Source: Methanomassiliicoccaceae archaeon (GTDB lineage: Archaea > Thermoplasmatota > Thermoplasmata > Methanomassiliicoccales > Methanomassiliicoccaceae). Taken from it: DNA of 64,000 bases. Under the pieces are notes generated by a model, which worked only from the letters and a program-made list of their open reading frames with translations, ran no database searches and was not told the DNA's origin. Location: the NCBI GenBank assembly GCA_963728405.1, contig CAVSJV010000007.1:288001-352000 (forward strand), given 5' to 3'. A program made the position numbers and the translations under genes. Below, in pieces: positions 1-64,000 of this stretch (positions are counted from its first letter, which is position 1; each line of letters starts with the position of its first letter).

Positions 1-2
1 TT

Positions 3-350
3 CACGCCAATCGAGACCTGGTCAGGATGGTGGTTCTTGATCTACCCCGACGGGGAGGGGCGACCCTCGTTGATCCCATATCAACTGCCTTCATCGGGCC
101 ACTGAGCGGCTATTTTGCCTCTCAATCGGAGGCAGACATGGTGCGCGATATCGAACCTGAGATGGCGGCGGAGATCCTTTATGGCACCCTACGCTCGTTC
201 TTCATCGACCATTATCTGTTCCATGATGCGGCCCCTGAGCCATCCTGCGACCATCGTTTCATCAATACGGCGGTGGACCTCTATATTGATGGGATCGGCA
301 GAGTGGGGAGCGAAGAACATCAAAAGCCTGGTCGAAAAAGGCCTAGATGA
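3..350 (+). CDS. TetR/AcrR-family regulator, C-terminal part (5' end outside window)
   Basis: Frame open from window start; 'MVRDIEPEMAAEILYGTL...FINTAVDLYIDGI' resembles a TetR C-terminal domain. Confidence 0.6.
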   Translation, partial: HANRDLVRMVVLDLPRRGGATLVDPISTAFIGPLSGYFASQSEADMVRDIEPEMAAEILYGTLRSFFIDHYLFHDAAPEPSCDHRFINTAVDLYIDGIGRVGSEEHQKPGRKRPR

Positions 351-459
351 TATTCTGGACGTCGTTATCAGCTTCAGTATTGAAATCAATTTATTAAAGT
401 AGCTCTTTGCCAATTTTCGACAACTGACCGTTCGACGGCCACTAGGGATTGCATTGTCA

Positions 460-1963
460 ATGGAGAATTCGATTAACACTAGGATTCCGCTGGAGATACT
501 TTCCTTCTTCTCCAACCCCGGAGGGCATTCTCTGATCATCCGGGGCGATGCAGGCACCGGAAAGACCACCTTGGCTCTCCAATTGATCGAGGAGCTGGCT
601 CAATACCACAACAGTCATTACTACTCTACCCGAGTGTCGGATTTCCTCCTACTGGTCCAGTTCCCCTGGTTAGGGGTGAAGCTATATGGTCGAGAGTATG
701 ACGAGTATGTACGGACCCAAGCTCCCTGGCTCATCGGGGAGGGTGACCCGAACATGGCCCACGTCAATCCTGGCGATATCCGGGACCATGATGATGGTCT
801 GAAGAAGCTGGTAGATATCTACCGGAACGGGGTGAGCCTACTCCACAATGACGATGCCGCTTCGATAGATGATGTTCGGAAGGTCTACGATGTGGTGAAG
901 GCATCCCTTCCGGTCCGATCTCTCATCGTCATCGATTCCCTCGACGCTTTGGCCGATAAGTATGGGCTGAGCAACGCAGTTTTCATCAATGCGATCCAGA
1001 AGGACCTGGTAGAGGGTTACGGGGCCAATGTCATCTTCATCTTCGAGAACAACGAAAGGGCGTTGGACTACCTGGCCGATGGCGTGGCCATGCTATCTTA
1101 TCACGAGCACAACAGCCGGGCGGTCCGCCAGATCAAGGTACAAAAGCTCCGGGGCTGCGAGATCAAGCAGGCGCGATATCTTTTCACCTTAAAGGGCGGC
1201 CGGGTCCAGAGCTTCGGGAACGTCGACTCCATGGATGTCACCCCATTCAAGGAATGGGTGCCGTTATTGGACCAACGCGGAAGGATATCCTCGGGGATCA
1301 TCGACCTGGATCGTTTGATGAAGGGGGGCTTTGCTCCCGGCTCGGTCGTCCTTATCGAGCTGGGGAACAACATCCCCTCGGAGATCATCAGCGTGCTGGA
1401 GCAATCGACCATCGCCAACTTCGCCTCCCAGCGCCGCGGGGTGATCTGGCTGCCCATGAAGCAGGTGAGTGCGGAGCACAGTTCGGAACCAGATGTCGGC
1501 GGCCGTTCACCCGAACCTCTTCGACGAGTGTGTCCGGATTCCCGAGCAGGCCTTCCAGACCGAACCGACCCGCTCAAACTATATCTTCCACGTCGAGGGC
1601 TCTGACGCCGGGGCCGACCTCAAATGGGACACCATTACATATTCCCTGAAATCTGCGGACATGCCCTATCTGACCATGCTAGGGTTCGATACCCTGGAAT
1701 CAATCTATGGTGAATCGGTGATGGAGCATCTCACCGAACATATCGCCGCCATGAAGCGCAACGGCGGGGTGTTCATGGCCATGACATCTCCTTCCACCCG
1801 CTCAACTAAGAAGTTGATCGACCTCTCCACCATTCACCTTAAACTGGAGCGTATCGACGGCGTCCTAGTGTTGTATGGTGAGGAGCCCTACACCGAGTGC
1901 AACGCTCTCTCCTTGGAACCTCGGGAACGGGGCGGGTGTCTATCTCTGACTCCCGTGGTATGA
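460..1963 (+). CDS. GvpD/KaiC-like duplicated P-loop ATPase, one frameshift near 1478
   Basis: Walker A GDAGTGKT, IVIDS Walker B, KLRG motif; second degenerate domain 'SSGIIDLDRLMKGG'; ORF 454..1605 continues in ORF 1469..1963. Confidence 0.75.
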
Positions 1964-2009
1964 AGGAGCTACCGTCAGCTTTTTGTCGGTAATGACCATC
2001 AATGTATCG

Positions 2010-2717
2010 ATGGCCATCCGCACCGTCCTGGTTGACCTTGGAGGTACCCTCATTGACTTCTTCGGCACCGGCAACGCCGCCCAGATGGTGCCGATCTCAC
2101 TGCGCGCGGTCCGCAATGAATTGTTCGTTCGTGATTCAACCACTCCCTCTCTCGCCGAACTCGAAGATCGATGGTCCTATCGAAAAAGAGATCCAACGGA
2201 CCTGATGGTCCTTCCCCTGGAGGATCGACTGGCGTTCGTGTTCAAGATCGAACCTCATGACCATGCTGCCCTTGAGCGGGCTGGCCGGGCGTTCATGCGG
2301 CCGCTGTTCGTTCAGGCCAGGTTATTCGAGGATGCCGTGCCGTTCCTCCAAAACCTGCGATCCCGGGACCTCAGGGTCGTCCTGGTGTCCAACACCACCT
2401 GGGGCAGCCCCGCCCACCTGTGGAGGGAGGAGCTCATCAGGCACAAGCTGGATGGCTACTTTGACGGAACGGTGTTCTGCCGAGACGTCGGCTGGAGGAA
2501 GCCAGACCCGCGGATATTCCAATTCGCCTTGGCAAAGGCCGGGGCGAGGCCTTCGGAGTGCCTCTTTGTGGGCGATGACCCGGTTTGGGACGTGGAAGGG
2601 CCATCGCGCCTGGGCATGACCTCAGTCCTTCTAGATCGTCGATTGGAATGGGCCGGTCAACGGTTCGAACGAATAACCAACTTGAACGATATCGTCGAGC
2701 AAGGGATGCTGGACTGA
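2010..2717 (+). CDS. HAD-superfamily hydrolase
   Basis: DLGGTL motif I, VSN motif II, KPDP and VGDD..WDV motifs III/IV. Confidence 0.85.
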   Translation: MAIRTVLVDLGGTLIDFFGTGNAAQMVPISLRAVRNELFVRDSTTPSLAELEDRWSYRKRDPTDLMVLPLEDRLAFVFKIEPHDHAALERAGRAFMRPLFVQARLFEDAVPFLQNLRSRDLRVVLVSNTTWGSPAHLWREELIRHKLDGYFDGTVFCRDVGWRKPDPRIFQFALAKAGARPSECLFVGDDPVWDVEGPSRLGMTSVLLDRRLEWAGQRFERITNLNDIVEQGMLD

Positions 2718-2720
2718 GGA

Positions 2721-3671
2721 TCACGCACGTCCCTGGATCTGCCTGAACAGGCTCATGGACTTTGAGATACAGATATTGAGCAGAGCCTCGACGTCTCCGG
2801 TGCCGGAAAGGCCAGCCGCGCCGGCATGCCCTCCTCCACTGCTGGAGGTCTCTCCCCCCACTTGGTCCAGGAGCTTCCCGAGGTGTAATCCCTTGCGGAC
2901 CAGGTCCTGTCGGGCCCTCGCACTTATCCTGAACTTCTCGTCGCGCTGCGAGCCCACGAACGCTACGTCCGCACCAACCCCCAACAGCGCTTTGCACACC
3001 GAACTCTCGTGAGAGCTGCCCAGGGAGATGGCTACGATGTAATCGCCCAGCCGTTCGAATCTCATCCGCTGGGCGCCCTTCAGCTGAGAGATGCGCTCCG
3101 AAACATCTGGCTCCAGATCGGTGAGGTCCATAACCTCGTCCATGTTGATCTGCGATGCTTCCAACAGCTCGGAGAACGATCGTAGCATCGCGGAGTTGGC
3201 GAATCGGAAGTGACCGCTATCAGTCAACATGCCGGCCGCCAGAGCCAGACCGATCTCCCGGTCCATTCTTGTGCCCGCGACCTTGAGCAGTTCGAAAACG
3301 ATCTCGGCGCAGCTTCGTCGGCTGTCGTCGCAATAGAACAGGCTGCCATCCCAATCACCGCTACGAGCATGATGATCGATGACCACTAGGTTCCGGCCGG
3401 AGACGTCGATCCCGATCTGGTCCTTGGAGGACGAGTCTACCGCCACGATCGTATCATAATCATCCAGGTTGACGAAGGTCTTGACCTCGAAAACCAGCTT
3501 GGTCGATACGACCTTGGCCATGCGGTCCAAGCCTCCGACCGCTGCTATCGTCACATCGGGAAAAGCGCGATGGATGGCGTAGGCGCAGCCCAGGGCGTCC
3601 GGATCAGCGTTTCCGTGCAGGAGGACCACCTTTCTTCCTTCCTTGAGCTTCTGGGCTATCTCAACGAGCAT
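2721..3671 (-). CDS. DHH/DHHA1 family phosphoesterase
   Basis: HGNADPDALG, IDHH, TDSGHF, GGGHAGAAG motifs; usual position after pfdB. Confidence 0.9.
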   Translation of the reverse strand: MLVEIAQKLKEGRKVVLLHGNADPDALGCAYAIHRAFPDVTIAAVGGLDRMAKVVSTKLVFEVKTFVNLDDYDTIVAVDSSSKDQIGIDVSGRNLVVIDHHARSGDWDGSLFYCDDSRRSCAEIVFELLKVAGTRMDREIGLALAAGMLTDSGHFRFANSAMLRSFSELLEASQINMDEVMDLTDLEPDVSERISQLKGAQRMRFERLGDYIVAISLGSSHESSVCKALLGVGADVAFVGSQRDEKFRISARARQDLVRKGLHLGKLLDQVGGETSSSGGGHAGAAGLSGTGDVEALLNICISKSMSLFRQIQGRA

Positions 3672-4478
3672 TATCCTGCCAGTATGTTCGGTCCATATAT
3701 GCATGTTTCTAGCGTTGCCAAATTGTTCGAGAGCTCGGCCCATTCTTTGATGGGCTCATTGATCCGAGCGTATCGTAGGGTCAGTTCGATGGTGGTTCCC
3801 TGGCGGGGCGAAGGCACTCGGTCAGGGGCCCTGAAGCCAGTTGTGCCGATGGGCATGCTTCCCCCTCTCCTGCACTACTGATGTGGTCCGTCAACCCCCA
3901 TCGTCACCAGATCAGCATGGCCCCGGCCCCTGAACGGGTAACAGGACTTGTGCAGGGGAGGCCCGATTCCAGCAATCGTTTCCTTCCCGAACTCTCTTCA
4001 ATCCTGAAGTCGCTTCACCTCACGATCATCTCCCGATCTCAATCCTCGAGCGTACTGGAGGAATGCCCTCCTCTTCTAAAACAGTTAGAATGGCACCTGG
4101 GGAGATTTCCGATTACGAGGTGCCAATGCTCTCTAACGAGTAGAGGGCGCCCATCTGCCACCGGATCTTCACATGATGGCAGGTGCTGTGGATGAGGACA
4201 TCAACAAGGGCACCGCTCATACTGGGACCTCGATTGAACGGGGCCGGTAGGATTTGCGCCTGGACACCCCACTGGGCCTCGGCAACATGGGTCCGGAATG
4301 TGAACGGCTTGCCTGGTCAGAACGTCTGATCTTGAACCATCAGGCCCTGTCCGCATCAATCGTCACATGGCCTGGAACTGGCCACACCCTCAGGCATGTT
4401 TCGGATTGTTGATAGAAAAATAGTGCTCTAGGATGGGGTTTCAGGTCCTCCGGGTTGCCCCGGAAGGTTCGGGTTTGC

Positions 4479-4883
4479 TTAATCGTCAAGCGGCGAAGGC
4501 CTAGACATCGGGACGATGGGTCCGGTACCTGCGTTGGCGCCGGCAGACAAGGCCTTGTTGAGCTGGTCCTGAAGCACCTGATAGCGGTCCTTAAGTGACT
4601 TTTCCTGTCTTTCTAGGGTCTTAACGCGGACCTCCATAGTCTCCTTGTCATCCTCGATCTCCTTCAGCACGGCGGCCTTGCTCTCCGCCTTGATGAGGAG
4701 GGATCCGACAGACTTGTAGATGACCACATCCTCGGGGGACCTGTTCAGTTCCTCCGTGGTGCGCTGCATCTCCTTGACCTGGGCGTCCATCTGGAACTTC
4801 TGGTTGAGTACTGCCTGCAACTGTTGCTGGAGCTGCTGGAACTGAGCGATCTGGTTCTGGACCTTGGGGCTCAAATCATCCAT
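4479..4883 (-). CDS. pfdB: prefoldin subunit beta
   Basis: Q-rich coiled coils, 'IYKSVGSLLIK', AGGTGA SD upstream. Confidence 0.95.
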   Translation of the reverse strand: MDDLSPKVQNQIAQFQQLQQQLQAVLNQKFQMDAQVKEMQRTTEELNRSPEDVVIYKSVGSLLIKAESKAAVLKEIEDDKETMEVRVKTLERQEKSLKDRYQVLQDQLNKALSAGANAGTGPIVPMSRPSPLDD

Positions 4884-5118
4884 GTTGTTCACCTACCATA
4901 TTGCCGATCTCTTCCGAGATCCTTATCCACCTGAGATATGAGTTGAGGGCGGCTCGGAGGGCGCCGAGGTCAGATGCCTCGACGTCCAACACGATCTCCC
5001 CGTCGCCGGGAGTGATCTTTACTCTCGAACGAGGGATCTCTCTTCCCACTTCTGGGAAGAGGGCGCCCCATATGGCTTTACTGTGCGGGGTGGCCACGCG
5101 AAGGGTTGCCCGAGGCAT
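4876..5118 (-). CDS. pcc1: KEOPS complex subunit Pcc1 family
   Basis: 'DLGALRAALNSYLRWI' motif; between rpoP and pfdB. Confidence 0.85.
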   Translation of the reverse strand: MPRATLRVATPHSKAIWGALFPEVGREIPRSRVKITPGDGEIVLDVEASDLGALRAALNSYLRWIRISEEIGNMVGEQHG

Positions 5119-5122
5119 CCCT

Positions 5123-5257
5123 TCACCGGGCTTTAATGACCTTCTTAACGTTGGGTCGTTCCTTGTAGAAGATCTTGGAACCACACTTCTCGCACTGAAT
5201 GCCTACGGTGTTGACATTGGAGCGAATGGGCTCGTTGCAGCTCCCGCACTTGTACAT
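5123..5257 (-). CDS. rpoP: RNA polymerase subunit Rpo12/P (44 aa, missing from ORF track)
   Basis: Manual translation MYKCGSCNEPIRSNVNTVGIQCEKCGSKIFYKERPNVKKVIKAR; two CxxC, typical C-terminus. Confidence 0.93.
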   Translation of the reverse strand: MYKCGSCNEPIRSNVNTVGIQCEKCGSKIFYKERPNVKKVIKAR

Positions 5258-5259
5258 GC

Positions 5260-5562
5260 TCAGTCACCCCTGTTGGGGACGATGACTTCGCTTTCGACCT
5301 TGGCGGCCTGGGCTGCTTGGAACTCTTCCGAGGTCTCTTTCTTTGAGATGGGGGAGTAGGCACCAGCGGCGAACTTGGCGTCGCACTTGCTGCACTGCCA
5401 TATGCCGCTGCTGATCCTGGATACGCTGTTCCTGTGGCAAGCGGGGCACTCGTGGTCCGCGTTCCTCATCTTGTCGATGTCCCGGACGCGGTTTCTTACC
5501 ACTACACCATAGCGTGCGCCGAACCTTCCCGAGCTTCCTGCCTTCTCTGTTGACTTGGACAT
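5260..5562 (-). CDS. rpl37ae: 50S ribosomal protein L37Ae (eL43)
   Basis: GRFGARYG, CPAC...GIWQCSKC...AGAY. Confidence 0.95.
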   Translation of the reverse strand: MSKSTEKAGSSGRFGARYGVVVRNRVRDIDKMRNADHECPACHRNSVSRISSGIWQCSKCDAKFAAGAYSPISKKETSEEFQAAQAAKVESEVIVPNRGD

Positions 5563-5567
5563 TACCA

Positions 5568-6341
5568 TCACCCTATGAGGTTTCTGAGGTCCTTGCTCAC
5601 GCGCAGGGACGCATCGATCACTTGTCTGACCTCGTCCAGCGTGAAAGCGCCGGCGAGTCCCTTCTGCATTGCCCGTAGGTCACCGTTCTCATCAGTAGTG
5701 ACCGTCAGGCGAGCATCCGCGACCTTCTCTTCGTCGAGAGTCGGGTCAAACAATATAGAGTTTTCTATCTTCACCGCAGTGGTCTGAATGGGTAGGTGGC
5801 GGAGGGGCAATGGATAATCCTCGCCTTTGCCGCTCTCCTTGGCCGGGACCGTGGTGGTCTTGAGCGCGGCGATGGCGCCGAGGAAACAGGCATCAAAGAG
5901 GTTGCCGTCATAATCCAGGACATAGATATCCAGGAAGTTGATCCAGACCTCTTCGCCGCGCTTGATGCACAGTGCCTGCAGGTCGATCATCTCGCTCTCG
6001 CGGATGCCCCTGTCGATGACCCTGGCCAGCTCGATCGCGCCTGCATCTGGTGGACCGGCCTCGAAGGTCGGGGATGCCAGCGGGATGAGCTCGGTGTTGG
6101 TGGTGAGCACGCCCCTATCCGGGGTGTCCGCGAAGGGGGCCCCCACGACCATCTTCACGCCAACAAGGACGTCGGTGTTGCCGAGGCGAACCCGGGCGGA
6201 ACCCTGTGCGCTCTCGATGTAGTTGGTTTCGATGCTGATCTTGCGGTACTCATCCAGGGCGCGTCCATCAACACGCTTGCCGGTCGATAACAGCTTATGG
6301 ATATGCCCTTTCTTGATCTCGGACATGACTGGTTCAGACAT
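5568..6341 (-). CDS. rrp42: exosome complex component Rrp42
   Basis: RVDGR, ELARVIDRGIRES, LDYDGNLFDA. Confidence 0.95.
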   Translation of the reverse strand: MSEPVMSEIKKGHIHKLLSTGKRVDGRALDEYRKISIETNYIESAQGSARVRLGNTDVLVGVKMVVGAPFADTPDRGVLTTNTELIPLASPTFEAGPPDAGAIELARVIDRGIRESEMIDLQALCIKRGEEVWINFLDIYVLDYDGNLFDACFLGAIAALKTTTVPAKESGKGEDYPLPLRHLPIQTTAVKIENSILFDPTLDEEKVADARLTVTTDENGDLRAMQKGLAGAFTLDEVRQVIDASLRVSKDLRNLIG

Positions 6342-6343
6342 GT

Positions 6344-7123
6344 TCAGGCCTCCGATCCGTTGTCCTGAGCGACATCATCTTCGATATCTCCACTCCCACC
6401 TTGGATGGCGTAGCGGCGGCGGAGGGCGTCCTTCTGGACGTCATAGACCATCTGGCACGCCTTCTTGCCATATTCGAGGGCCTGTTCGAACTCCTTCATG
6501 GTCAGATGACCATCCATCTGCAAGAGCAATACTTCCCCGGTCCGGGGAATCATGGCGATGGGTAGGTCCGCGTTCCCGAAGTTGTCCTCTTCCTTGTTGA
6601 GATCCAACACGATCTGACCGTCCGCCTTTCCGATGGCGACGGCAGGCACGAGATCCTTCATCGGAATCCCCGCATCGGCCAAGGCAACGGATGCGGCGGT
6701 AAGCCCAGCGCACCTGGTACCCGCGTTGGCCTGCAGTACCTCGATGTAGACATCGATGGAGGTGCGGGGGTAGTTCTCGGTGAAGACCACGTATTCGAGC
6801 GCCTCTGAGATGATCTTGGAAATCTCGATGGATCGGCGGTCCGGTCCTGGCCTCTTACGATCAGAGACTGAGAAGGAGATCATGTTGTACTTGCACTGGA
6901 CGATGGCCTTGGCAGGATTCTGCATGTGGCGGGGGTGACATTCTCTCGGGCCGTAGACTGCGGCCAGGACCTTGTTCTTGCCCCACTCGACATACGCCGA
7001 GCCATCGGCCCTCTTCAGTACTCCGGCCTCTATTCTTAATGGCCGGATCTCGTCCACCTTCCTACCATCTATGCGTATTCCATTGTCATCTATCAGATCA
7101 ATATCAGTCGTCATTCCAGACAT
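6344..7123 (-). CDS. rrp41: exosome complex exonuclease Rrp41
   Basis: RIDGR, ADGSAY, RRSIEIS, QANAGTR; SD GAGGTGA. Confidence 0.95.
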
Positions 7124-7133
7124 GAACTTCACC

Positions 7134-7835
7134 TCACTCCGTCTTCGGCGCCGTCTGCGGGGACACCGTTTCCAGGTACGCCTGCACCTTCTCAGTCAAT
7201 CCAAAGGAGTGGGCGTCCTCTTCGATCATCTGGATGGCTTTGATGGCATGCATTATATTGTCGACCTCACCATCGAGCCAGATCCTACCGTTCTGCCCTA
7301 CAAAGATGCGACAGTTCGTATATCCTTTGATCATCTGGATCATCGAACCGCTCTTCCCTATGATCCGGGGGACCTTGCTGTGGGAGATCTCAATTATCTG
7401 TCCTCCCTGTAGCTTCCTAAGGCCCTGGTCCTTCATTGTGACCTGCACCCTCATGGTCTCGTCCACCATGAGCACCTTCGCCAGGATCACATCACCCACG
7501 TTCATGTAGCGGGCGGTGTCCCCGAACTCGACCCTCCAAGGAACCTCGTTCACATGCAACGGGGCTGGATGGGGCGCATTGATGTCGATCAACCAGTTGG
7601 ACGGGCCGATATCTTCGACCTTCCCGATGACGCTATCCCCCACGCAGGGGATGTAGCGGCCGCCCAATGGGATGATGTTCACATAGTTCGCTTTTACAGA
7701 TTTAATGCCAAGGAGGGCGGCGTAGATCTTACCATCAGAAACATAGGTTCCCGCTCCTGGCTTTAATTTATCCCCATCCAGGAGATCACCGGGCATCACG
7801 ATCTCCCTAGGTTGTCTCGACCCTTCACTGTTCAT
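7134..7835 (-). CDS. rrp4: exosome RNA-binding protein Rrp4
   Basis: VMPGD, S1 domain, KH '[10 protein letters not shown]', GQNGRIW. Confidence 0.95.
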
Positions 7836-7936
7836 ATTATATCTCCTTTGATACTAATACACGAATGCTCTACTCATCATTTCTTTTCTTAAATGCCTTT
7901 GCTCGGCGTAATATATCATATATCTTAAGAATTCGC

Positions 7937-8641
7937 TTAAATGGTGCCCTTCAATATCTTTGTCTCCACATCGCCTTTGGTCCTTTCCGCTAATTTATTG
8001 AGAAAATCATCCCTCATGCCCGCCGGGAGCTCCACCACACCGATCCAGTTGCCGTTGGCTTGCCACTCGTCCTTGGTGATCTTGCCGGCCTGATTTATGT
8101 AATCATAACAGCGCCCGTATTGGTCGCCGGTCAATTTCACTGCGATACGGACCTTGTCGAATCGGATTGGGATCAGGGGTCGGAGCGCCTTCATCGTCGG
8201 CTCGATCTGCGATTCGACCGATTTGAAAGGGTCGATGTGGACACGAGCTTCCTCCATGGCCGCCTCTATGCGGGCTGGAGGGTGAGGCCCCCCGGTCTGG
8301 GGGTTGATGGCGTTTCGGGCGATCTCCGCGATGATGCGCTTCCTCTTGCTCTCCTGCATCTCCTTTCGCTGTTGGGTGGTGAGCTGTACCTCGCCCTTGA
8401 GGATGATATGCTTGGCGACATCGGTCGGATCATTGGTCCCAAAGACCTCATGGACCTTCTTCTCTTCCGGTCGGGTGCCTTTGTGGGCGTTGCGGAAGAT
8501 CTCGTCTATGACCATGTGGTCGGAGAGATCGACCTCCTTACCCTCCCGGATGAGGTTCACTACCTTTGGGTCGATAAGGATCTCGAAGGTCTCCCCATGA
8601 GATTCCAGCCTGGCGATTATGGCGTCCTCGATGTCGACCAT
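7937..8641 (-). CDS. ribosome maturation factor SBDS/Sdo1
   Basis: [25 protein letters not shown] motifs. Confidence 0.95.
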
Positions 8642-8653
8642 TCTAACACAGGC

Positions 8654-9376
8654 TTAAGCGGAGTTGGCCTTTTCAACTACAGCTTCGACCTCGCTGTCAT
8701 CCAGGCGACGGAAGTTTGCTCCTCTGCGGACGATGCCGATCTCCACGGACTTGGGGTTGAGCTTCTCTTCCTCAGTGGCCTTCTTGAGCGCCTTGAGCCC
8801 GAGGACGATCGCATCCTCGCTATCCATGTCTTCCTGGTATTGCTCCTCGAATACTTCCATGACCACATTGCGGCCGGCCCCGATGCTTCCTGCCTTATAG
8901 GAGACGAGCGCCCCGGAGGGATCGGTCTCGAACAGGTGTATGCCCTGGTCGTCCACGCCTGCCACTAGTAACGCCGTTCCGAAGGGCCTGACGCCCCCAT
9001 ACTGGGTGTAATTCTGCTTGAAGTCACAAATGCGCTTGACCAGCATTTCCACGCCGATACGCTCGTCGTAGGTGATCTTGCTAACTTGGGCGGTGACACG
9101 GGCATGGTCCACCAAGACTCTGGCGTCAGCCACAAGGCCGGAAGTGGCGCAGCCGACGTGCTCATCGATCTGGAAGATCTTCTCGATCGACTTGGGCTCC
9201 ATAAGACGGCTGGCGATGCGCTTGTCTACTATTAGGATGGCCCCATCCTTGAACTTCAAACCTACCGTGGTGGTGCCCCTCTTGACAGCCTCCCTCGCGT
9301 ATTCCACCTGGAATAACCTCCCATCAGGCGAGAACACGGTGATGGCCCGATCATATGCCATTTGTCCTGGTTGCAT
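8654..9376 (-). CDS. psmA: proteasome alpha subunit
   Basis: YDRAITVFSPDGRLFQVEYA signature. Confidence 0.98.
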   Translation of the reverse strand: MQPGQMAYDRAITVFSPDGRLFQVEYAREAVKRGTTTVGLKFKDGAILIVDKRIASRLMEPKSIEKIFQIDEHVGCATSGLVADARVLVDHARVTAQVSKITYDERIGVEMLVKRICDFKQNYTQYGGVRPFGTALLVAGVDDQGIHLFETDPSGALVSYKAGSIGAGRNVVMEVFEEQYQEDMDSEDAIVLGLKALKKATEEEKLNPKSVEIGIVRRGANFRRLDDSEVEAVVEKANSA

Positions 9377-9494
9377 AATATCACTCCTAACTACGCAATT
9401 CTCATTAAAGCACTACTGCGATATATATCTTAATGCTTGCCTGGAATAAAAATTAGGGGGCCTCGCCCCCTTGAAAGTGGACACACTGGACTAG

Positions 9495-9791
9495 CTACTT
9501 TTTTGGGTAAAGGGCCCCTTCTCTCAGCGACCTGAGCGTCCCCGAGGCCCGGAGGGTTTCCAAACCTCTCTCAACCTGACCATTTATAGCGTCGGTCGCC
9601 CTGTGCTGGTCCGGCCCGGAGACCCGTATGATGCCCCTGCGGCCGTCGAACTGAATGACCTTGAACTTCACGCCCGACCTGGTTAGGGAAATGTTCAAGG
9701 AAGAAAGAAGGTCCTCGTCGGTCATCGGACGCTCTGATCGAACCCGAATCGCAATGTACCTTCTCCGACCCCTTTTGGATTTGACGACCAT
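9495..9791 (-). CDS. rnp2: RNase P protein Pop5/Rpp14
   Basis: RRRYIAI...GIIRV...SGTLRSL; superoperon position. Confidence 0.85.
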   Translation of the reverse strand: MVVKSKRGRRRYIAIRVRSERPMTDEDLLSSLNISLTRSGVKFKVIQFDGRRGIIRVSGPDQHRATDAINGQVERGLETLRASGTLRSLREGALYPKK

Positions 9792-9807
9792 CGGACATCT
9801 ACCCGCC

Positions 9808-10890
9808 TCAGCAAGATTCCTTGGACGGGAACATCGGGGACTTGACCCCGGTGATGACGACCAGTAGGCGGACCTTGCCCTTCAGCTCGGGCTCTATGGA
9901 GCACCCCCATATAATCCTTGCCCGTGGGCTCAGCCTTGAGGAGACCAACTCCGCGGCCTTCTCTGCCTCACTTACCGTCATGTCGGGACCGCCCTGCACT
10001 CTGATTAGGGCGCCATTGGCGGAGGCCATATTGATATCTCCCAACAATGGAGAGTTAAGCGCTTCCTGCACGGCCTGGGGAACCCTGTCCGAATCATCGG
10101 AACTCTCTCCCATGCCGATCATGGCCATGCCGCCGTTCTTCATGATGGTATTGATGTCGTTGAAATCCACATTGACCAGTCCGGGCTTGGTGACGACCTC
10201 GGTGATGCCCTTTATCCCGTGCATCAAGACCTCGTCCGCCACCTTAAAGGCCGCTTCAAGGGGTAGCTTGGGCACCATCTTCAAGAGCTGGTCGTTAAGA
10301 ATTACGATGGTCGTATCGCAGCTCTGCTGCAGGCGTTCCAATCCCTTCCGGGCGTTCTCCATGCGCAAGCGGCCTTCGGACTTGAAGGGCATGGTGACAA
10401 TGCCCAACGTCAGGGCGCCATAGCGCTTGGCGATCTCGGCCACATACGGTGCGGAACCGGTCCCCGTCCCGCCGCCCATGCCTGCGGTCACAAAGACCAC
10501 TTGGCGGCCGTCGATGTATTTGCGGATCTCTTCCTGGGCTTCCTCTGCAGAGGATCTTCCGACCTCCGGTATGGCTCCCGCCCCCAACCCCTTAGTGGTG
10601 AGCTTTCCGAGCAGGATCTTGTTGGGGGCTTGGATGTTGAGCAGGTGTCGCGCATCACTGTTGGCGGCGACCAGGGTCGCCCCCGCCACGCCGGCCGAGG
10701 TCAGGCGGTGAATGGTATTCGACCCTCCCCCGCCGCAGCCTACGATGGAGATCTTGATCTGTATCGATTCGACTAGCTTCCTTAGCTCCTCATCGTCCGC
10801 GCTCGCCGGGGTGACTCTTGCAAAGCGTGAATCCAAATTATCGCCGGAGGTCGAGCTAACGGCCCTATCCACTAACGAGTTCGTGTGCAT
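9808..10890 (-). CDS. ftsZ: cell division protein FtsZ
   Basis: [23 protein letters not shown] motifs. Confidence 0.97.
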
Positions 10891-10964
10891 CCCTCTTTGA
10901 ATTGAATGAAGGTCCATCATGATGGCATTATAAAAATCTTATTAACAAGAATCTATCTGCCAGC

Positions 10965-11684
10965 TTATACAAACTCGAAGGCCGTCCCACAGACCCGACA
11001 CGAAATGTCCCCCTCGCCTAGCTCGGCCCCGCACTCCGGGCAGTGGTTTCCCAGAATGGTCCCGCAGGCGCAGGTCTCCGCGCCCACTGCGACCGGTCGG
11101 CCACATACTGGGCAGCCAGGGGGAGCAGGCTGCAGGAATCTTTCCCCGCAACGACCACAATATGTATCGCTCTCACTGACCTGGAATCCACAGGTCGGAC
11201 AGGAGAAGCTCCCGCCTTCGGTAACGAAGATGACCCCACATGAGCAGCCGGTCGCCCCCTCTTCCAGCTCCATGCCGCATGCTGGACAGGGGTTCGCAGG
11301 CACATTTTCCTTCTCGATCTTGCTCTCTTCCTCGGATGGTGATGCTTCCGGGATGGGCGGTTGGACATAGTCACGAGTGGTGGTGCTCTCCCATCCCTTT
11401 ATGGCAACGGTCCGCCGACAATAAGGGCAGTTACCAACTCGGGCTAGACATATCGAGTGAAAGACCCTCCCGGACGTACATCGTACGTATTCGGTCCCCT
11501 CTTTGATCTTGCCCATGCAGATTTGGCATATCTCCGGTTGGACCTTCGGACCGGTGACTTGGACCCGCGGTCGGCCTTTTGGCTCCTGAGGGCCCTGGTC
11601 CGGGGCGTTGCCCACGTAGATGTATCTCTTGAACAGCTTCCCGAAACCGGAGCCGGTCAACAATGCACCTATGGGTAGGAACAT
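10965..11684 (-). CDS. multi-zinc-ribbon protein with RING-like N-terminal finger
   Basis: CQIC..C..FHSIC..CPYC followed by four CPxCG-type ribbons; start uncertain. Confidence 0.75.
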   Translation of the reverse strand: MFLPIGALLTGSGFGKLFKRYIYVGNAPDQGPQEPKGRPRVQVTGPKVQPEICQICMGKIKEGTEYVRCTSGRVFHSICLARVGNCPYCRRTVAIKGWESTTTRDYVQPPIPEASPSEEESKIEKENVPANPCPACGMELEEGATGCSCGVIFVTEGGSFSCPTCGFQVSESDTYCGRCGERFLQPAPPGCPVCGRPVAVGAETCACGTILGNHCPECGAELGEGDISCRVCGTAFEFV

Positions 11685-12179
11685 CTCCAACACGAACGGT
11701 CGAAGCTGTTGGGATTTAAGGAGATTGCTTTCTAATTTGGCGCGCTGATAATAATGCCTGGTGGCCCTCTTGTTTATTCTACGAATAGGTAAAAGACGAA
11801 CGTTCGTATTTTTTTCAGACAGGTATCGAAACATTTTTAACTAACCGTGCCGAAGTGGGTGATAAATCGAGGAAAGGGAGCAATCTACGATATGTTAATA
11901 TACGAACATTCCATTTCCCGCAAAAAGCACCCAAGCCATGAGCCGTGTTCACATGCTAACAATGAGCGGCACAGGGTAATAGGCAGCTGTTTGTCCGGGC
12001 TGTGGGTTTCGAACGGGTGCGATCCAATAAGGTTGCCGCGCCCGGGAACTGGAGGATTCATGCTCGGTAGCGGGATAGTAATTAACCCCGTAAAGGGGGT
12101 CAAGCTGGCCGATAGACGTGAATATTGTATATCATCTACGGACGAATTATCGATGAAGAAGAATTTTGGAGGAGCCTGA

Positions 12180-15100
12180 ATGTCGGATAAGACGGGTGCA
12201 GTAATGGTCGTCGGAGGGGGTATCTCCGGCGTACAGACCGCGTTGGACCTTGCGGAGTCAGGGTTCCAGGTCTACCTGATTGAGAAGACGCCAAGCATCG
12301 GTGGAGTGATGTCCCAGCTGGACAAGACCTTCCCGACAAACGATTGTTCGATGTGCATTCTTTCGCCTAAATTGGTGGAGGCATCTAGACACCCCCTCAT
12401 CAACCTCATGACCTTGTCTGAGGTAACCGAGGTTGGTGGAGAGGCGCCTAACTTTAAGGTGAAGGTACGCCACAACCCCCGCTACGTCAGCATGGACAAG
12501 TGCGTGGGATGCGGCATCTGTGCCGAGAAGTGTCCAGTAAAGGTGCCGAACGAGTACGATGCAAGCCTGGTCAACAGGAAGGCGATACACATCCCCTTCG
12601 CCCAGGCTGTGCCGCTGAAGTACTCGATCGATGCATCGAAGTGTCTTAAGCTCACTAAGGGTCGCTGCGGACTTTGCGAGAAGAACTGCCCGGCCGGAGC
12701 GATCAACTATGAAGATAAGGCCGTGGATGAGACCCTAGATGTTGGAGCGATCGTTCTCGCTCCCGGATTCTCGGTCTTCGACGCTCGCCTGAAGAAGGAG
12801 TACGGCTACGGCGAGTACGCTAACGTCGTGACCTCCCTTGAGTTCGAGAGGTTCCTGAGCGCCACCGGCCCCTATGGTGGCCATGTGGTCCGGCCCTCTG
12901 ACCAGAAGGCCCCCAAGAAGGTCGCTTTCCTGCAGTGCGTCGGTTCCAGGGACGAGAAGGTGGGCAACACCTACTGTTCCTCCGTCTGCTGCATGTACGC
13001 CATGAAGCAGGCCATCATCGCCGGTGAGCACACCGCTGGACTGAAGCCAGTCATCTTCTTCATGGACATCAGGGCCGTTGGCAAGGAGTTCGAGGACTAC
13101 CGCGCCAGGGCCGAGAAGGAGTACGGCATTGAGATGCACCGCTCCTCTAGGGTAGCCAATGTCCTGGAAGACCCCGTGACCAAGAACCTCACCCTCCGCT
13201 ACTCTGATAGCAGTGGCAACGTGGCCGAGGAAGAGTTCGACCTGGTAGTGTTGTCCCTAGGTCTGGAACCGCCAAAGAACTCCGAGACCATCGGCAAGGT
13301 CTTCGGCGTGAACCTGAATAAGTTCGGGTTCGCCGGTACCAATGTCTACAGCCCTCTGACCTCCAGCCGCCCCGGCGTGTTCGTGACCGGCGCTTTCGCA
13401 GCGCCCAAGGATATCCCGACCTCGGTGGCCGAAGCTTCGGGAGCCGCGGCCAAGGCCGGTGCCTATATCTCTAACCGGAGGGGACATCTCGCCGAGGAAA
13501 AGAAGGCCGAGATCGACTGTCGAAGGACAAGAGCCCCGTATCGGTGTCTTCGTCTGCGACTGCGGTATCAACATCAAGGGGACCGTGAACTGTACCGTCA
13601 GTGGTCGACTACGTCAAGACCCTGCCGAACGTGGTCTATGCAGAGGAGAACAAGTACACCTGCTCCGCCGATACCCAGGAGCATATCAAGGACCTGATCA
13701 AGAAGGAGAAGCTCAACCGGGTCGTGGTCGCCTCGTGCACTCCCCGTACCCATGAGCCTCTGTTCATGAGCACTCTGAAGGAAGCGGGCTTGAACCCCTA
13801 CCTCTTCGAGATGGCCAACATCCGTGACCAGTGCTCCTGGATCCATATGGGCGAGCCCGAGAAGGCCACCCAGAAGTCCAAGGACCTTGTAAGGATGGCC
13901 GTGGCCAAGTCCCGGCTGCTGGAGCCCCTGTATGAGTCGAAGCTGCCGGTCACTCACTCATCTATAGTGATCGGAGGAGGCGTCTCTGGAATGACCGCTG
14001 CCCTGGACATCGCTGCTCAGGGATTCCACGTGGACCTCATCGAGAGGACCGGGGAACTTGGCGGAAATGCCATGAAGATCTACCATGAGGAGGATGGCCG
14101 CAAGCTCCGTGAGTTCGCCAAGGAACTCATCACCCGGGTACGGAATAACAAGAACATCACCGTGCACCTAGACACCAACGTCCAGGACGTCGGTGGGTTC
14201 GTCGGGAACTTCAAGGTAAAGACCACCGCCGGCGAGATTGAGACCGGTAGCATTGTGGTCGCCGTGGGCGCCGAGGAGTACAAGCCCAAGGAGTTCCTGT
14301 ATGGGCAGGATAAGAGGGTCGTCACCCAGCTGGAGCTGGAGGACCAGATGCAGAAGGGACCTGTAGCCGCCAAGAAGATCGCAATGATCCAATGTGTTGG
14401 TTCCAGGAATGCTGAGGCACCCTTCTGCAGCAGGGTCTGCTGTGCCAACGCCGTCAAGAACGCCATCAACTTGAAGAAGGCCAACCCGAAGTCCGATGTG
14501 TATGTGTTCCACAAGGACATCAGGACATATGGCTTCCGCGAGGAGCTGTACAAGGAGGCCGGCCAGGTCGGCGTCAAGTTCGTCAGGGTACCCGAGGACA
14601 AGCCCCCCATGGTCACCAAGGAGGGCGACAGCCTGAAGCTCGTGGCCACCGACACAATACTGGGCGATGACATCATGCTCACTCCCGACATGGTGGTCCT
14701 GAGCACTGGTATCCGTCCGCACCACGACAATGAGGAACTGGCCAAGATGCTCAAGGTGCCTCTCAGCAAGGACAAGTACTTCCTTGAGGCCCACATGAAG
14801 CTCAGGCCGGTCGACTTTGCCACCAACGGCATCTACCTCGCGGGTCTGGCCCATTGGCCAAAGTTCACCGATGAGGCCATCGCCCAGGCGTCCGGAGCGG
14901 CCGCCCGTGCAATGACCATTATCTCCAAGCCCGAGCTGAAGAGCGAGGGAGTGATTGCCGCGGTAAACGAGGACCTCTGCGACGGCTGCGCTATTTGCGA
15001 GCCGGTTTGCGAGTACAAGGCCATCACCATCGTGGCGGACCCCAAGAACCCTGAGAAGAAGAAGGCCATCGTCAACGAAGGTCTGTGCAAGGGCTGTGGC

Positions 15101-15202
15101 TGCTGCGTTGCGGCCTGCCCGTCTGGCTCCATGGAGCAGAGGGGCTTCAAGAACTCGCAGATAATCGCCGCGATCGATGCCGCCCTCGAGGAGAGTGAGT
15201 GA
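12180..15202 (+). CDS. hdrA: large HdrA-family flavo-iron-sulfur protein (two FAD modules), frameshifts near 13518 and 13595
   Basis: GGGISG, LDKTFPTNDC, QCVGSRD, CSSVCC, RIGVFVCDCGINI, ANIRDQCSWIH, C-terminal 2x[4Fe-4S]; three successive frames join into ~1000 aa. Confidence 0.9.
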
Positions 15203-15204
15203 AC

Positions 15205-15711
15205 ATGTCATCAGTACAACACGGACACGAGACCGCCGCTCCGGCGGCCAAACCGGCAGAGGGCCAGTTCGAGCCTAAGATCATCGCCTTCTGCTGCAAT
15301 TGGTGCTCCTATGCAGGGGCCGACCTGGCGGGTGTGTCCAGGCTGCAGATGCCGACCAACTTCTTGGTCATCAGGGCCATGTGCTCTGCCAGGGTGGACC
15401 CGGAGTTCGTTCTCCGGGCCTTCGCGAAGGGCGCCGATGGTGTCCTCGTCCTTGGCTGCCACCCAGCGGACTGCCACTACATCGGTGGCAACTATCGTAC
15501 CAGGAGAAGGATCGCTCTGCTCAAGATGCTGCTGGAGCAGTACGGACTTGACCCTGACAGGCTCGAGCTCAAGTGGGTCTCCGCCTCTGAGGGTGTAATA
15601 TTCCAGTCGACGATCAAGGAGTTCACCGAGAAGATCAGGGAGATGGGCCCCAACCCGCTCAAGGAGGCCGAGGAAGAGCGGCCCCATGGGCGCGGAGGAT
15701 CGCATCACTAG
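15205..15711 (+). CDS. mvhD: hydrogenase iron-sulfur subunit MvhD
   Basis: FCCNWCSYAGADLAG, CSARV, GCHPADCHY. Confidence 0.95.
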   Translation: MSSVQHGHETAAPAAKPAEGQFEPKIIAFCCNWCSYAGADLAGVSRLQMPTNFLVIRAMCSARVDPEFVLRAFAKGADGVLVLGCHPADCHYIGGNYRTRRRIALLKMLLEQYGLDPDRLELKWVSASEGVIFQSTIKEFTEKIREMGPNPLKEAEEERPHGRGGSHH

Positions 15712-15728
15712 GAGGATAGGTGGAATTC

Positions 15729-16739
15729 ATGGCAAAAGTCAAGATAGCACAATATTGGGGCGCCGGGTGCGGAGGCTGCGATGTAGCCCTCCTGGACATC
15801 GACGAGAAGATCCTTGGAGTCGCCGAGATGGCAGACATCGTGTTCTGGCCTATCGCAGTGGACACCAAGCTCAAGGACGTCGAGGCAATGCCCGACAAGA
15901 GCATCACCGTAACTCTGTACAACGGTGCGATCAGGAACAGCGAGAACGAGCACGTGGCCCGCCTGCTCAGGCAGAAGTCGGCCATCGTGGTGTCCTTTGG
16001 TTCCTGCGCCTGCTTCGGTGGTATCCCCGGGCTGGCCAATGTGACCAACAAGAAAGACCTGATGGACTATGTCTATAACCAGACCTTCTCCAGCATCAAC
16101 CCCGAGCACACCCGGCCACTCCCGAAGTGGGAGGGACCGGAGGGCGAGCTGGAGCTGCCTACGATGTACGACACGGTCCTCACTCTCGATGACGTAATCG
16201 ATGTGGACTACTACATGCCTGGCTGCCCGCCTACCACGGACCAGATCAATGCGTTCTTGTCCGTAGTGGAGAAGCATGTCAAGGAAGGGGCACCTCTGCC
16301 TCCGAAGGGCGCGGTCATCGCATCCCAGAAGACCCTGTGCGACGAGTGCGGCAGGACCAAGGATGTCAAGACCATCGACAAGATCGTCATGCCCTATGAG
16401 ATCGAGATCGACCCCAAGAAGTGCATGCTCGAACAGGGCGTCATCTGTCTCGGACCGGCCACCAGGGCCGGCTGCGGGGCGAAGTGCCTGCAGGCCAACC
16501 AGCCTTGCCGTGGATGCATGGGCCCGACCGCCGGGGTCATGGACCAGGGCGGCTCGATGCTGAGCGCTCTTGCCTCGGTCTTCAGGACCGCTGACAACGA
16601 AACCCAGCTGACTGAGGATGAGATCCTTACTCTGATGACCCAGATCAAGGACCCGCTGGGAACGTTCTATGCGTTCACCATGCCCAAGTCCATTATCAAG
16701 CGGAAAGTGAAGGAAAAGAAGGCAGGTGTTAAGCAATGA
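15729..16739 (+). CDS. mvhG: F420-non-reducing [NiFe] hydrogenase small subunit
   Basis: GCGGC, GSCACFGG, PGCPP, CLGPATRAGC, CRGC. Confidence 0.93.
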   Translation: MAKVKIAQYWGAGCGGCDVALLDIDEKILGVAEMADIVFWPIAVDTKLKDVEAMPDKSITVTLYNGAIRNSENEHVARLLRQKSAIVVSFGSCACFGGIPGLANVTNKKDLMDYVYNQTFSSINPEHTRPLPKWEGPEGELELPTMYDTVLTLDDVIDVDYYMPGCPPTTDQINAFLSVVEKHVKEGAPLPPKGAVIASQKTLCDECGRTKDVKTIDKIVMPYEIEIDPKKCMLEQGVICLGPATRAGCGAKCLQANQPCRGCMGPTAGVMDQGGSMLSALASVFRTADNETQLTEDEILTLMTQIKDPLGTFYAFTMPKSIIKRKVKEKKAGVKQ

Positions 16740-18250
16740 CCGGTCCGATAATCAGTGAACCGACTCACAAGTCTGAGTCGAAGAGGATCACCATCGACCC
16801 CATCACCAGACTGGAAGGTCACGGCAAGATCGAGATCTTCCTGAACGATGAGGGAAATGTAGCCCAGGCCTACTGGCAGGTGCCGGAGCTCAGAGGCTTC
16901 GAGAAGTTCTGCATCGGTAGGTCCGTCGACGAGCTGAACAAGATCACCCCCCGTCTATGCGGTGTTTGCCCCGGCGCACACCACCTCGCCGCCACCAAGG
17001 CGCTGGATGGTGTGTTCAAGACCACGCCCCCCTCTGCCGGAAGGAAGCTCCGTGAGCTGTTCTATGCCGCTCACTACGTGCACAGCCACATCGCTCACTT
17101 CTATGCCTTGGCGGCTGCGGACTTCGTCCTAGGGCCAATGGCTCCGGCCGAGAAGAGGAACATCCTTGGCGTAGTGGAAGCGGTGGGCGTTAACATCGGC
17201 GCCGAGGTCATCAAGCACAGGTCCTGGGCCCAGAAGGTCCAGGAAATGATGGGTGGCAAGGCTACCCACCCGGTGTGCGGTATCCCCGGCGGCATGTCCA
17301 AGCCCCTGTCCGAGGATGAGAGGAAGCAGGTCGAGGTATGGGCGAAGTCCACCGTGGAGTTCTCCAAGTTCACCGCCCAGCTCCTCACCGACGTGGTGCT
17401 CAAGAACGAGGATTATCTCGCCCTGATCACCAACCCTGGCATCTACTACAACGAGACCTACTACATGGGTCTGGTAGACAAGGACAACAAGATCAACTTC
17501 TACGACGGTGACCTCAGGGTCGTCGACCAGAAGGGCAAGGAGATGTGGAAGTTCAGCCCCGAGAAGTATCTCGAATACATCGGGGAGCATGTTGAGCCGT
17601 GGTCCTACGAAAAGTTCTGCTACCAGAAGAAGATCGGCTGGAAGGGCTTCACCGATGGCCCCGAGAGCGGCATCTATCGGTGCGCTCCGCTGGCCAGGAT
17701 CAACGCCTCTACTGGGTTCACCACCCCCCTTGCACAGGACTATTTCCTTCAGATGAAGGACTTCTTCAAGGGTCTTGGTGTCACCGGACCTATCCACCAC
17801 ACCATGGTCATGCATTGGGCCAGGGTCATCGAACTGGTCCACGCGGCCGAACTAATGGTTCAGCTGTCTCAGGACCCCGAGATCACCAGCAAGGACATCA
17901 AGAACCCCGTTGGCGAGCCTGGCGAGGGTATCGGATGCCTCGAGGCGCCCCGTGGCGTGCTCATCCACCACTATGTGGCGGACAAGAACGGCATAACTAC
18001 TGATGTCAACCTCGTGGTCGGCACCACCAACAACAACGCCCCCATCAACCTGTCCGTCAGGCAGGCTGCCAAGGCATTGATCAAGAACTGGCAGGTGTCT
18101 CCCGGTATCCTGAACGAGGTCGAGATGGCCTACCGGGCCTACGATCCATGCAATTCCTGCGCCACCCATACCCTGCCCGGCCAGATGCCCCTCAGGGCCG
18201 TGATCAGGAACCCCGATGGCTCGGTGTTCAAGGAGATCAAGAACTTCTAA
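16736..18250 (+). CDS. mvhA: [NiFe] hydrogenase large subunit (group 3c type)
   Basis: TRLEGHG, RLCGVC (L1), DPCNSCATH (L2) plus maturation tail. Confidence 0.95.
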   Translation: MTGPIISEPTHKSESKRITIDPITRLEGHGKIEIFLNDEGNVAQAYWQVPELRGFEKFCIGRSVDELNKITPRLCGVCPGAHHLAATKALDGVFKTTPPSAGRKLRELFYAAHYVHSHIAHFYALAAADFVLGPMAPAEKRNILGVVEAVGVNIGAEVIKHRSWAQKVQEMMGGKATHPVCGIPGGMSKPLSEDERKQVEVWAKSTVEFSKFTAQLLTDVVLKNEDYLALITNPGIYYNETYYMGLVDKDNKINFYDGDLRVVDQKGKEMWKFSPEKYLEYIGEHVEPWSYEKFCYQKKIGWKGFTDGPESGIYRCAPLARINASTGFTTPLAQDYFLQMKDFFKGLGVTGPIHHTMVMHWARVIELVHAAELMVQLSQDPEITSKDIKNPVGEPGEGIGCLEAPRGVLIHHYVADKNGITTDVNLVVGTTNNNAPINLSVRQAAKALIKNWQVSPGILNEVEMAYRAYDPCNSCATHTLPGQMPLRAVIRNPDGSVFKEIKNF

Positions 18251-18251
18251 A

Positions 18252-18300
18252 CCTTTTCCGACGAAACCCTTTCCCTTTCACATTTTTCATCATCTTCTTA
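18252..18300 (+). terminator. pyrimidine/U-rich terminator after mvhA
   Basis: CCTTTTCC...CCCTTTCCCTTTCACATTTTTC immediately after stop. Confidence 0.55.
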
Positions 18301-18340
18301 TGCGAAATCATCAACTATTTTGTAGGCGGTTCCTGGGCTC

Positions 18341-18956
18341 ATGGCCAAGATCGATCTGAAGATAGGAGCTGGGAGACCTTTATGGTGCCCATGGGGACCC
18401 AGCAATGATCACCGTACCGCCCATGAACTATCTCATGGTCGACGGGGAGGGCGATCCTGGGAACAGCATCCCTTATCAGCAGGCGATCGAGGTCCTATAC
18501 GGCCTTTCGTTCACGGTCAAGTTCATGCTCAAGAAAGAGGACGGGACCGATTATGGGGTCCTTCCCCTCGAGGGCCTTTGGTGGGCCGATGACATGGACA
18601 GCTTCGTGCTCGACGCTCGGGACAAGTGGAAATGGACATCCATGATCATGCAGCCGGAAATGGTCACCTCTGAGCATATGGGTCAGGCCATGTTCGAACT
18701 GAAACGCAAGAAGGACCCTCCCGCCCTGCCCAAGGTGAGATTTGAGCGATATGATGAAGGCCTCAGTGCCCAGGTCATGCATGTTGGCCCGTATGCGGAG
18801 GAGCGGCCGACGATCGAGCGCTTGCACGCTTTCATCGAGGAACAGGGATGCGAGCGGAGCGGCAAGCACCATGAGATCTATCTTAGTGATCCGCGCAAGG
18901 CTAAACCGGAGAAGCTCAGGACGATCCTGCGGCAGCCGATCAAGAGACTTGATTAG
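18341..18956 (+). CDS. GyrI-like small-molecule-binding protein, frameshift near 18363
   Basis: MAKIDLK + ELGDLY...VPPMNYLMVDGEGDP, PLEGLWW, HVGPY, HHEIYLSDPR. Confidence 0.85.
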
Positions 18957-18959
18957 TCT

Positions 18960-19784
18960 TCAGTATACGTAGCTCCGAGGTTTAGGAAGGGTGCGGACCC
19001 GGGCGCGGCTCTTTATCATCAACGCCCCAACAGTGCCTAGGTAGATGCCGTCAGGAAGATACACCTGCCCTTTCCGGATGTCCACCATCTCCTCGCCGAA
19101 GAGCGGTCCCAGAAGTTTCCCCCGCTCGACATTGACGGGGGAACCGCCCAGGGTGCGATTGAACGCCGGGACCATGATGATCTCCTCGGGAAGCTCGACA
19201 TAACGCTTGTGGGCCCGCTCGTTGATCTTTAACCTCACCCAACAAGGCTCCTTGCTCACATTCCCCAGGGAGTCCTCCAAGGCGATGGTCGGGTGGTTGT
19301 GACCGATGACCAACGTGCGGCAGGCCATCACATCCGGGGACGGCCAAGTATGGCCATGGGCATAGCCTACGTCCCCGATGCGGAAACCGGTGGAAGGATG
19401 GACATTCACGCCTTCTGGCAGGAAGTCCTCTATGTTGGTGTCATGGTTCCCCCGGACAATATCCACTTCTGAATAATGGCGTTTCATTGCCTGGAAGAAT
19501 CGGGGGATCTCGGCATACTCCTGTTGAGTGGAACCGGGCACCTTGTTCTTGATATCGCCCAAAAGGATCAGACGCTGGCGGCCAGCGCTCAGGGAAACGA
19601 GCTCTCGCTCCATGCGATGGGTCTGCGACGGTACATGCACTCCTTTCGAGCGCATCTCCGACTCGATGCCGACGTGCAGGTCTCCCACACATACCGCGAT
19701 ATCGGGGCCCCTGATCTCGAGGGCCAGATGATCGGGTATCGGACTAACGCTATCGGACATTCCTTCCTCTACTAAGCGAGACAT
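18960..19784 (-). CDS. metallophosphoesterase (calcineurin-like)
   Basis: GDLHVG, LGD, RGNHD, AHGH, GHNHP. Confidence 0.9.
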   Translation of the reverse strand: MSRLVEEGMSDSVSPIPDHLALEIRGPDIAVCVGDLHVGIESEMRSKGVHVPSQTHRMERELVSLSAGRQRLILLGDIKNKVPGSTQQEYAEIPRFFQAMKRHYSEVDIVRGNHDTNIEDFLPEGVNVHPSTGFRIGDVGYAHGHTWPSPDVMACRTLVIGHNHPTIALEDSLGNVSKEPCWVRLKINERAHKRYVELPEEIIMVPAFNRTLGGSPVNVERGKLLGPLFGEEMVDIRKGQVYLPDGIYLGTVGALMIKSRARVRTLPKPRSYVY

Positions 19785-19799
19785 GGGAAATACTTATCG

Positions 19800-20477
19800 C
19801 TAATGGCCAAGGGACAGGCGATCGGCGAGCATGCTCGGCAGTCCCGCCGCCCTCGTTCTGGACGCCACCTCCTCGATATCGTAGGCCACTCGACGGTTGG
19901 TGGTCTTCCTGGTCGCAGTATCGAAGATGGCGTAGCTGGCCTCCGGATCCCCATCTCTGGGCTGTCCGACCGAACCGGGGTTCACGATGGTGCCGGACGG
20001 ATAGCGCTTGATGAATGGGACGTGGGTGTGGCCCAGTACTAGCAGATCGCTCCTAGACATGCTTAGCAGGCCCTCCCGGCACTCATCTTCGTACAGGTAG
20101 TGATCGTCATCGAACGGCATCCCATGGTAGACGGCGATGCGAACCCCTCCGATCCTTAGGGCTAGGTGGCGCGGCAGCTCCCGCAAGTAAGCGAGGGACG
20201 CCGGGCTCAGCCGAGAGGCGGTCCAGGCGACAGCACTACTGGCCGCGGGGTTGAAGGACGACACATCGGCAGTAGTGACGGCCCGGTCATGGTTGCCTTG
20301 GATGGAGGTCACTCCCTTCTCGTGGAAAACGGCCACCGTCTCGTTCGGATATGGATAGTAGCCGACCACGTCACCCGCCGAGATGATGCGTTCGATACCT
20401 CGCCCACTCATATCCTCCAGCACCGCCGTTAATGCGATGAGATTGGCATGAACGTCGGAGATGAGGGCGAGCATCAT
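19800..20477 (-). CDS. YfcE/MJ0936-like metallophosphoesterase
   Basis: SDVHAN, GDVVGY, GNHD, GHTHVP, NPGSVGQPRDG. Confidence 0.9.
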   Translation of the reverse strand: MMLALISDVHANLIALTAVLEDMSGRGIERIISAGDVVGYYPYPNETVAVFHEKGVTSIQGNHDRAVTTADVSSFNPAASSAVAWTASRLSPASLAYLRELPRHLALRIGGVRIAVYHGMPFDDDHYLYEDECREGLLSMSRSDLLVLGHTHVPFIKRYPSGTIVNPGSVGQPRDGDPEASYAIFDTATRKTTNRRVAYDIEEVASRTRAAGLPSMLADRLSLGH

Positions 20478-20516
20478 CACCGACCGATTGCCTGGGTCAG
20501 TATAAAATTTTGGCCC

Positions 20517-21951
20517 TTACCGAACCTTCTTGAGGTTCCGTCTCAGGACCTCGGGAATATTATCGATGACGTCGGTGGCCATGAGGCTATAGCCTATCTT
20601 CTCGAACGCCAAGTCCCCGGCCGCCCCGTTGGTGAATGCGGAGATCCGCGCCGCGTTGTACGGGGAAACGTTCTTGGCCAGCAAGGCCGCTACTTCACCG
20701 GCCAGCACGTCACCGGTGCCGCCTACGCTCATGCCTGCGTTTCCGGTCTTATTCAACTTGGTCCAATGACCATCCGATATGACATCGATCTTCCCTTTTA
20801 CCAGGAGGACCACTCCCAGGTTTTTGGCCGATTCGGTGACCATTGGGATTCCGGCTTCGTAGTCCTTGGGCAGCCTCTGGCCGGTAAGGACCTCATACTC
20901 CTTGGCATGGGGCGTTATCACGCATTTCTTGTCTTTCAGCACCGTGATGTCCTTGGAGACGGCGGTGATGCCGTCGGCGTCGATCACCAGGGGCACCTCG
21001 CACGCCTTCACTATGGCCCGGACGGCGGCCTGGGTCTCCTCATCGGTACCGAGGCCGGGGCCGATGAGCATGGCGTCGGCCTGTTCCAGGAGCTTGGAGG
21101 TCGCGGGGACGTCCTTGAGATTCAATACATCATCGGAGAGCCGGTGGACGATAAGGTTCGGTGAATAGGAGGCGATGGGCGCGTAGGACAACCACGGCGT
21201 GGCGATCCTCACGAGATCTACCCCCATACGGTAGGCGGCCAGGCCAGCCAAAGCAGGAGCCCCGGTGAATGGTCCACCTCCTACGATCAGCAGCCTTCCA
21301 TTCTCACCTTTGTGAGTGTCCGTGCCCCTGATGGGGTAATATATGAACTCTCCAGGACCGACGAAGCGCTTTGCATCGGCCGGTACCCCGATGTCCTGTA
21401 CCACGATCTTGCCGGAGTTGGCAGGGGTCATCCCTTCCTTCATTGAGCTGAACGTGACCGTAACGTTGGGTCTTGACTTGCACGTCGGTGCCCAATCCGG
21501 AGGGGACATCGATGGAGATGATGAAGGTGCCAGAATCGTTGATGCGATTGATCAGGGTGCGGTAGGGCTCCCGGACATCGGAGAAGGTGCCTGTCCCGAG
21601 CAGAGCGTCCACCACGACATCGAATTTTGAAAAGTTCACGCCTACCGAGGAAGAGGATATGTGCTTCACTTTCTCGAACGCCCTCTTCGCTGCATCGGTG
21701 TGAATCTCTGCCGGAGGATTGGCCAGGAGGACCGTGACATCGTTGTGTCTCATCAGGTTTCTTGCGGCCACGAAGCCGTCGCCCGCGTTATTGCCCACGC
21801 CGCAGACCAGGGCGATCCGTTTACCGGTTCCGACCTCGCTCATGATCGTCTCGGCCGTTGCCTCGCCGGCGTTCTCCATCAGCGCGTCTATGGGAACTCC
21901 CAGGTGCTCGGAGTTGATGTCGAGCACCCGCACCTCCAGAAAGGGGAGCAT
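20517..21951 (-). CDS. nnr: bifunctional NAD(P)H-hydrate epimerase/dehydratase, frameshift near 21475
   Basis: LMENAG, GNNAGDG, DALLGTG, IDVPSG (YjeF-N) then HKGENG, IGPGLG, TPHAKE, GGTGDVLAG. Confidence 0.9.
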
Positions 21952-22150
21952 AACTCGGAGTATAATGCACCGGGAGTTAAAATTTTGGCATAGAAGTGGC
22001 CGAACATGGTTGAGGTACGCAGAGGTGACGCTCACACATGAGGGGTAAGCGATAACTCCCCCTATGCCTTTCATGTCTTCGATTCATCGGAATGGGGCTA
22101 GCATTTTATACTGGAATATCATTCGAAACCCACGGATAAGTGAAGAGTAA

Positions 22151-22441
22151 TTGAGCGACCTCAAGAGAATTGTTTTAGACGTACTGAAACCCCATCACCC
22201 CTCGATCGTTGAGCTCTCCCAGCGCCTCAGTGTGCTGGATGGGGTATCGGGAGTAAACATCACCATCATAGAGGTGGACCAGGATACCGAGACGGTTAAG
22301 ATCACCGTCGAGGGCAACTCGATCATATATGATGATCTGGAAAATGCCATCATCGAGGCTGGCGCAGTCGTGCACTCCGTGGACAGCGTGTCCACTGGCA
22401 AGAGGCTGGTCGAAGAAGTGGAGACCTCTCAGGATCGCTGA
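22151..22441 (+). CDS. DUF211-family protein
   Basis: RIVLDVLKPH.PSIVEL...GAVVHSVD pattern. Confidence 0.85.
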   Translation: MSDLKRIVLDVLKPHHPSIVELSQRLSVLDGVSGVNITIIEVDQDTETVKITVEGNSIIYDDLENAIIEAGAVVHSVDSVSTGKRLVEEVETSQDR

Positions 22442-22789
22442 GCGTTCAGGGTCTTGGAGGCATGGCCTCATCTTTCTTCCCAAGGTGCCATGAAGTGATG
22501 TGCTCTCCATGGTCCGATCTTTATATTTTAGAGTAGGTGGAGGGCATGGGGGGAAGGGAGGATTGAACAATTACCATCGCGATGTGCCCATCACTTCTTG
22601 ATCGTAGGTTCCTAATGCCGCCCCTGGCCTACCTAAGAGCATGGTATTGAAAGAAGGCCGCTTCCACCCCGCCGCATTAACATGTTCAGCTCGATGTCGC
22701 TGGTGAATAATGCCTGATCCAGATATCGGCGCGATTGGTGCCTTCTGAACCAATGGGGTCCTGGTGGCCGAACGTCGATCGAATGGCCA

Positions 22790-23089
22790 CTACTGCTGGG
22801 TCCGCGGAACGGTCTTCAGCTTCTCGGCGACCTTCGGCAGCAATTGGGACTTGGCCATAGTGTTCTCGACGAGCAACAGCCCCTGCTTGCTCCACCACGC
22901 CGAAGGATAGCTCTTGCCCTCCTCGATCTTCCACTGGAGGCCAAGCTTGTCCACTGCTTTGGTCAGCATCGCCATTTGAGGTTCGGGGATGGCCATGCTC
23001 TTCTTCACTCTACGGCCTTGCGCCCTAGTACGAGCGATATCAAAATACTCCGGCCACAGCACCCATGCCTTGTCCGCGTCGAAGGCCAT
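22790..23089 (-). CDS. srp19: signal recognition particle 19 kDa protein
   Basis: LWPEYFD..RTR.QGRRV, SYP..WW. Confidence 0.92.
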   Translation of the reverse strand: MAFDADKAWVLWPEYFDIARTRAQGRRVKKSMAIPEPQMAMLTKAVDKLGLQWKIEEGKSYPSAWWSKQGLLLVENTMAKSQLLPKVAEKLKTVPRTQQ

Positions 23090-23127
23090 GGTCGGTCAAT
23101 CCTGATCAAGGTATAAAGGGTTTGGTC

Positions 23128-23511
23128 TCACTCGGAGACGAGGACGGCGTTGATGGTCCCGTCCTGGCCTGGCCTCGAAGTGATCCGTGCCATCCCGAGC
23201 TCGGTCTGGATGGTAGCCCCGCGGTTCATGATGTTACGCTGAACATAGTTGGGGTTGGCCGGGTTGACCTTGACGGTGACGATCCTGACCCTCTTGATGT
23301 TGTTGGTCTTAGGGTCCACAACGTTGGCGTAGGCAGCGCTGAGCATCCTGACCTTAGAGTTGCCACCCATGGTACGATATTTTCTTAGGCTCTCCTCGCC
23401 CAGGTTGGTGAACATTGGTTCGCGCCCGATCTCGAAGCGCCGCTTCTTTCTGCTCTGGACCAGGCGGCCACCACTGGGCTTCCGCTTTGACTTGCCCTGC
23501 CATAATGCCAT
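23128..23511 (-). CDS. rps8e: 30S ribosomal protein S8e
   Basis: WQGKSKRKPSGG, SRPGQDG. Confidence 0.97.
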   Translation of the reverse strand: MALWQGKSKRKPSGGRLVQSRKKRRFEIGREPMFTNLGEESLRKYRTMGGNSKVRMLSAAYANVVDPKTNNIKRVRIVTVKVNPANPNYVQRNIMNRGATIQTELGMARITSRPGQDGTINAVLVSE

Positions 23512-23947
23512 ACTAATCCTCCTCCACTAAAATAAAGGAGATATAAAAGCTTTTGTTCTAACGCCAGGTCTGGTTGCTCGGTCAGGAGGCAGCTTTGTTA
23601 GACCGGGCTGCTAGAGCCAAGGGGATGAGATCATGAAGTGCCGTCCTTTGAGCTGCACGAACGATGTGGCCTTTGGCTATGCCTTCTGTTCTGACGGTAG
23701 GCCCCATCAAGGCAATAAATGAAGTGGAAGGAGAGCCCGGGCCAGGGATGCGGGCGCGCCCTCCAACACGATCAAGCACAGAGAGCTAAACGTCACATTT
23801 GTAACATTCAACGGGGTGGGGTTGAATCGCGATGGCCGAGAGCATCGACTCCGAACCGTTCCATATCAATCCAATGTGATCTCCGATTTTTTAATCCTTC
23901 GCCCAATAATATTATCAAAGGGACATTAGCCGAGGAGAGGCGAGTCA

Positions 23948-24184
23948 ATGTCCGAAGGCGGTCTGCTATTTCCGGTCATTTCCATCACCTCTGCGATAGT
24001 GTGCCTCTCCCTGGGCATCTACGTCCTGATCAAGAACCCCTATCTGAAGAGTTCCAAGCTGTTCATCATCCTTGCGACCATAGCGACATTGACCAGTTTG
24101 GCCATCTTTCTCATGATCATCGCTCCCGACTCCTTGGCCCTATCTAGGCGCCAGATGGCCTATGGCTGTTCAATTTTTACATAA
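23948..24184 (+). pseudogene. truncated membrane-sensor N-terminus (HisKA_7TM-like)
   Basis: Two hydrophobic helices 'LGIYVLIKNP...KLFIIL' then early stop. Confidence 0.45.
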
Positions 24185-24559
24185 TGGGAGACGGCCTTCC
24201 AATCTAGGTTGCAAGGAACAGCAATGGCCCATGGGATGCGGGGGTCGTCCTTTCGGCTCCCCTGACCCGTCTGACTACATTTATGCCCGGCCTAGGGTAT
24301 CCGGCGGGGTGAGGAGAGTTGGAGAATGAGCTACTAGAGTGCACCTAGGCTGGACCCTAGAGTCACCCCGCCCAAAACCTATGGGGACATTTATCCGAGC
24401 CGAGAAAACGGAGGGCAATGAAGCGGAACAGGTGGAGCAGCCGCCGTTGAAGCAGGAGCGATCGCATAGAGCCGCGACCCGAGGAAGCCCCGCACTACCA
24501 CGTCCTTACGCCTCCGAGTGAGCGACGAGTTGACGTACGGACCACATTCGAGGAGCAAG

Positions 24560-25899
24560 AGACCATTGCTCGCGGGATCTCAGCCGGGCTTGCGTGATCT
24601 GCGGGCATTCTCCTTACAATCATAATCCTCATGCCCGCCCTTGGTCTATCGAACGGCCCTGGGCTGGCAACGTCTTGGTTCGGCAATAGCAGCTCGAGTG
24701 AGAACGAAATCGTCGTCGATGTCGTGGACCTCTTGCTACCCGAAAGCGGCTATGAGGTCCAGGGGCAGAGCGTGGCCCGTACAACTGGGCCCCGGCATTA
24801 AAGGCGCTGAGAACCGCATTCATTGATTATCGCCAGCGGTTGAGAGCTTGCCTCTAAACATCACCACTGCAGACCACCAATATACGGCATCCCAACTTAC
24901 TGATGGTAGGACATACTCTTGGAGCGTCAGAGCAGTCATCGAGGGGCATTACGGCCCCTCCAGTGAGATTCGTTCATTCATAGTCAGGACCAGCCTCACC
25001 AACCGGAGATAATCTCTCCCGAGGAAAGGCAGTATCTTTGTCAATCAGACCCCGTGTCTGCAGTGGGGGTCGGTGAGCGGTGTAGACGATTACCGTGTGC
25101 AAGTCTCCGAGGGACCTTAATTTTACAAGGCTACTGGTCGACCTCACCATGTCATCGACGAGCTATCAACCGAATGTGATGATGCAAGAGAACACCACCT
25201 ATCATTGGCGCGTGATGGCACACCATGGGGATATCTGGAGCGAGTGGAGCGAGATACGATCGTTCTTCGAGGCGCCTTCAGTATTCCATTTCAGCCATTC
25301 CTGGACCTTCTTGAATGATGGGTCCGATTGGATCGTCGATCTCAGTATCCCGGCCGAGGACTACTACGCCGCAAGAGCAGAGACCAGAGGCTGGGTTTTC
25401 AACTATCAGGTATATGCCAAGTACGTTGCCCCGTTCCGACCGATGAAGTGGTAAAGGAGCTGTCAGCCGCCCTCAAGACTATGGCCGTGAGCAAGGGCTA
25501 TAGCCAGTACGAGACCGCGAACTTTGTTCTTTCCTTTGTCCAATCTATACGGTATTCTTTGGACAGTGATAGCGCCGGCCTTGATGATTATCCGAGGTAT
25601 CCGGTCGAGACCCTGGTCGACTCAACAGGGGACTGTGAAGACAAAGCTGCCCTCTATGCTTCGATAATCGAATCCCCGTCGTTCGGCATGGATGCCATCC
25701 TCGTAGGCTTGACCGATGGAGAGAAGGGGCACATGGCCTGTGGGCTTGTATGCCTCGCCCATTTGTCCCAGGCATGTTCTACTGGGCATGCATGTATCGC
25801 GGTAAGTCATACTACTACTGTGAAACAACTGGACAATTTCCTATGATTGGGCTGCCTTATGAGTGCTCGTCCTGGAGCTATACAATAATACCTTGTTGA
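24560..25899 (+). pseudogene. membrane-anchored protein with two FN3-like repeats and a transglutaminase-like domain, multiply frameshifted
   Basis: TM 'AGILLTIIILMPAL', 'YSWSVRA..GPSSEIRSF', 'YHWRVMA..SEWSEIRSF', 'YPRYPVETL...GDCEDKA', 'GHMA', 'YYYCETT'; start uncertain. Confidence 0.7.
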
Positions 25900-26359
25900 A
25901 CCACTTTCGGACCGGCCGCGGTAATGCTATTCTGGTGGAATGAAGCACCGGAGAAGCCACCACTGGGGACGCAAAGATAGCATGCTACACTCTGCCCTTA
26001 TAAATGAAAACCTCACCTACCCCGGAGGGGGGTTGGATATGGTCGAGTTTACGATCACGAGTATGTCAGGGGAAACGGTCGGTATAATTGATGTGACCAA
26101 CAAGGGATTCTCATACAGTATGGACGATAGCCTTGACGAGTTTCTTGGGCGCAGCTGAGGATTTGACGGAGCGCATATCGTCAGGACGCTTCGCAATGGG
26201 CGGCAATGGGTGGAGTTCAGCCCAGCGTTTATGACTACGTGATACATGTGGAGGTTCTGCTGAACCGGCACCTGGAGAGGAACGGATACAAGTTGAGCGA
26301 GAAGATGGGACCAGTACTTTCGGCCCGCCCGCGTTAGTATTATCTCCATTCATGTCTCG

Positions 26360-26912
26360 GTGAAAACGCGGCGGCCAGTGTCTTATTCCTTCAAGCTCGA
26401 TTTTCCGATCGAAACGCGGGACTCACTTTCACTGACCTCCCCCGGTAACGAACTGTCTATCAGGAGCATCTCTACCGTTCGGGGAGACCGTGAAATACTA
26501 CTGGAATTGGAGGTCCAGGGGATCCTGGGAATGAAGTATGAGCGGCAGGCCGCCATGGTCCGACCGGAACTCCGGAGGGCCTGCACACCATTGATCGAGC
26601 GAACGGACTTCATCATCGACTTCCGGGAATCTGGATATGAGACATTTGCCATCGAGCTCTGTAAGACCAGAATGCCGGAGTGCCGTGACTTTGACGGAGA
26701 ATGCCAAAGCAAGAATTGAGGCAGATCAATGCTCGACCGATTGAGGGCGAGGGTGGAGAAGCTTCGCACGAAGGGTCTGGAGCCGATCGACGCTCTGATA
26801 GTGGCCAGCGTCGAGGTCGGCGACTGAGTCGAGCAGACCGCTAAACGATTGGGCATCACCAGGCAGGCGGTGCACGCCGCTCTCCGTCGTCGTCGAGATA
26901 TTCTCTAAAGTA
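26360..26912 (+). pseudogene. hypothetical protein ending in a sigma70-region-4-like HTH, frameshifted
   Basis: ORF 26360..26719 and downstream frame 'VEQTAKRLGITRQAVHAALRR'. Confidence 0.4.
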
Positions 26913-27202
26913 GTGTGATAGCATGGAATACGCATTATCCACTGGATCGTGATCGGCCCCTGAGTACCACGATTGCCAAGTTCCTGCTGCCCCTGGGTTC
27001 GAACGAGCCAAAGGAGATGGCCGAGAAGCCCCAGCGGGACGGCTTCCGCCATATCGGGTCAGATATGAGTTTAAATAATCTTGTTAAAGAAATATGGCCA
27101 TTTGGTCAGACAAGATAGATAATGTGACCGTGTATGGGACGGATCTCAACGGTGCAGTTACGATAACGATGGGTGGGGCGAGCATCCTTCTTTTCTCACT
27201 TC

Positions 27203-27850
27203 TCAATCTTGTTCTACCCTATCCAGTAGCTTTGCCTTTGCATATGTGCCGATCTCGATCAGCGCGGCGAAACCATCCTTGGCCGCTCCGGGGTTCAGGA
27301 ACAGCGTGCCGTCCTTCTCCACCAGTCCCCTGGCCTCGTGGATGTGGCCGGAGAGGACCGCCTTGGGGGAAAACTCCCTTACCAGCTCCAGTATGGAATC
27401 GCTACCGACATGCAAGCCGGTGCTGATGGTGTCGTTGATCCCCCTGGCCGGTGCGTGGAGCACCAGGATCGCGCTCGGCTCCATCAGTGGGCGGAGGGCG
27501 GCCATGATATCGTCCTCTTCCATCTCGTACGGCGTCTCGAAGATGGTGGGATTCGATCCTCCCAGGCCGATGAAGGTGTTCTTGTCGATGACGACCTTCC
27601 GCTTATGCAAAAGGGTCCCGTGCTGTTCGATCTCGCGGCACACCAGCTCGGGCGGGTCGCAGTTGCCAGGGATGGCATAGATCGGACGAACAAGCTTGGG
27701 AAGGAACTCACCGGCCCAGCTGGCCGGACCGAAATGCGTGATGTCTCCGAGGATAATGATCGCCTCGGCGTCGTTCTCCACAGCCAGCCGGTTGGCCCAG
27801 GCGGCCACCTTGTCCCGCCCGTGGATGTCTGATAAAACCAGGAATCTCAT
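27203..27850 (-). CDS. Icc-like metallophosphoesterase
   Basis: SDIHG, GDIT, PGNCD, HAP, GHIHE, NPG. Confidence 0.9.
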   Translation of the reverse strand: MRFLVLSDIHGRDKVAAWANRLAVENDAEAIIILGDITHFGPASWAGEFLPKLVRPIYAIPGNCDPPELVCREIEQHGTLLHKRKVVIDKNTFIGLGGSNPTIFETPYEMEEDDIMAALRPLMEPSAILVLHAPARGINDTISTGLHVGSDSILELVREFSPKAVLSGHIHEARGLVEKDGTLFLNPGAAKDGFAALIEIGTYAKAKLLDRVEQD

Positions 27851-27892
27851 GCCGATCGTTCCAACATATTCGCGTTCATTGATTATGCTTTC

Positions 27893-28816
27893 TCACAGTC
27901 CCAACATGCCGAGGCCGATGCTCTGGTATGCTAGCGCATAGGCGAACAGGTAGCCCAGGATGGCACCGGTGTTCAGGAAGGGCAGCCCGGCCTGAGGTTT
28001 TCCCCGCATCACGAACCGCACCAGCAGGAGATAGCCGGCTAGGCCACCGACCAACGCCCCCAGTGCCGCCCACAGGTTGGCGGTTAGCAGGAACGATGGG
28101 GTGCTCGGCAGGAAGATCGATGCCGATACTACCAGCAGGCCAGGGATGACCGTGTCCCCTAGACCCATGAAGAACGCTTCCCGTTCCTCGTTCTCCTTGG
28201 GAAGGATGCTGCCTCTCTTCTCGAGCCGGTCCATTGAGAACCCCTTCTCCCGGGGAATGACGAACAGCACTGGCAGGCGCAACGGGGCGACCCCCTCGGC
28301 CAGGGCGATCATGTGCTTGGTCTTGTAAACCGAGATGGCGTCGTAAATGGCCATGATGATGAGCAGGATAATGACGGGGAGGATGCCCAGGGACATGCCC
28401 AGGATGGTCGTCACTCCAACTGCGATGATGAGGCCGATGCCGTCGATGACGTACCATTCTCCGCTCTTGGCCAGGAGGATAATGAGCCCGGCGGCGAGTC
28501 CCAGGGAGGCGAGCAGGGCGATGTATCCCTCCGGGTCGACCAGCAGGAATATGGGCAGGAATACGTACAGCATGGTGATGAAGATACTGGCGAAAAAGAT
28601 GGCCTGGATGATGCGCTTACGGCCATACTTGATGAGGATGAGCATGATGGCGGTCATGACCAGCACCAGGAAGATGTAAATGAACGGGTTCACCGGGTCA
28701 TTGGGATCGGGGAACGCCTGGAACTGGGGCAGGAACAGCGGGGCCAGCAATATGGCGCCCACCTGGACGAACACGTAAATCGAGGCCATGGCTAAAAGCG
28801 GAAGGCGCTTGCGCAT
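27893..28816 (-). CDS. presenilin-family intramembrane aspartyl protease (PSH)
   Basis: Multi-TM; YD (IYDAISV), GLGD, and AGLP (PAL-equivalent) motifs. Confidence 0.93.
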   Translation of the reverse strand: MRKRLPLLAMASIYVFVQVGAILLAPLFLPQFQAFPDPNDPVNPFIYIFLVLVMTAIMLILIKYGRKRIIQAIFFASIFITMLYVFLPIFLLVDPEGYIALLASLGLAAGLIILLAKSGEWYVIDGIGLIIAVGVTTILGMSLGILPVIILLIIMAIYDAISVYKTKHMIALAEGVAPLRLPVLFVIPREKGFSMDRLEKRGSILPKENEEREAFFMGLGDTVIPGLLVVSASIFLPSTPSFLLTANLWAALGALVGGLAGYLLLVRFVMRGKPQAGLPFLNTGAILGYLFAYALAYQSIGLGMLGL

Positions 28817-28905
28817 CGCGAGAACAATGTAATAATTGGTTAATAACCGTATCTTAGATGCATAAGGGACAATTGTTATCTAGTGGTCCGGCCTAGAAAA
28901 AGAAC

Positions 28906-29427
28906 GTGAACACGGGGTTAACAACTAGTCAATCCAACTATCCTGCCCGGCTGGAGAAGGCCAAGGATCTGGCGGATATCTTCGAGATCGTCAAGGACGC
29001 AGTGCACGCTCAGCTCGGTCTGTCCCGAGGGGGCCTTATGCTGGGAATCGCTGAGCTCGGCGGGGACCCCCAGTCCTGGATCGGCGGGTTCTATCCGGTC
29101 GCTACCAACATCATCGTCATGAACAAGGGGCCGATGAACCGTATCAGGGCCGAGCAGCCCGAGCTGTATAAGCCGTACTGCTTTCACATCCTCCTGCACG
29201 AGTATGTCCACACCGTCGGTTACATGGACGAGGCGCTGACCCGGCAGCGTTCGCTGGAAATCAGCGAGAAGCTGTTCGGAAAGGACCATCTGGCCACCCG
29301 GATGGCCGCGGACATCGGTCAGTTCTTTCCCTACCTGACATATGAGCTGCCGATCAAACCGCCAGAGGACCTGAACATGGAGCTGGTCAAGGGCTTTGAC
29401 CGTTCCTGCGCCAGCTATATCTTCTGA
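28906..29427 (+). CDS. conserved hypothetical protein with HExxH zincin motif
   Basis: HILLHEYVHTVGYMDE. Confidence 0.75.
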   Translation: MNTGLTTSQSNYPARLEKAKDLADIFEIVKDAVHAQLGLSRGGLMLGIAELGGDPQSWIGGFYPVATNIIVMNKGPMNRIRAEQPELYKPYCFHILLHEYVHTVGYMDEALTRQRSLEISEKLFGKDHLATRMAADIGQFFPYLTYELPIKPPEDLNMELVKGFDRSCASYIF

Positions 29428-29444
29428 ATTGCTTCCTTGACTCG

Positions 29445-29485
29445 GGCCGGGGGTGCGCTCGCACCCCCGGCCGCCTTGTTTTTTT
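29445..29485 (+). terminator. hairpin plus U-tract terminator
   Basis: Perfect inverted repeat GGCCGGGGGTGCG/CGCACCCCCGGCC followed by TTGTTTTTTT. Confidence 0.75.
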
Positions 29486-29589
29486 GCTCACAGCAATAGC
29501 AGCAGCGTCCAGTCCGGCCGATAGATGGCAGTTCTGCCGCTAGGCTGAGGAAAATGGGAAGGGCCAGTGGCCCATAAAAGGAATGGGTT

Positions 29590-30222
29590 TCAGCTCAGCT
29601 GGGCGTCCGGAGCAGGAACCGAGAAGGCCACATTGCCGGAGATCTTTTGGATCTTGACCTTCAGGCGGGTGCCCTTCGATGCGCCGGGCACATAGATGAT
29701 GTACTTGTCGAGCTTGGCCACGCCGTCGCCCTTACGGCCGACGTCCTCGACCATGACCTCATACACGCCGCCTTCTTTGATGCCCTCTTTCTCCGTTACC
29801 TTGGTGAACTTGCGCACGTTGACCGGGCGGTGGGCTCCACAGGCTTCGCATTCCAGGACCAGGATGCGTCCTTCCTTGTTGATCTTAGTATCGGGTCTTC
29901 CGCACTCCGAACATAGTACGAAGGTCTCGGTGTAGTTCAAGATCCGGTCGGCGATCTGGGCTGGGGTGAGCTTGGCCTTAAGGATGAGCCTCTGTCCTTC
30001 GATGAAACCGGGTGTCCCCAGTTCCCGCAGCAGGTACTGCAGCAGGTGGTCCGGCTCCCGGCGCAAAGCATCGATTATCTGACCGAAGTTACGGACCGTG
30101 GTCACCTTCCCTTCCAGGAAGATGTCCGCCTCGGGTACCTTGAACCTCTCGTGCTTTTCGATGGTCTCGGGCAGACTGATTTTGGCCCGCTCTAGTAAGG
30201 ATAAGTAATCGTCATCAGGCAT
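29590..30222 (-). CDS. eif2b: translation initiation factor 2 beta subunit with C-terminal TRAM domain
   Basis: ERFKVP, RELGT, CSECGRPDT..CEACGA, TRAM 'VGRKGDGVAK'. Confidence 0.95.
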   Translation of the reverse strand: MPDDDYLSLLERAKISLPETIEKHERFKVPEADIFLEGKVTTVRNFGQIIDALRREPDHLLQYLLRELGTPGFIEGQRLILKAKLTPAQIADRILNYTETFVLCSECGRPDTKINKEGRILVLECEACGAHRPVNVRKFTKVTEKEGIKEGGVYEVMVEDVGRKGDGVAKLDKYIIYVPGASKGTRLKVKIQKISGNVAFSVPAPDAQLS

Positions 30223-30265
30223 GATATCATCCTCTCAAGCGGCTCCGCTAATATAAACCTAGCTG

Positions 30266-30742
30266 TCAGCTGGAAAGCGCCTTGAACATTCGAACCGTTC
30301 TGACCAGATCGCCGTTGGGATTGACATCCTCCGATTCGGAAGATCGGAGGTAACCCAGGTGGAGATACCACTCGATGTTGCGGGGCTGCGAGGACCGTAC
30401 CTTTAACCAGATAACATCCTGTCCCGTCCGCTGGGCCTCATCCTCCAGCCACCTGACCATGGCGGTCCCGACACCTCGCCCCTGCTCCTTGCCACGGACG
30501 GCCAACCGGTGGAAGTAGAGGCCGTTCTTGATCAGATAGCGAACTGAACCGATCGCTTCTCCGTCCTGAAAGCACAGGGTAGCGCTCTCTCCGCTCTCCA
30601 TCTTCTCTCTGATCGAACCTGCGGTCTCGCTCAGCGCAGAGGTTGGGGGAACATCACACTGGTACTTTTCGAAAGCATCGATCATGATGGCGTGGACCAT
30701 CCCAGCCTCGTCCACCATTGCCCGCCTTATGAGTAGCGACAT
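30266..30742 (-). CDS. GNAT-family N-acetyltransferase
   Basis: RLAVR..QGRGVG motif A, WYLHLGY. Confidence 0.85.
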   Translation of the reverse strand: MSLLIRRAMVDEAGMVHAIMIDAFEKYQCDVPPTSALSETAGSIREKMESGESATLCFQDGEAIGSVRYLIKNGLYFHRLAVRGKEQGRGVGTAMVRWLEDEAQRTGQDVIWLKVRSSQPRNIEWYLHLGYLRSSESEDVNPNGDLVRTVRMFKALSS

Positions 30743-30770
30743 TTCACCTCGAAAGGAAATGGAAGAGGGT

Positions 30771-32405
30771 TCAGAGGTCGTGCTTGTTGGCCTGCCTCTG
30801 CTTGTATTCCAGCGCCGCTTTGACCAGTCCAACGTGCAGGGGAGACGGCTTGCGAGGCCGTGACTTGAATTCTGGGTGGAACTGCGAGGCCACAAAATAG
30901 GGATGTCCCCTCAGCTCGCCGATCTCCATCTTGATGCCGTCCTCCGATTTACCGGTAAAGATCCATCCGCAACCTTCCAGCTGCTCGATGAACTCTGGAT
31001 TGACTTCAAAACGGTGGCGATGGCGTTCCATTATCTCCGAAGCGCCATAGAGCTCCTTGGCCATCGAGCCGTCCTTGATCAGGACCTTCTGCGCTCCCAG
31101 ACGCATGGAGCCGCCCTTGCTGGTCACGCCCTTTTGCTCCGGCAACAGATCTACCACTGGATACTTAGTCTGGGGATCCAGCTCGGTGGTATGTGCGCCC
31201 TCCAAGCCGAGAACATCCCTGGCGATCTCGATAGTGGCGATCTGGAAGCCTAGACAGACTCCCAGGAAAGGTATGTTCTTCTCCCGGGCGTGCTTGGCGG
31301 TCATGATCTTACCGTCGATGCCCCTGCTTCCGAACCCGCCGGGTATAAGGATGGCATCCACGCAGGCCAGCTCCTTGTTGACGCCGTCCTGCTCTACCTT
31401 CTCTGAGTCAAAGAAGCGGCACTCGACCTTGGTCCCCAGCTCGGCGCCGGCATGATGGAACGCTTCCAGATGTGAAAGATAAGAATCGGCTAGGTGAGTG
31501 TACTTGCCTACGATGGCGATGCGGACGGTGTTGGCCGGGTACAGTATTCGGTCCAGATACTCCCTCCACTGGCTGAGGTCCTTGGTCTGCGTATCGATCC
31601 CCAGTCGTTTCAGGATGTAGTCGGTGAGGCCCTGTTCTTCGAGGATGATCGGTACCTCGTAGATCGATTTGGCATCGGGGGCGGAGACGACCGCTTCCAG
31701 CGGCACGTCGCAGAACAGCGATATCTTGCGCTTGATGGAATACTCCAAGGTCTCGCAAGCCCTTGCCACGATCACATCCGGCTGGATACCGATGGCCCGC
31801 AGCTCCTTAACGGAGTGCTGGGTCGGCTTGGTCTTCTGCTCGCCGACAGTTCCCAGCATGGGGACCAATGTCGTGTGAACGAAGATGCAGTTCTGGCCGC
31901 GCCCCATCTCAGTGTTCATCTGGCGGACCGCCTCCAGGAAGGGCATGGACTCGATGTCGCCGACAGTCCCGCCAAGCTCAACGATGCATACGTCGCATTC
32001 GGACCGCTCGGCCACGGTCATAATGCGATGCTTGATCTCATTGGTTATGTGGGGGATGATCTGCACGGTCTTGCCGAGATACTCGCCCACCCTCTCCTTA
32101 TCGATGACCGCGCGGTACACCTTGCCCGTGGTGATGTTATGATCGCTGCTGAGGCTTATGTCTAGGAATCTTTCATAGTTGCCGAGGTCCAGATCGACCT
32201 CGCCGCCATCGTCCAGTACGAACACCTCGCCGTGCTCGAACGGGTTCATGGTTCCAGCGTCAATGTTGAGGTATGGATCGATCTTGATAGCGGTGACCTT
32301 GAGACCACGTGATTTCAGAAGGCGGCCGATCGAGGATGCTGTGATCCCCTTTCCTAAGCCAGAAATGACCCCACCAGTGACGAAAATATATTTCATCGTC
32401 TCCAT
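30771..32405 (-). CDS. pyrG: CTP synthase
   Basis: [40 protein letters not shown]. Confidence 0.98.
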
Positions 32406-32641
32406 GGGATTCGACAATAAGCCTGTTAGGTATTTAGCGTTTCCTGAGGTAATCGAAAAGAGACTCTGGATATATAAATTTCCAAAATGTTATTCAAAAT
32501 AGCTTAAGCTGATTAATAGAAAAATGAAAGAAATGACAGTGACGTTCGATGCAATTTGTTTTGGTGCTTAAAATCCTACCTGGAATTGGGCAGGAAGAGG
32601 CAACGATTGCCTTTCCTTGCTTCTACTTTGTTAATTACGTT

Positions 32642-34101
32642 AGGAGGTGATCCATCTGCAGGTTCCCCTACAGATACCTTGTGACGACTTAACCTACCTT
32701 GTCTAATCTAAGGTTCGTCCCCAATGAGAGACATCTTCACCAAAACAAACTCGGTTGGTTTGACGGGCAGTGTGTGCAAGAGACAGTGACATATTCACCG
32801 TTCGCTGATAACAAACGATTACTACGGATTCCAGTGTCACGAGGCTGGGTTGCAAACCTCGATCTGGACTGAGATGGACTTTAAGGGATTGGCTTCACCT
32901 TTCGGTGTTGCATCCCATTGTATCCCCATTGACGCGCGCGTGTTGCCCAGGGGATTCGGGCTGTACTCACCTAACGTAGCCCGCACTTTCATCCTGTTAC
33001 CAAGGCAATCTGCATATATGTGCGCCCACTCCGGAGAAGACTAGTAAATAATACATGAGGGTCTTGCCTGTTACCTGATTTAACAGGTCACCTCACGGCA
33101 CAGGCTGACGTCGGCCATGCAACTCCTCTCAGCGTGTCAGGTAAGCCCTTCAGACTGACCTTCATTCTGCTGTCGCTCCTGGTGAGGTTCACGGTGTAGA
33201 ATCTAATTGAACCGCACGCGTCACCCGTTGTAGTGTCTCCCCGCCAATTCCTTTAAGTTTCGGCCTTGCGACTATACTTCCCAGGTAGCACACTCTTCGG
33301 CTTCCCTTCAGCACGAAACCTCTCGAGGAGGTACTGATGTTTAGTGTGCAGTGTTTACTGCTAGGACTACAGGGGTATCTAATCCCTTTTGCGCCCCTAG
33401 CCTTCATCCCTCACTGTCAGAACTGTTCTCGTAAGATGCCTTCGCTATTGTTAGTCCGTCCAGGATTAACACATTTTACCGCTACTCCAGAACGTACTTC
33501 TTACGTCTCCCAGTCTCTAGCTCCGCAGTACTTCCTGCCCGCCCGACACTTGAGACATGCCAGATTTCACAAGAGACTTAGAAGACAAGCTACGGATGTT
33601 TTAGACCCAATAAAAATGGCTGCGACTTGGACCGCGGGTATTACCGCGGCGGCTGGCACTCGTCTTACCCAGTCCTTATTCGCCAATTTTTTAGACTTGG
33701 CAAAAGCTTCACAAAGTGCAAGCACTCTGGCTCAATACTGTCACGCTTTCGCGCATTGCGAAGTATTCCCAACTGCTGCACCCCGTAGGGCTGGGAATAG
33801 TGTCTCAGATTCCCTCTCAGGGCCTCTCCGCTAAGAGCCCTTACGGATCACGGGCTGGTGGGCCATTACCCCGCCAACAACCTAATCCGCCGCAGCCCCA
33901 TCCTTAGGCACGAGTTTGAGAGATAAATCATTCCAGGTTAGATTCTATCAGGTATTATCCTCAGTTTCCCGAGGTTATCCCTGACCTAAGGGTAGGTTAG
34001 CTACGTGTTACTGAGCAGTTCGCCGAGACCTTACCGTCTCTCGACTCGCATGTCTTAATCGTATTCCAATAGCGGTGGCCGCCGGCAGGATCAACCGGAA
34101 T
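32642..34101 (-). rRNA. rrs: 16S rRNA gene, unlinked (no tRNA-Ala/23S follows), atypical internal sequence
   Basis: 5' ATTCCGGTTGATCCTGCCGG, GTGCCAGCCGCCGCGGTAA, GGATTAGATACCC, AAACTTAAAGGAATTG, 3' GGATCACCTCCT. Confidence 0.97.
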
Positions 34102-34405
34102 CCATTCCTTAAGCAACAGAAGTTGCCGTCAGGACACACTTATAGGTTGGCAGGATTCTAAGTTTCACCAGCGTAACCACGCTGTGATATTATTCCTATT
34201 TCTTGCATTAATTGGGTTACATTGCATCGAACTGTCAGAACCAAGAGAGCACGCGTAGATGATTACGCGGAGATCTTAGTTCTCCATGTCATTATCCGAA
34301 GCTTTTGATACGATCGCATCATAGCCGGCCTTTCGACCGTCGCTCTGGACCGTCCCATTGCTTCAGTTGCTGTCTAACGCAGCTTTCCCTCAAATACAGA
34401 TGTTG

Positions 34406-34623
34406 TATATAAGCATTTGTATGCTCGGGTTCTGCGTCATGCACAGATGTGTATGTTATTCTTCCACATCCGGGCCCTTCCACCTAAAACCGAAGTCATA
34501 TATAAGGGTTTTCATACTTGATGAAAGCCCTTTTGACCCCGATTACAGTGTATGGGAGATATGTGTTCTTAGTGATTCCATATCTCACAGCTAATTCACA
34601 CTTAAAACGCTATCATATATAAA
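34406..34623 (-). promoter_or_regulatory. three tandem TATA boxes upstream of the 16S gene
   Basis: CTTATATA (34406-34413), CTTATATA (34499-34506), TTTATATA (34616-34623) on minus strand, each with an A-rich BRE-like 5' side. Confidence 0.6.
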
Positions 34624-34933
34624 CTTTACTGTAGTCCTGCGGCGCCTGTAGATTCTTAGACCGCAGATAAGAGGCACTGCATTGTTTTCCGGCCCGGTTA
34701 CGCCGGCTTGAGCAGTTACAGAGTTATCGATCATATTGCGCTTAAACCTTTGAGATATCTGAAGAGATATGCCTTTCCTACGGCCGAGATTATATCATAA
34801 TATATAGTTGCGGAGGGGAACCGATTCATTGTATAATGGGGATCGTTCGATGAATGGCGGCCCCTACTATCTATGGCCTCAGAAAGTAGCCACAAAAAAG
34901 TTTAAAAGGGGCGTATCATTGTGTGCCATCAAA

Positions 34934-35020
34934 GCGGAGGTGGCCCAGCTCGGTAAGGCGCAGGATTGCTAATCCTGTGACCTCACGGTCTCGGGGGTTC
35001 AAATCCCCCCCTTCGCGCCA
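34934..35020 (+). tRNA. tRNA-Ser(GCT) with encoded CCA; island integration site
   Basis: GCGGAGG/CCTTCGC acceptor, CAGGA-TTGCTAA-TCCTG, long variable arm, GGGGG-TTCAAAT-CCCCC. Confidence 0.95.
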
Positions 35021-36053
35021 CTATACATATCCACTCACCTCGAATCTGGATTCAATTTTGCGGTTTTTTAGCATCTGGGTAGCTCATTTTGCCATGAGAG
35101 AGCTGCTGAGCTTCCCTGTTAGCGACCTCTTGCTGCTTGCGGCAGTACATACGTTTCTGTGGTCTTCGTCGTCGCGTAGCCCACATGACCGAAACGGAAT
35201 TCAGGCCCATATTCTGATCTATGTTCATCTGCCCGAAAGTCCTCCGGCAATCCGTAGGTCGAACTTGATGCTTGTTTCGCTCTCGACGAGCCGTTTTAGC
35301 TTCTCTATGCCATCGGTCGAGAAGTGGCCGCCCTCCTGGTCCATCGTGGCTGGAAAGGGGGCCTGGTTCATCGGACATTTCTTCTCGATGTGTTTCTTCC
35401 TCGCTCGGAGATGTCTGGTTAATAGTTCGTGGGCCTGTTGGTCTGATGGCGACCATCCTGGGCTCCCCATAGCTACCCTCGCCCTTAAACGTGCTCGACA
35501 TAGATGACCCAATCCTGGGTATCCAGGTCGCCCACATTACTGAGGCGCAGACTCCTTAAACCGCAGGCTTAGAACATGGGGCTAGGACCAGGTTATCGAA
35601 TATGCTTTTATCCTAGTCCAGTCCGTTCCCTCTACAGTCTTGGCCTCCGCAATGATTCGGTGGAAAATTCCCCTGCCTTCATCGGTGGCAACATTCCAGG
35701 TGCTCTTCTTCGGCCTTGCTTCGGGGATATCTTACCTTGCACTGCTGGACCGCTCGTATTTCCGACGAACTGAAGCACGACTATCCAGACACTGTAATGT
35801 TGTGGCTGATGGCCGTTCCTTTCAGACCCTCTGGCTTTTGTTGAGAGCCGATATATTGCAGAATATCCTCGGCGGATATCTTCTGCGGGTCGTAGGAAGA
35901 AATTTTGCCATTGCCGTACAGCGCGTTCTCAAATCCTTTTCCATCCGTCGGTATCTCCTTCGAACCTCTACCATCGTGGATTCGGCGTACACAGTTCCCG
36001 ATCACAGCGAGGTATTTCTTCGCCTTCTGGGTCAAGAAGGGATATCGGACCAT
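35021..36053 (-). pseudogene. full-length tyrosine recombinase/integrase, many frameshifts
   Basis: Joined frames: MVRYPFL..YAEST..; LRLSNVGDLD..VEHV/KGEGSYGEPR; CRRTFGQ..GHATTKTTE..; ends KIESRFEVSGYV-TAG abutting the tRNA CCA. Confidence 0.85.
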
Positions 36054-37099
36054 ATCCGCGCTCCTCCTTTCCCTGCCAGCCCCGCTATTGACCACGGAAG
36101 GTTCCTTGCCGCAAGGCTGACGCCGGGCATTTGAACACTCGGAGCCAGGAATGAACGTCCTCGGTAATGAGCAGCCTGTTTCCGCGTTCGTTGAGCCTAG
36201 AATATCCTCTAAATTATGTACATCGGTATCATTGACACTTACCACTATCGTCCGGACTCCTAACCACCGGGATCACGAGCACCATTTTCTCAGAATATAA
36301 TTATGCCTTTCAGACGCAGGGCAATCTTTCTTGTGGTGGTAGACTTGATTAGTGGTAGTGTTACGCCGGAGATTAGCTCAACACGGTGAGTTGTTTATCT
36401 AGAGATAGTTGGGGGTGGTATGTAATTCGTTTGTTGGGTTGTGATGGTGCTTCTCAGGCTAGGTCCAGGCCGGATTTTTGGTTGTACGGAGAATCCGACT
36501 CGGACACTTAAAAACCTGGACATGATTATCAATTGTTTGCGAAATTGGCGGTCGGCAACGGTGGGCTCACTTAGTTTTCCGATAATTGGGCAAGCCAATC
36601 TCCCAAACGATGTACATCGCCAATAATGCTAAGAACAATTACCAGATAGGAACCCAACCAAGAGTCCAGAGGCCGCATCATCCAGCTGGGGCTCGAAGTC
36701 AGATTATCAGTACAACCATTATCGAGGTAGTAGCCATGACCTCAATTATGTACGATTTTAGCTTGGTCGAGTCACCTTCGGTCTGTTCCTTGGTCAGTGT
36801 TACCTTTGTGTTTGCGATAGGCATCAATGGTCAATCTGCTAGGAAAACTAACCATCTTCCCGGACCCATAGATGAATGCAAACAGGGATGCGGCGATGAT
36901 GCTCTCTGAATGATTGCCGTTTCCGCAATAAGCGTACTCATGAGGCTTGGTGTTTTATCGCAAGGAGCGAAATAGGGGTTTGCTAACATGGGTTGTTAAA
37001 AAAAAAGGTCGATATTGACCCCCCGAATATTTGGGTCTGAGTTAGGACCGTTCTTTATGGAATCCATGTCACCTGAGCAATCCCAAAGGAAGTCGATTC

Positions 37100-37477
37100 C
37101 TTGAGCACTTGTCCATTCATCGAGACGATTTGTACTGTAATCCAACTCATTGACCCAATACTGGAGATGGCATTCAGCCACCACAGGGTTGCTCGTTGAG
37201 GACCTCGTGAATACTACACAGTCTTTTCGCCGCTGCCGATCCACGTGTTCATGCCCCCCTGGTCGCCGTAAACTCCTGACCAGCTACCCGTGCATTTGAC
37301 CACAATCTTCACCTGTTTGCTATTCGCTGCGCTCGCCAGCGATATAACAAGGATAGCAACAACGAGAATGGCAATAAGGCCGATGACAATCTTGTTCGAG
37401 TCTGCTTCTTTGAGAGAACCTTTCTTCTGAGGATATGGTGACTCTCGATTTTGAGGCCGTAGTGGTTGGTTCTCCAA
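37100..37477 (-). pseudogene. small single-TM exported protein, frameshifted
   Basis: 'IVIGLIAILVVAILVISLA' then 'VKIVVKCTGSWSGVYGD'; 3' end uncertain. Confidence 0.4.
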
Positions 37478-38606
37478 TTATATCCTCGGTATCCGAAATA
37501 TATCTGACGGTATAAAGATACCGAACCGATTTTCTCAACTAACAATCTCAAGTCGCTGGCACCTCTGACCGTTTGAGCCCTGTGGGTGGCCCTACGCCCG
37601 ATGTTAGTGGAATATTCATCAAGGCGTAGGAAGTCCTCGTCGTTTATCCAAACGAGCCCGCCGACCTCGCCGCTGCACTGGCAGGCCATCCCGTGTCTTA
37701 CGGCCCTTGGGGGCCCGTGGGGCTGCATCACATGGAAAGAGCATACTTTGACCCAGGATGGAAAGTCAGGATAAGTGATACGCTAAGACCGGTCTAAGGG
37801 CCGAGCGACCTCAAGCGTTCAAAGCTCTACTTCCCCATCAGGTATGCTCTCATTCGTTCGTAGAATGCAATGGAGGGCACCTCTATAACCGCCCCATCAA
37901 CGGGGTCCATGATAATCTCGAACTCCGACGATATGGTCACCAGATCGCTATCGGTGTTCAATTTCTCGCTGGGCATGCGAAGACATGAGGCTGGAGAGTC
38001 CTGTCCACCTGGTTCTTAAGAGCCATGCCAATATCCTTATTGCTACGAAATGGCCGGGGGTAGGGCAAAGATTGAATTACGGCCCCCCGGGTTGCGTACC
38101 GGGGTCGGTTTGTTCGCACTCAGATATGGCATCCTTCAGCTCCTTTAGTCGTCCAGCATCGAGGTCAAAAGGCGGGTCCTGCCAATCTATGCTGCCATCT
38201 GACTCTTTTGGATTCACTAGGTCGATCAAATTCTTGACCTGCTCCTGCTGAACCGGGTTAATCGCCTCAGGGGCGATATCAGAAAGAAATGGCAACTGAG
38301 CCCTGGTGCCGATAATGCTCATGTCCTCGTTGACGCCGTTATTGGCCAGACTGACTTAGGGCATCGCCAGGTAGATGCCCTTCTTCCCGTCCGCAGACGA
38401 TAAGGGAGCCGGATGCGGGGATTGCTAACGATATTGGCTATGACTTTCTTCGATGCCCAGGTTGGCGGAGCGCAGATGGCCCACCATACCGTAGCGTTCA
38501 GGCGAAAGAACAAACCTGCCCCTACCCACAACAGCTATGGCCACAGGCGATTTCATAGAACCGAGGACATAAGACCCCGGAACGGGCGGCCAAGGGGATT
38601 GAAGCA

Positions 38607-39044
38607 TCATGGATAAACTTCGGATGGTAATCGTTCTACATGCCAATAAATCCACAGTGAATGGGCGGGTTTCTTCAGATTACTCCTTCTTCTCCATCTC
38701 GACTTTATCGCCTCAAACCCTTCCTCTACATTTGAGAATATGGTTGAAGCCATGGCGAATCTTGCAGTGAGAACTGCCTCACCGATCTCCCTGTTCGTCA
38801 ATCCCATGTGTTTGCCTACCTTGATGAAATACTCGCTGCATTGCTTGTTCTGCAGAGCCGCCGCCACAGAGATCATTATGAGCTGTTTGTATTTTGGTGG
38901 GATTTCAGGCAAGCTCATAACGAATTTTCCTTCTTGCGCTTGGCGCTCGATCCATTCCGGCATTACTTTTGAGGTGAGGATCAGAGGATTGCATACCTCT
39001 CCGCTGTTCTTTCCCATCTCTCTCAAAATCTTATCAGCGTCCAT
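38607..39044 (-). CDS. carboxymuconolactone decarboxylase/AhpD-like protein
   Basis: 'IPPKYKQLIMISVAAALQNKQC...GLTNREIGEAV'. Confidence 0.8.
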   Translation of the reverse strand: MDADKILREMGKNSGEVCNPLILTSKVMPEWIERQAQEGKFVMSLPEIPPKYKQLIMISVAAALQNKQCSEYFIKVGKHMGLTNREIGEAVLTARFAMASTIFSNVEEGFEAIKSRWRRRSNLKKPAHSLWIYWHVERLPSEVYP

Positions 39045-39281
39045 GAGAGATCAATGAGATCAAGATGCTAAAGTAAGCTAGCATGATGGCTAACTGCCAT
39101 CACTGCTCTTTCTTCTTTCAGATCTTATTAATGAATAAGCATCAACCTATCCATCTGGATTCGAAGTAGATAGGTGCCACAAAGGAATTAGGAGAGAATC
39201 GAATATTCCACAAACCATAGTAAGGAATAATGACATATGACATTGTTCCCCTTAACTATCAAACAGCCCCAATGGTGAACC

Positions 39282-39875
39282 ATGAGGATAGGCATACTAG
39301 GCTGCGATGCACTTCGGAACGAGATCGAGGTCATCACTGCGGGCGACCCAGAGGTCTGCCGTGAATATCTGGAGTTCGGGCTCCATTTACATGCGGACAA
39401 TTTAAAGCAGATCATCTTGGAAAAATCGGAATCGTTGCCTTGTCCAGGTCGATGTGTTTTTCCTTGGCTATGGTCACTGCCGCGCTTAAGGCCTTCCGGA
39501 ACAATTCAAGGTTCCGGTGGTGATGATGGAGCGTGGACTGCATCGCCGCCCTGCTGACGACCGAGAGGTACCACGCTGAGAAGCATAATGGTGGGATCAC
39601 ATGGTTCTATCCAGCCGGCTGGGCAAAATATGGGGTGCCAGGCATCATTTAACTATTCGAACTGGACCGTATCGGCTCCGAGGACTATCCTCCTGAATAC
39701 TTCCTCAAGATGATGTTCGACGGCTTTTCCAGGTGCCTGTTCATCGACAACGGCGTGGACTGTGCCGAGCAGTGCCGGAAGAACCTGCAAGCAGTTCGCC
39801 GGGATCCTTGGGCTTAGGCGTGAGCGAACGAGCGGGTCAATCACACCTAATTCAAGACGCTTGGCTCAATACTTA
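39282..39875 (+). pseudogene. DUF1638-like protein, multiply frameshifted
   Basis: 'IGILGC..LRNEI', 'LEFGLH', 'LGYGHC', 'DCIAALL', 'WFYPAGW', 'RCLFID'. Confidence 0.7.
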
Positions 39876-40097
39876 AGCTAGAGCAAAGGGCGCTCGAACA
39901 TGTGGACAGAGCAGAAATTTTAGGGCGCGACTAAAGAGGTTTGTTGCAGTACGCACAGGTATCACGGTATTGTGGGTTGCCTCGCTTACAGGGGCACTGC
40001 TTCTGCTGATCTGACCGAATAAGAAGGGGTGTCCACACTCCGAGCACCTCGCAGCTGCCTCATCGCTCTTGGCATGACATGCGGTGCACTCCTTCAA
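39873..40097 (-). CDS. small zinc-ribbon protein
   Basis: CTAC...CSECG. Confidence 0.4.
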   Translation of the reverse strand: MKECTACHAKSDEAAARCSECGHPFLFGQISRSSAPVSEATHNTVIPVRTATNLFSRALKFLLCPHVRAPFALA

Positions 40098-40170
40098 GTT
40101 CTATCCCCTCTTCCAGCATAATGAACCTTCTGAGTCTCCAATAAGAGAGTAATTTCCCTTATGCCATTAG

Positions 40171-40786
40171 TTACACACTCGGGGTCGTGGACAGAGCTGG
40201 CTGCTCAGCCCTCAATCTGAAGAACGCTATCGCCAGCAGTATCATTGCCACCCACAGCAGAATTAAGCCTATGAGTATTATCGTTAGTATTGCTCCAATC
40301 AGGAGAATCAGTCCGCTTGTAGCAAACATGGCGATACCAGTTCTCTGAGCAAGCGTTCTTAACGATTTTCTTATAAAATACGCGGCCAAGACGGTTAGTG
40401 CAAACAGAATGACCAAGGCTCCGATCATTGCCGCGAAGTAAGGCGCCAATGCATCATAGTTCAGGTTATTCCAGTCTATTCCCTGCCAAGCAGCCGGGTC
40501 AGACCAACTAGACATCGAGAGACCGATCTGCGTTAGCGCACCAGCAGCGGCGATACCGATTATAACGGCGGCGATCACAACACCCACGACAAATATAATG
40601 ACGCCGTTTAGCACGTTTTTTGAAGATACTTCGATCTTTGTAGTAATCTGCCAAGCCATGGAAGGCAACCAACAATAGCACCAGGCCAACTAATCCCAGA
40701 ACATTACCGGATGAACCGCCAATCGGGCTAAAGACCATAAAGAGGGCCCCAATTAATCCGAATATTTTGCTTGTCTCAAGGGACAC
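40171..40786 (-). CDS. DUF996-like membrane protein, frameshift near 40615
   Basis: 'KIFGLIGAL..GLVLLLVA..LADYYKDRSIF' then 'F.TSGLILLIGAILTIILIG...AFFRL'. Confidence 0.75.
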
Positions 40787-41107
40787 AAAGAGCCTCCTTA
40801 CTGGCTTTCATTGTCGATTATTAGGTAACCTGTTCTTTTAAAAATATTTCGCTGGCCAAGCCGAACTTCATATTGTCAGCGTGTCCAATCGACTGGCATC
40901 TGGGTAGCCCCGAAGCACATGGTCAGGGGCGAATGGTTCGTGGGAACGGCGGGCCCGGTCAATGTCGCCTATATACCATGTAGATATTGTATTGAATTGC
41001 ATCCATCGTTAGAGAAGGGCGCTGGTCGATCGCACCAAGACAGGGATCGATGCAAGGGACGAATCGATCCGCCCCAGGGGGCTCCGGCATGAACGATGCC
41101 GACCTAA

Positions 41108-41140
41108 GAATCCCATGAACCTCATTCATGGGGGTGTCTA
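41108..41140 (+). mobile_element. IS200/IS605-like right-end hairpin remnant
   Basis: GAATCCCATGAA-CCTCA-TTCATGGGGG-TGTCTA resembles the GAATCCC[hairpin]GGGAGTGTCAA end motif; no tnpA/tnpB nearby. Confidence 0.45.
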
Positions 41141-41368
41141 GAAGTTAACCGAAGCACTGACATTTTTGCATCCGACTCGCATCTTATGATCCACCGGTCG
41201 CCCCATCGCTCCTTCGGATGCGAGTCCAGAGATCACAAATGTGATGGGGAATGATTATGTGATATCAACCGGAAGTCCACACAACGAGGCTTTAAAGTTA
41301 TAGAAATGATGAGGCGACGAGAGGCAATGAAAGAACGGTAAGCCGCTCCCCCGCAAGCCGGTCAGCCC

Positions 41369-41878
41369 GTGGCCCCGGCAGGTCCAGCACCCATGGGAGG
41401 CCCGCAACGCTATACGATGCGGGAGCAGATGTTCTCTATTGGAGACGATTTCTTCATCCAGAATGGAGCAGGTCAGAGGGTTTTCCGGATCGATGGGAAA
41501 GCCCTTCGGATACGCAACACTCTTAAGTTCGATGACGTGCAAGGGCGGGAGCTGGCTGCGAACCAGGAAAGGAAGGCGGCCATCAAGGACACTATGACAA
41601 TGGAGCGAAACGGTCAGCCTTATGCCGTGATCAAGAAAGCCATGATAACTCCCGTACGGGAGAGGTCCACCCTCAGCATGCCTGGAGGGGATATCGAGAT
41701 CAAGGACAATATTGCGGACCACGAATATACCTTCGAGCGGAACGGACGCGTTGTGGCCGAGGTCGGTAAGCGTTGGCTCCGGATGAGGGATACTTACACC
41801 ATTGATGTCCATCTCGGAGAAGATGATATCGTGATTCTGGCCGCGGCGGTCGCCATCGACAACATGGAGCATTCTTGA
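41369..41878 (+). CDS. LURP-one/Tubby-C-like (DUF567) protein
   Basis: 'YTMREQMFSIGDDFFI', 'VAEVGKRW..RDTY.ID','LAAAVAID'. Confidence 0.85.
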   Translation: MAPAGPAPMGGPQRYTMREQMFSIGDDFFIQNGAGQRVFRIDGKALRIRNTLKFDDVQGRELAANQERKAAIKDTMTMERNGQPYAVIKKAMITPVRERSTLSMPGGDIEIKDNIADHEYTFERNGRVVAEVGKRWLRMRDTYTIDVHLGEDDIVILAAAVAIDNMEHS

Positions 41879-42224
41879 GCCCCCTAGATCTCGCAGGGCG
41901 GTGCCCCATCTCATTAGGTCGGGTCGCAATACTGATCGGGATATTGTGACTTTGATCGATACTGCCATGGTGACCCGCCCCCTTCAATAATTCTAGAATA
42001 TATTCATCGGGACAGGAAACCCTCAAACGCTCCCCGATCGTAGGCATTAACGATGTTGAGTTAGAGTGCCCTCCAGATCAAAGCTCCGAAACCGCAGGCT
42101 CCCCGTGCTGGCCTGTAGCTATATATATGTGGCGGCTGGAAACACAATAACATGATGCGTGAGGGCTGGATGCGCCCCGAATCTGTGGAAGGGGCTTTGA
42201 AGGGGCTGGAAACGGGTTGCTAAG

Positions 42225-43274
42225 ATGAAAGCGATCACCGTTGAACCAAAGAAACCAGGGACCGCTCGACTGGAAGACATCCCCGAACCGGATCCGCGGA
42301 ACGGCTCAGTGCTTGTGGAAGCCGTCGCCGTCGGAGTATGTGGGACCGATGTCGAGATCGTTGAGGGAAAATACGGCTGGGCACCTCCGGGGAAAACTAG
42401 GCTCGTGTTGGGGCACGAATCGCTCGGCCGCGTGATCGATCCCGGGCCGGCAGCAGGGCTTAAAAAAGGGGATTTTGTGGTGGGAATCGTCCGGCGTCCC
42501 GATCCGATTCCCTGCTCGAACTGTGCGGTGGGGGAGTGGGACATGTGCCGCAACGGTCAGTACACCGAACGGGGCATAAAGCAGATCGACGGTTTCATGT
42601 CCGAGCGGTGGAGGATCGAACCCGAGTACGCGATGAAAGTGGATCCGACACTGGGGATCCTCGGGGTGTTGCTTGAGCCGGCGACAGTGGTCGCTAAAGC
42701 GTGGGAGATGTTGAAGGCAGTAGGTCAGCGCTCATTCTGGGAGCCGCGGAATGTGCTCGTGACCGGCGCAGGGCCCATTGGCCTTCTCGCGGCCTTCGGC
42801 GGTGTGCTGAACGGATTGGATGTTCATGTTCTGGATCGCGTCGCGTCGGGTCCCAAGCCCGATCTGGTGAAGGATCTCGGTGCTACTTATCACTCGACGA
42901 CCGTTTCGAACTTAGGCTTCGAACCGGACATTATCATCGAGTGCACCGGTGTGGGGCAGGTCATCGCCGAATCCATTCACAAGGTGGCAGCTGGCGGCAT
43001 CGTCTGCCTCACGGGTGTCGGTGCGGGTGGCCCGGCCCCTGCGGCAACCACGGCGGACACCGCAGCAGCGGCGGTGCTCAAAAATAACGTCATAATTGGA
43101 AGTGTGAATGCCAACAAGAGGCACTGGTACAAGGCAAGCGTGGCCCTGACCCACGCGGATCCAAGGTGGCTGGGGCGCCTAATAACTCGTCGAGAAAAAC
43201 CGGAGAATTTCAAACGGGCCCTGGAGCGTGAACCCAATGATATCAAGGTCATCATTCAATTCTCTGACATTTGA
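42225..43274 (+). CDS. zinc-dependent glucose 1-dehydrogenase family (MDR)
   Basis: VGVCGTD, LGHESLG, VRRP..C..C...DMC, ERGI, GAGPIG, GSVNAN. Confidence 0.88.
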   Translation: MKAITVEPKKPGTARLEDIPEPDPRNGSVLVEAVAVGVCGTDVEIVEGKYGWAPPGKTRLVLGHESLGRVIDPGPAAGLKKGDFVVGIVRRPDPIPCSNCAVGEWDMCRNGQYTERGIKQIDGFMSERWRIEPEYAMKVDPTLGILGVLLEPATVVAKAWEMLKAVGQRSFWEPRNVLVTGAGPIGLLAAFGGVLNGLDVHVLDRVASGPKPDLVKDLGATYHSTTVSNLGFEPDIIIECTGVGQVIAESIHKVAAGGIVCLTGVGAGGPAPAATTADTAAAAVLKNNVIIGSVNANKRHWYKASVALTHADPRWLGRLITRREKPENFKRALEREPNDIKVIIQFSDI

Positions 43275-45046
43275 TCAAAGAAATTCGCAAACACAAATGG
43301 GGGGATAACATCACGAAGACCATCATCGTAGGTGGAGTGGCGGGCGGGGCGTCGTGCGCGGCGCGCCTGCGCAGGTTGGATGAAAAGGCCGAGATCCTCA
43401 TGGTGGAGCGCGGGCCATATGTCTCGTACGCGAACTGCGGACTGCCCTATCACATAGGCGGCGTTATCGAAAAAGAATCAAGCCTCCTGGTAGCCGATGA
43501 GCGGACTTTCCGCGAGCAGTTCGCGATTGATGTACGCACCAATTGTGAGGCCGTTGCGATCTCGCCGCAAGAGAAGACCGTGCAACTGCGTGATGTGAAG
43601 ACCGGTGAGGAAACCACTCATTCTTACGATAAGTTGGTGCTGTCGCCCGGGGCGGGTTCGGTCCACCCGCCGTTGCCTGGGATAGACCTGCCTGGCATCT
43701 TTCACGTGAGGACGGTTCCGGACACCAAAAAGATCATTGAGTGGACCGAACGGGGCACCGAATTTCTTTCCGGTATGGAACATTATTCGGGATTCCAGGT
43801 CGTAAGGCCAAAGATCCGGGCGGTGATCGTCGGTGGAGGGTTCATCGGCCTGGAGACGGCTGAGAACCTGGTCCATCGAGGCTTCGAAGTAACCATCTTG
43901 GAAATGCTCGATCAGGTCCTGGTCTCGATAGATCGGGAAAATGCACGGGTGGTTGAGGCCTTCCTGAGGAGGCATGGTGTCCGTCTGGCGCTCGGCGATG
44001 CGGTGGCCGGGTTCAAACAGGCTGCTAATGGCGCCATCGAAGTGGAGACTAAATCGGGAAAGACCTATCCGGCCGACGTGGTGATCCTCGCCCTCGGGGT
44101 GCGCCCTGATACCACCCTGGCTAAAAAGGCCGGATTGGCGATCGGCGAACGTGGGGGGATCCGGGTGGATGAACACATGTGCACGAGCGATCCGGACATC
44201 TTCGCCGTCGGCGACGCGGTCGAGGTGAAGGATTTCGTCACCGGCCAATGGAGCTTGATCCCGCTGGCGGGCCCCGCCAACCGGCAGGGCCGCATCGCCG
44301 CCGATGTCATCGCCGGGCGCGACTCCCGGTTCCGCGGCACCCAGGGCACCTCTATTATCGGCATGTTCGGCGCGGCAGTCGCCTGGACTGGCATCAGCGA
44401 GAAGATGCTGAAGCAGCTCGACGATACCGATTACGAGAAGGTCTACCTCTACCCGAATTCACACGCAGGGTATTATCCGGGGGCCATGCCGATCGCGATG
44501 AAGGTCATTTTCCGAAAATCCGACGGGCGTCTCCTGGGGGCGCAGGCGCTTGGCCAAGATAACGTGGATAAGCGGATAAGCGTTCTCGCGGCAATGATGC
44601 AATTGGGCGCAACGATTTACGATCTTGAGGAAGCTGAACTATGCTATGCTCCCCAGTTCGGAAGCGCAAAAGATCCGGTGAACTTTGCCGGAATGGTCGC
44701 GGCCGATGTGCTCAGGGGCGATATGCCGCTCAGCCATTGGGATTCCGCCAAGGGCGAATTCCTTTTGGATGTACGCGAACCGGTAGAACTCGCCGTGGAG
44801 GGTCTGCCAGAAGCGCTTAATATTCCTTTGAGTCAGCTTCGTACGCGCCTCGACGAGCTTCCTCTTGATCGAGAGATACATGTCTATTGCCGCTCTGGCC
44901 AGCGTGCCTACTATGCGACGCGGGTCTTATTGCAGAACGGGTACGATGTCAAAAACATCTCGGGAGGGATGCTGTCGCTTGAGCACAATTATCTGCTAGA
45001 TCCCGAAACGGCAGGGGCCTGGAAGCTCTCGAGGGAAAGACCATGA
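43271..45046 (+). CDS. CoA-disulfide/persulfide reductase with C-terminal rhodanese domain (CoADR-RHD)
   Basis: GGVAGG, SYANCGLPY, GGGFIG, YAPQF, rhodanese DVRE..YCRSGQR. Confidence 0.9.
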   Translation: MIKEIRKHKWGDNITKTIIVGGVAGGASCAARLRRLDEKAEILMVERGPYVSYANCGLPYHIGGVIEKESSLLVADERTFREQFAIDVRTNCEAVAISPQEKTVQLRDVKTGEETTHSYDKLVLSPGAGSVHPPLPGIDLPGIFHVRTVPDTKKIIEWTERGTEFLSGMEHYSGFQVVRPKIRAVIVGGGFIGLETAENLVHRGFEVTILEMLDQVLVSIDRENARVVEAFLRRHGVRLALGDAVAGFKQAANGAIEVETKSGKTYPADVVILALGVRPDTTLAKKAGLAIGERGGIRVDEHMCTSDPDIFAVGDAVEVKDFVTGQWSLIPLAGPANRQGRIAADVIAGRDSRFRGTQGTSIIGMFGAAVAWTGISEKMLKQLDDTDYEKVYLYPNSHAGYYPGAMPIAMKVIFRKSDGRLLGAQALGQDNVDKRISVLAAMMQLGATIYDLEEAELCYAPQFGSAKDPVNFAGMVAADVLRGDMPLSHWDSAKGEFLLDVREPVELAVEGLPEALNIPLSQLRTRLDELPLDREIHVYCRSGQRAYYATRVLLQNGYDVKNISGGMLSLEHNYLLDPETAGAWKLSRERP

Positions 45047-45720
45047 CTGGAAAGGTCTTGACCCTGTCCTATCCCTTGAATCGGAGAACGCCGCTTTATC
45101 CGGGCACCGCTCCGGTCACGATAGAGACGGAGAGCTTCGCGGAGAAGGGCAGGGTGGCGATCACCTCGCAGATCACGATAAATAGCCATTCCGGGACCCA
45201 CATCGACCTGCCCGCTCACTTTCTTCCAGATGGCCTCAAGGCAGACAAGCTCTTGGAACGGGAGATGGTGCTTGAGCCTGCCTATTTCCTCTCGCTTCCA
45301 AAAGATGAAGATCAGGAGGTCGGACCCGAGGGACTTGAGGGCATCGAGGAAATGGACGATGCCGAGGCCCTTCTCATCCGGACCGGGTTCGGCAAGTTCA
45401 GGGATGGGGCGAGAGATACTTACATCGACAGGCATCCGTGGGTATCTCCCGAGCTTCCAAAGTTCCTCAGGAATTCGATGCCCCGTCTCCGGCTGTTCGG
45501 CATCGATGTTCTCTCCCTCGCCGTTCCACAAAGACCAGCAGAAGGCAGGGATGTCCACCTGGGTTTCCTCAGCAACGAACCGCCAACGATCATTATGGAG
45601 GACGTCGACCTTTCCGACGAGTCGTTGTTAATGGGTAAGTGGAGGCTGCGCCTCTATCCGTGGATCCTCGACGAGATCGAGGGGTTGCCGGTGACGGTCC
45701 TGGCCGAGAGAATAGAATGA
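45043..45720 (+). CDS. cyclase/kynurenine-formamidase family protein
   Basis: HSGTHIDLPAHF, LIRTG, FGID. Confidence 0.85.
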   Translation: MTGKVLTLSYPLNRRTPLYPGTAPVTIETESFAEKGRVAITSQITINSHSGTHIDLPAHFLPDGLKADKLLEREMVLEPAYFLSLPKDEDQEVGPEGLEGIEEMDDAEALLIRTGFGKFRDGARDTYIDRHPWVSPELPKFLRNSMPRLRLFGIDVLSLAVPQRPAEGRDVHLGFLSNEPPTIIMEDVDLSDESLLMGKWRLRLYPWILDEIEGLPVTVLAERIE

Positions 45721-46461
45721 TGCTCGCGGCCAAAGCAATGGTGGCCACCACTGCGCCAGCTAGGGTCAGGATGACGATGGTCGGGCTCGAACCTTGGTTG
45801 ACGGCGATGCCGACGAACGCCCAGACGATTGCCAGCCCGTAGGCCACATCTCTTCTTGCGACCGCAACAAGGATCACGATGACGAGGGCGATCAGGATAA
45901 TAAGGACGGCCCAGGTCTCCGAGCTTATGCCGAACCCGTCCCAATTCAGCGACACCAATGTGCTCGCCACGTTCGCAATAGAAGCGATGGTTATCCAGCC
46001 AAGGTAAACACTAAAAGGTAGATGGACGGCCAATCTCTCCCCCCAATCTGCCTTTGCTTTTCCAATGTCCAGGCGAGCATAGATCAGGATCAGCGTGGCC
46101 AGGAGCAGGAACATGATGATGACGGACACGCTGAGGTATTCGTACTGCCAAGCGAAGAGCCACAGTATGTTCAGAGCGCCGCTCAGCACGAACAGCCAGC
46201 CGATCCGCCCCTGGAACGGCTTCGTACGTTCGTAGGGTAAAGCCTGAAAGATCACGAACGCTCCCAGAAGGACATAGATCGCGCCCCAGATGGCGAACGC
46301 GTATCCTGCGGGCGTGATGAGCGTTGTGTTCGCATGGGTATCTCTGCGGTGACCTTTCCCCCTATGAGGGCAGTACTACCTGCCAACCCATTAACGATCG
46401 CCGTCAGAACGAAGGCTAAGATATTGGCCCAGTTCAGCAAGCTAGCTTTCTTAGCCACCAT
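45593..46461 (-). CDS. TspO/MBR-like tryptophan-rich membrane protein, copy 1 (frameshift near 46335)
   Basis: 'LITPAGYAFAIWGAIY', 'LNILWLFAWQYE', 'PFSVYLGWITIA'; 3' end overlaps the cyclase gene. Confidence 0.8.
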
Positions 46462-46561
46462 CTAGGTCCCCCGAACATATTTCGGCTCACGATATATAAA
46501 AAAATCATTAGTGTTGATATGGGCCATGCAGGGCATTTACGGTCGCATGATGGCGATCAGA

Positions 46562-46614
46562 ATTGCCAATCCCGTGACCTCACGGTCTCGGGGGTTCAAA
46601 TCCCCCCTTCGCGC
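46562..46614 (+). repeat. att-type direct repeat of the tRNA-Ser 3' half
   Basis: ATTGCCAATCCCGTGACCTCACGGTCTCGGGGGTTCAAATCCCCCCTTCGCGC versus tRNA 34965-35018 with two substitutions and one C fewer. Confidence 0.92.
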
Positions 46615-46622
46615 TTTCATTT

Positions 46623-46961
46623 TCATCCAGTCACCTCGTTATCTGGCTTAATGACTGTGCTTTTCACATCTGGATAGCTCATTTTGCCCCTCCATAGTGC
46701 GTGAGCATCCCTTATCGCGACATCTTGTCGCATGCGGCCATAGCACATTTCCGTGGTCTTGGTCGTGGCGTGCCCCATCAATCGCGAGACCTTGCTCAGT
46801 TCTAAACCCTGATCGATTTTCATTTGTGCGAAGGTTCTACACCATTTTCGGGGCATTCGATAATAATCTGTCTCACATCGGGACCAGAGCGAGGTGACGT
46901 GCAGCTTTGATGCCCCGCTCTCTGAGAACGCTTTGTGAACGCCCCACCTAGGTGTGAGCAT
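46623..46961 (-). pseudogene. tyrosine integrase C-terminal remnant, copy 2
   Basis: 'CRTFAQMKIDQG..SKVSRLMGHATTKTTEMCY..GKMSYPD', homologous to integrase 1. Confidence 0.85.
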
Positions 46962-47073
46962 GGTGGCTTGGATGGGGAGGAAACTGTTCTTTCGTCAGCC
47001 TTGTGATAGTTACGCCGCTTAATCGATCAGATATGGTCAAATAGGGCGACCTTGGTTTTTTCCCAGGGATTAC

Positions 47074-48784
47074 ATGGCCGATACAAAATGGACTCGTTTA
47101 AGGATATTGTCCATTGCTGTCGTCGCCATCCTCGTGATTGCTTCGTTCGGCATACTTTTAGCAGTAACTCCGAACGAGACGGTGAAGGCCCAGAGCACCA
47201 GCGTGCCCCCTGAGGTCTCCCAATATGCGAAGGACTGGCCGATGATGAACAAGGACTACAACAACACTCGGGCAACAAATGACTCAACGATAAATTCCGG
47301 CAATGTCAACTCTCTTGGAGTGGCATGGTCCTTCAATCTCTCTGCTGGCTTCGGCGCTTTCGGCGCTGCGACCAGCAACCCACTGATCCTCGGCAACATG
47401 GTGTTGCTTCAGGACGGGAAGGGAAATGTATACAACCTCGATCTGCAGACGGGCAATGTTAATTGGGTAAAGTACTACAACTCCTCGGCGATCGAGGGAC
47501 CCAACGGGCCTGCTGTCGGTTATGGTAAAGTGTTCATTGCCAAGGACATTCACAACATCACCGCTCTCAACCTCAGCAATGGGGAAGAGATGTGGACGAC
47601 CAACCTGTACGTGACCAGCACCACTGGCATAGACATCCAGCCCTACGTATATGATGGTAAGGTATACGTGGCCAGCGTCCCCGGGACCGGAGACGTCTTC
47701 TATGCACCAGGCGGCATTGGCCTTATTTATGCCCTAGACCAGAACTCTGGCCAGGTCATATGGAACTTCACCACGGTCCAGAACAACGACCTGTGGGGTC
47801 ATCCGGACGTCAATAGTGGTGGAGGCAGTTGGTATCCGCCGGCAATAGACACACAGACTGGACAGATGTACTGGTCATTAGCCAACCCCGCACCGTTCGC
47901 GGGAGCTCCTGGCTGGCCAAGCGGATCGAGCTTCAACCAGTCTGCCCTGTACTCAGATAGCCTGGTATCTCTGGACCACAACACTGGTGAGATGAAGTGG
48001 TACAATCAGCTGCTGGCCCATGATATATGGGACCACGATCTGCAACTGTCGCCCATACTGGCCACCGCTAATATCAGCAACACCCAGCAAGACATCGTGA
48101 TAACTGGCGGTAAGATGGGTAATGTGTACGCGGTCAACCGCGATACCGGTAACCTGCTGTGGACCGTGCCTGTCGGCACGCATGAGAACGACCTCCTAGA
48201 CCCCCTAGCGGGCCCGACATGGGTCCTTCCGGCCGCCTTTGGAGGAATCGAGACGCCCATGGCCTATGCCAATGGCATCGCTTACGCCGCGGTGGTCAAC
48301 AAGGGCATGGAGTACACACCGACCGGCCTAAACACGACCGGGGTCTTTGACTTCAGCAACTCGACCGGAGAGCTAGTGGCGATAGACGTGAACTTCGGGC
48401 ACATCCTCTGGAACTGTGACCTTACCCTCGCCTAACTTCGGGGGAGCGACCGTGGTCAACGACGTGGTATTCACCGCGACCTACGATGGCACGATCTACG
48501 GTTTCAACGCCACCACCGGTAAGCAGCTGTTCCAGTACAAGGCTTCGGCAGGCATAAACGCCTGGCCCGCTGTCGCTGGAGATACAATCATCTGGCCCGC
48601 AGGCAATGGGCTCAATGCCAGCCTGGTAGCCCTGCGGGTGGGAGGCGGTAACACGACCGTTTCCCCGAGCAGCACTGGCACCACGGGCAACACCACGGGC
48701 AACACCACAGGCGCCTCGGTGCTTCAAGTGGCAGTCCAGCCGGTAACGTCACGGGAACTGATGTCGACAGCCGATCGGAGATGA
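47074..48784 (+). CDS. secreted PQQ-binding-like beta-propeller protein, frameshift near 48415
   Basis: Signal/TM segment, 'DWPM.NKDY.NTR', repeated A.D..TG...W motifs, 'HDIWDHD'. Confidence 0.85.
48679..48712 (+). repeat. 12-bp tandem repeat (CACCACGGGCAA x2.8) encoding a TTGN linker
   Basis: Seen directly in sequence. Confidence 0.8.
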
Positions 48785-49009
48785 GAAATCTTTTCCTTCT
48801 TTTTTTATTTTTTAAATGCCTAATCGATCTATTTCGTGTAACAGGGGGTCATTGCCAAGTTCTATGAATCAAACGGCCCCACTAAACCTTTACGACCGCA
48901 TCCCGACCCCATACGCGAAGAAAATAAAAAACGGTCGGACCGGGGGTTTTTCGAGACTTCTGGGTGATTGGTTTATACATTGGTGATTCTCGTGGAATAT
49001 TCACCGAGC

Positions 49010-50582
49010 ATGGACGCGAGAATAGACCCCGCCGTTAAGGTCGGCAATGGGCCCGATCAAAAGATCGATCGAGATGCAGAGGTCGGGCGCTCAAGGACCT
49101 CGGGGAAGGTAGGGATCGGTTATCCGACCGTGGTCCTTCTGACCGTCACCGTCGCCGTCCTGCTCATCAACTACGTTGAGACCATGGTCATTCCCGGAGT
49201 TCCAGAGATCCAAAAGGAATTAGCAGCCAGCTCTACTGTGGCCTCCTGGATCACCTCAGCGTTCCTGATAGTAGGGGCGGCCGTAGCGCCCTTGTTCGGA
49301 CGGCTCGGCGATATCTATGGGAAGAAGAGGATGCTCCTCATCGTCCTGCTCTTTTATGTGGTCGGCGTCGGTCTGGCCGGTTTTGCCCCCACGATGTTGA
49401 TCTGTTGGTCTCTAGGGCGATACAAGGGGTGGGTTTTGCGGTCCTGCCGCTCGGCATCGCCATGGTCGCCGACTGCTTCCCCAAAGAGAAAGTAGCCACC
49501 GCCCAAGGTATCATCAGCGGCACAGTGGCCATAGGGGCTGCCGCTGGGCTGGTGATCGGCTCCTACATAGTCGAGGACCTTGGGTGGCAATGGGGCGTTC
49601 CATACGGCACTGGTCCTAAGCATTTTCCTGCTATTGGTAACGGCAAAGGTCCTACGGCCAGATGTACCGGGCAAACGGCAGAAGATGGATTATCTAGGCA
49701 CCCTGATCTTGATGAGTGGGGTCACCCTGATACTCATCTACCTCACCGAAGGGCCGTCCTTGGGATGACATCACTGGAAAACCTCGCCTTCCTGGTCCCT
49801 GGCCTGATACTGTCCATCTACTTCTTCAGGTTCGAGAGCCGAAGAGCGAGCCCCTTGATACGACTGGACCTCCTCCGTATCCGGAACATGCTCAGGTGGC
49901 CAACTTGGTCGGTATCGTGGCGGGTCTCGCCATGTTCCTACTGTTCTTTGCGGTGGTCTATTACGCCCAGCAGCCAAAGCCGTTCGGGTTGGGGCTCGAC
50001 ATCATATCGACGGGCTTGGCGCTGGCCCCGGCTACCTTGGCCATGCTGATCATGGGTCCCCTTCTGGGCAGATATGTTACTCGCTGGGGGCCCCAACCGA
50101 TCCTGGTCCTTGGCTCCATCTTCCTGGCATTGGGATTCTGGCTTTTGATCGTGAATCGGTCCACCACTTTGGACCTGACCATTGATATTGTGATCTCTTT
50201 CGTCGGCATCGTGGCCATGATCATTCCGATCGTCAACATGATCTCTGTATCCCTGCCCTCTGACAGTATGGCGGTCGGTTTAGGTATCAACAGCATGCTT
50301 AGGAGTCTGGGTGGGGCGGTCGGCCCTGTTCTGGCGACGACAATAATGGCATCCTACCTGGTGCCATTGGTATTGCTGGTTGGAAACCAACCGGTGGTGG
50401 TGGGAGAGTTCCCGTCGTCAATGGCGTTCGATCTGATCTTTACCTCGGGGGTCGTCCTGGCAGCGATCGTCGGTGTTCTGAGCTTAACGATTCACAATTA
50501 CACCTTCACGCCGGGGGCCATGGACCGAACCGGTGAGCGGGGCAAGAAGGAGACCATCGCCGACCCATCGACCAAACCCTGA
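49010..50582 (+). CDS. MFS transporter (14-TM drug:H+ type), about four frameshifts
   Basis: 'GRLGDIYGKKR' motif A, 'RAIQGVG', 'LRSLGGAVGP'. Confidence 0.8.
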
Positions 50583-50873
50583 TCACTTACTGACCGATCG
50601 AAAATTGGGACCATGGGCCGCATGAGGGCGAGAGTAGCTCCGTGCCTATTTTTCCCGACCTCTATCATCATCGGACTTATCATTGACGGGGATACCCGCC
50701 GTCTATGATACCTGCTTTTACAAAGGCTATGAGGTCTGCATAAGAACATTGGACCGGGTCCCGCTGAAAAGATGCCGATGAGCATGTTCAAGCGATCCAG
50801 TGGACCTTTGGGGCAAGACGGCCCCGGTCGTTGGGAAAATCGTTATCCGGGATGAATAGGCTCTACAAAGATG

Positions 50874-51404
50874 TCAGATGGGGCCCCTGCCCATATGCCT
50901 CGGTCGAACGTAGAGGAAGACCATCACTAAGGAGATCACGACCACTGCCGCGCAGACGAGCATGAGCATAGCAATGGTCTGGTTCGAACCTTGGTTGACA
51001 CTGATCCCTACGAACGCCCAGATGATTGCCAGCCCGTAGGCCACATATCTTCTTGTGACCGCCACGAGGATCGCGATGACGAGGGCGACCATGATGATCA
51101 GAACGGCCCAGGTCTCCGGACCTATGTCGAAGCCATCCCAGTTCAGGGACACCAGTGTGGCCGACACATCAGCGATAGTGGCGATAGCTACCCAGCTGAG
51201 GTAGACGCTGAACGGCAGGTGGACGGCCAATCTCTCCGCGAGTTTCGCCTTGGACCGCCCGATGTCCAGTCGGAGGTAGATCCGGATCGGAGATATCAGA
51301 TGCAGGAAGATCAGGACGACCGACGCGGCGAGGTACTCGTAGTGCCAGGCGAAGATCCACATGATGTTGAACCCACTGCTAAGGATGAACAACCATCCGA
51401 TCCG
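50874..51404 (-). pseudogene. TspO/MBR-like protein, copy 2, 5'-truncated
   Basis: Closely similar to copy 1 (GFNIMWIFAWHYEYL, ERLAVHLPFSVYL); homology stops at about 51404. Confidence 0.8.
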
Positions 51405-51922
51405 TCACCGCCTACTCCTTGGATCCCTTGTGCAGGGTGAGCGTCAGAATCCTGGCATTCTTGGGGTCCCCAATCCCCCATCACATCACGGAAGTGCTGT
51501 CGGCTCTTGTGCCGCTACTTGTCCGCGTAGTAAGGACACATGCGGTCATAGCGGTGACCGCATCCGAGGATGAGCTCGACCGGTCTGCTGCTGGTCGCAC
51601 GCTTCAGGCAGATGCTCTTGACGTTGATGCACCACCACTAACATCGAGGACCCATTCTCAGCGAACATGCCGTGGGACTCCCGGGGTTAGTTCACCCACC
51701 TTTTTACGGGAACAAGTGAAGTACGGCTGGCCGTGCAATCGAATAGAGATAGACGTTGCCTACCGCGTTCGGTTACCTTGAGCAGCTCCCCCGCTAACCT
51801 TTTAAAAAAGAAAGAGGAAGGGGTTTATGCTTGAAACCTATGATCGGATCAAGAAAATAAATGTCGGGATTGGCCGTGGCACTGGGGCCCCCTATGGTCT
51901 GATAAGGAATTTGGTCGGATGC

Positions 51923-53272
51923 TCACACCGTCATGATGTATCGCTCTAGCTCCCAGGGAGTGACCTGGCGCTTGTATTCTGACCACTCTCTGCTCTTGAT
52001 ACATATGTAGTTGTGGAAGATGTGCTCACCGAGTGTTTCTCTCATGAGCTCGCTGCTCGCGATATGGTCTAGGGCCTCTCCAAGGTTCTCTGGTAGATTC
52101 TCTATCCCGAGGGACCTCCGCTCCTCGCCGGTCATCGAAAAGGTGTCCTTCTCGACTGGCTCCATCGGATGGAGGTTCTTCACTATTCCGTCGAGGCCTG
52201 CGGCGAGCATTACGGCGAACTGGAGATAGGGATTGCCGGCCGGGTCGGGGTTTCGGTGTTCCAGCCTCGTCCCCTTGCCCCTCATGCCGGGGACCCTTAT
52301 GAGGGCACTGCGATTACGGCACGCCCAGCTTATGTAACAGGGGGCCTCGTAGCCAGGCATGAGGCGCTTGTAGGAATTGATGTGGGATGTTAGGATGCCG
52401 CAGGTCTCCTTGGCGTGAGTGAGCAGCCCACCAACGTATTTGAGGGCAGCATCGCTAAGGCCATATTCTCCATCGGGATCATCGAAGGCGTTCTCGCCGT
52501 TCTTCGTGGCCAGGGACTGGTGCACATGCATGGCGTTGCCGTTCTCATCCTGAAAGGGCTTGGGCATGAAGGTGGCATGCAGTCCGTTCAACTTGGATAT
52601 GGTCCTGACCCCGAACTTCATGGTCATGACCCGATCGGCCAGAGTGAGGGCGTCCCCGTACCTCAGTTTGATCTCTTGCTGCCCTGGAGCCACCTCATGA
52701 TGGGATGCCTCGATTCGAAAGCCCATCTGGTTGAAGTAGGTCACGAGTTCTTTCCTCACCCTCTCTCCCTGGTCCAAGGGCATGAGGTCGAAGTACCTCC
52801 CCTTGTCACAGGCTCTGGGGATGCCGTTAGTGGTCTCTCCTGGCTTCAGTAGGAAGAACTCCATCTCCGGGCCCACGTTGAAGGTGAACCCCAGCTCCAT
52901 GGCCCTGTCCATCACTCGTTCCAGGATCAGGCGGGGGTCTCCTTGGAATCGTTTTCCGCTATGGTCGTAGATCTTGCACAACAGGCGGGCGGTCTTAAGG
53001 TCCGTTCCACAGGTCCAAGGGTAGATCTGAAGGGAGTCCAGGATGGGGGTCCCCTTCAGATCGGACTCTTCCACCGTGGCATAACCAAGGATGGAGGAAC
53101 CGTCGATGGGTACCCCTTCATCGATGGCCTCATCCAAGCTTTCGGTCGGAATGGAAACGCTCTTCACCGTTCCCAAAATGTCCGAGAACTGCATCTCCAC
53201 GAACTTTACATTCTCCTTCTTTACCAGTTCCAAAACCGTCTCCTTGGTGGAGGCATTCTCTGTCGATGCCAT
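51923..53272 (-). CDS. glnA: glutamine synthetase type I
   Basis: DGSSI.G, GPEMEFF, HHEVAPGQQE, FMPKP, NSYKRL.PGYEAP, NRSALIRVP. Confidence 0.96.
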   Translation of the reverse strand: MASTENASTKETVLELVKKENVKFVEMQFSDILGTVKSVSIPTESLDEAIDEGVPIDGSSILGYATVEESDLKGTPILDSLQIYPWTCGTDLKTARLLCKIYDHSGKRFQGDPRLILERVMDRAMELGFTFNVGPEMEFFLLKPGETTNGIPRACDKGRYFDLMPLDQGERVRKELVTYFNQMGFRIEASHHEVAPGQQEIKLRYGDALTLADRVMTMKFGVRTISKLNGLHATFMPKPFQDENGNAMHVHQSLATKNGENAFDDPDGEYGLSDAALKYVGGLLTHAKETCGILTSHINSYKRLMPGYEAPCYISWACRNRSALIRVPGMRGKGTRLEHRNPDPAGNPYLQFAVMLAAGLDGIVKNLHPMEPVEKDTFSMTGEERRSLGIENLPENLGEALDHIASSELMRETLGEHIFHNYICIKSREWSEYKRQVTPWELERYIMTV

Positions 53273-53870
53273 CGAGCCGTGAGAAGGGTTGACATGTAAA
53301 GTAATTTTTCAGAAACAGTTATAATGGATGAGGGGAGGGGCAAGAGCAACGAGCGGCTACCATCTGGTCCGAAAGCACGAGCGGCGTCTTTGACCTACAT
53401 AGTAACGTTCAATGGAAAATGAGTGAGGATCAGCTCCAGGCGGCGAAGGGGATGCGGGTCAGGTGCCCGAACCCCTGGTGGAAGATGGGGTCAAGAGAAC
53501 GGTCGGGTCGAGCACCGGTCCGACGGCAGCCCTACAGAACGCCGTCCTTGAGGATCGGGGGAGATCAGGGACCTGTTCAGATGGAAGTATGCGCGCTCGA
53601 ATCGTCATCAAAGTAAAGGGCACGGTCTTGAGCATCGAATGACCTGGCTCGCGTGAGGAAATGCCCCCATCGCCACCAGTATGCGGTGTGCCCATCGGGT
53701 AGGGGCGCTGATGGGGTCAAGCGCCGGAACGGCACAAACCGCGTATTCGTACTACGATAGCTACCCCCTCACCAATACTGGACCTCACATCATCGATCCC
53801 CGGATCCATCGCGAACTGTGGCCCACTTGTCGAATATGCTTTAATAATCAACCGGCCAATCTTTATTATC

Positions 53871-54383
53871 ATGGACCCGATCGATTTCGACACTGGCATA
53901 AGTCTCACATCCCCTTTGCCGTACGCTCTCGTCACCTCCATCGACGGGGAGGGCCGACCTAACGCGATGGGAGTGGCCTGGCTCACCAGGGTTTCCTTCT
54001 CTCCGTTCTTGATGATGGCGTCTATCGGGAAGAACCGGTATTCCCATAGTGGTATCGCCCAGAACAAGGAGTTCGTCATATGTTACCCGGCAGCCGACCA
54101 GGAGAAGGGCGCACTTTTTTGTGGAACGCACTCCGGAAGGGACGGAGACAAGCTATCTCGGTCCGGCCTAACGGTCGCACCCTCGACCAAGGTAAGGCCG
54201 CCCACGATCCAGGATTGCACCGTGGCCCTAGAATGCAAGGTCGTCAGCGCCTATGATGCCGGAGACCATACGTTATTCATCGGCGAGGTTGTCGCCGTCA
54301 CCGGCAGCCCACTTAGGCCCAAGCACCTGTTCGTGACCACCGGCAGTAAGATGGTGGCGATGGATAGTAAGGGCAACCTCTGA
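53871..54383 (+). CDS. flavin reductase-like FMN-binding protein
   Basis: LVTS...PNAM, FCG..SGRDGDK, GDHTLFIGEV. Confidence 0.9.
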   Translation: MDPIDFDTGISLTSPLPYALVTSIDGEGRPNAMGVAWLTRVSFSPFLMMASIGKNRYSHSGIAQNKEFVICYPAADQEKGALFCGTHSGRDGDKLSRSGLTVAPSTKVRPPTIQDCTVALECKVVSAYDAGDHTLFIGEVVAVTGSPLRPKHLFVTTGSKMVAMDSKGNL

Positions 54384-54535
54384 TCGGTCCTCGGCCGACA
54401 GGAATATCAAGGGGGAGCTGAAATGACAATTATGGAGGGACGGCCTCTATTGCTGTTCCGTACGCTTGAGAAAGCGCACGTTGTCGTGCCGCCCCTCTCC
54501 ATACATAATTATGTTCGGGATTCTCATTCTTCATC

Positions 54536-55288
54536 ATGAGGCGCGAGCACATCGGTGAGGAGTTCCAACGAGCGACCAAGCATGGTCGGGCCACGCTCGA
54601 AGGCAGGGCTCTCGACTGGGCCTCCAAGCCTCCAATTTATAAGAGCTATCCGGACTCTGAGAGGATGCAATTGCCCCTCCCCTCTCGCAGTGCCCTCCCC
54701 CTTGACGAGGCAATAAGAAAAAGGAAGAGCGTGAGGACCTTCTCGGACCAACCCATGATCCTGGATGAGCTGTCCTATGTCCTATGGGCATCCACGGGAA
54801 TAAGGGACTCGCGAGGCGGGCAGGATTTTCGCACCACTCCTTCGGCCGGAGCCCTATATCCGATCGAGACATACATCATTGCGAATTCTGTACAAGGGAT
54901 CGATGCCGGCCTCTACCATTACGATATCAAGGGCCATGCATTGGAATTGCTTTGGAGCGGCGAGCTGGGCAAAGGGATCGCTCATGCTGCGCTCGAGCAG
55001 GACATGTGCGCCCACGCCCCCATCGTGCTGATCTGGACCGCCATCTTCGAACGTTCCCGATGGAAGTACGGGCAACGAGCTTATCGCTACGTCTATCTGG
55101 ATGCGGGTCATGTGGCCGCGAATCTTGCCCTGTCGGCGGTGGCCATGGGCATGGGCTCCTGTCAGATTGCGGCGACATTCGACGATGAGGTCAACGAGCT
55201 TTTGGGCATTGATGGGGTCGAGGAAAGTGTCCTTTACCTGTCCGTGGTCGGCCACCCCGCTCTGCCTGGCCCCCCGTCATTCTTTTAA
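54536..55288 (+). CDS. SagB/ThcOx-family nitroreductase
   Basis: RKSVR, RTTPSAGALYP, YRYVYLDAGH. Confidence 0.9.
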   Translation: MRREHIGEEFQRATKHGRATLEGRALDWASKPPIYKSYPDSERMQLPLPSRSALPLDEAIRKRKSVRTFSDQPMILDELSYVLWASTGIRDSRGGQDFRTTPSAGALYPIETYIIANSVQGIDAGLYHYDIKGHALELLWSGELGKGIAHAALEQDMCAHAPIVLIWTAIFERSRWKYGQRAYRYVYLDAGHVAANLALSAVAMGMGSCQIAATFDDEVNELLGIDGVEESVLYLSVVGHPALPGPPSFF

Positions 55289-55898
55289 TGGGCCAGACTC
55301 CCAGGTATAAGCGAACCTATGGGGTCGAAGAAGGCAACGCCCGGGGTCCCGGAGAACAAGGGGGACGATCTGCCAGACGCCATAGGGCCTCCCGGGTCGG
55401 GTCCGGAGAGGCCGGACTTGATCGAGCCTCCGTCGAAAGGAAAAAAGTCCTGGGTCCAAAGGGGATCAAGTGAGCTGATCACAGCTCGATCGGGCGATAC
55501 GAGCGGAAAGTGTCTCCCGACATTTGTTGAAACCGAAGGACGGATCAGGGTGAGGGCTAGCAAGGCGGCGTCGGCGGAGCTATCGAGCCGACGATCACTG
55601 AGCAGTGGGAGGGTCAGCTCGATCCGAGGGGCCGCCCCATGAGGCCCGTTGCCATCCCACGCACTGGCAACGGAACGCCCCCATCGGGGAAGGTCGCGGA
55701 CAACATACGATCCCTTCTGGTCGGGCGCTTATTTTTGTGACCGCCCATTTGGCAACTCTGAAATGGATCACAGGGAGGCCCGCCCACCAGCGATGCCAAG
55801 CTAGAAATAGAATCGGATTATTCCTCAACTAAGCGGCCTTGGGCTCGAACTACGCTGGAACTGGTTCCAGCGGAGCCTCGTGGTCTTGGACCGAACAT

Positions 55899-55971
55899 AG
55901 CCCCGTAGTGTAGTGGTCAATCATGCCGGCCTTTGGAGCCAGCGACGGCAGTTCGAATCTGCCCGGGGCTA
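55899..55971 (+). tRNA. tRNA-Gln(TTG)
   Basis: AGCCCCG/CGGGGCT acceptor, CTTTGGA loop, GGCAG-TTCGAAT-CTGCC; one C-A mismatch in anticodon stem. Confidence 0.9.
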
Positions 55972-56019
55972 CTTCCTATTCTTCTAGGATCGCCATTATT
56001 GCACTCTCAGGGTCCTCGT

Positions 56020-56262
56020 TTAGCGCTCTATGCAACTCCTTGATATCGAAAGGTCCGGGGGGGAGAGCATCCTGTCATGCGCCCGACCGACGACGGCCTG
56101 AGGCATCTTGAGGGGGTGGGCACCTGCGCGGTCGCCTGCACGTCCCACGGATCCCGGGGTCCACCGGGCCACCTCAATGGGCCCCAAGGTCCGACCATGG
56201 GGCTCCACCGAACGGTTCAGGTCCAAGACGGACACGGCCATGTGGTCAGTGCGACGGAACAC
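56020..56262 (-). pseudogene. degenerate VOC/glyoxalase-family gene
   Basis: 'RRTDHMAVSVLDLNRSVE..GRTLG' matches the VOC N-terminal pattern, then decays. Confidence 0.45.
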
Positions 56263-56301
56263 GAGATCGCTGCTCGGTCAACGGCCCCATGATGGCGAGC
56301 G

Positions 56302-56820
56302 TCACCATCGTTCCGAATGGACCAATTCTTCGATCTTGACCCGGGGCGGTTGGCGCCCCTCCTTTTTGGGCTTTCCAATGGGCAGTATGGCCACCGGCCG
56401 GGCATGGTCCGGGAGACCTAAGGCCTCGGACACTCGCCATTCATCGAACGTCCCCACCCAGCATGACCCGTACCCCTGTGCCGCTATGTACAGTAGGATG
56501 TTCTCGATCGAGGCCGCCACATCCTGGAGGCAGAACAGGTCCCGCCCTCTTGGTCCGTACTCGATGATCCGGTCCAGGTTGGCGCAGCAGACGATGACCA
56601 CCGGGGCTTCAGCGATGTACATCTGGTCGTGAGCGGCGACGGCCAGCCCTTTCTTGGTACCCTCATTTCTGATCACTACAAAGTCCCTGGCCTGCAGGTT
56701 CCCTGCCGACGGCGCCAGATTCGCCATCAGCAATGCCTCGTTCACGATCTCGTCCGGCACCGGTTCGTCGGTGAAGCCTCTGACGCTCCTCCGCATCTTG
56801 AAACACTCGTTCAGGTCCAA
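56302..56820 (-). CDS. nitroreductase family protein
   Basis: RRSVR.F, APSAGNLQ, GSCWVG. Confidence 0.92.
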   Translation of the reverse strand: MDLNECFKMRRSVRGFTDEPVPDEIVNEALLMANLAPSAGNLQARDFVVIRNEGTKKGLAVAAHDQMYIAEAPVVIVCCANLDRIIEYGPRGRDLFCLQDVAASIENILLYIAAQGYGSCWVGTFDEWRVSEALGLPDHARPVAILPIGKPKKEGRQPPRVKIEELVHSERW

Positions 56821-56926
56821 TTGTCCTTCGCTCCCGGTAATAATCGGGACCAGCGGTATTTATCTTTCTCTGCGATTAGAATAAATGTTCAGTAACCTTT
56901 TTCAGGTCCCCGTCCATCACCCGGTC

Positions 56927-57154
56927 GTGAGCGTGGAGTGCACCATCGAGCTAGAGTATGGCCAAGAGGATGAGGCTATGGCGGTCTTGAACGCCATATC
57001 TCCAGACAACGCCCCATACGCCGAGGCCACCCTGCACGGGAGCAAGATCATCATCCGTTCCCTCTCCCATACCTGCCCGCAGATGCTGCACACCATGGAG
57101 GACCTCCTGGCCTGCCTGCGGGTGGCGGAGGAGACCGTCCAGGCATCGAAGTGA
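56927..57154 (+). CDS. second Pcc1-family (KEOPS) protein
   Basis: 'AVLNAISPDN...LHTMEDLLACLRVAE' pattern, ~75 aa. Confidence 0.75.
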   Translation: MSVECTIELEYGQEDEAMAVLNAISPDNAPYAEATLHGSKIIIRSLSHTCPQMLHTMEDLLACLRVAEETVQASK

Positions 57155-59107
57155 TCAGAGCTTGATCCCTTCTCGGACCTTGACTGCGATACCAGTGCGG
57201 AAGGCGAACATCTCTTCCCTCGTCAGCAGAGCACGGCCGAGGGCAACCAGATCATCATTTTTGTCCACGATCATGACCTCATCCATCGGACGAACCTCCG
57301 GATCACATTCCTGAACAAAGGCGCAGAAGACGTTCTTCCCTTCTCGGTTGAACGGGATGGCATCATCCTTCACCACCACTCTAAGCTTGGGCGAGGGAAA
57401 CCCTCTCTTGAGCCGGACCGCGCCTGGAGGACGTAAGGTGAAGAAGCCGTCGTTCGCCCTCATCGATAGTATGTGCTCCTTGTCGACCAGGACATTGCGT
57501 ATCTTTCCGGTGGTCTCCGATTTCTTGATCTCGATCTTACCGGCGAGCAGAATGTCGGCCGCTCCCTTGCCGAACTGGTAGTCCGATACCGCCCTGACCC
57601 TGGCGATGTCCATGTCGAAGGATGAGGGTTTCTGGCACATCATGGCCAGGACGTCTATCGTTGCTTGCCCGTCCCAGGCCACTCCCAGCGCGTAAGTATG
57701 CTCATGGGACAAGTGCTCCATCTGCTCGCGGATCCGCTCCTTGGTCTCCAGATCGGGGGGAGAGGGGAACAGGGACTGCGCCACCGGATACATCTCGTCG
57801 AGCTCGATGGGCACTGGCCCGATGGGGGAAGCCACGAAGAAGTGGGCATCGCACGATCCGAGGACATCAGCGATCTGCTGTTGATAGTGTCTTCCATAGG
57901 GCTTGCCGCCCTCCTCGAACGCCACCATGACCTCGGTCGAGGGGTACTGGTACCGTTCAAAGAACCTTTTCTCGTAGCGAAGGAATGCCGGCCGGCCTAG
58001 GGTCTCCGGACCAGTGTACAATATGCAGTTGTCCCGGCTGATCGGTTCGAACTTCTCCAGGTACTCCTGGTGCTTGCCCAGGCGCCTCAGGGCGCTCAGG
58101 AGGGCGGGATGGGCGCGGCAACGCCTCTCCACAAGCTCCCAGAGGTCCCCCTCAAGGATCGCCCGCTTGATCCTCTGGATCTCCTCTAGGGAGGCCCATA
58201 GATTGTGGCGGGCGATGAGCGCGGTCCGTTCCGCCGGCTTCATGGCGGTGATCTCCTGGTAGGTGTGGGACTGGCAGGCGGGGCAGTGGCAGTGGATATC
58301 CTTCATGTCCGAGAGGCTGGCCGTCCCCTCGGGGAACATGAAGCGGTCGTCCCGGGCGAACTTGGCGTAGGATGCGGAGTCGAACATGTCGCAGCCCAGA
58401 AGGGTGGCCAGGGCGAACACCATGGGGTGCCCGGCGCCGAACAGATGGACCGGTCGGCTGGGGTCCAGCCCCTTCTTCGAAGCTACGATCACATCGACGA
58501 GGTCGGCGAACCGATATTGTTCCATGAGCGGGACCACGCCACCGATAGGGTGGACGTCCACGTCGATCAGGGCAAGGCGGCGGGCACAGTCCTCTCTCAG
58601 GTCCTCGAAGATCGATCCCTGTACCACCCCGGCCAGCAGCATCTTGCCCTTGAGGGTGGCCGCTTCCACGGTGCGGTCCATGGTCACATCGACGGCGCGC
58701 ATAGTCTTTTCCTTGGTCCAATCCGGCTCGGTGAATATGTCCAGTACGGTGCCTATGTCGGCGCCAATCTCCCGCTGGAAGTTGATGATGTCCTCGTTCC
58801 TGAGCTCGACCTCGCCGTACATATGCGACTGGAACGTCCCAGAATCGGTCATTATGACCCCTGGGAAGTCCAACATGGCGTGGAGCCCCTCGCTCTTGGC
58901 CCGGGGATTAAGCTTGGGATCGTTCTTGATGATGTAGGAGTTGGTGATGAGGGCCCGGAAGCCGAACACGTCGTACAGTTCCCGGGGAGGGACGGTGACC
59001 AGCCGGGGATTGACCACCGGCAGAAGGGCGGGCGTTTCCAGCGGACCGTGGGCGGTATCCAGCTTTCCGATCCTGGCCAGGCCGTCCCGCCTGATGAGCT
59101 CGAACAT
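57155..59107 (-). CDS. tgtA: archaeosine tRNA-guanine(15) transglycosylase with PUA domain
   Basis: ETPALLPVVNP, MTDSGTFQ, HLFGAGHP, DMFDSASY, CHCPAC, C-terminal PUA. Confidence 0.96.
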   Translation of the reverse strand: MFELIRRDGLARIGKLDTAHGPLETPALLPVVNPRLVTVPPRELYDVFGFRALITNSYIIKNDPKLNPRAKSEGLHAMLDFPGVIMTDSGTFQSHMYGEVELRNEDIINFQREIGADIGTVLDIFTEPDWTKEKTMRAVDVTMDRTVEAATLKGKMLLAGVVQGSIFEDLREDCARRLALIDVDVHPIGGVVPLMEQYRFADLVDVIVASKKGLDPSRPVHLFGAGHPMVFALATLLGCDMFDSASYAKFARDDRFMFPEGTASLSDMKDIHCHCPACQSHTYQEITAMKPAERTALIARHNLWASLEEIQRIKRAILEGDLWELVERRCRAHPALLSALRRLGKHQEYLEKFEPISRDNCILYTGPETLGRPAFLRYEKRFFERYQYPSTEVMVAFEEGGKPYGRHYQQQIADVLGSCDAHFFVASPIGPVPIELDEMYPVAQSLFPSPPDLETKERIREQMEHLSHEHTYALGVAWDGQATIDVLAMMCQKPSSFDMDIARVRAVSDYQFGKGAADILLAGKIEIKKSETTGKIRNVLVDKEHILSMRANDGFFTLRPPGAVRLKRGFPSPKLRVVVKDDAIPFNREGKNVFCAFVQECDPEVRPMDEVMIVDKNDDLVALGRALLTREEMFAFRTGIAVKVREGIKL

Positions 59108-59152
59108 GGTTCATGGGATGGCAGGGAAATAGATAAGGCTTTACCGGGGCCG

Positions 59153-59385
59153 GGATCCTGGATTCGTACTGCGCATCAGTGGCCCTTCACCGCCCTAATC
59201 TCCCATCGGCAAGGCGCTGCGATCATTGGGACCTGACCGGCCGCCGAGGCGCTCCGCATAAGGCGGGCCATCGCCCCAAATAGCGTGGCGAACAACGGGT
59301 CAGTGGTCGGGTTGACCCCAATGATCTCTGCGATCTCCGATGGTTCGGGAGCTTCACCAGGGCCACGTGCTTCCCCATGGGGTCC
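59153..59385. ncRNA. candidate structured RNA / palindromic element of unknown family
   Basis: Nested helices 59179-86/59359-66, 59203-09/59337-43, 59221-30/59317-26, 59233-38/59298-303. Confidence 0.4.
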
Positions 59386-59437
59386 GCCATCTTTTAATCC
59401 TATAAATGTCGTCCCTTCACCAATCTCTGGTATGTTT

Positions 59438-59791
59438 ATGGAATACAAGATGGTCATAGTGGTCCGGTCCGACCTCAAGATATCAGCAGGCAAGATGGCC
59501 GCGCAGGTCGCGCACGCCGCGGTGAATTGTGCCTTTGCCGCCAAGAAGAGGACCCCCGACTGGTTCGATCGGTGGTACGCCGAGGGTCAGCGTAAGGTCG
59601 TGGTGAAGGTGCCGACCCTGGATGATCTGTATGAGGTCAAGAGCAACGCCGAGGCTCTCAAGTTGGTCACTTCGCTCATCACCGACGCGGGCATGACCGA
59701 GATCCCCCCGAACACCGTGACCTGTCTGGGCATCGGCCCGGGGCCGAGCGATGTTCTGGACAAGGTGACCGGGCACCTCAAGCTGGTATGA
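59438..59791 (+). CDS. pth2: peptidyl-tRNA hydrolase Pth2
   Basis: KMVIVVRSDL..GKMAAQVAHA, DAGMTEI, GIGP. Confidence 0.95.
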   Translation: MEYKMVIVVRSDLKISAGKMAAQVAHAAVNCAFAAKKRTPDWFDRWYAEGQRKVVVKVPTLDDLYEVKSNAEALKLVTSLITDAGMTEIPPNTVTCLGIGPGPSDVLDKVTGHLKLV

Positions 59792-60366
59792 GCTTGAAGC
59801 ATCAGATCAGGGTGCTGGGTATCGATGATTCCCCCTTCACTTTCCAGACCAAGAAGGCCCTGATCGTGGGCGTGGTGGCGCGTTTGCCCATGTACATCGA
59901 GGGGATCATGCGCACCGAGATCGCCGTGGATGGCAGTGATGCCAACGAAGCCATCATCTCCATGCTCGGCCGCTCCCGATACCGTGAGCAGGTCCGCCTG
60001 ATCATGTTCGATGGAGTGACCGTGGGAGGTTTCAATGTCATCGACATCGACCGCATTCACGAGGGGACAGGCATACCGTGCGCCACCGTCACTCGGGAGA
60101 TGCCCGACTTTGACCGCATGGAGGGGGCGCTGCGTAGCCACTTCCCCGATTGGCAGGCCCGCCTCGCGGTCATCAAGAAAAAACCACTGTTCAATGTCGG
60201 CCCAAGACGCCGCTCGCTTTATGCAACGCTATCGGGGATAGACGCGGAGACTTTCGAAACGATCCTGGCCGAGTGCACCGTCCAGGGGCGCCTCCCCGAG
60301 CCGTTGCGGATAGCTCACCTGATCTCCAGCGCCATGGTCCTGGGCGAATCCCACGGTCGGGCCTAG
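59788..60366 (+). CDS. DUF99 / endonuclease V-like protein
   Basis: RVLGIDD, DGVTVGGFN, PEPLRIAH. Confidence 0.88.
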   Translation: MSLKHQIRVLGIDDSPFTFQTKKALIVGVVARLPMYIEGIMRTEIAVDGSDANEAIISMLGRSRYREQVRLIMFDGVTVGGFNVIDIDRIHEGTGIPCATVTREMPDFDRMEGALRSHFPDWQARLAVIKKKPLFNVGPRRRSLYATLSGIDAETFETILAECTVQGRLPEPLRIAHLISSAMVLGESHGRA

Positions 60367-61031
60367 GCTTCCTGGTCCAGACCTTGCTTCAAGGCAGTGC
60401 AGAGATCGGAGCTTACGGGGTCACCGCATTCCATCATGACCTCACTGCTGTCGCCAGCCTGCTTGGTGATAGTGATGGACACCTTGCTCTTGGGCAAGTT
60501 GATCGATGTCCTCTTGCCGGAATGGACGATATTGTAGTCCTCCTGGCGAGAAGCACAGACGGTCTTGATATCTGAGGTTAGGTCCTCCGGTCCCTGGTGG
60601 TAGAACCTGATGTCCGTCCGTTCGTTGCGGTCCTTGTTCCTGGAGTTGTAGGCCATGACTGCGATGAGCAGAAGGGCAAGCAGGGCAAGCACCGCGAATG
60701 TAAGGGGCTGTTCCGGATCTAGGCCTTTACTGCTCGAGATCACTGCGACCCCGAAGACCGAGGCTGCCGAGATATAGATCGTGCCGATAAGACCGGTCAC
60801 CAGCCTCTGCGGCATGGTGTTCTTGGCCCAGCATTGATAATGTAGCCGCAGGGCCCGGTAGGCCGGATAGACCGTCAGGCCGGTCAAGCCAAGCGTCACT
60901 ACGAACAGCGGCGTGAACAGGCCGTCGTATAATATGTATGAATATAGCATAACGGCCAGAAGTATCGGTACGATCAATGCCAGAAACGTACTCGATGGCC
61001 TTCTGGGCCCTATCCAGCTGGCGAGCTGCAT
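60363..61031 (-). CDS. hypothetical membrane protein (4 TM plus soluble C-terminus)
   Basis: 222-aa ORF with four hydrophobic segments. Confidence 0.7.
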   Translation of the reverse strand: MQLASWIGPRRPSSTFLALIVPILLAVMLYSYILYDGLFTPLFVVTLGLTGLTVYPAYRALRLHYQCWAKNTMPQRLVTGLIGTIYISAASVFGVAVISSSKGLDPEQPLTFAVLALLALLLIAVMAYNSRNKDRNERTDIRFYHQGPEDLTSDIKTVCASRQEDYNIVHSGKRTSINLPKSKVSITITKQAGDSSEVMMECGDPVSSDLCTALKQGLDQEA

Positions 61032-61239
61032 CCCCTTCGTCGCCCATCATCCCATCCGGGAAGGGCATTCTGTTGGCCAGATAAATGGGTTTCTACAATA
61101 ATCGCACGGAACGTTTCGTACGGGACCTATCCGATAGTGGTTTACACTATTATTGGTAGTATCATATGCACGCCATAGTAGCATACTCTTTATTGAATTC
61201 CGCGGGAATTCACAAGAACCACGGAGGCGTCACCACGAA

Positions 61240-61818
61240 CGAAGCATGTTCCCACGGGTGCGAGGACGGATCGAACTTCTGCCCGATATGCGGGGCAAAG
61301 ATGAGGGGGCACCGTTGGACATTCCTGATCAGGCCGCTATCTCCGACGAAGCTTCTGCTCCGCCGGTAGAATGCGAGCACTTGTGGCCCCCCCGCGGCGT
61401 TCGAAGGGAAAGGAAGGGGGATTGGTGGTGGCCTGACCACCACGGCGGTACTGGCCATGGCGATTATCGCTATGATCGCATCCAGTGGCGTATCTTACAC
61501 GGGCAGCAATCGGGCCACCACGTTGTCCTCGACCCTTGAGGACCATGTGATCAGGGCCGTCTCGGTGAGATGGATGTCCGAGAGCTTCGGAGGGGAGGAC
61601 TTCACATTTGGGTGACCGTGATCAACATGTGTAATGTCACCGGGGCGGCTACCATCTACCTCCTGATCTATGGCAATGATACTGAATTTGCCGATCTAAC
61701 GGCCTCGGTAGTCCTAGACCCCGGCGTGGTGATGATCCATCCCTTCACCGTTTCTCTCTTCGAGCTGATCGAAGACAATCAACCCCGGTCGGCCACGGTG
61801 CTTGCCTGGATGGGTTGA
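61240..61818 (+). pseudogene. degenerate zinc-ribbon + TM + exported-domain gene
   Basis: 'SNFCPICGAKM', 'AVLAMAIIAMIA', 'IWVTVIN..NVTG' in different frames. Confidence 0.35.
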
Positions 61819-62162
61819 ATGTTCACTCGCTCGCTCCCCCCCCCGAACGTCCGTGCAGGGGGCATGCTTCTTTCATTTTCATAACGGTCGGCGCCAGATA
61901 TATTTCCATTTTTTCGTCCGATATTAATTTTATATCATTTATGATATACAATAAAGAAGCAAAGCCGTCGTACCTAGCTCAGGTTCGCTCGGAAGAATAA
62001 AATAGCAACGGAGTTCATCGAGGCCAGCAGTAAAATTGGCCAACCGAATGGTTTTAATACGGGTGTTCATTAAGAGTTAGCTGAACGGTCTCTGAAAAAC
62101 CCTTAACTCTTAAATATAACTATCATAATAAGGAGCCCGCTTCTGACAAAGAAGGTGAAACA

Positions 62163-62591
62163 TTGGCTAGAGGTCTTTACACGGCTAGGAAGCTCAAGAG
62201 CGACCGTCAAAAATTCAGATGGTCCGACAGCACATATAAGCGGAGAATGTTGAAGCTCCGGGAGAAGTCCGACCCCCTAGAGGGTGCGGCTCAGGCCCGT
62301 GGCATCGTACTGGAAAAGGTAGGTATCGAGGCCAAGCAACCCAACTCCGGCATCAGAAAGTGCGTCAAGGTCCAACTAATCAAGAATGGACGCCAGATCA
62401 CCGCATTCGCGGTCGGAGACGGCGCCATCAACTTCATCGACGAGCACGACGAGGTCCTTGTTGAGGGCATCGGCGGTAGGATGGGAAGGTCATACGGTGA
62501 CATTCCTGGTGTTCGTTACAAGGTGGTCCAGATCAACAACGTTTCTCTCAACGAGCTCGTTAGGGGCCGCAAGGAGAAGCCGGTGAGGTGA
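62163..62591 (+). CDS. rps12: 30S ribosomal protein S12 (uS12)
   Basis: [20 protein letters not shown]. Confidence 0.98.
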
Positions 62592-63184
62592 ACACAGTGG
62601 AAGGAGATATTCAGATTTCGAGCGGTGTGCTGCTCTTCGGCAAGTACGAAATGACTGGAATTGGCATCAGAGACGGCGGCCTAGCCAAATACATAGACCT
62701 CACCCCCGTCGCCATCCCTCACACGGGTGGAAAGCACGCCAACCGGTCCTTCGGGAAGTCCAAGGTCAGCATCGTAGAGCGCCTGGTCAACAATCTCATG
62801 AGGACCGAGGTCTACACCGGAAAGAAGGCCAAGTCCATGGGATTGGTCAAGGATGCTTTCCAGATCATTGCTACCAAGACCAAGAAGAACCCGGTCCAGG
62901 TACTGGTCGAGGCATTGGAGAACGCCGCCCCCCGTGAGGAGATCACCCGGTTGCAGTTCGGTGGAATTTCCGTCCCTAAGGCCGTGGATGTAGGTCCGTC
63001 CAGGAGATTGGACATCGCCTTGAGGAACATCGCAAAGGGCACCGTTAATGCATCTTTCAAGAACAAGAAACCGGTCGAGGAATGCCTCGCCGATGAGCTC
63101 ATCCTCGCCGCCAAGGGCGACATGAATTCGTTCTCCGTAGCTAAAAAAGAGGAGCTGGAGCGCGTAGCTTCGTCGGCCCGTTAA
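62588..63184 (+). CDS. rps7: 30S ribosomal protein S7 (uS7)
   Basis: [23 protein letters not shown]. Confidence 0.97.
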
Positions 63185-63211
63185 ACATGGTCATGATCAA
63201 GGTGATTGAAT

Positions 63212-64000
63212 ATGGGACGTAAGGAAGACAACATAGCACGGGCCCAAGCGATCTCGAAGAACCCTGAATTCATCAGGAACATCGGGACCGCAGCCCACAT
63301 CGACCACGGCAAGACCACTTTGAGCGATAACCTCATCGCTGGCGCCGGCATGATGTCTGAGGACCTCGCCGGAAAGCAGCTCATGCTTGATTTCGACGAG
63401 CAGGAGCAGGCCCGTGGTATCACCATCAACGCCGCAAACGCTTCGATGGTGCACAAGTACGGTGGTAAGGAATACCTTATCAACCTCATCGATACCCCTG
63501 GTCACGTCGACTTCGGTGGCGACGTCACTAGGGCAATGAGGGCGCTCGATGGCTGCATCATCCTGGTCTGCGCCGTGGAAGGCATCATGCCTCAGACCGA
63601 AACAGTCATCCGGCAGGCCCTGAAGGAGCGTGTTCGCCCCGTTCTGTTCATCAACAAGGTCGACCGGCTTATCAACGAGCTCAAGGTCACTCCTCAGGAG
63701 ATGCAGCAGAGGTTCACTACCATCATCACCGAGGTCAACCGCCGTATCGCTACCCAGCTGCCCGAACCGCTGAACAAGGAATGGCAGGTCCGGCCTGAGA
63801 ACGGAAGCGTCGCCTTCGGCAGTGCATTCCACAACTGGGCCGTTAACGTTCCGTTCATGAAGCGGACCGGGGTCACCTTCAAGGAAGTATACGAATACTG
63901 CAAGAACAATGAGCAGAAGATCTTGGCCAAGAAGTCCCCGGTGCATGAGGTCCTGCTCAATATGGCCATCGAGCATGTCCCCAACCCGCTGGATGCCCAG
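63212..64000 (+). CDS. fusA: elongation factor 2 (partial, runs off window)
   Basis: Manual translation [32 protein letters not shown]. Confidence 0.97.

Follow-up and report, generated by a model that had tools for sequence, protein, structure and literature searches.

Genes for 16S rRNA that combine the sequence of two organisms have been met in several settings. Classic PCR or assembly chimeras of 16S rRNA carry one or two breakpoints, which lie in sequence shared by the two parents. Natural chimeric 16S genes have also reportedly been found, with experiments in Thermus and cases in Enterobacter. In the portion available to us of a review of natural and experimental 16S transfer (PMC3661144), an identity of 80.9% is given as the lowest at which a foreign 16S still worked in E. 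coli. For MAGs, the accessible part of another paper (PMC13617573) describes six Asgard MAG 16S genes that group with Euryarchaeota, DPANN or TACK lineages instead of with their MAGs, a misplacement that is blamed on wrong binning. In the main texts of the literature searched we found no description of the exact pattern reported below, a 16S mosaic of the kind that polishing could make, and the accessible part of PMC8012365 holds no direct description of polishing-made 16S mosaics either.

The gene that we describe here, the 16S rRNA gene of a methanogen MAG, resembles each of these cases in part. With PCR or assembly chimeras it has in common that it stems from two parents, that breakpoints lie near conserved stretches and that long-range helices are broken, but it switches between its parents at least eight times, mostly without shared sequence, and its host remnants are found only at length differences. 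As with the Asgard genes, to the extent that they are covered in the accessible part of PMC13617573, a MAG from a public set carries a 16S gene of another phylum (DPANN being among the wrong lineages there as well), and the consequence is the same, i.e., exclusion from 16S reference sets; those cases, however, concern whole genes or contigs that were wrongly binned, whereas ours is a fine-scale mosaic at the right place in a host contig. As in natural 16S transfer and mosaicism, part of the 16S derives from another organism, yet natural transfer, as the available portion of PMC3661144 presents it, takes place between related lineages that usually have several rRNA operons, whereas the parents here belong to different phyla, are ~72-76% identical, and meet in a single-copy gene whose cross-junction helices are broken. 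A sequence-only reading of the locus had pointed to a 16S gene that does not match its host. We confirm that observation, and conclude that the organism itself most likely does not have this mismatch.

The gene occupies positions 32642-34101 on the minus strand of the 64-kb window (the whole stretch of DNA that was analysed), and is a full-length archaeal SSU rRNA that spans model positions 1-1478 of Rfam RF01959 with 1168.4 bits, where the gathering cut-off for this family is 50 bits. It is the one SSU match in the whole genome (G000; 2,731,983 bases in 18 contigs, with a completeness of 93.75% and a contamination of 4.07%), and it sits ~320 kb into a contig (C7) of 369,816 nt that has the same G+C content, 57%, as the remainder of the genome. 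The assembly is free of N and its longest contigs reach up to 516 kb, which fits a long-read assembly that was subsequently polished. The genome encodes McrA, hence the organism is a methanogen, and its 16S and 23S genes lie on separate contigs. Downstream of the 16S gene lies the host gene pyrG for CTP synthase (30771-32417, minus strand; Pfam CTP_synth_N, 429.6 bits, and GATase, 124.4 bits), and the stretch on this side aligned to a same-genus locus (L022) at 81.9% identity over 1169 nt. The host gene upstream is tRNA-Ser(GCT) (34934-35020, plus strand; found by ARAGORN and scoring 55.9 bits in Rfam), which is part of a 129-nt block that was 89.9-92.2% identical to same-genus loci at the equal relative place. 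Both flanks are host sequence in host gene order, and are ordinary for a sister species. The sole other tRNA of the window, tRNA-Gln(TTG) at 55899-55972, was unremarkable.

A search for SSU genes covered 41 genomes from the genus, family, and order of the host, one of them being G000 itself, and 31 gave a match. The 25 full-length 16S genes of the relatives scored 1414.1-1536.2 bits, leaving the G000 gene as the lowest of the 26 full-length matches. Over the whole gene, BLAST gave 75.4-75.8% identity to four same-genus 16S genes (L019-L022), which are 98.7-99.9% identical among themselves, and 72.7-75.5% identity to the remaining full-length relatives. The mismatch set in abruptly: in 100-column windows compared with the genus, the first window of the gene showed 97-98% identity, after which the values dropped to 65-81%, with 79-92% in the flanks and ~72% for the core of the gene. 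The near-identity over the whole gene that would mark a 16S of the host genus (genomes G001, G004, G008, and G009) was not found, only nt 1-77 being host-type. The 23S gene scored 2799 bits and was 97% identical to four same-genus 23S genes. Its 50 private differences were evenly scattered (variance/mean of 0.95 per 50 nt) and the comparison with the same-genus 23S genes yielded no foreign patches, which means that any cross-mapping touched the 16S gene only. Separately, we observed that the 16S gene of another same-genus genome (L026, from G007; 1414 bits and 94.2-95.3% identity to L019-L022) is host-like save for ~90 mismatch-dense nt at gene positions 741-830, beside N's and a 17-nt gap, a patch that probably reflects a further error of assembly or scaffolding among the 16S genes of this genus.

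The relatives of the gene body were found in a different part of the archaea. A scan of one genome per species with a pattern that contained the h28 variant of the gene yielded 63 stretches, which were titled Woesearchaeota (18), Nanoarchaeota/Nanoarchaeia (16), Pacearchaeota (15), or Iainarchaeum (1) in 50 cases, as "archaeon" only in 9, and as bacteria in 4. The last four (L044, L056, L078, and L081; two titled "bacterium," one Planctomycetota, and one Patescibacteria) carry a DPANN-type 16S and, going by that gene, are likely mis-binned or mislabelled records. Over gene nt 78-1460, the best BLAST matches were a Pacearchaeota MAG (L082) at 90.7%, L053 at 90.4%, and L040 at 90.2%; dozens more DPANN 16S genes aligned at 84-90% identity, with most alignments beginning at nt 78 or 79. 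The resemblance of the core to Pacearchaeota and Woesearchaeota 16S, which had previously been suggested, was thus borne out both by the titles of these 50 of 63 stretches and by identities of up to 90.7%, compared to ~72% for the host genus. We also compared the body with what a blend of DPANN populations would look like, and obtained a nearest-neighbour identity of 89.5% and a mean best-per-window identity of 92.4%, values similar to those of real DPANN genes left out in turn (L095, for example, with 89.7% and 93.1%). By this measure, the body seems to behave like one real DPANN 16S rather than a community blend, the leave-one-out signal pointing neither way. Among JGI contigs, a first exact 32-mer had 0 matches and a second was present in 5 contigs, each of them 84.0-90.4% identical, and neither these contigs nor the species-representative genomes contained a donor closer than ~90%. 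As an aside on this lineage, the 23S match in one Pacearchaeota MAG (L059:2541-6102; 2020.6 bits) measures 3562 nt for a model of 2987 positions, which suggests that it holds inserts or introns.

The strings and coordinates on which the sequence-only reading had based its case were all present in the window. The h28 variant GGGGAGAC lies at 33235-33242 and its partner GTCTCTT at 32778-32784, with central pairs A-U, G-C, and A-U where the host has G-C, A-U, and G-C (864/1321, 865/1320, and 866/1319). The h35 variant is formed by GCCTGT at 33100-33105 and ACAGGC at 33066-33071, and the gene further carries a T at 32769 inside ACACACTGCCCGTC and a C at 32683 inside GTCGTCACAAGG. The latter two are the equivalents of C1400 and A1499, which we take to be near-universal positions of the decoding region that are changed in Pacearchaeota/Woesearchaeota-type 16S. 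Among 68 DPANN-type loci (L037-L104), ACACACTGCCCGTC occurred in 38 and its version with the usual C in 3, and GTCGTCACAAGG occurred in 52 versus 0 with the alternative, both strings being found in 0 of 29 host-order loci; these 68 loci had been picked by the 5' strand of h28, so that the counts are biased and h28 itself is not independent. All three signatures of the Pacearchaeota/Woesearchaeota type, namely, the h28 pairing GAGAC/GTCTC, the U at the C1400-equivalent, and the C at the A1499-equivalent, are present in the G000 body, which together with its identity of at most 90.7% places it in this group. By this comparison, the altered "universal" motifs are natural traits of the donor lineage, and the compensation is real covariation that was inherited from a real DPANN rRNA. 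The earlier argument from compensation, that the core stems from a real rRNA, held in the wider set of lineage-covarying pairs as well, with donor letters on both sides in 71 of 92 (see below). One string had been over-read: GGTGACGCGTGCGGTTCAATTAGATT had been taken as Pacearchaeota/Woesearchaeota-like, but its part CGTGCGGTTCAATT is also the host lineage's own sequence. Donor-type sequence did not run from end to end. The gene differs from Pacearchaeota/Woesearchaeota 16S in that it lacks their 5' 80 nt, including a longer hairpin near nt 63, and in that it has three host-derived hairpin tips; nt 1-77 and these three islands are host sequence.

To locate the switches along the gene, we aligned it with 22 references, i.e., 6 host-family and 16 DPANN genes, whose host and DPANN consensus differed in 400 columns. 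Up to nt 77, beginning at nt -3, the 24 columns of this kind were all host-state, and the 376 informative columns after nt 82 divided into 324 donor-state, 40 host-state, and 12 of neither state, in accord with the earlier description of a body not of the host lineage with host-like ends. Exact 15-mers were host-only over nt 1-76, and they were DPANN-only at 998 positions, shared at 256, and of neither type at 113, with one 17-nt host-only block inside the body and none other. The host-type 5' segment (gene nt 1-77; 34025-34101, minus strand) thus combines host-state columns with 15-mers that occur only in host-order loci and with 97-98% identity to same-genus 16S; a host-like 5' part had indeed been noted before, though it extends over 77-84 nt and not over ~100. 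It is followed by the Pacearchaeota/Woesearchaeota-type (DPANN) body (gene nt 85-1419; 32683-34017, minus strand), which is supported by BLAST, column states, and 15-mers alike and is broken by three host islands. We had also considered host-specific strings elsewhere in the body, and these resolved into the three islands plus sequence that is common to both lineages.

In the alignment, the first island (gene nt 383-392; 33710-33719, minus strand) reads GCACTTTGTG and forms a hairpin tip between donor-type stem halves; 11 of the 29 loci from the host order contain its string, as opposed to none of the 68 loci of DPANN type, and environmental DPANN contigs have other letters at 33710-33719. The second island (gene nt 1058-1083; 33019-33044, minus strand), likewise placed by alignment, runs on into host-like GGCGCACA; where the host has 17 nt that are missing from each of the 16 aligned DPANN genes, it has kept 15. 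One extra T lies near each of its edges (nt 1051 and 1084), and its string TCTTCTCCGGAG was present in 7 of these 29 host-order loci and, again, in 0 of the 68 of DPANN type. The third island (gene nt 1367-1383; 32719-32735, minus strand) is an exact 17-nt host string with host-only 15-mers at the tip of the long 3' helix, a 17-mer that 3 of the 29 host-order loci share and that is absent from the DPANN-type ones (0 of 68). The 3' end of the gene (gene nt 1420-1460; 32642-32682, minus strand) is identical in the host genus and some DPANN (L059, L044, and L061). A host-like 3' end had been reported as well, but these 41 nt can be assigned to neither lineage.

The junctions between these pieces share little sequence. 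The 5' crossover lies within GGCGAAC (nt 78-84; 34018-34024), 7 nt that are common to host and donor and that are the sole shared letters between the host-specific AAGGTCTC and the donor T at nt 85; it could span 22 shared nt only if the host itself had a T at nt 85. Because the last donor-state column is nt 1419 and host and some DPANN are identical from there on, the 3' crossover must fall somewhere in the last 41 nt. Overall, the junctions share 0-7 nt, with 7 nt at the 5' junction and 0 to a few at the islands, and the 3' junction alone lies in 41 shared nt, whereas a natural recombinant would be expected to have its crossovers in shared stretches. What the state of the sequence does follow is the length difference between the parents: differences of at least 12 nt are in the host state, while those of 1-3 nt are all in the donor state. 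Accordingly, the mosaic lacks the 12 nt that the donor has in excess at nt 63 and retains 15 of the 17 nt that the host has in excess at nt 1061. Foreign letters thus occupy the co-linear columns and reference letters the large length differences, which is the distribution expected of a polishing chimera. The mosaic also carries 1-2 nt indels of its own that are absent from all 22 references, two of them beside the second island (nt 1051 and 1084), and substitutions in 12 columns that are invariant among the DPANN genes (n = 16), with the host letter in 8.

Leaving out the mosaic, we used the 22 references to predict a consensus structure, and retained 391 pairs that were canonical in 90% or more of these sequences. 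Of these pairs, 16 were non-canonical and 7 gapped in the mosaic, compared to 0-1 in the host sequences (n = 6) and 0-9 in DPANN (n = 16). Breakage was pronounced where the host 5' piece pairs with the body, with 6 of 25 pairs broken (25/481, 26/480, 28/478, 35/374, 37/372, and 38/371), versus 9 of 338 ungapped pairs within the body. The 92 lineage-covarying pairs, in which host and donor differ on both sides, were donor/donor in 71 cases, host/host in 4, mixed in 12, and contained a letter of neither lineage in 5; 10 of the 12 mixed host/donor pairs were broken. The unpaired helices that had been pointed out before were found again, with an A-C at 442/465 in the GAGTG...TACCC helix and a C-C at 766/787 in the CATCAGTACCTC/GAGGTTTCGTG hairpin. 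With the curated Rfam structure, the 5' third of the mosaic scored 401.9 bits with 46 non-canonical marks, compared to 475.5 bits and 10 marks for L082 and 528.4 bits and 10 marks for L019, and over the whole gene the mosaic reached 1168 bits, six DPANN relatives 1284.2-1321.8 bits, and the 25 host relatives 1414-1536 bits. Both parents thus fit the rRNA model better than the mosaic does. Structure was therefore not kept, as it should be in a natural recombinant, given the broken pairs and the 46 marks versus 10 and 10.

From the sequence evidence, we consider it very likely that the mosaic is an artefact of assembly or polishing, of whichever of the two kinds, and probable that it is specifically the product of a consensus or polishing step (or of a comparable reference-guided correction). 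The chimera proposed in the sequence-only reading, by polishing or by assembly, finds support in the islands at host insertions, the near-homology-free junctions, the indels at the junctions, and the broken helices across them. In such a scenario, the draft contig would have carried the methanogen's own 16S gene in its usual slot between pyrG and tRNA-Ser, and reads of a more abundant, co-occurring archaeon of the Pacearchaeota/Woesearchaeota type would have aligned to this conserved gene and out-voted the host reads. Where the two genes have stretches of equal length or differ by at most 3 nt, donor letters would have overwritten the host letters; at differences of at least 12 nt, the foreign alignments would have ended and the host letters would have stayed. 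There would be three such stop sites, namely, near nt 63, where the donor has the longer hairpin, near nt 1061, where a hairpin of the host is extended by 17 nt, and at the tip of the 3' helix, which is longer in the host. Column-by-column voting predicts stray host letters that break donor helices as well as small indels at the seams, as we found. A difficulty for this scenario is that variable regions were overwritten in full although the two genes are only ~72% identical, which would need several polishing rounds or a permissive long-read aligner. Also counting against it are the 23S gene, which is free of foreign patches, the body that resembles one real DPANN 16S, and the lack, in the genome collection and the JGI contigs, of a donor closer than ~90% that would show the native sequence without the islands. 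The two-lineage composition, islands, junctions, helices, and normal 23S gene and flanks were observed directly, whereas we infer that a software step was at work and that the source sample contained the donor.

Public sequencing runs were compared with the locus as well. For positions 31300-35500, 14 studies of metagenomes (from sediment, groundwater, wetland, landfill, and other sources) contributed 24 runs, each of which contained 0.05-0.11 of the sampled words, and none contained half or more. When four of these runs (X1, X5, X6, and X9) were mapped at 85% likeness, neither flank was covered at all, and short contigs matched the 16S gene in their thousands. In run X1, for example, 3298 contigs covered the gene, of which 368 were at least 99% alike, 677 were 95-99%, 1367 were 90-95%, and 886 were below 90%. 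The longest environmental pieces over the gene measured 100-244 nt and were roughly 86-98% alike. All that this cover indicates is that archaeal 16S pieces of a similar kind abound in habitats of this sort; it is silent on the join and on the source sample.

The main competitor of a polishing product is a path through the assembly graph (de Bruijn or hybrid) that departed from the host 16S at a shared word, entered the edges of a more abundant DPANN 16S and came back, with gap-filling accounting for the islands, a course of events that we regard as possible but clearly less likely. Genes for 16S rRNA are classic tangles in metagenome graphs, which speaks for a mis-path here too. A 3' crossover in the 41 nt common to host and some DPANN would suit it, as would a 5' crossover in the 22-nt shared stretch, if the host had a T at nt 85, and the six foreign-clustering 16S genes of Asgard MAGs in the accessible part of PMC13617573 offer a precedent. 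The internal islands, however, are bounded by 0 to a few shared nt, where no k-mer graph can switch, and it is this lack of shared words at the island edges that makes the mis-path the lesser alternative. Lone host letters that break donor helices (342/363, 442/465, 517-518/580-581, and 1057/1080) look like per-column voting instead, and the contigs are long and without N. That the locus or contig was simply a mis-binned DPANN piece has next to no probability: the contamination estimate of 4.07% and the four DPANN-type 16S genes in bacteria-titled records would allow for mis-binning, but the flanks are host sequence in host gene order and C7 has 57% G+C like the genome. Divergence in place, of a pseudogene or a hyper-evolving host 16S, had been our initial working idea, in view of mismatches to the genus that are spread nearly evenly (28.4% in the body, variance/mean of 1.29 per 20 nt), few indels (8 insertions and 15 deletions), and G>A and C>T as the commonest changes. 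The donor match contradicts it: the body is 90.7% identical to DPANN and tiled by exact DPANN 15-mers, and 71 of the 92 covarying pairs are donor/donor. Since chance cannot arrive at the sequence of another phylum, we reject this idea and give it practically no weight.

A real recombinant would require that the single 16S gene was mostly replaced by that of a co-living DPANN archaeon through several conversion tracts, with the host hairpins kept and the ribosomes functional, and this strikes us as very improbable. The gene is uninterrupted in the syntenic slot of a 370-kb contig, and its 324 donor-state columns with intact donor covariation indicate a core from a real rRNA. Natural chimeric 16S genes, as mentioned above, are reportedly known, and Woesearchaeota are said to co-occur, or perhaps even to function, with methanogens, so that it is plausible for the sample to have contained them too. 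A foreign 16S of down to 80.9% identity supports E. coli according to the available portion of PMC3661144, but the G000 gene, at 75.8% to the host genus, falls below this lowest working identity. A natural origin would moreover need at least eight crossovers between genes that are ~72-76% identical, mostly without shared sequence. It would leave 6 of the 25 pairs that join the 5' piece to the body broken and a model fit below both parents, in a damaged gene that would be single-copy, essential, and combined with an ordinary host 23S. The islands, finally, track the length differences of the alignment and follow no evident functional logic.

As a matter of data quality, the mosaic does have practical consequences. 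The genome serves as the one-per-species representative and its sole 16S would classify as DPANN, such that a wrong link between 16S and genome could enter reference sets and mislead amplicon studies. The signs seen here, i.e., host remnants that are confined to length differences, a model score lower than that of either parent, and helices that are broken across junctions, may help to detect such artefacts. Were the mosaic real after all, it would represent a cross-phylum hybrid small ribosomal subunit in a Thermoplasmata-type methanogen and the most extreme natural rRNA transfer known. Almost certainly, the cell has an ordinary 16S, and the biological weight of the mosaic is low.
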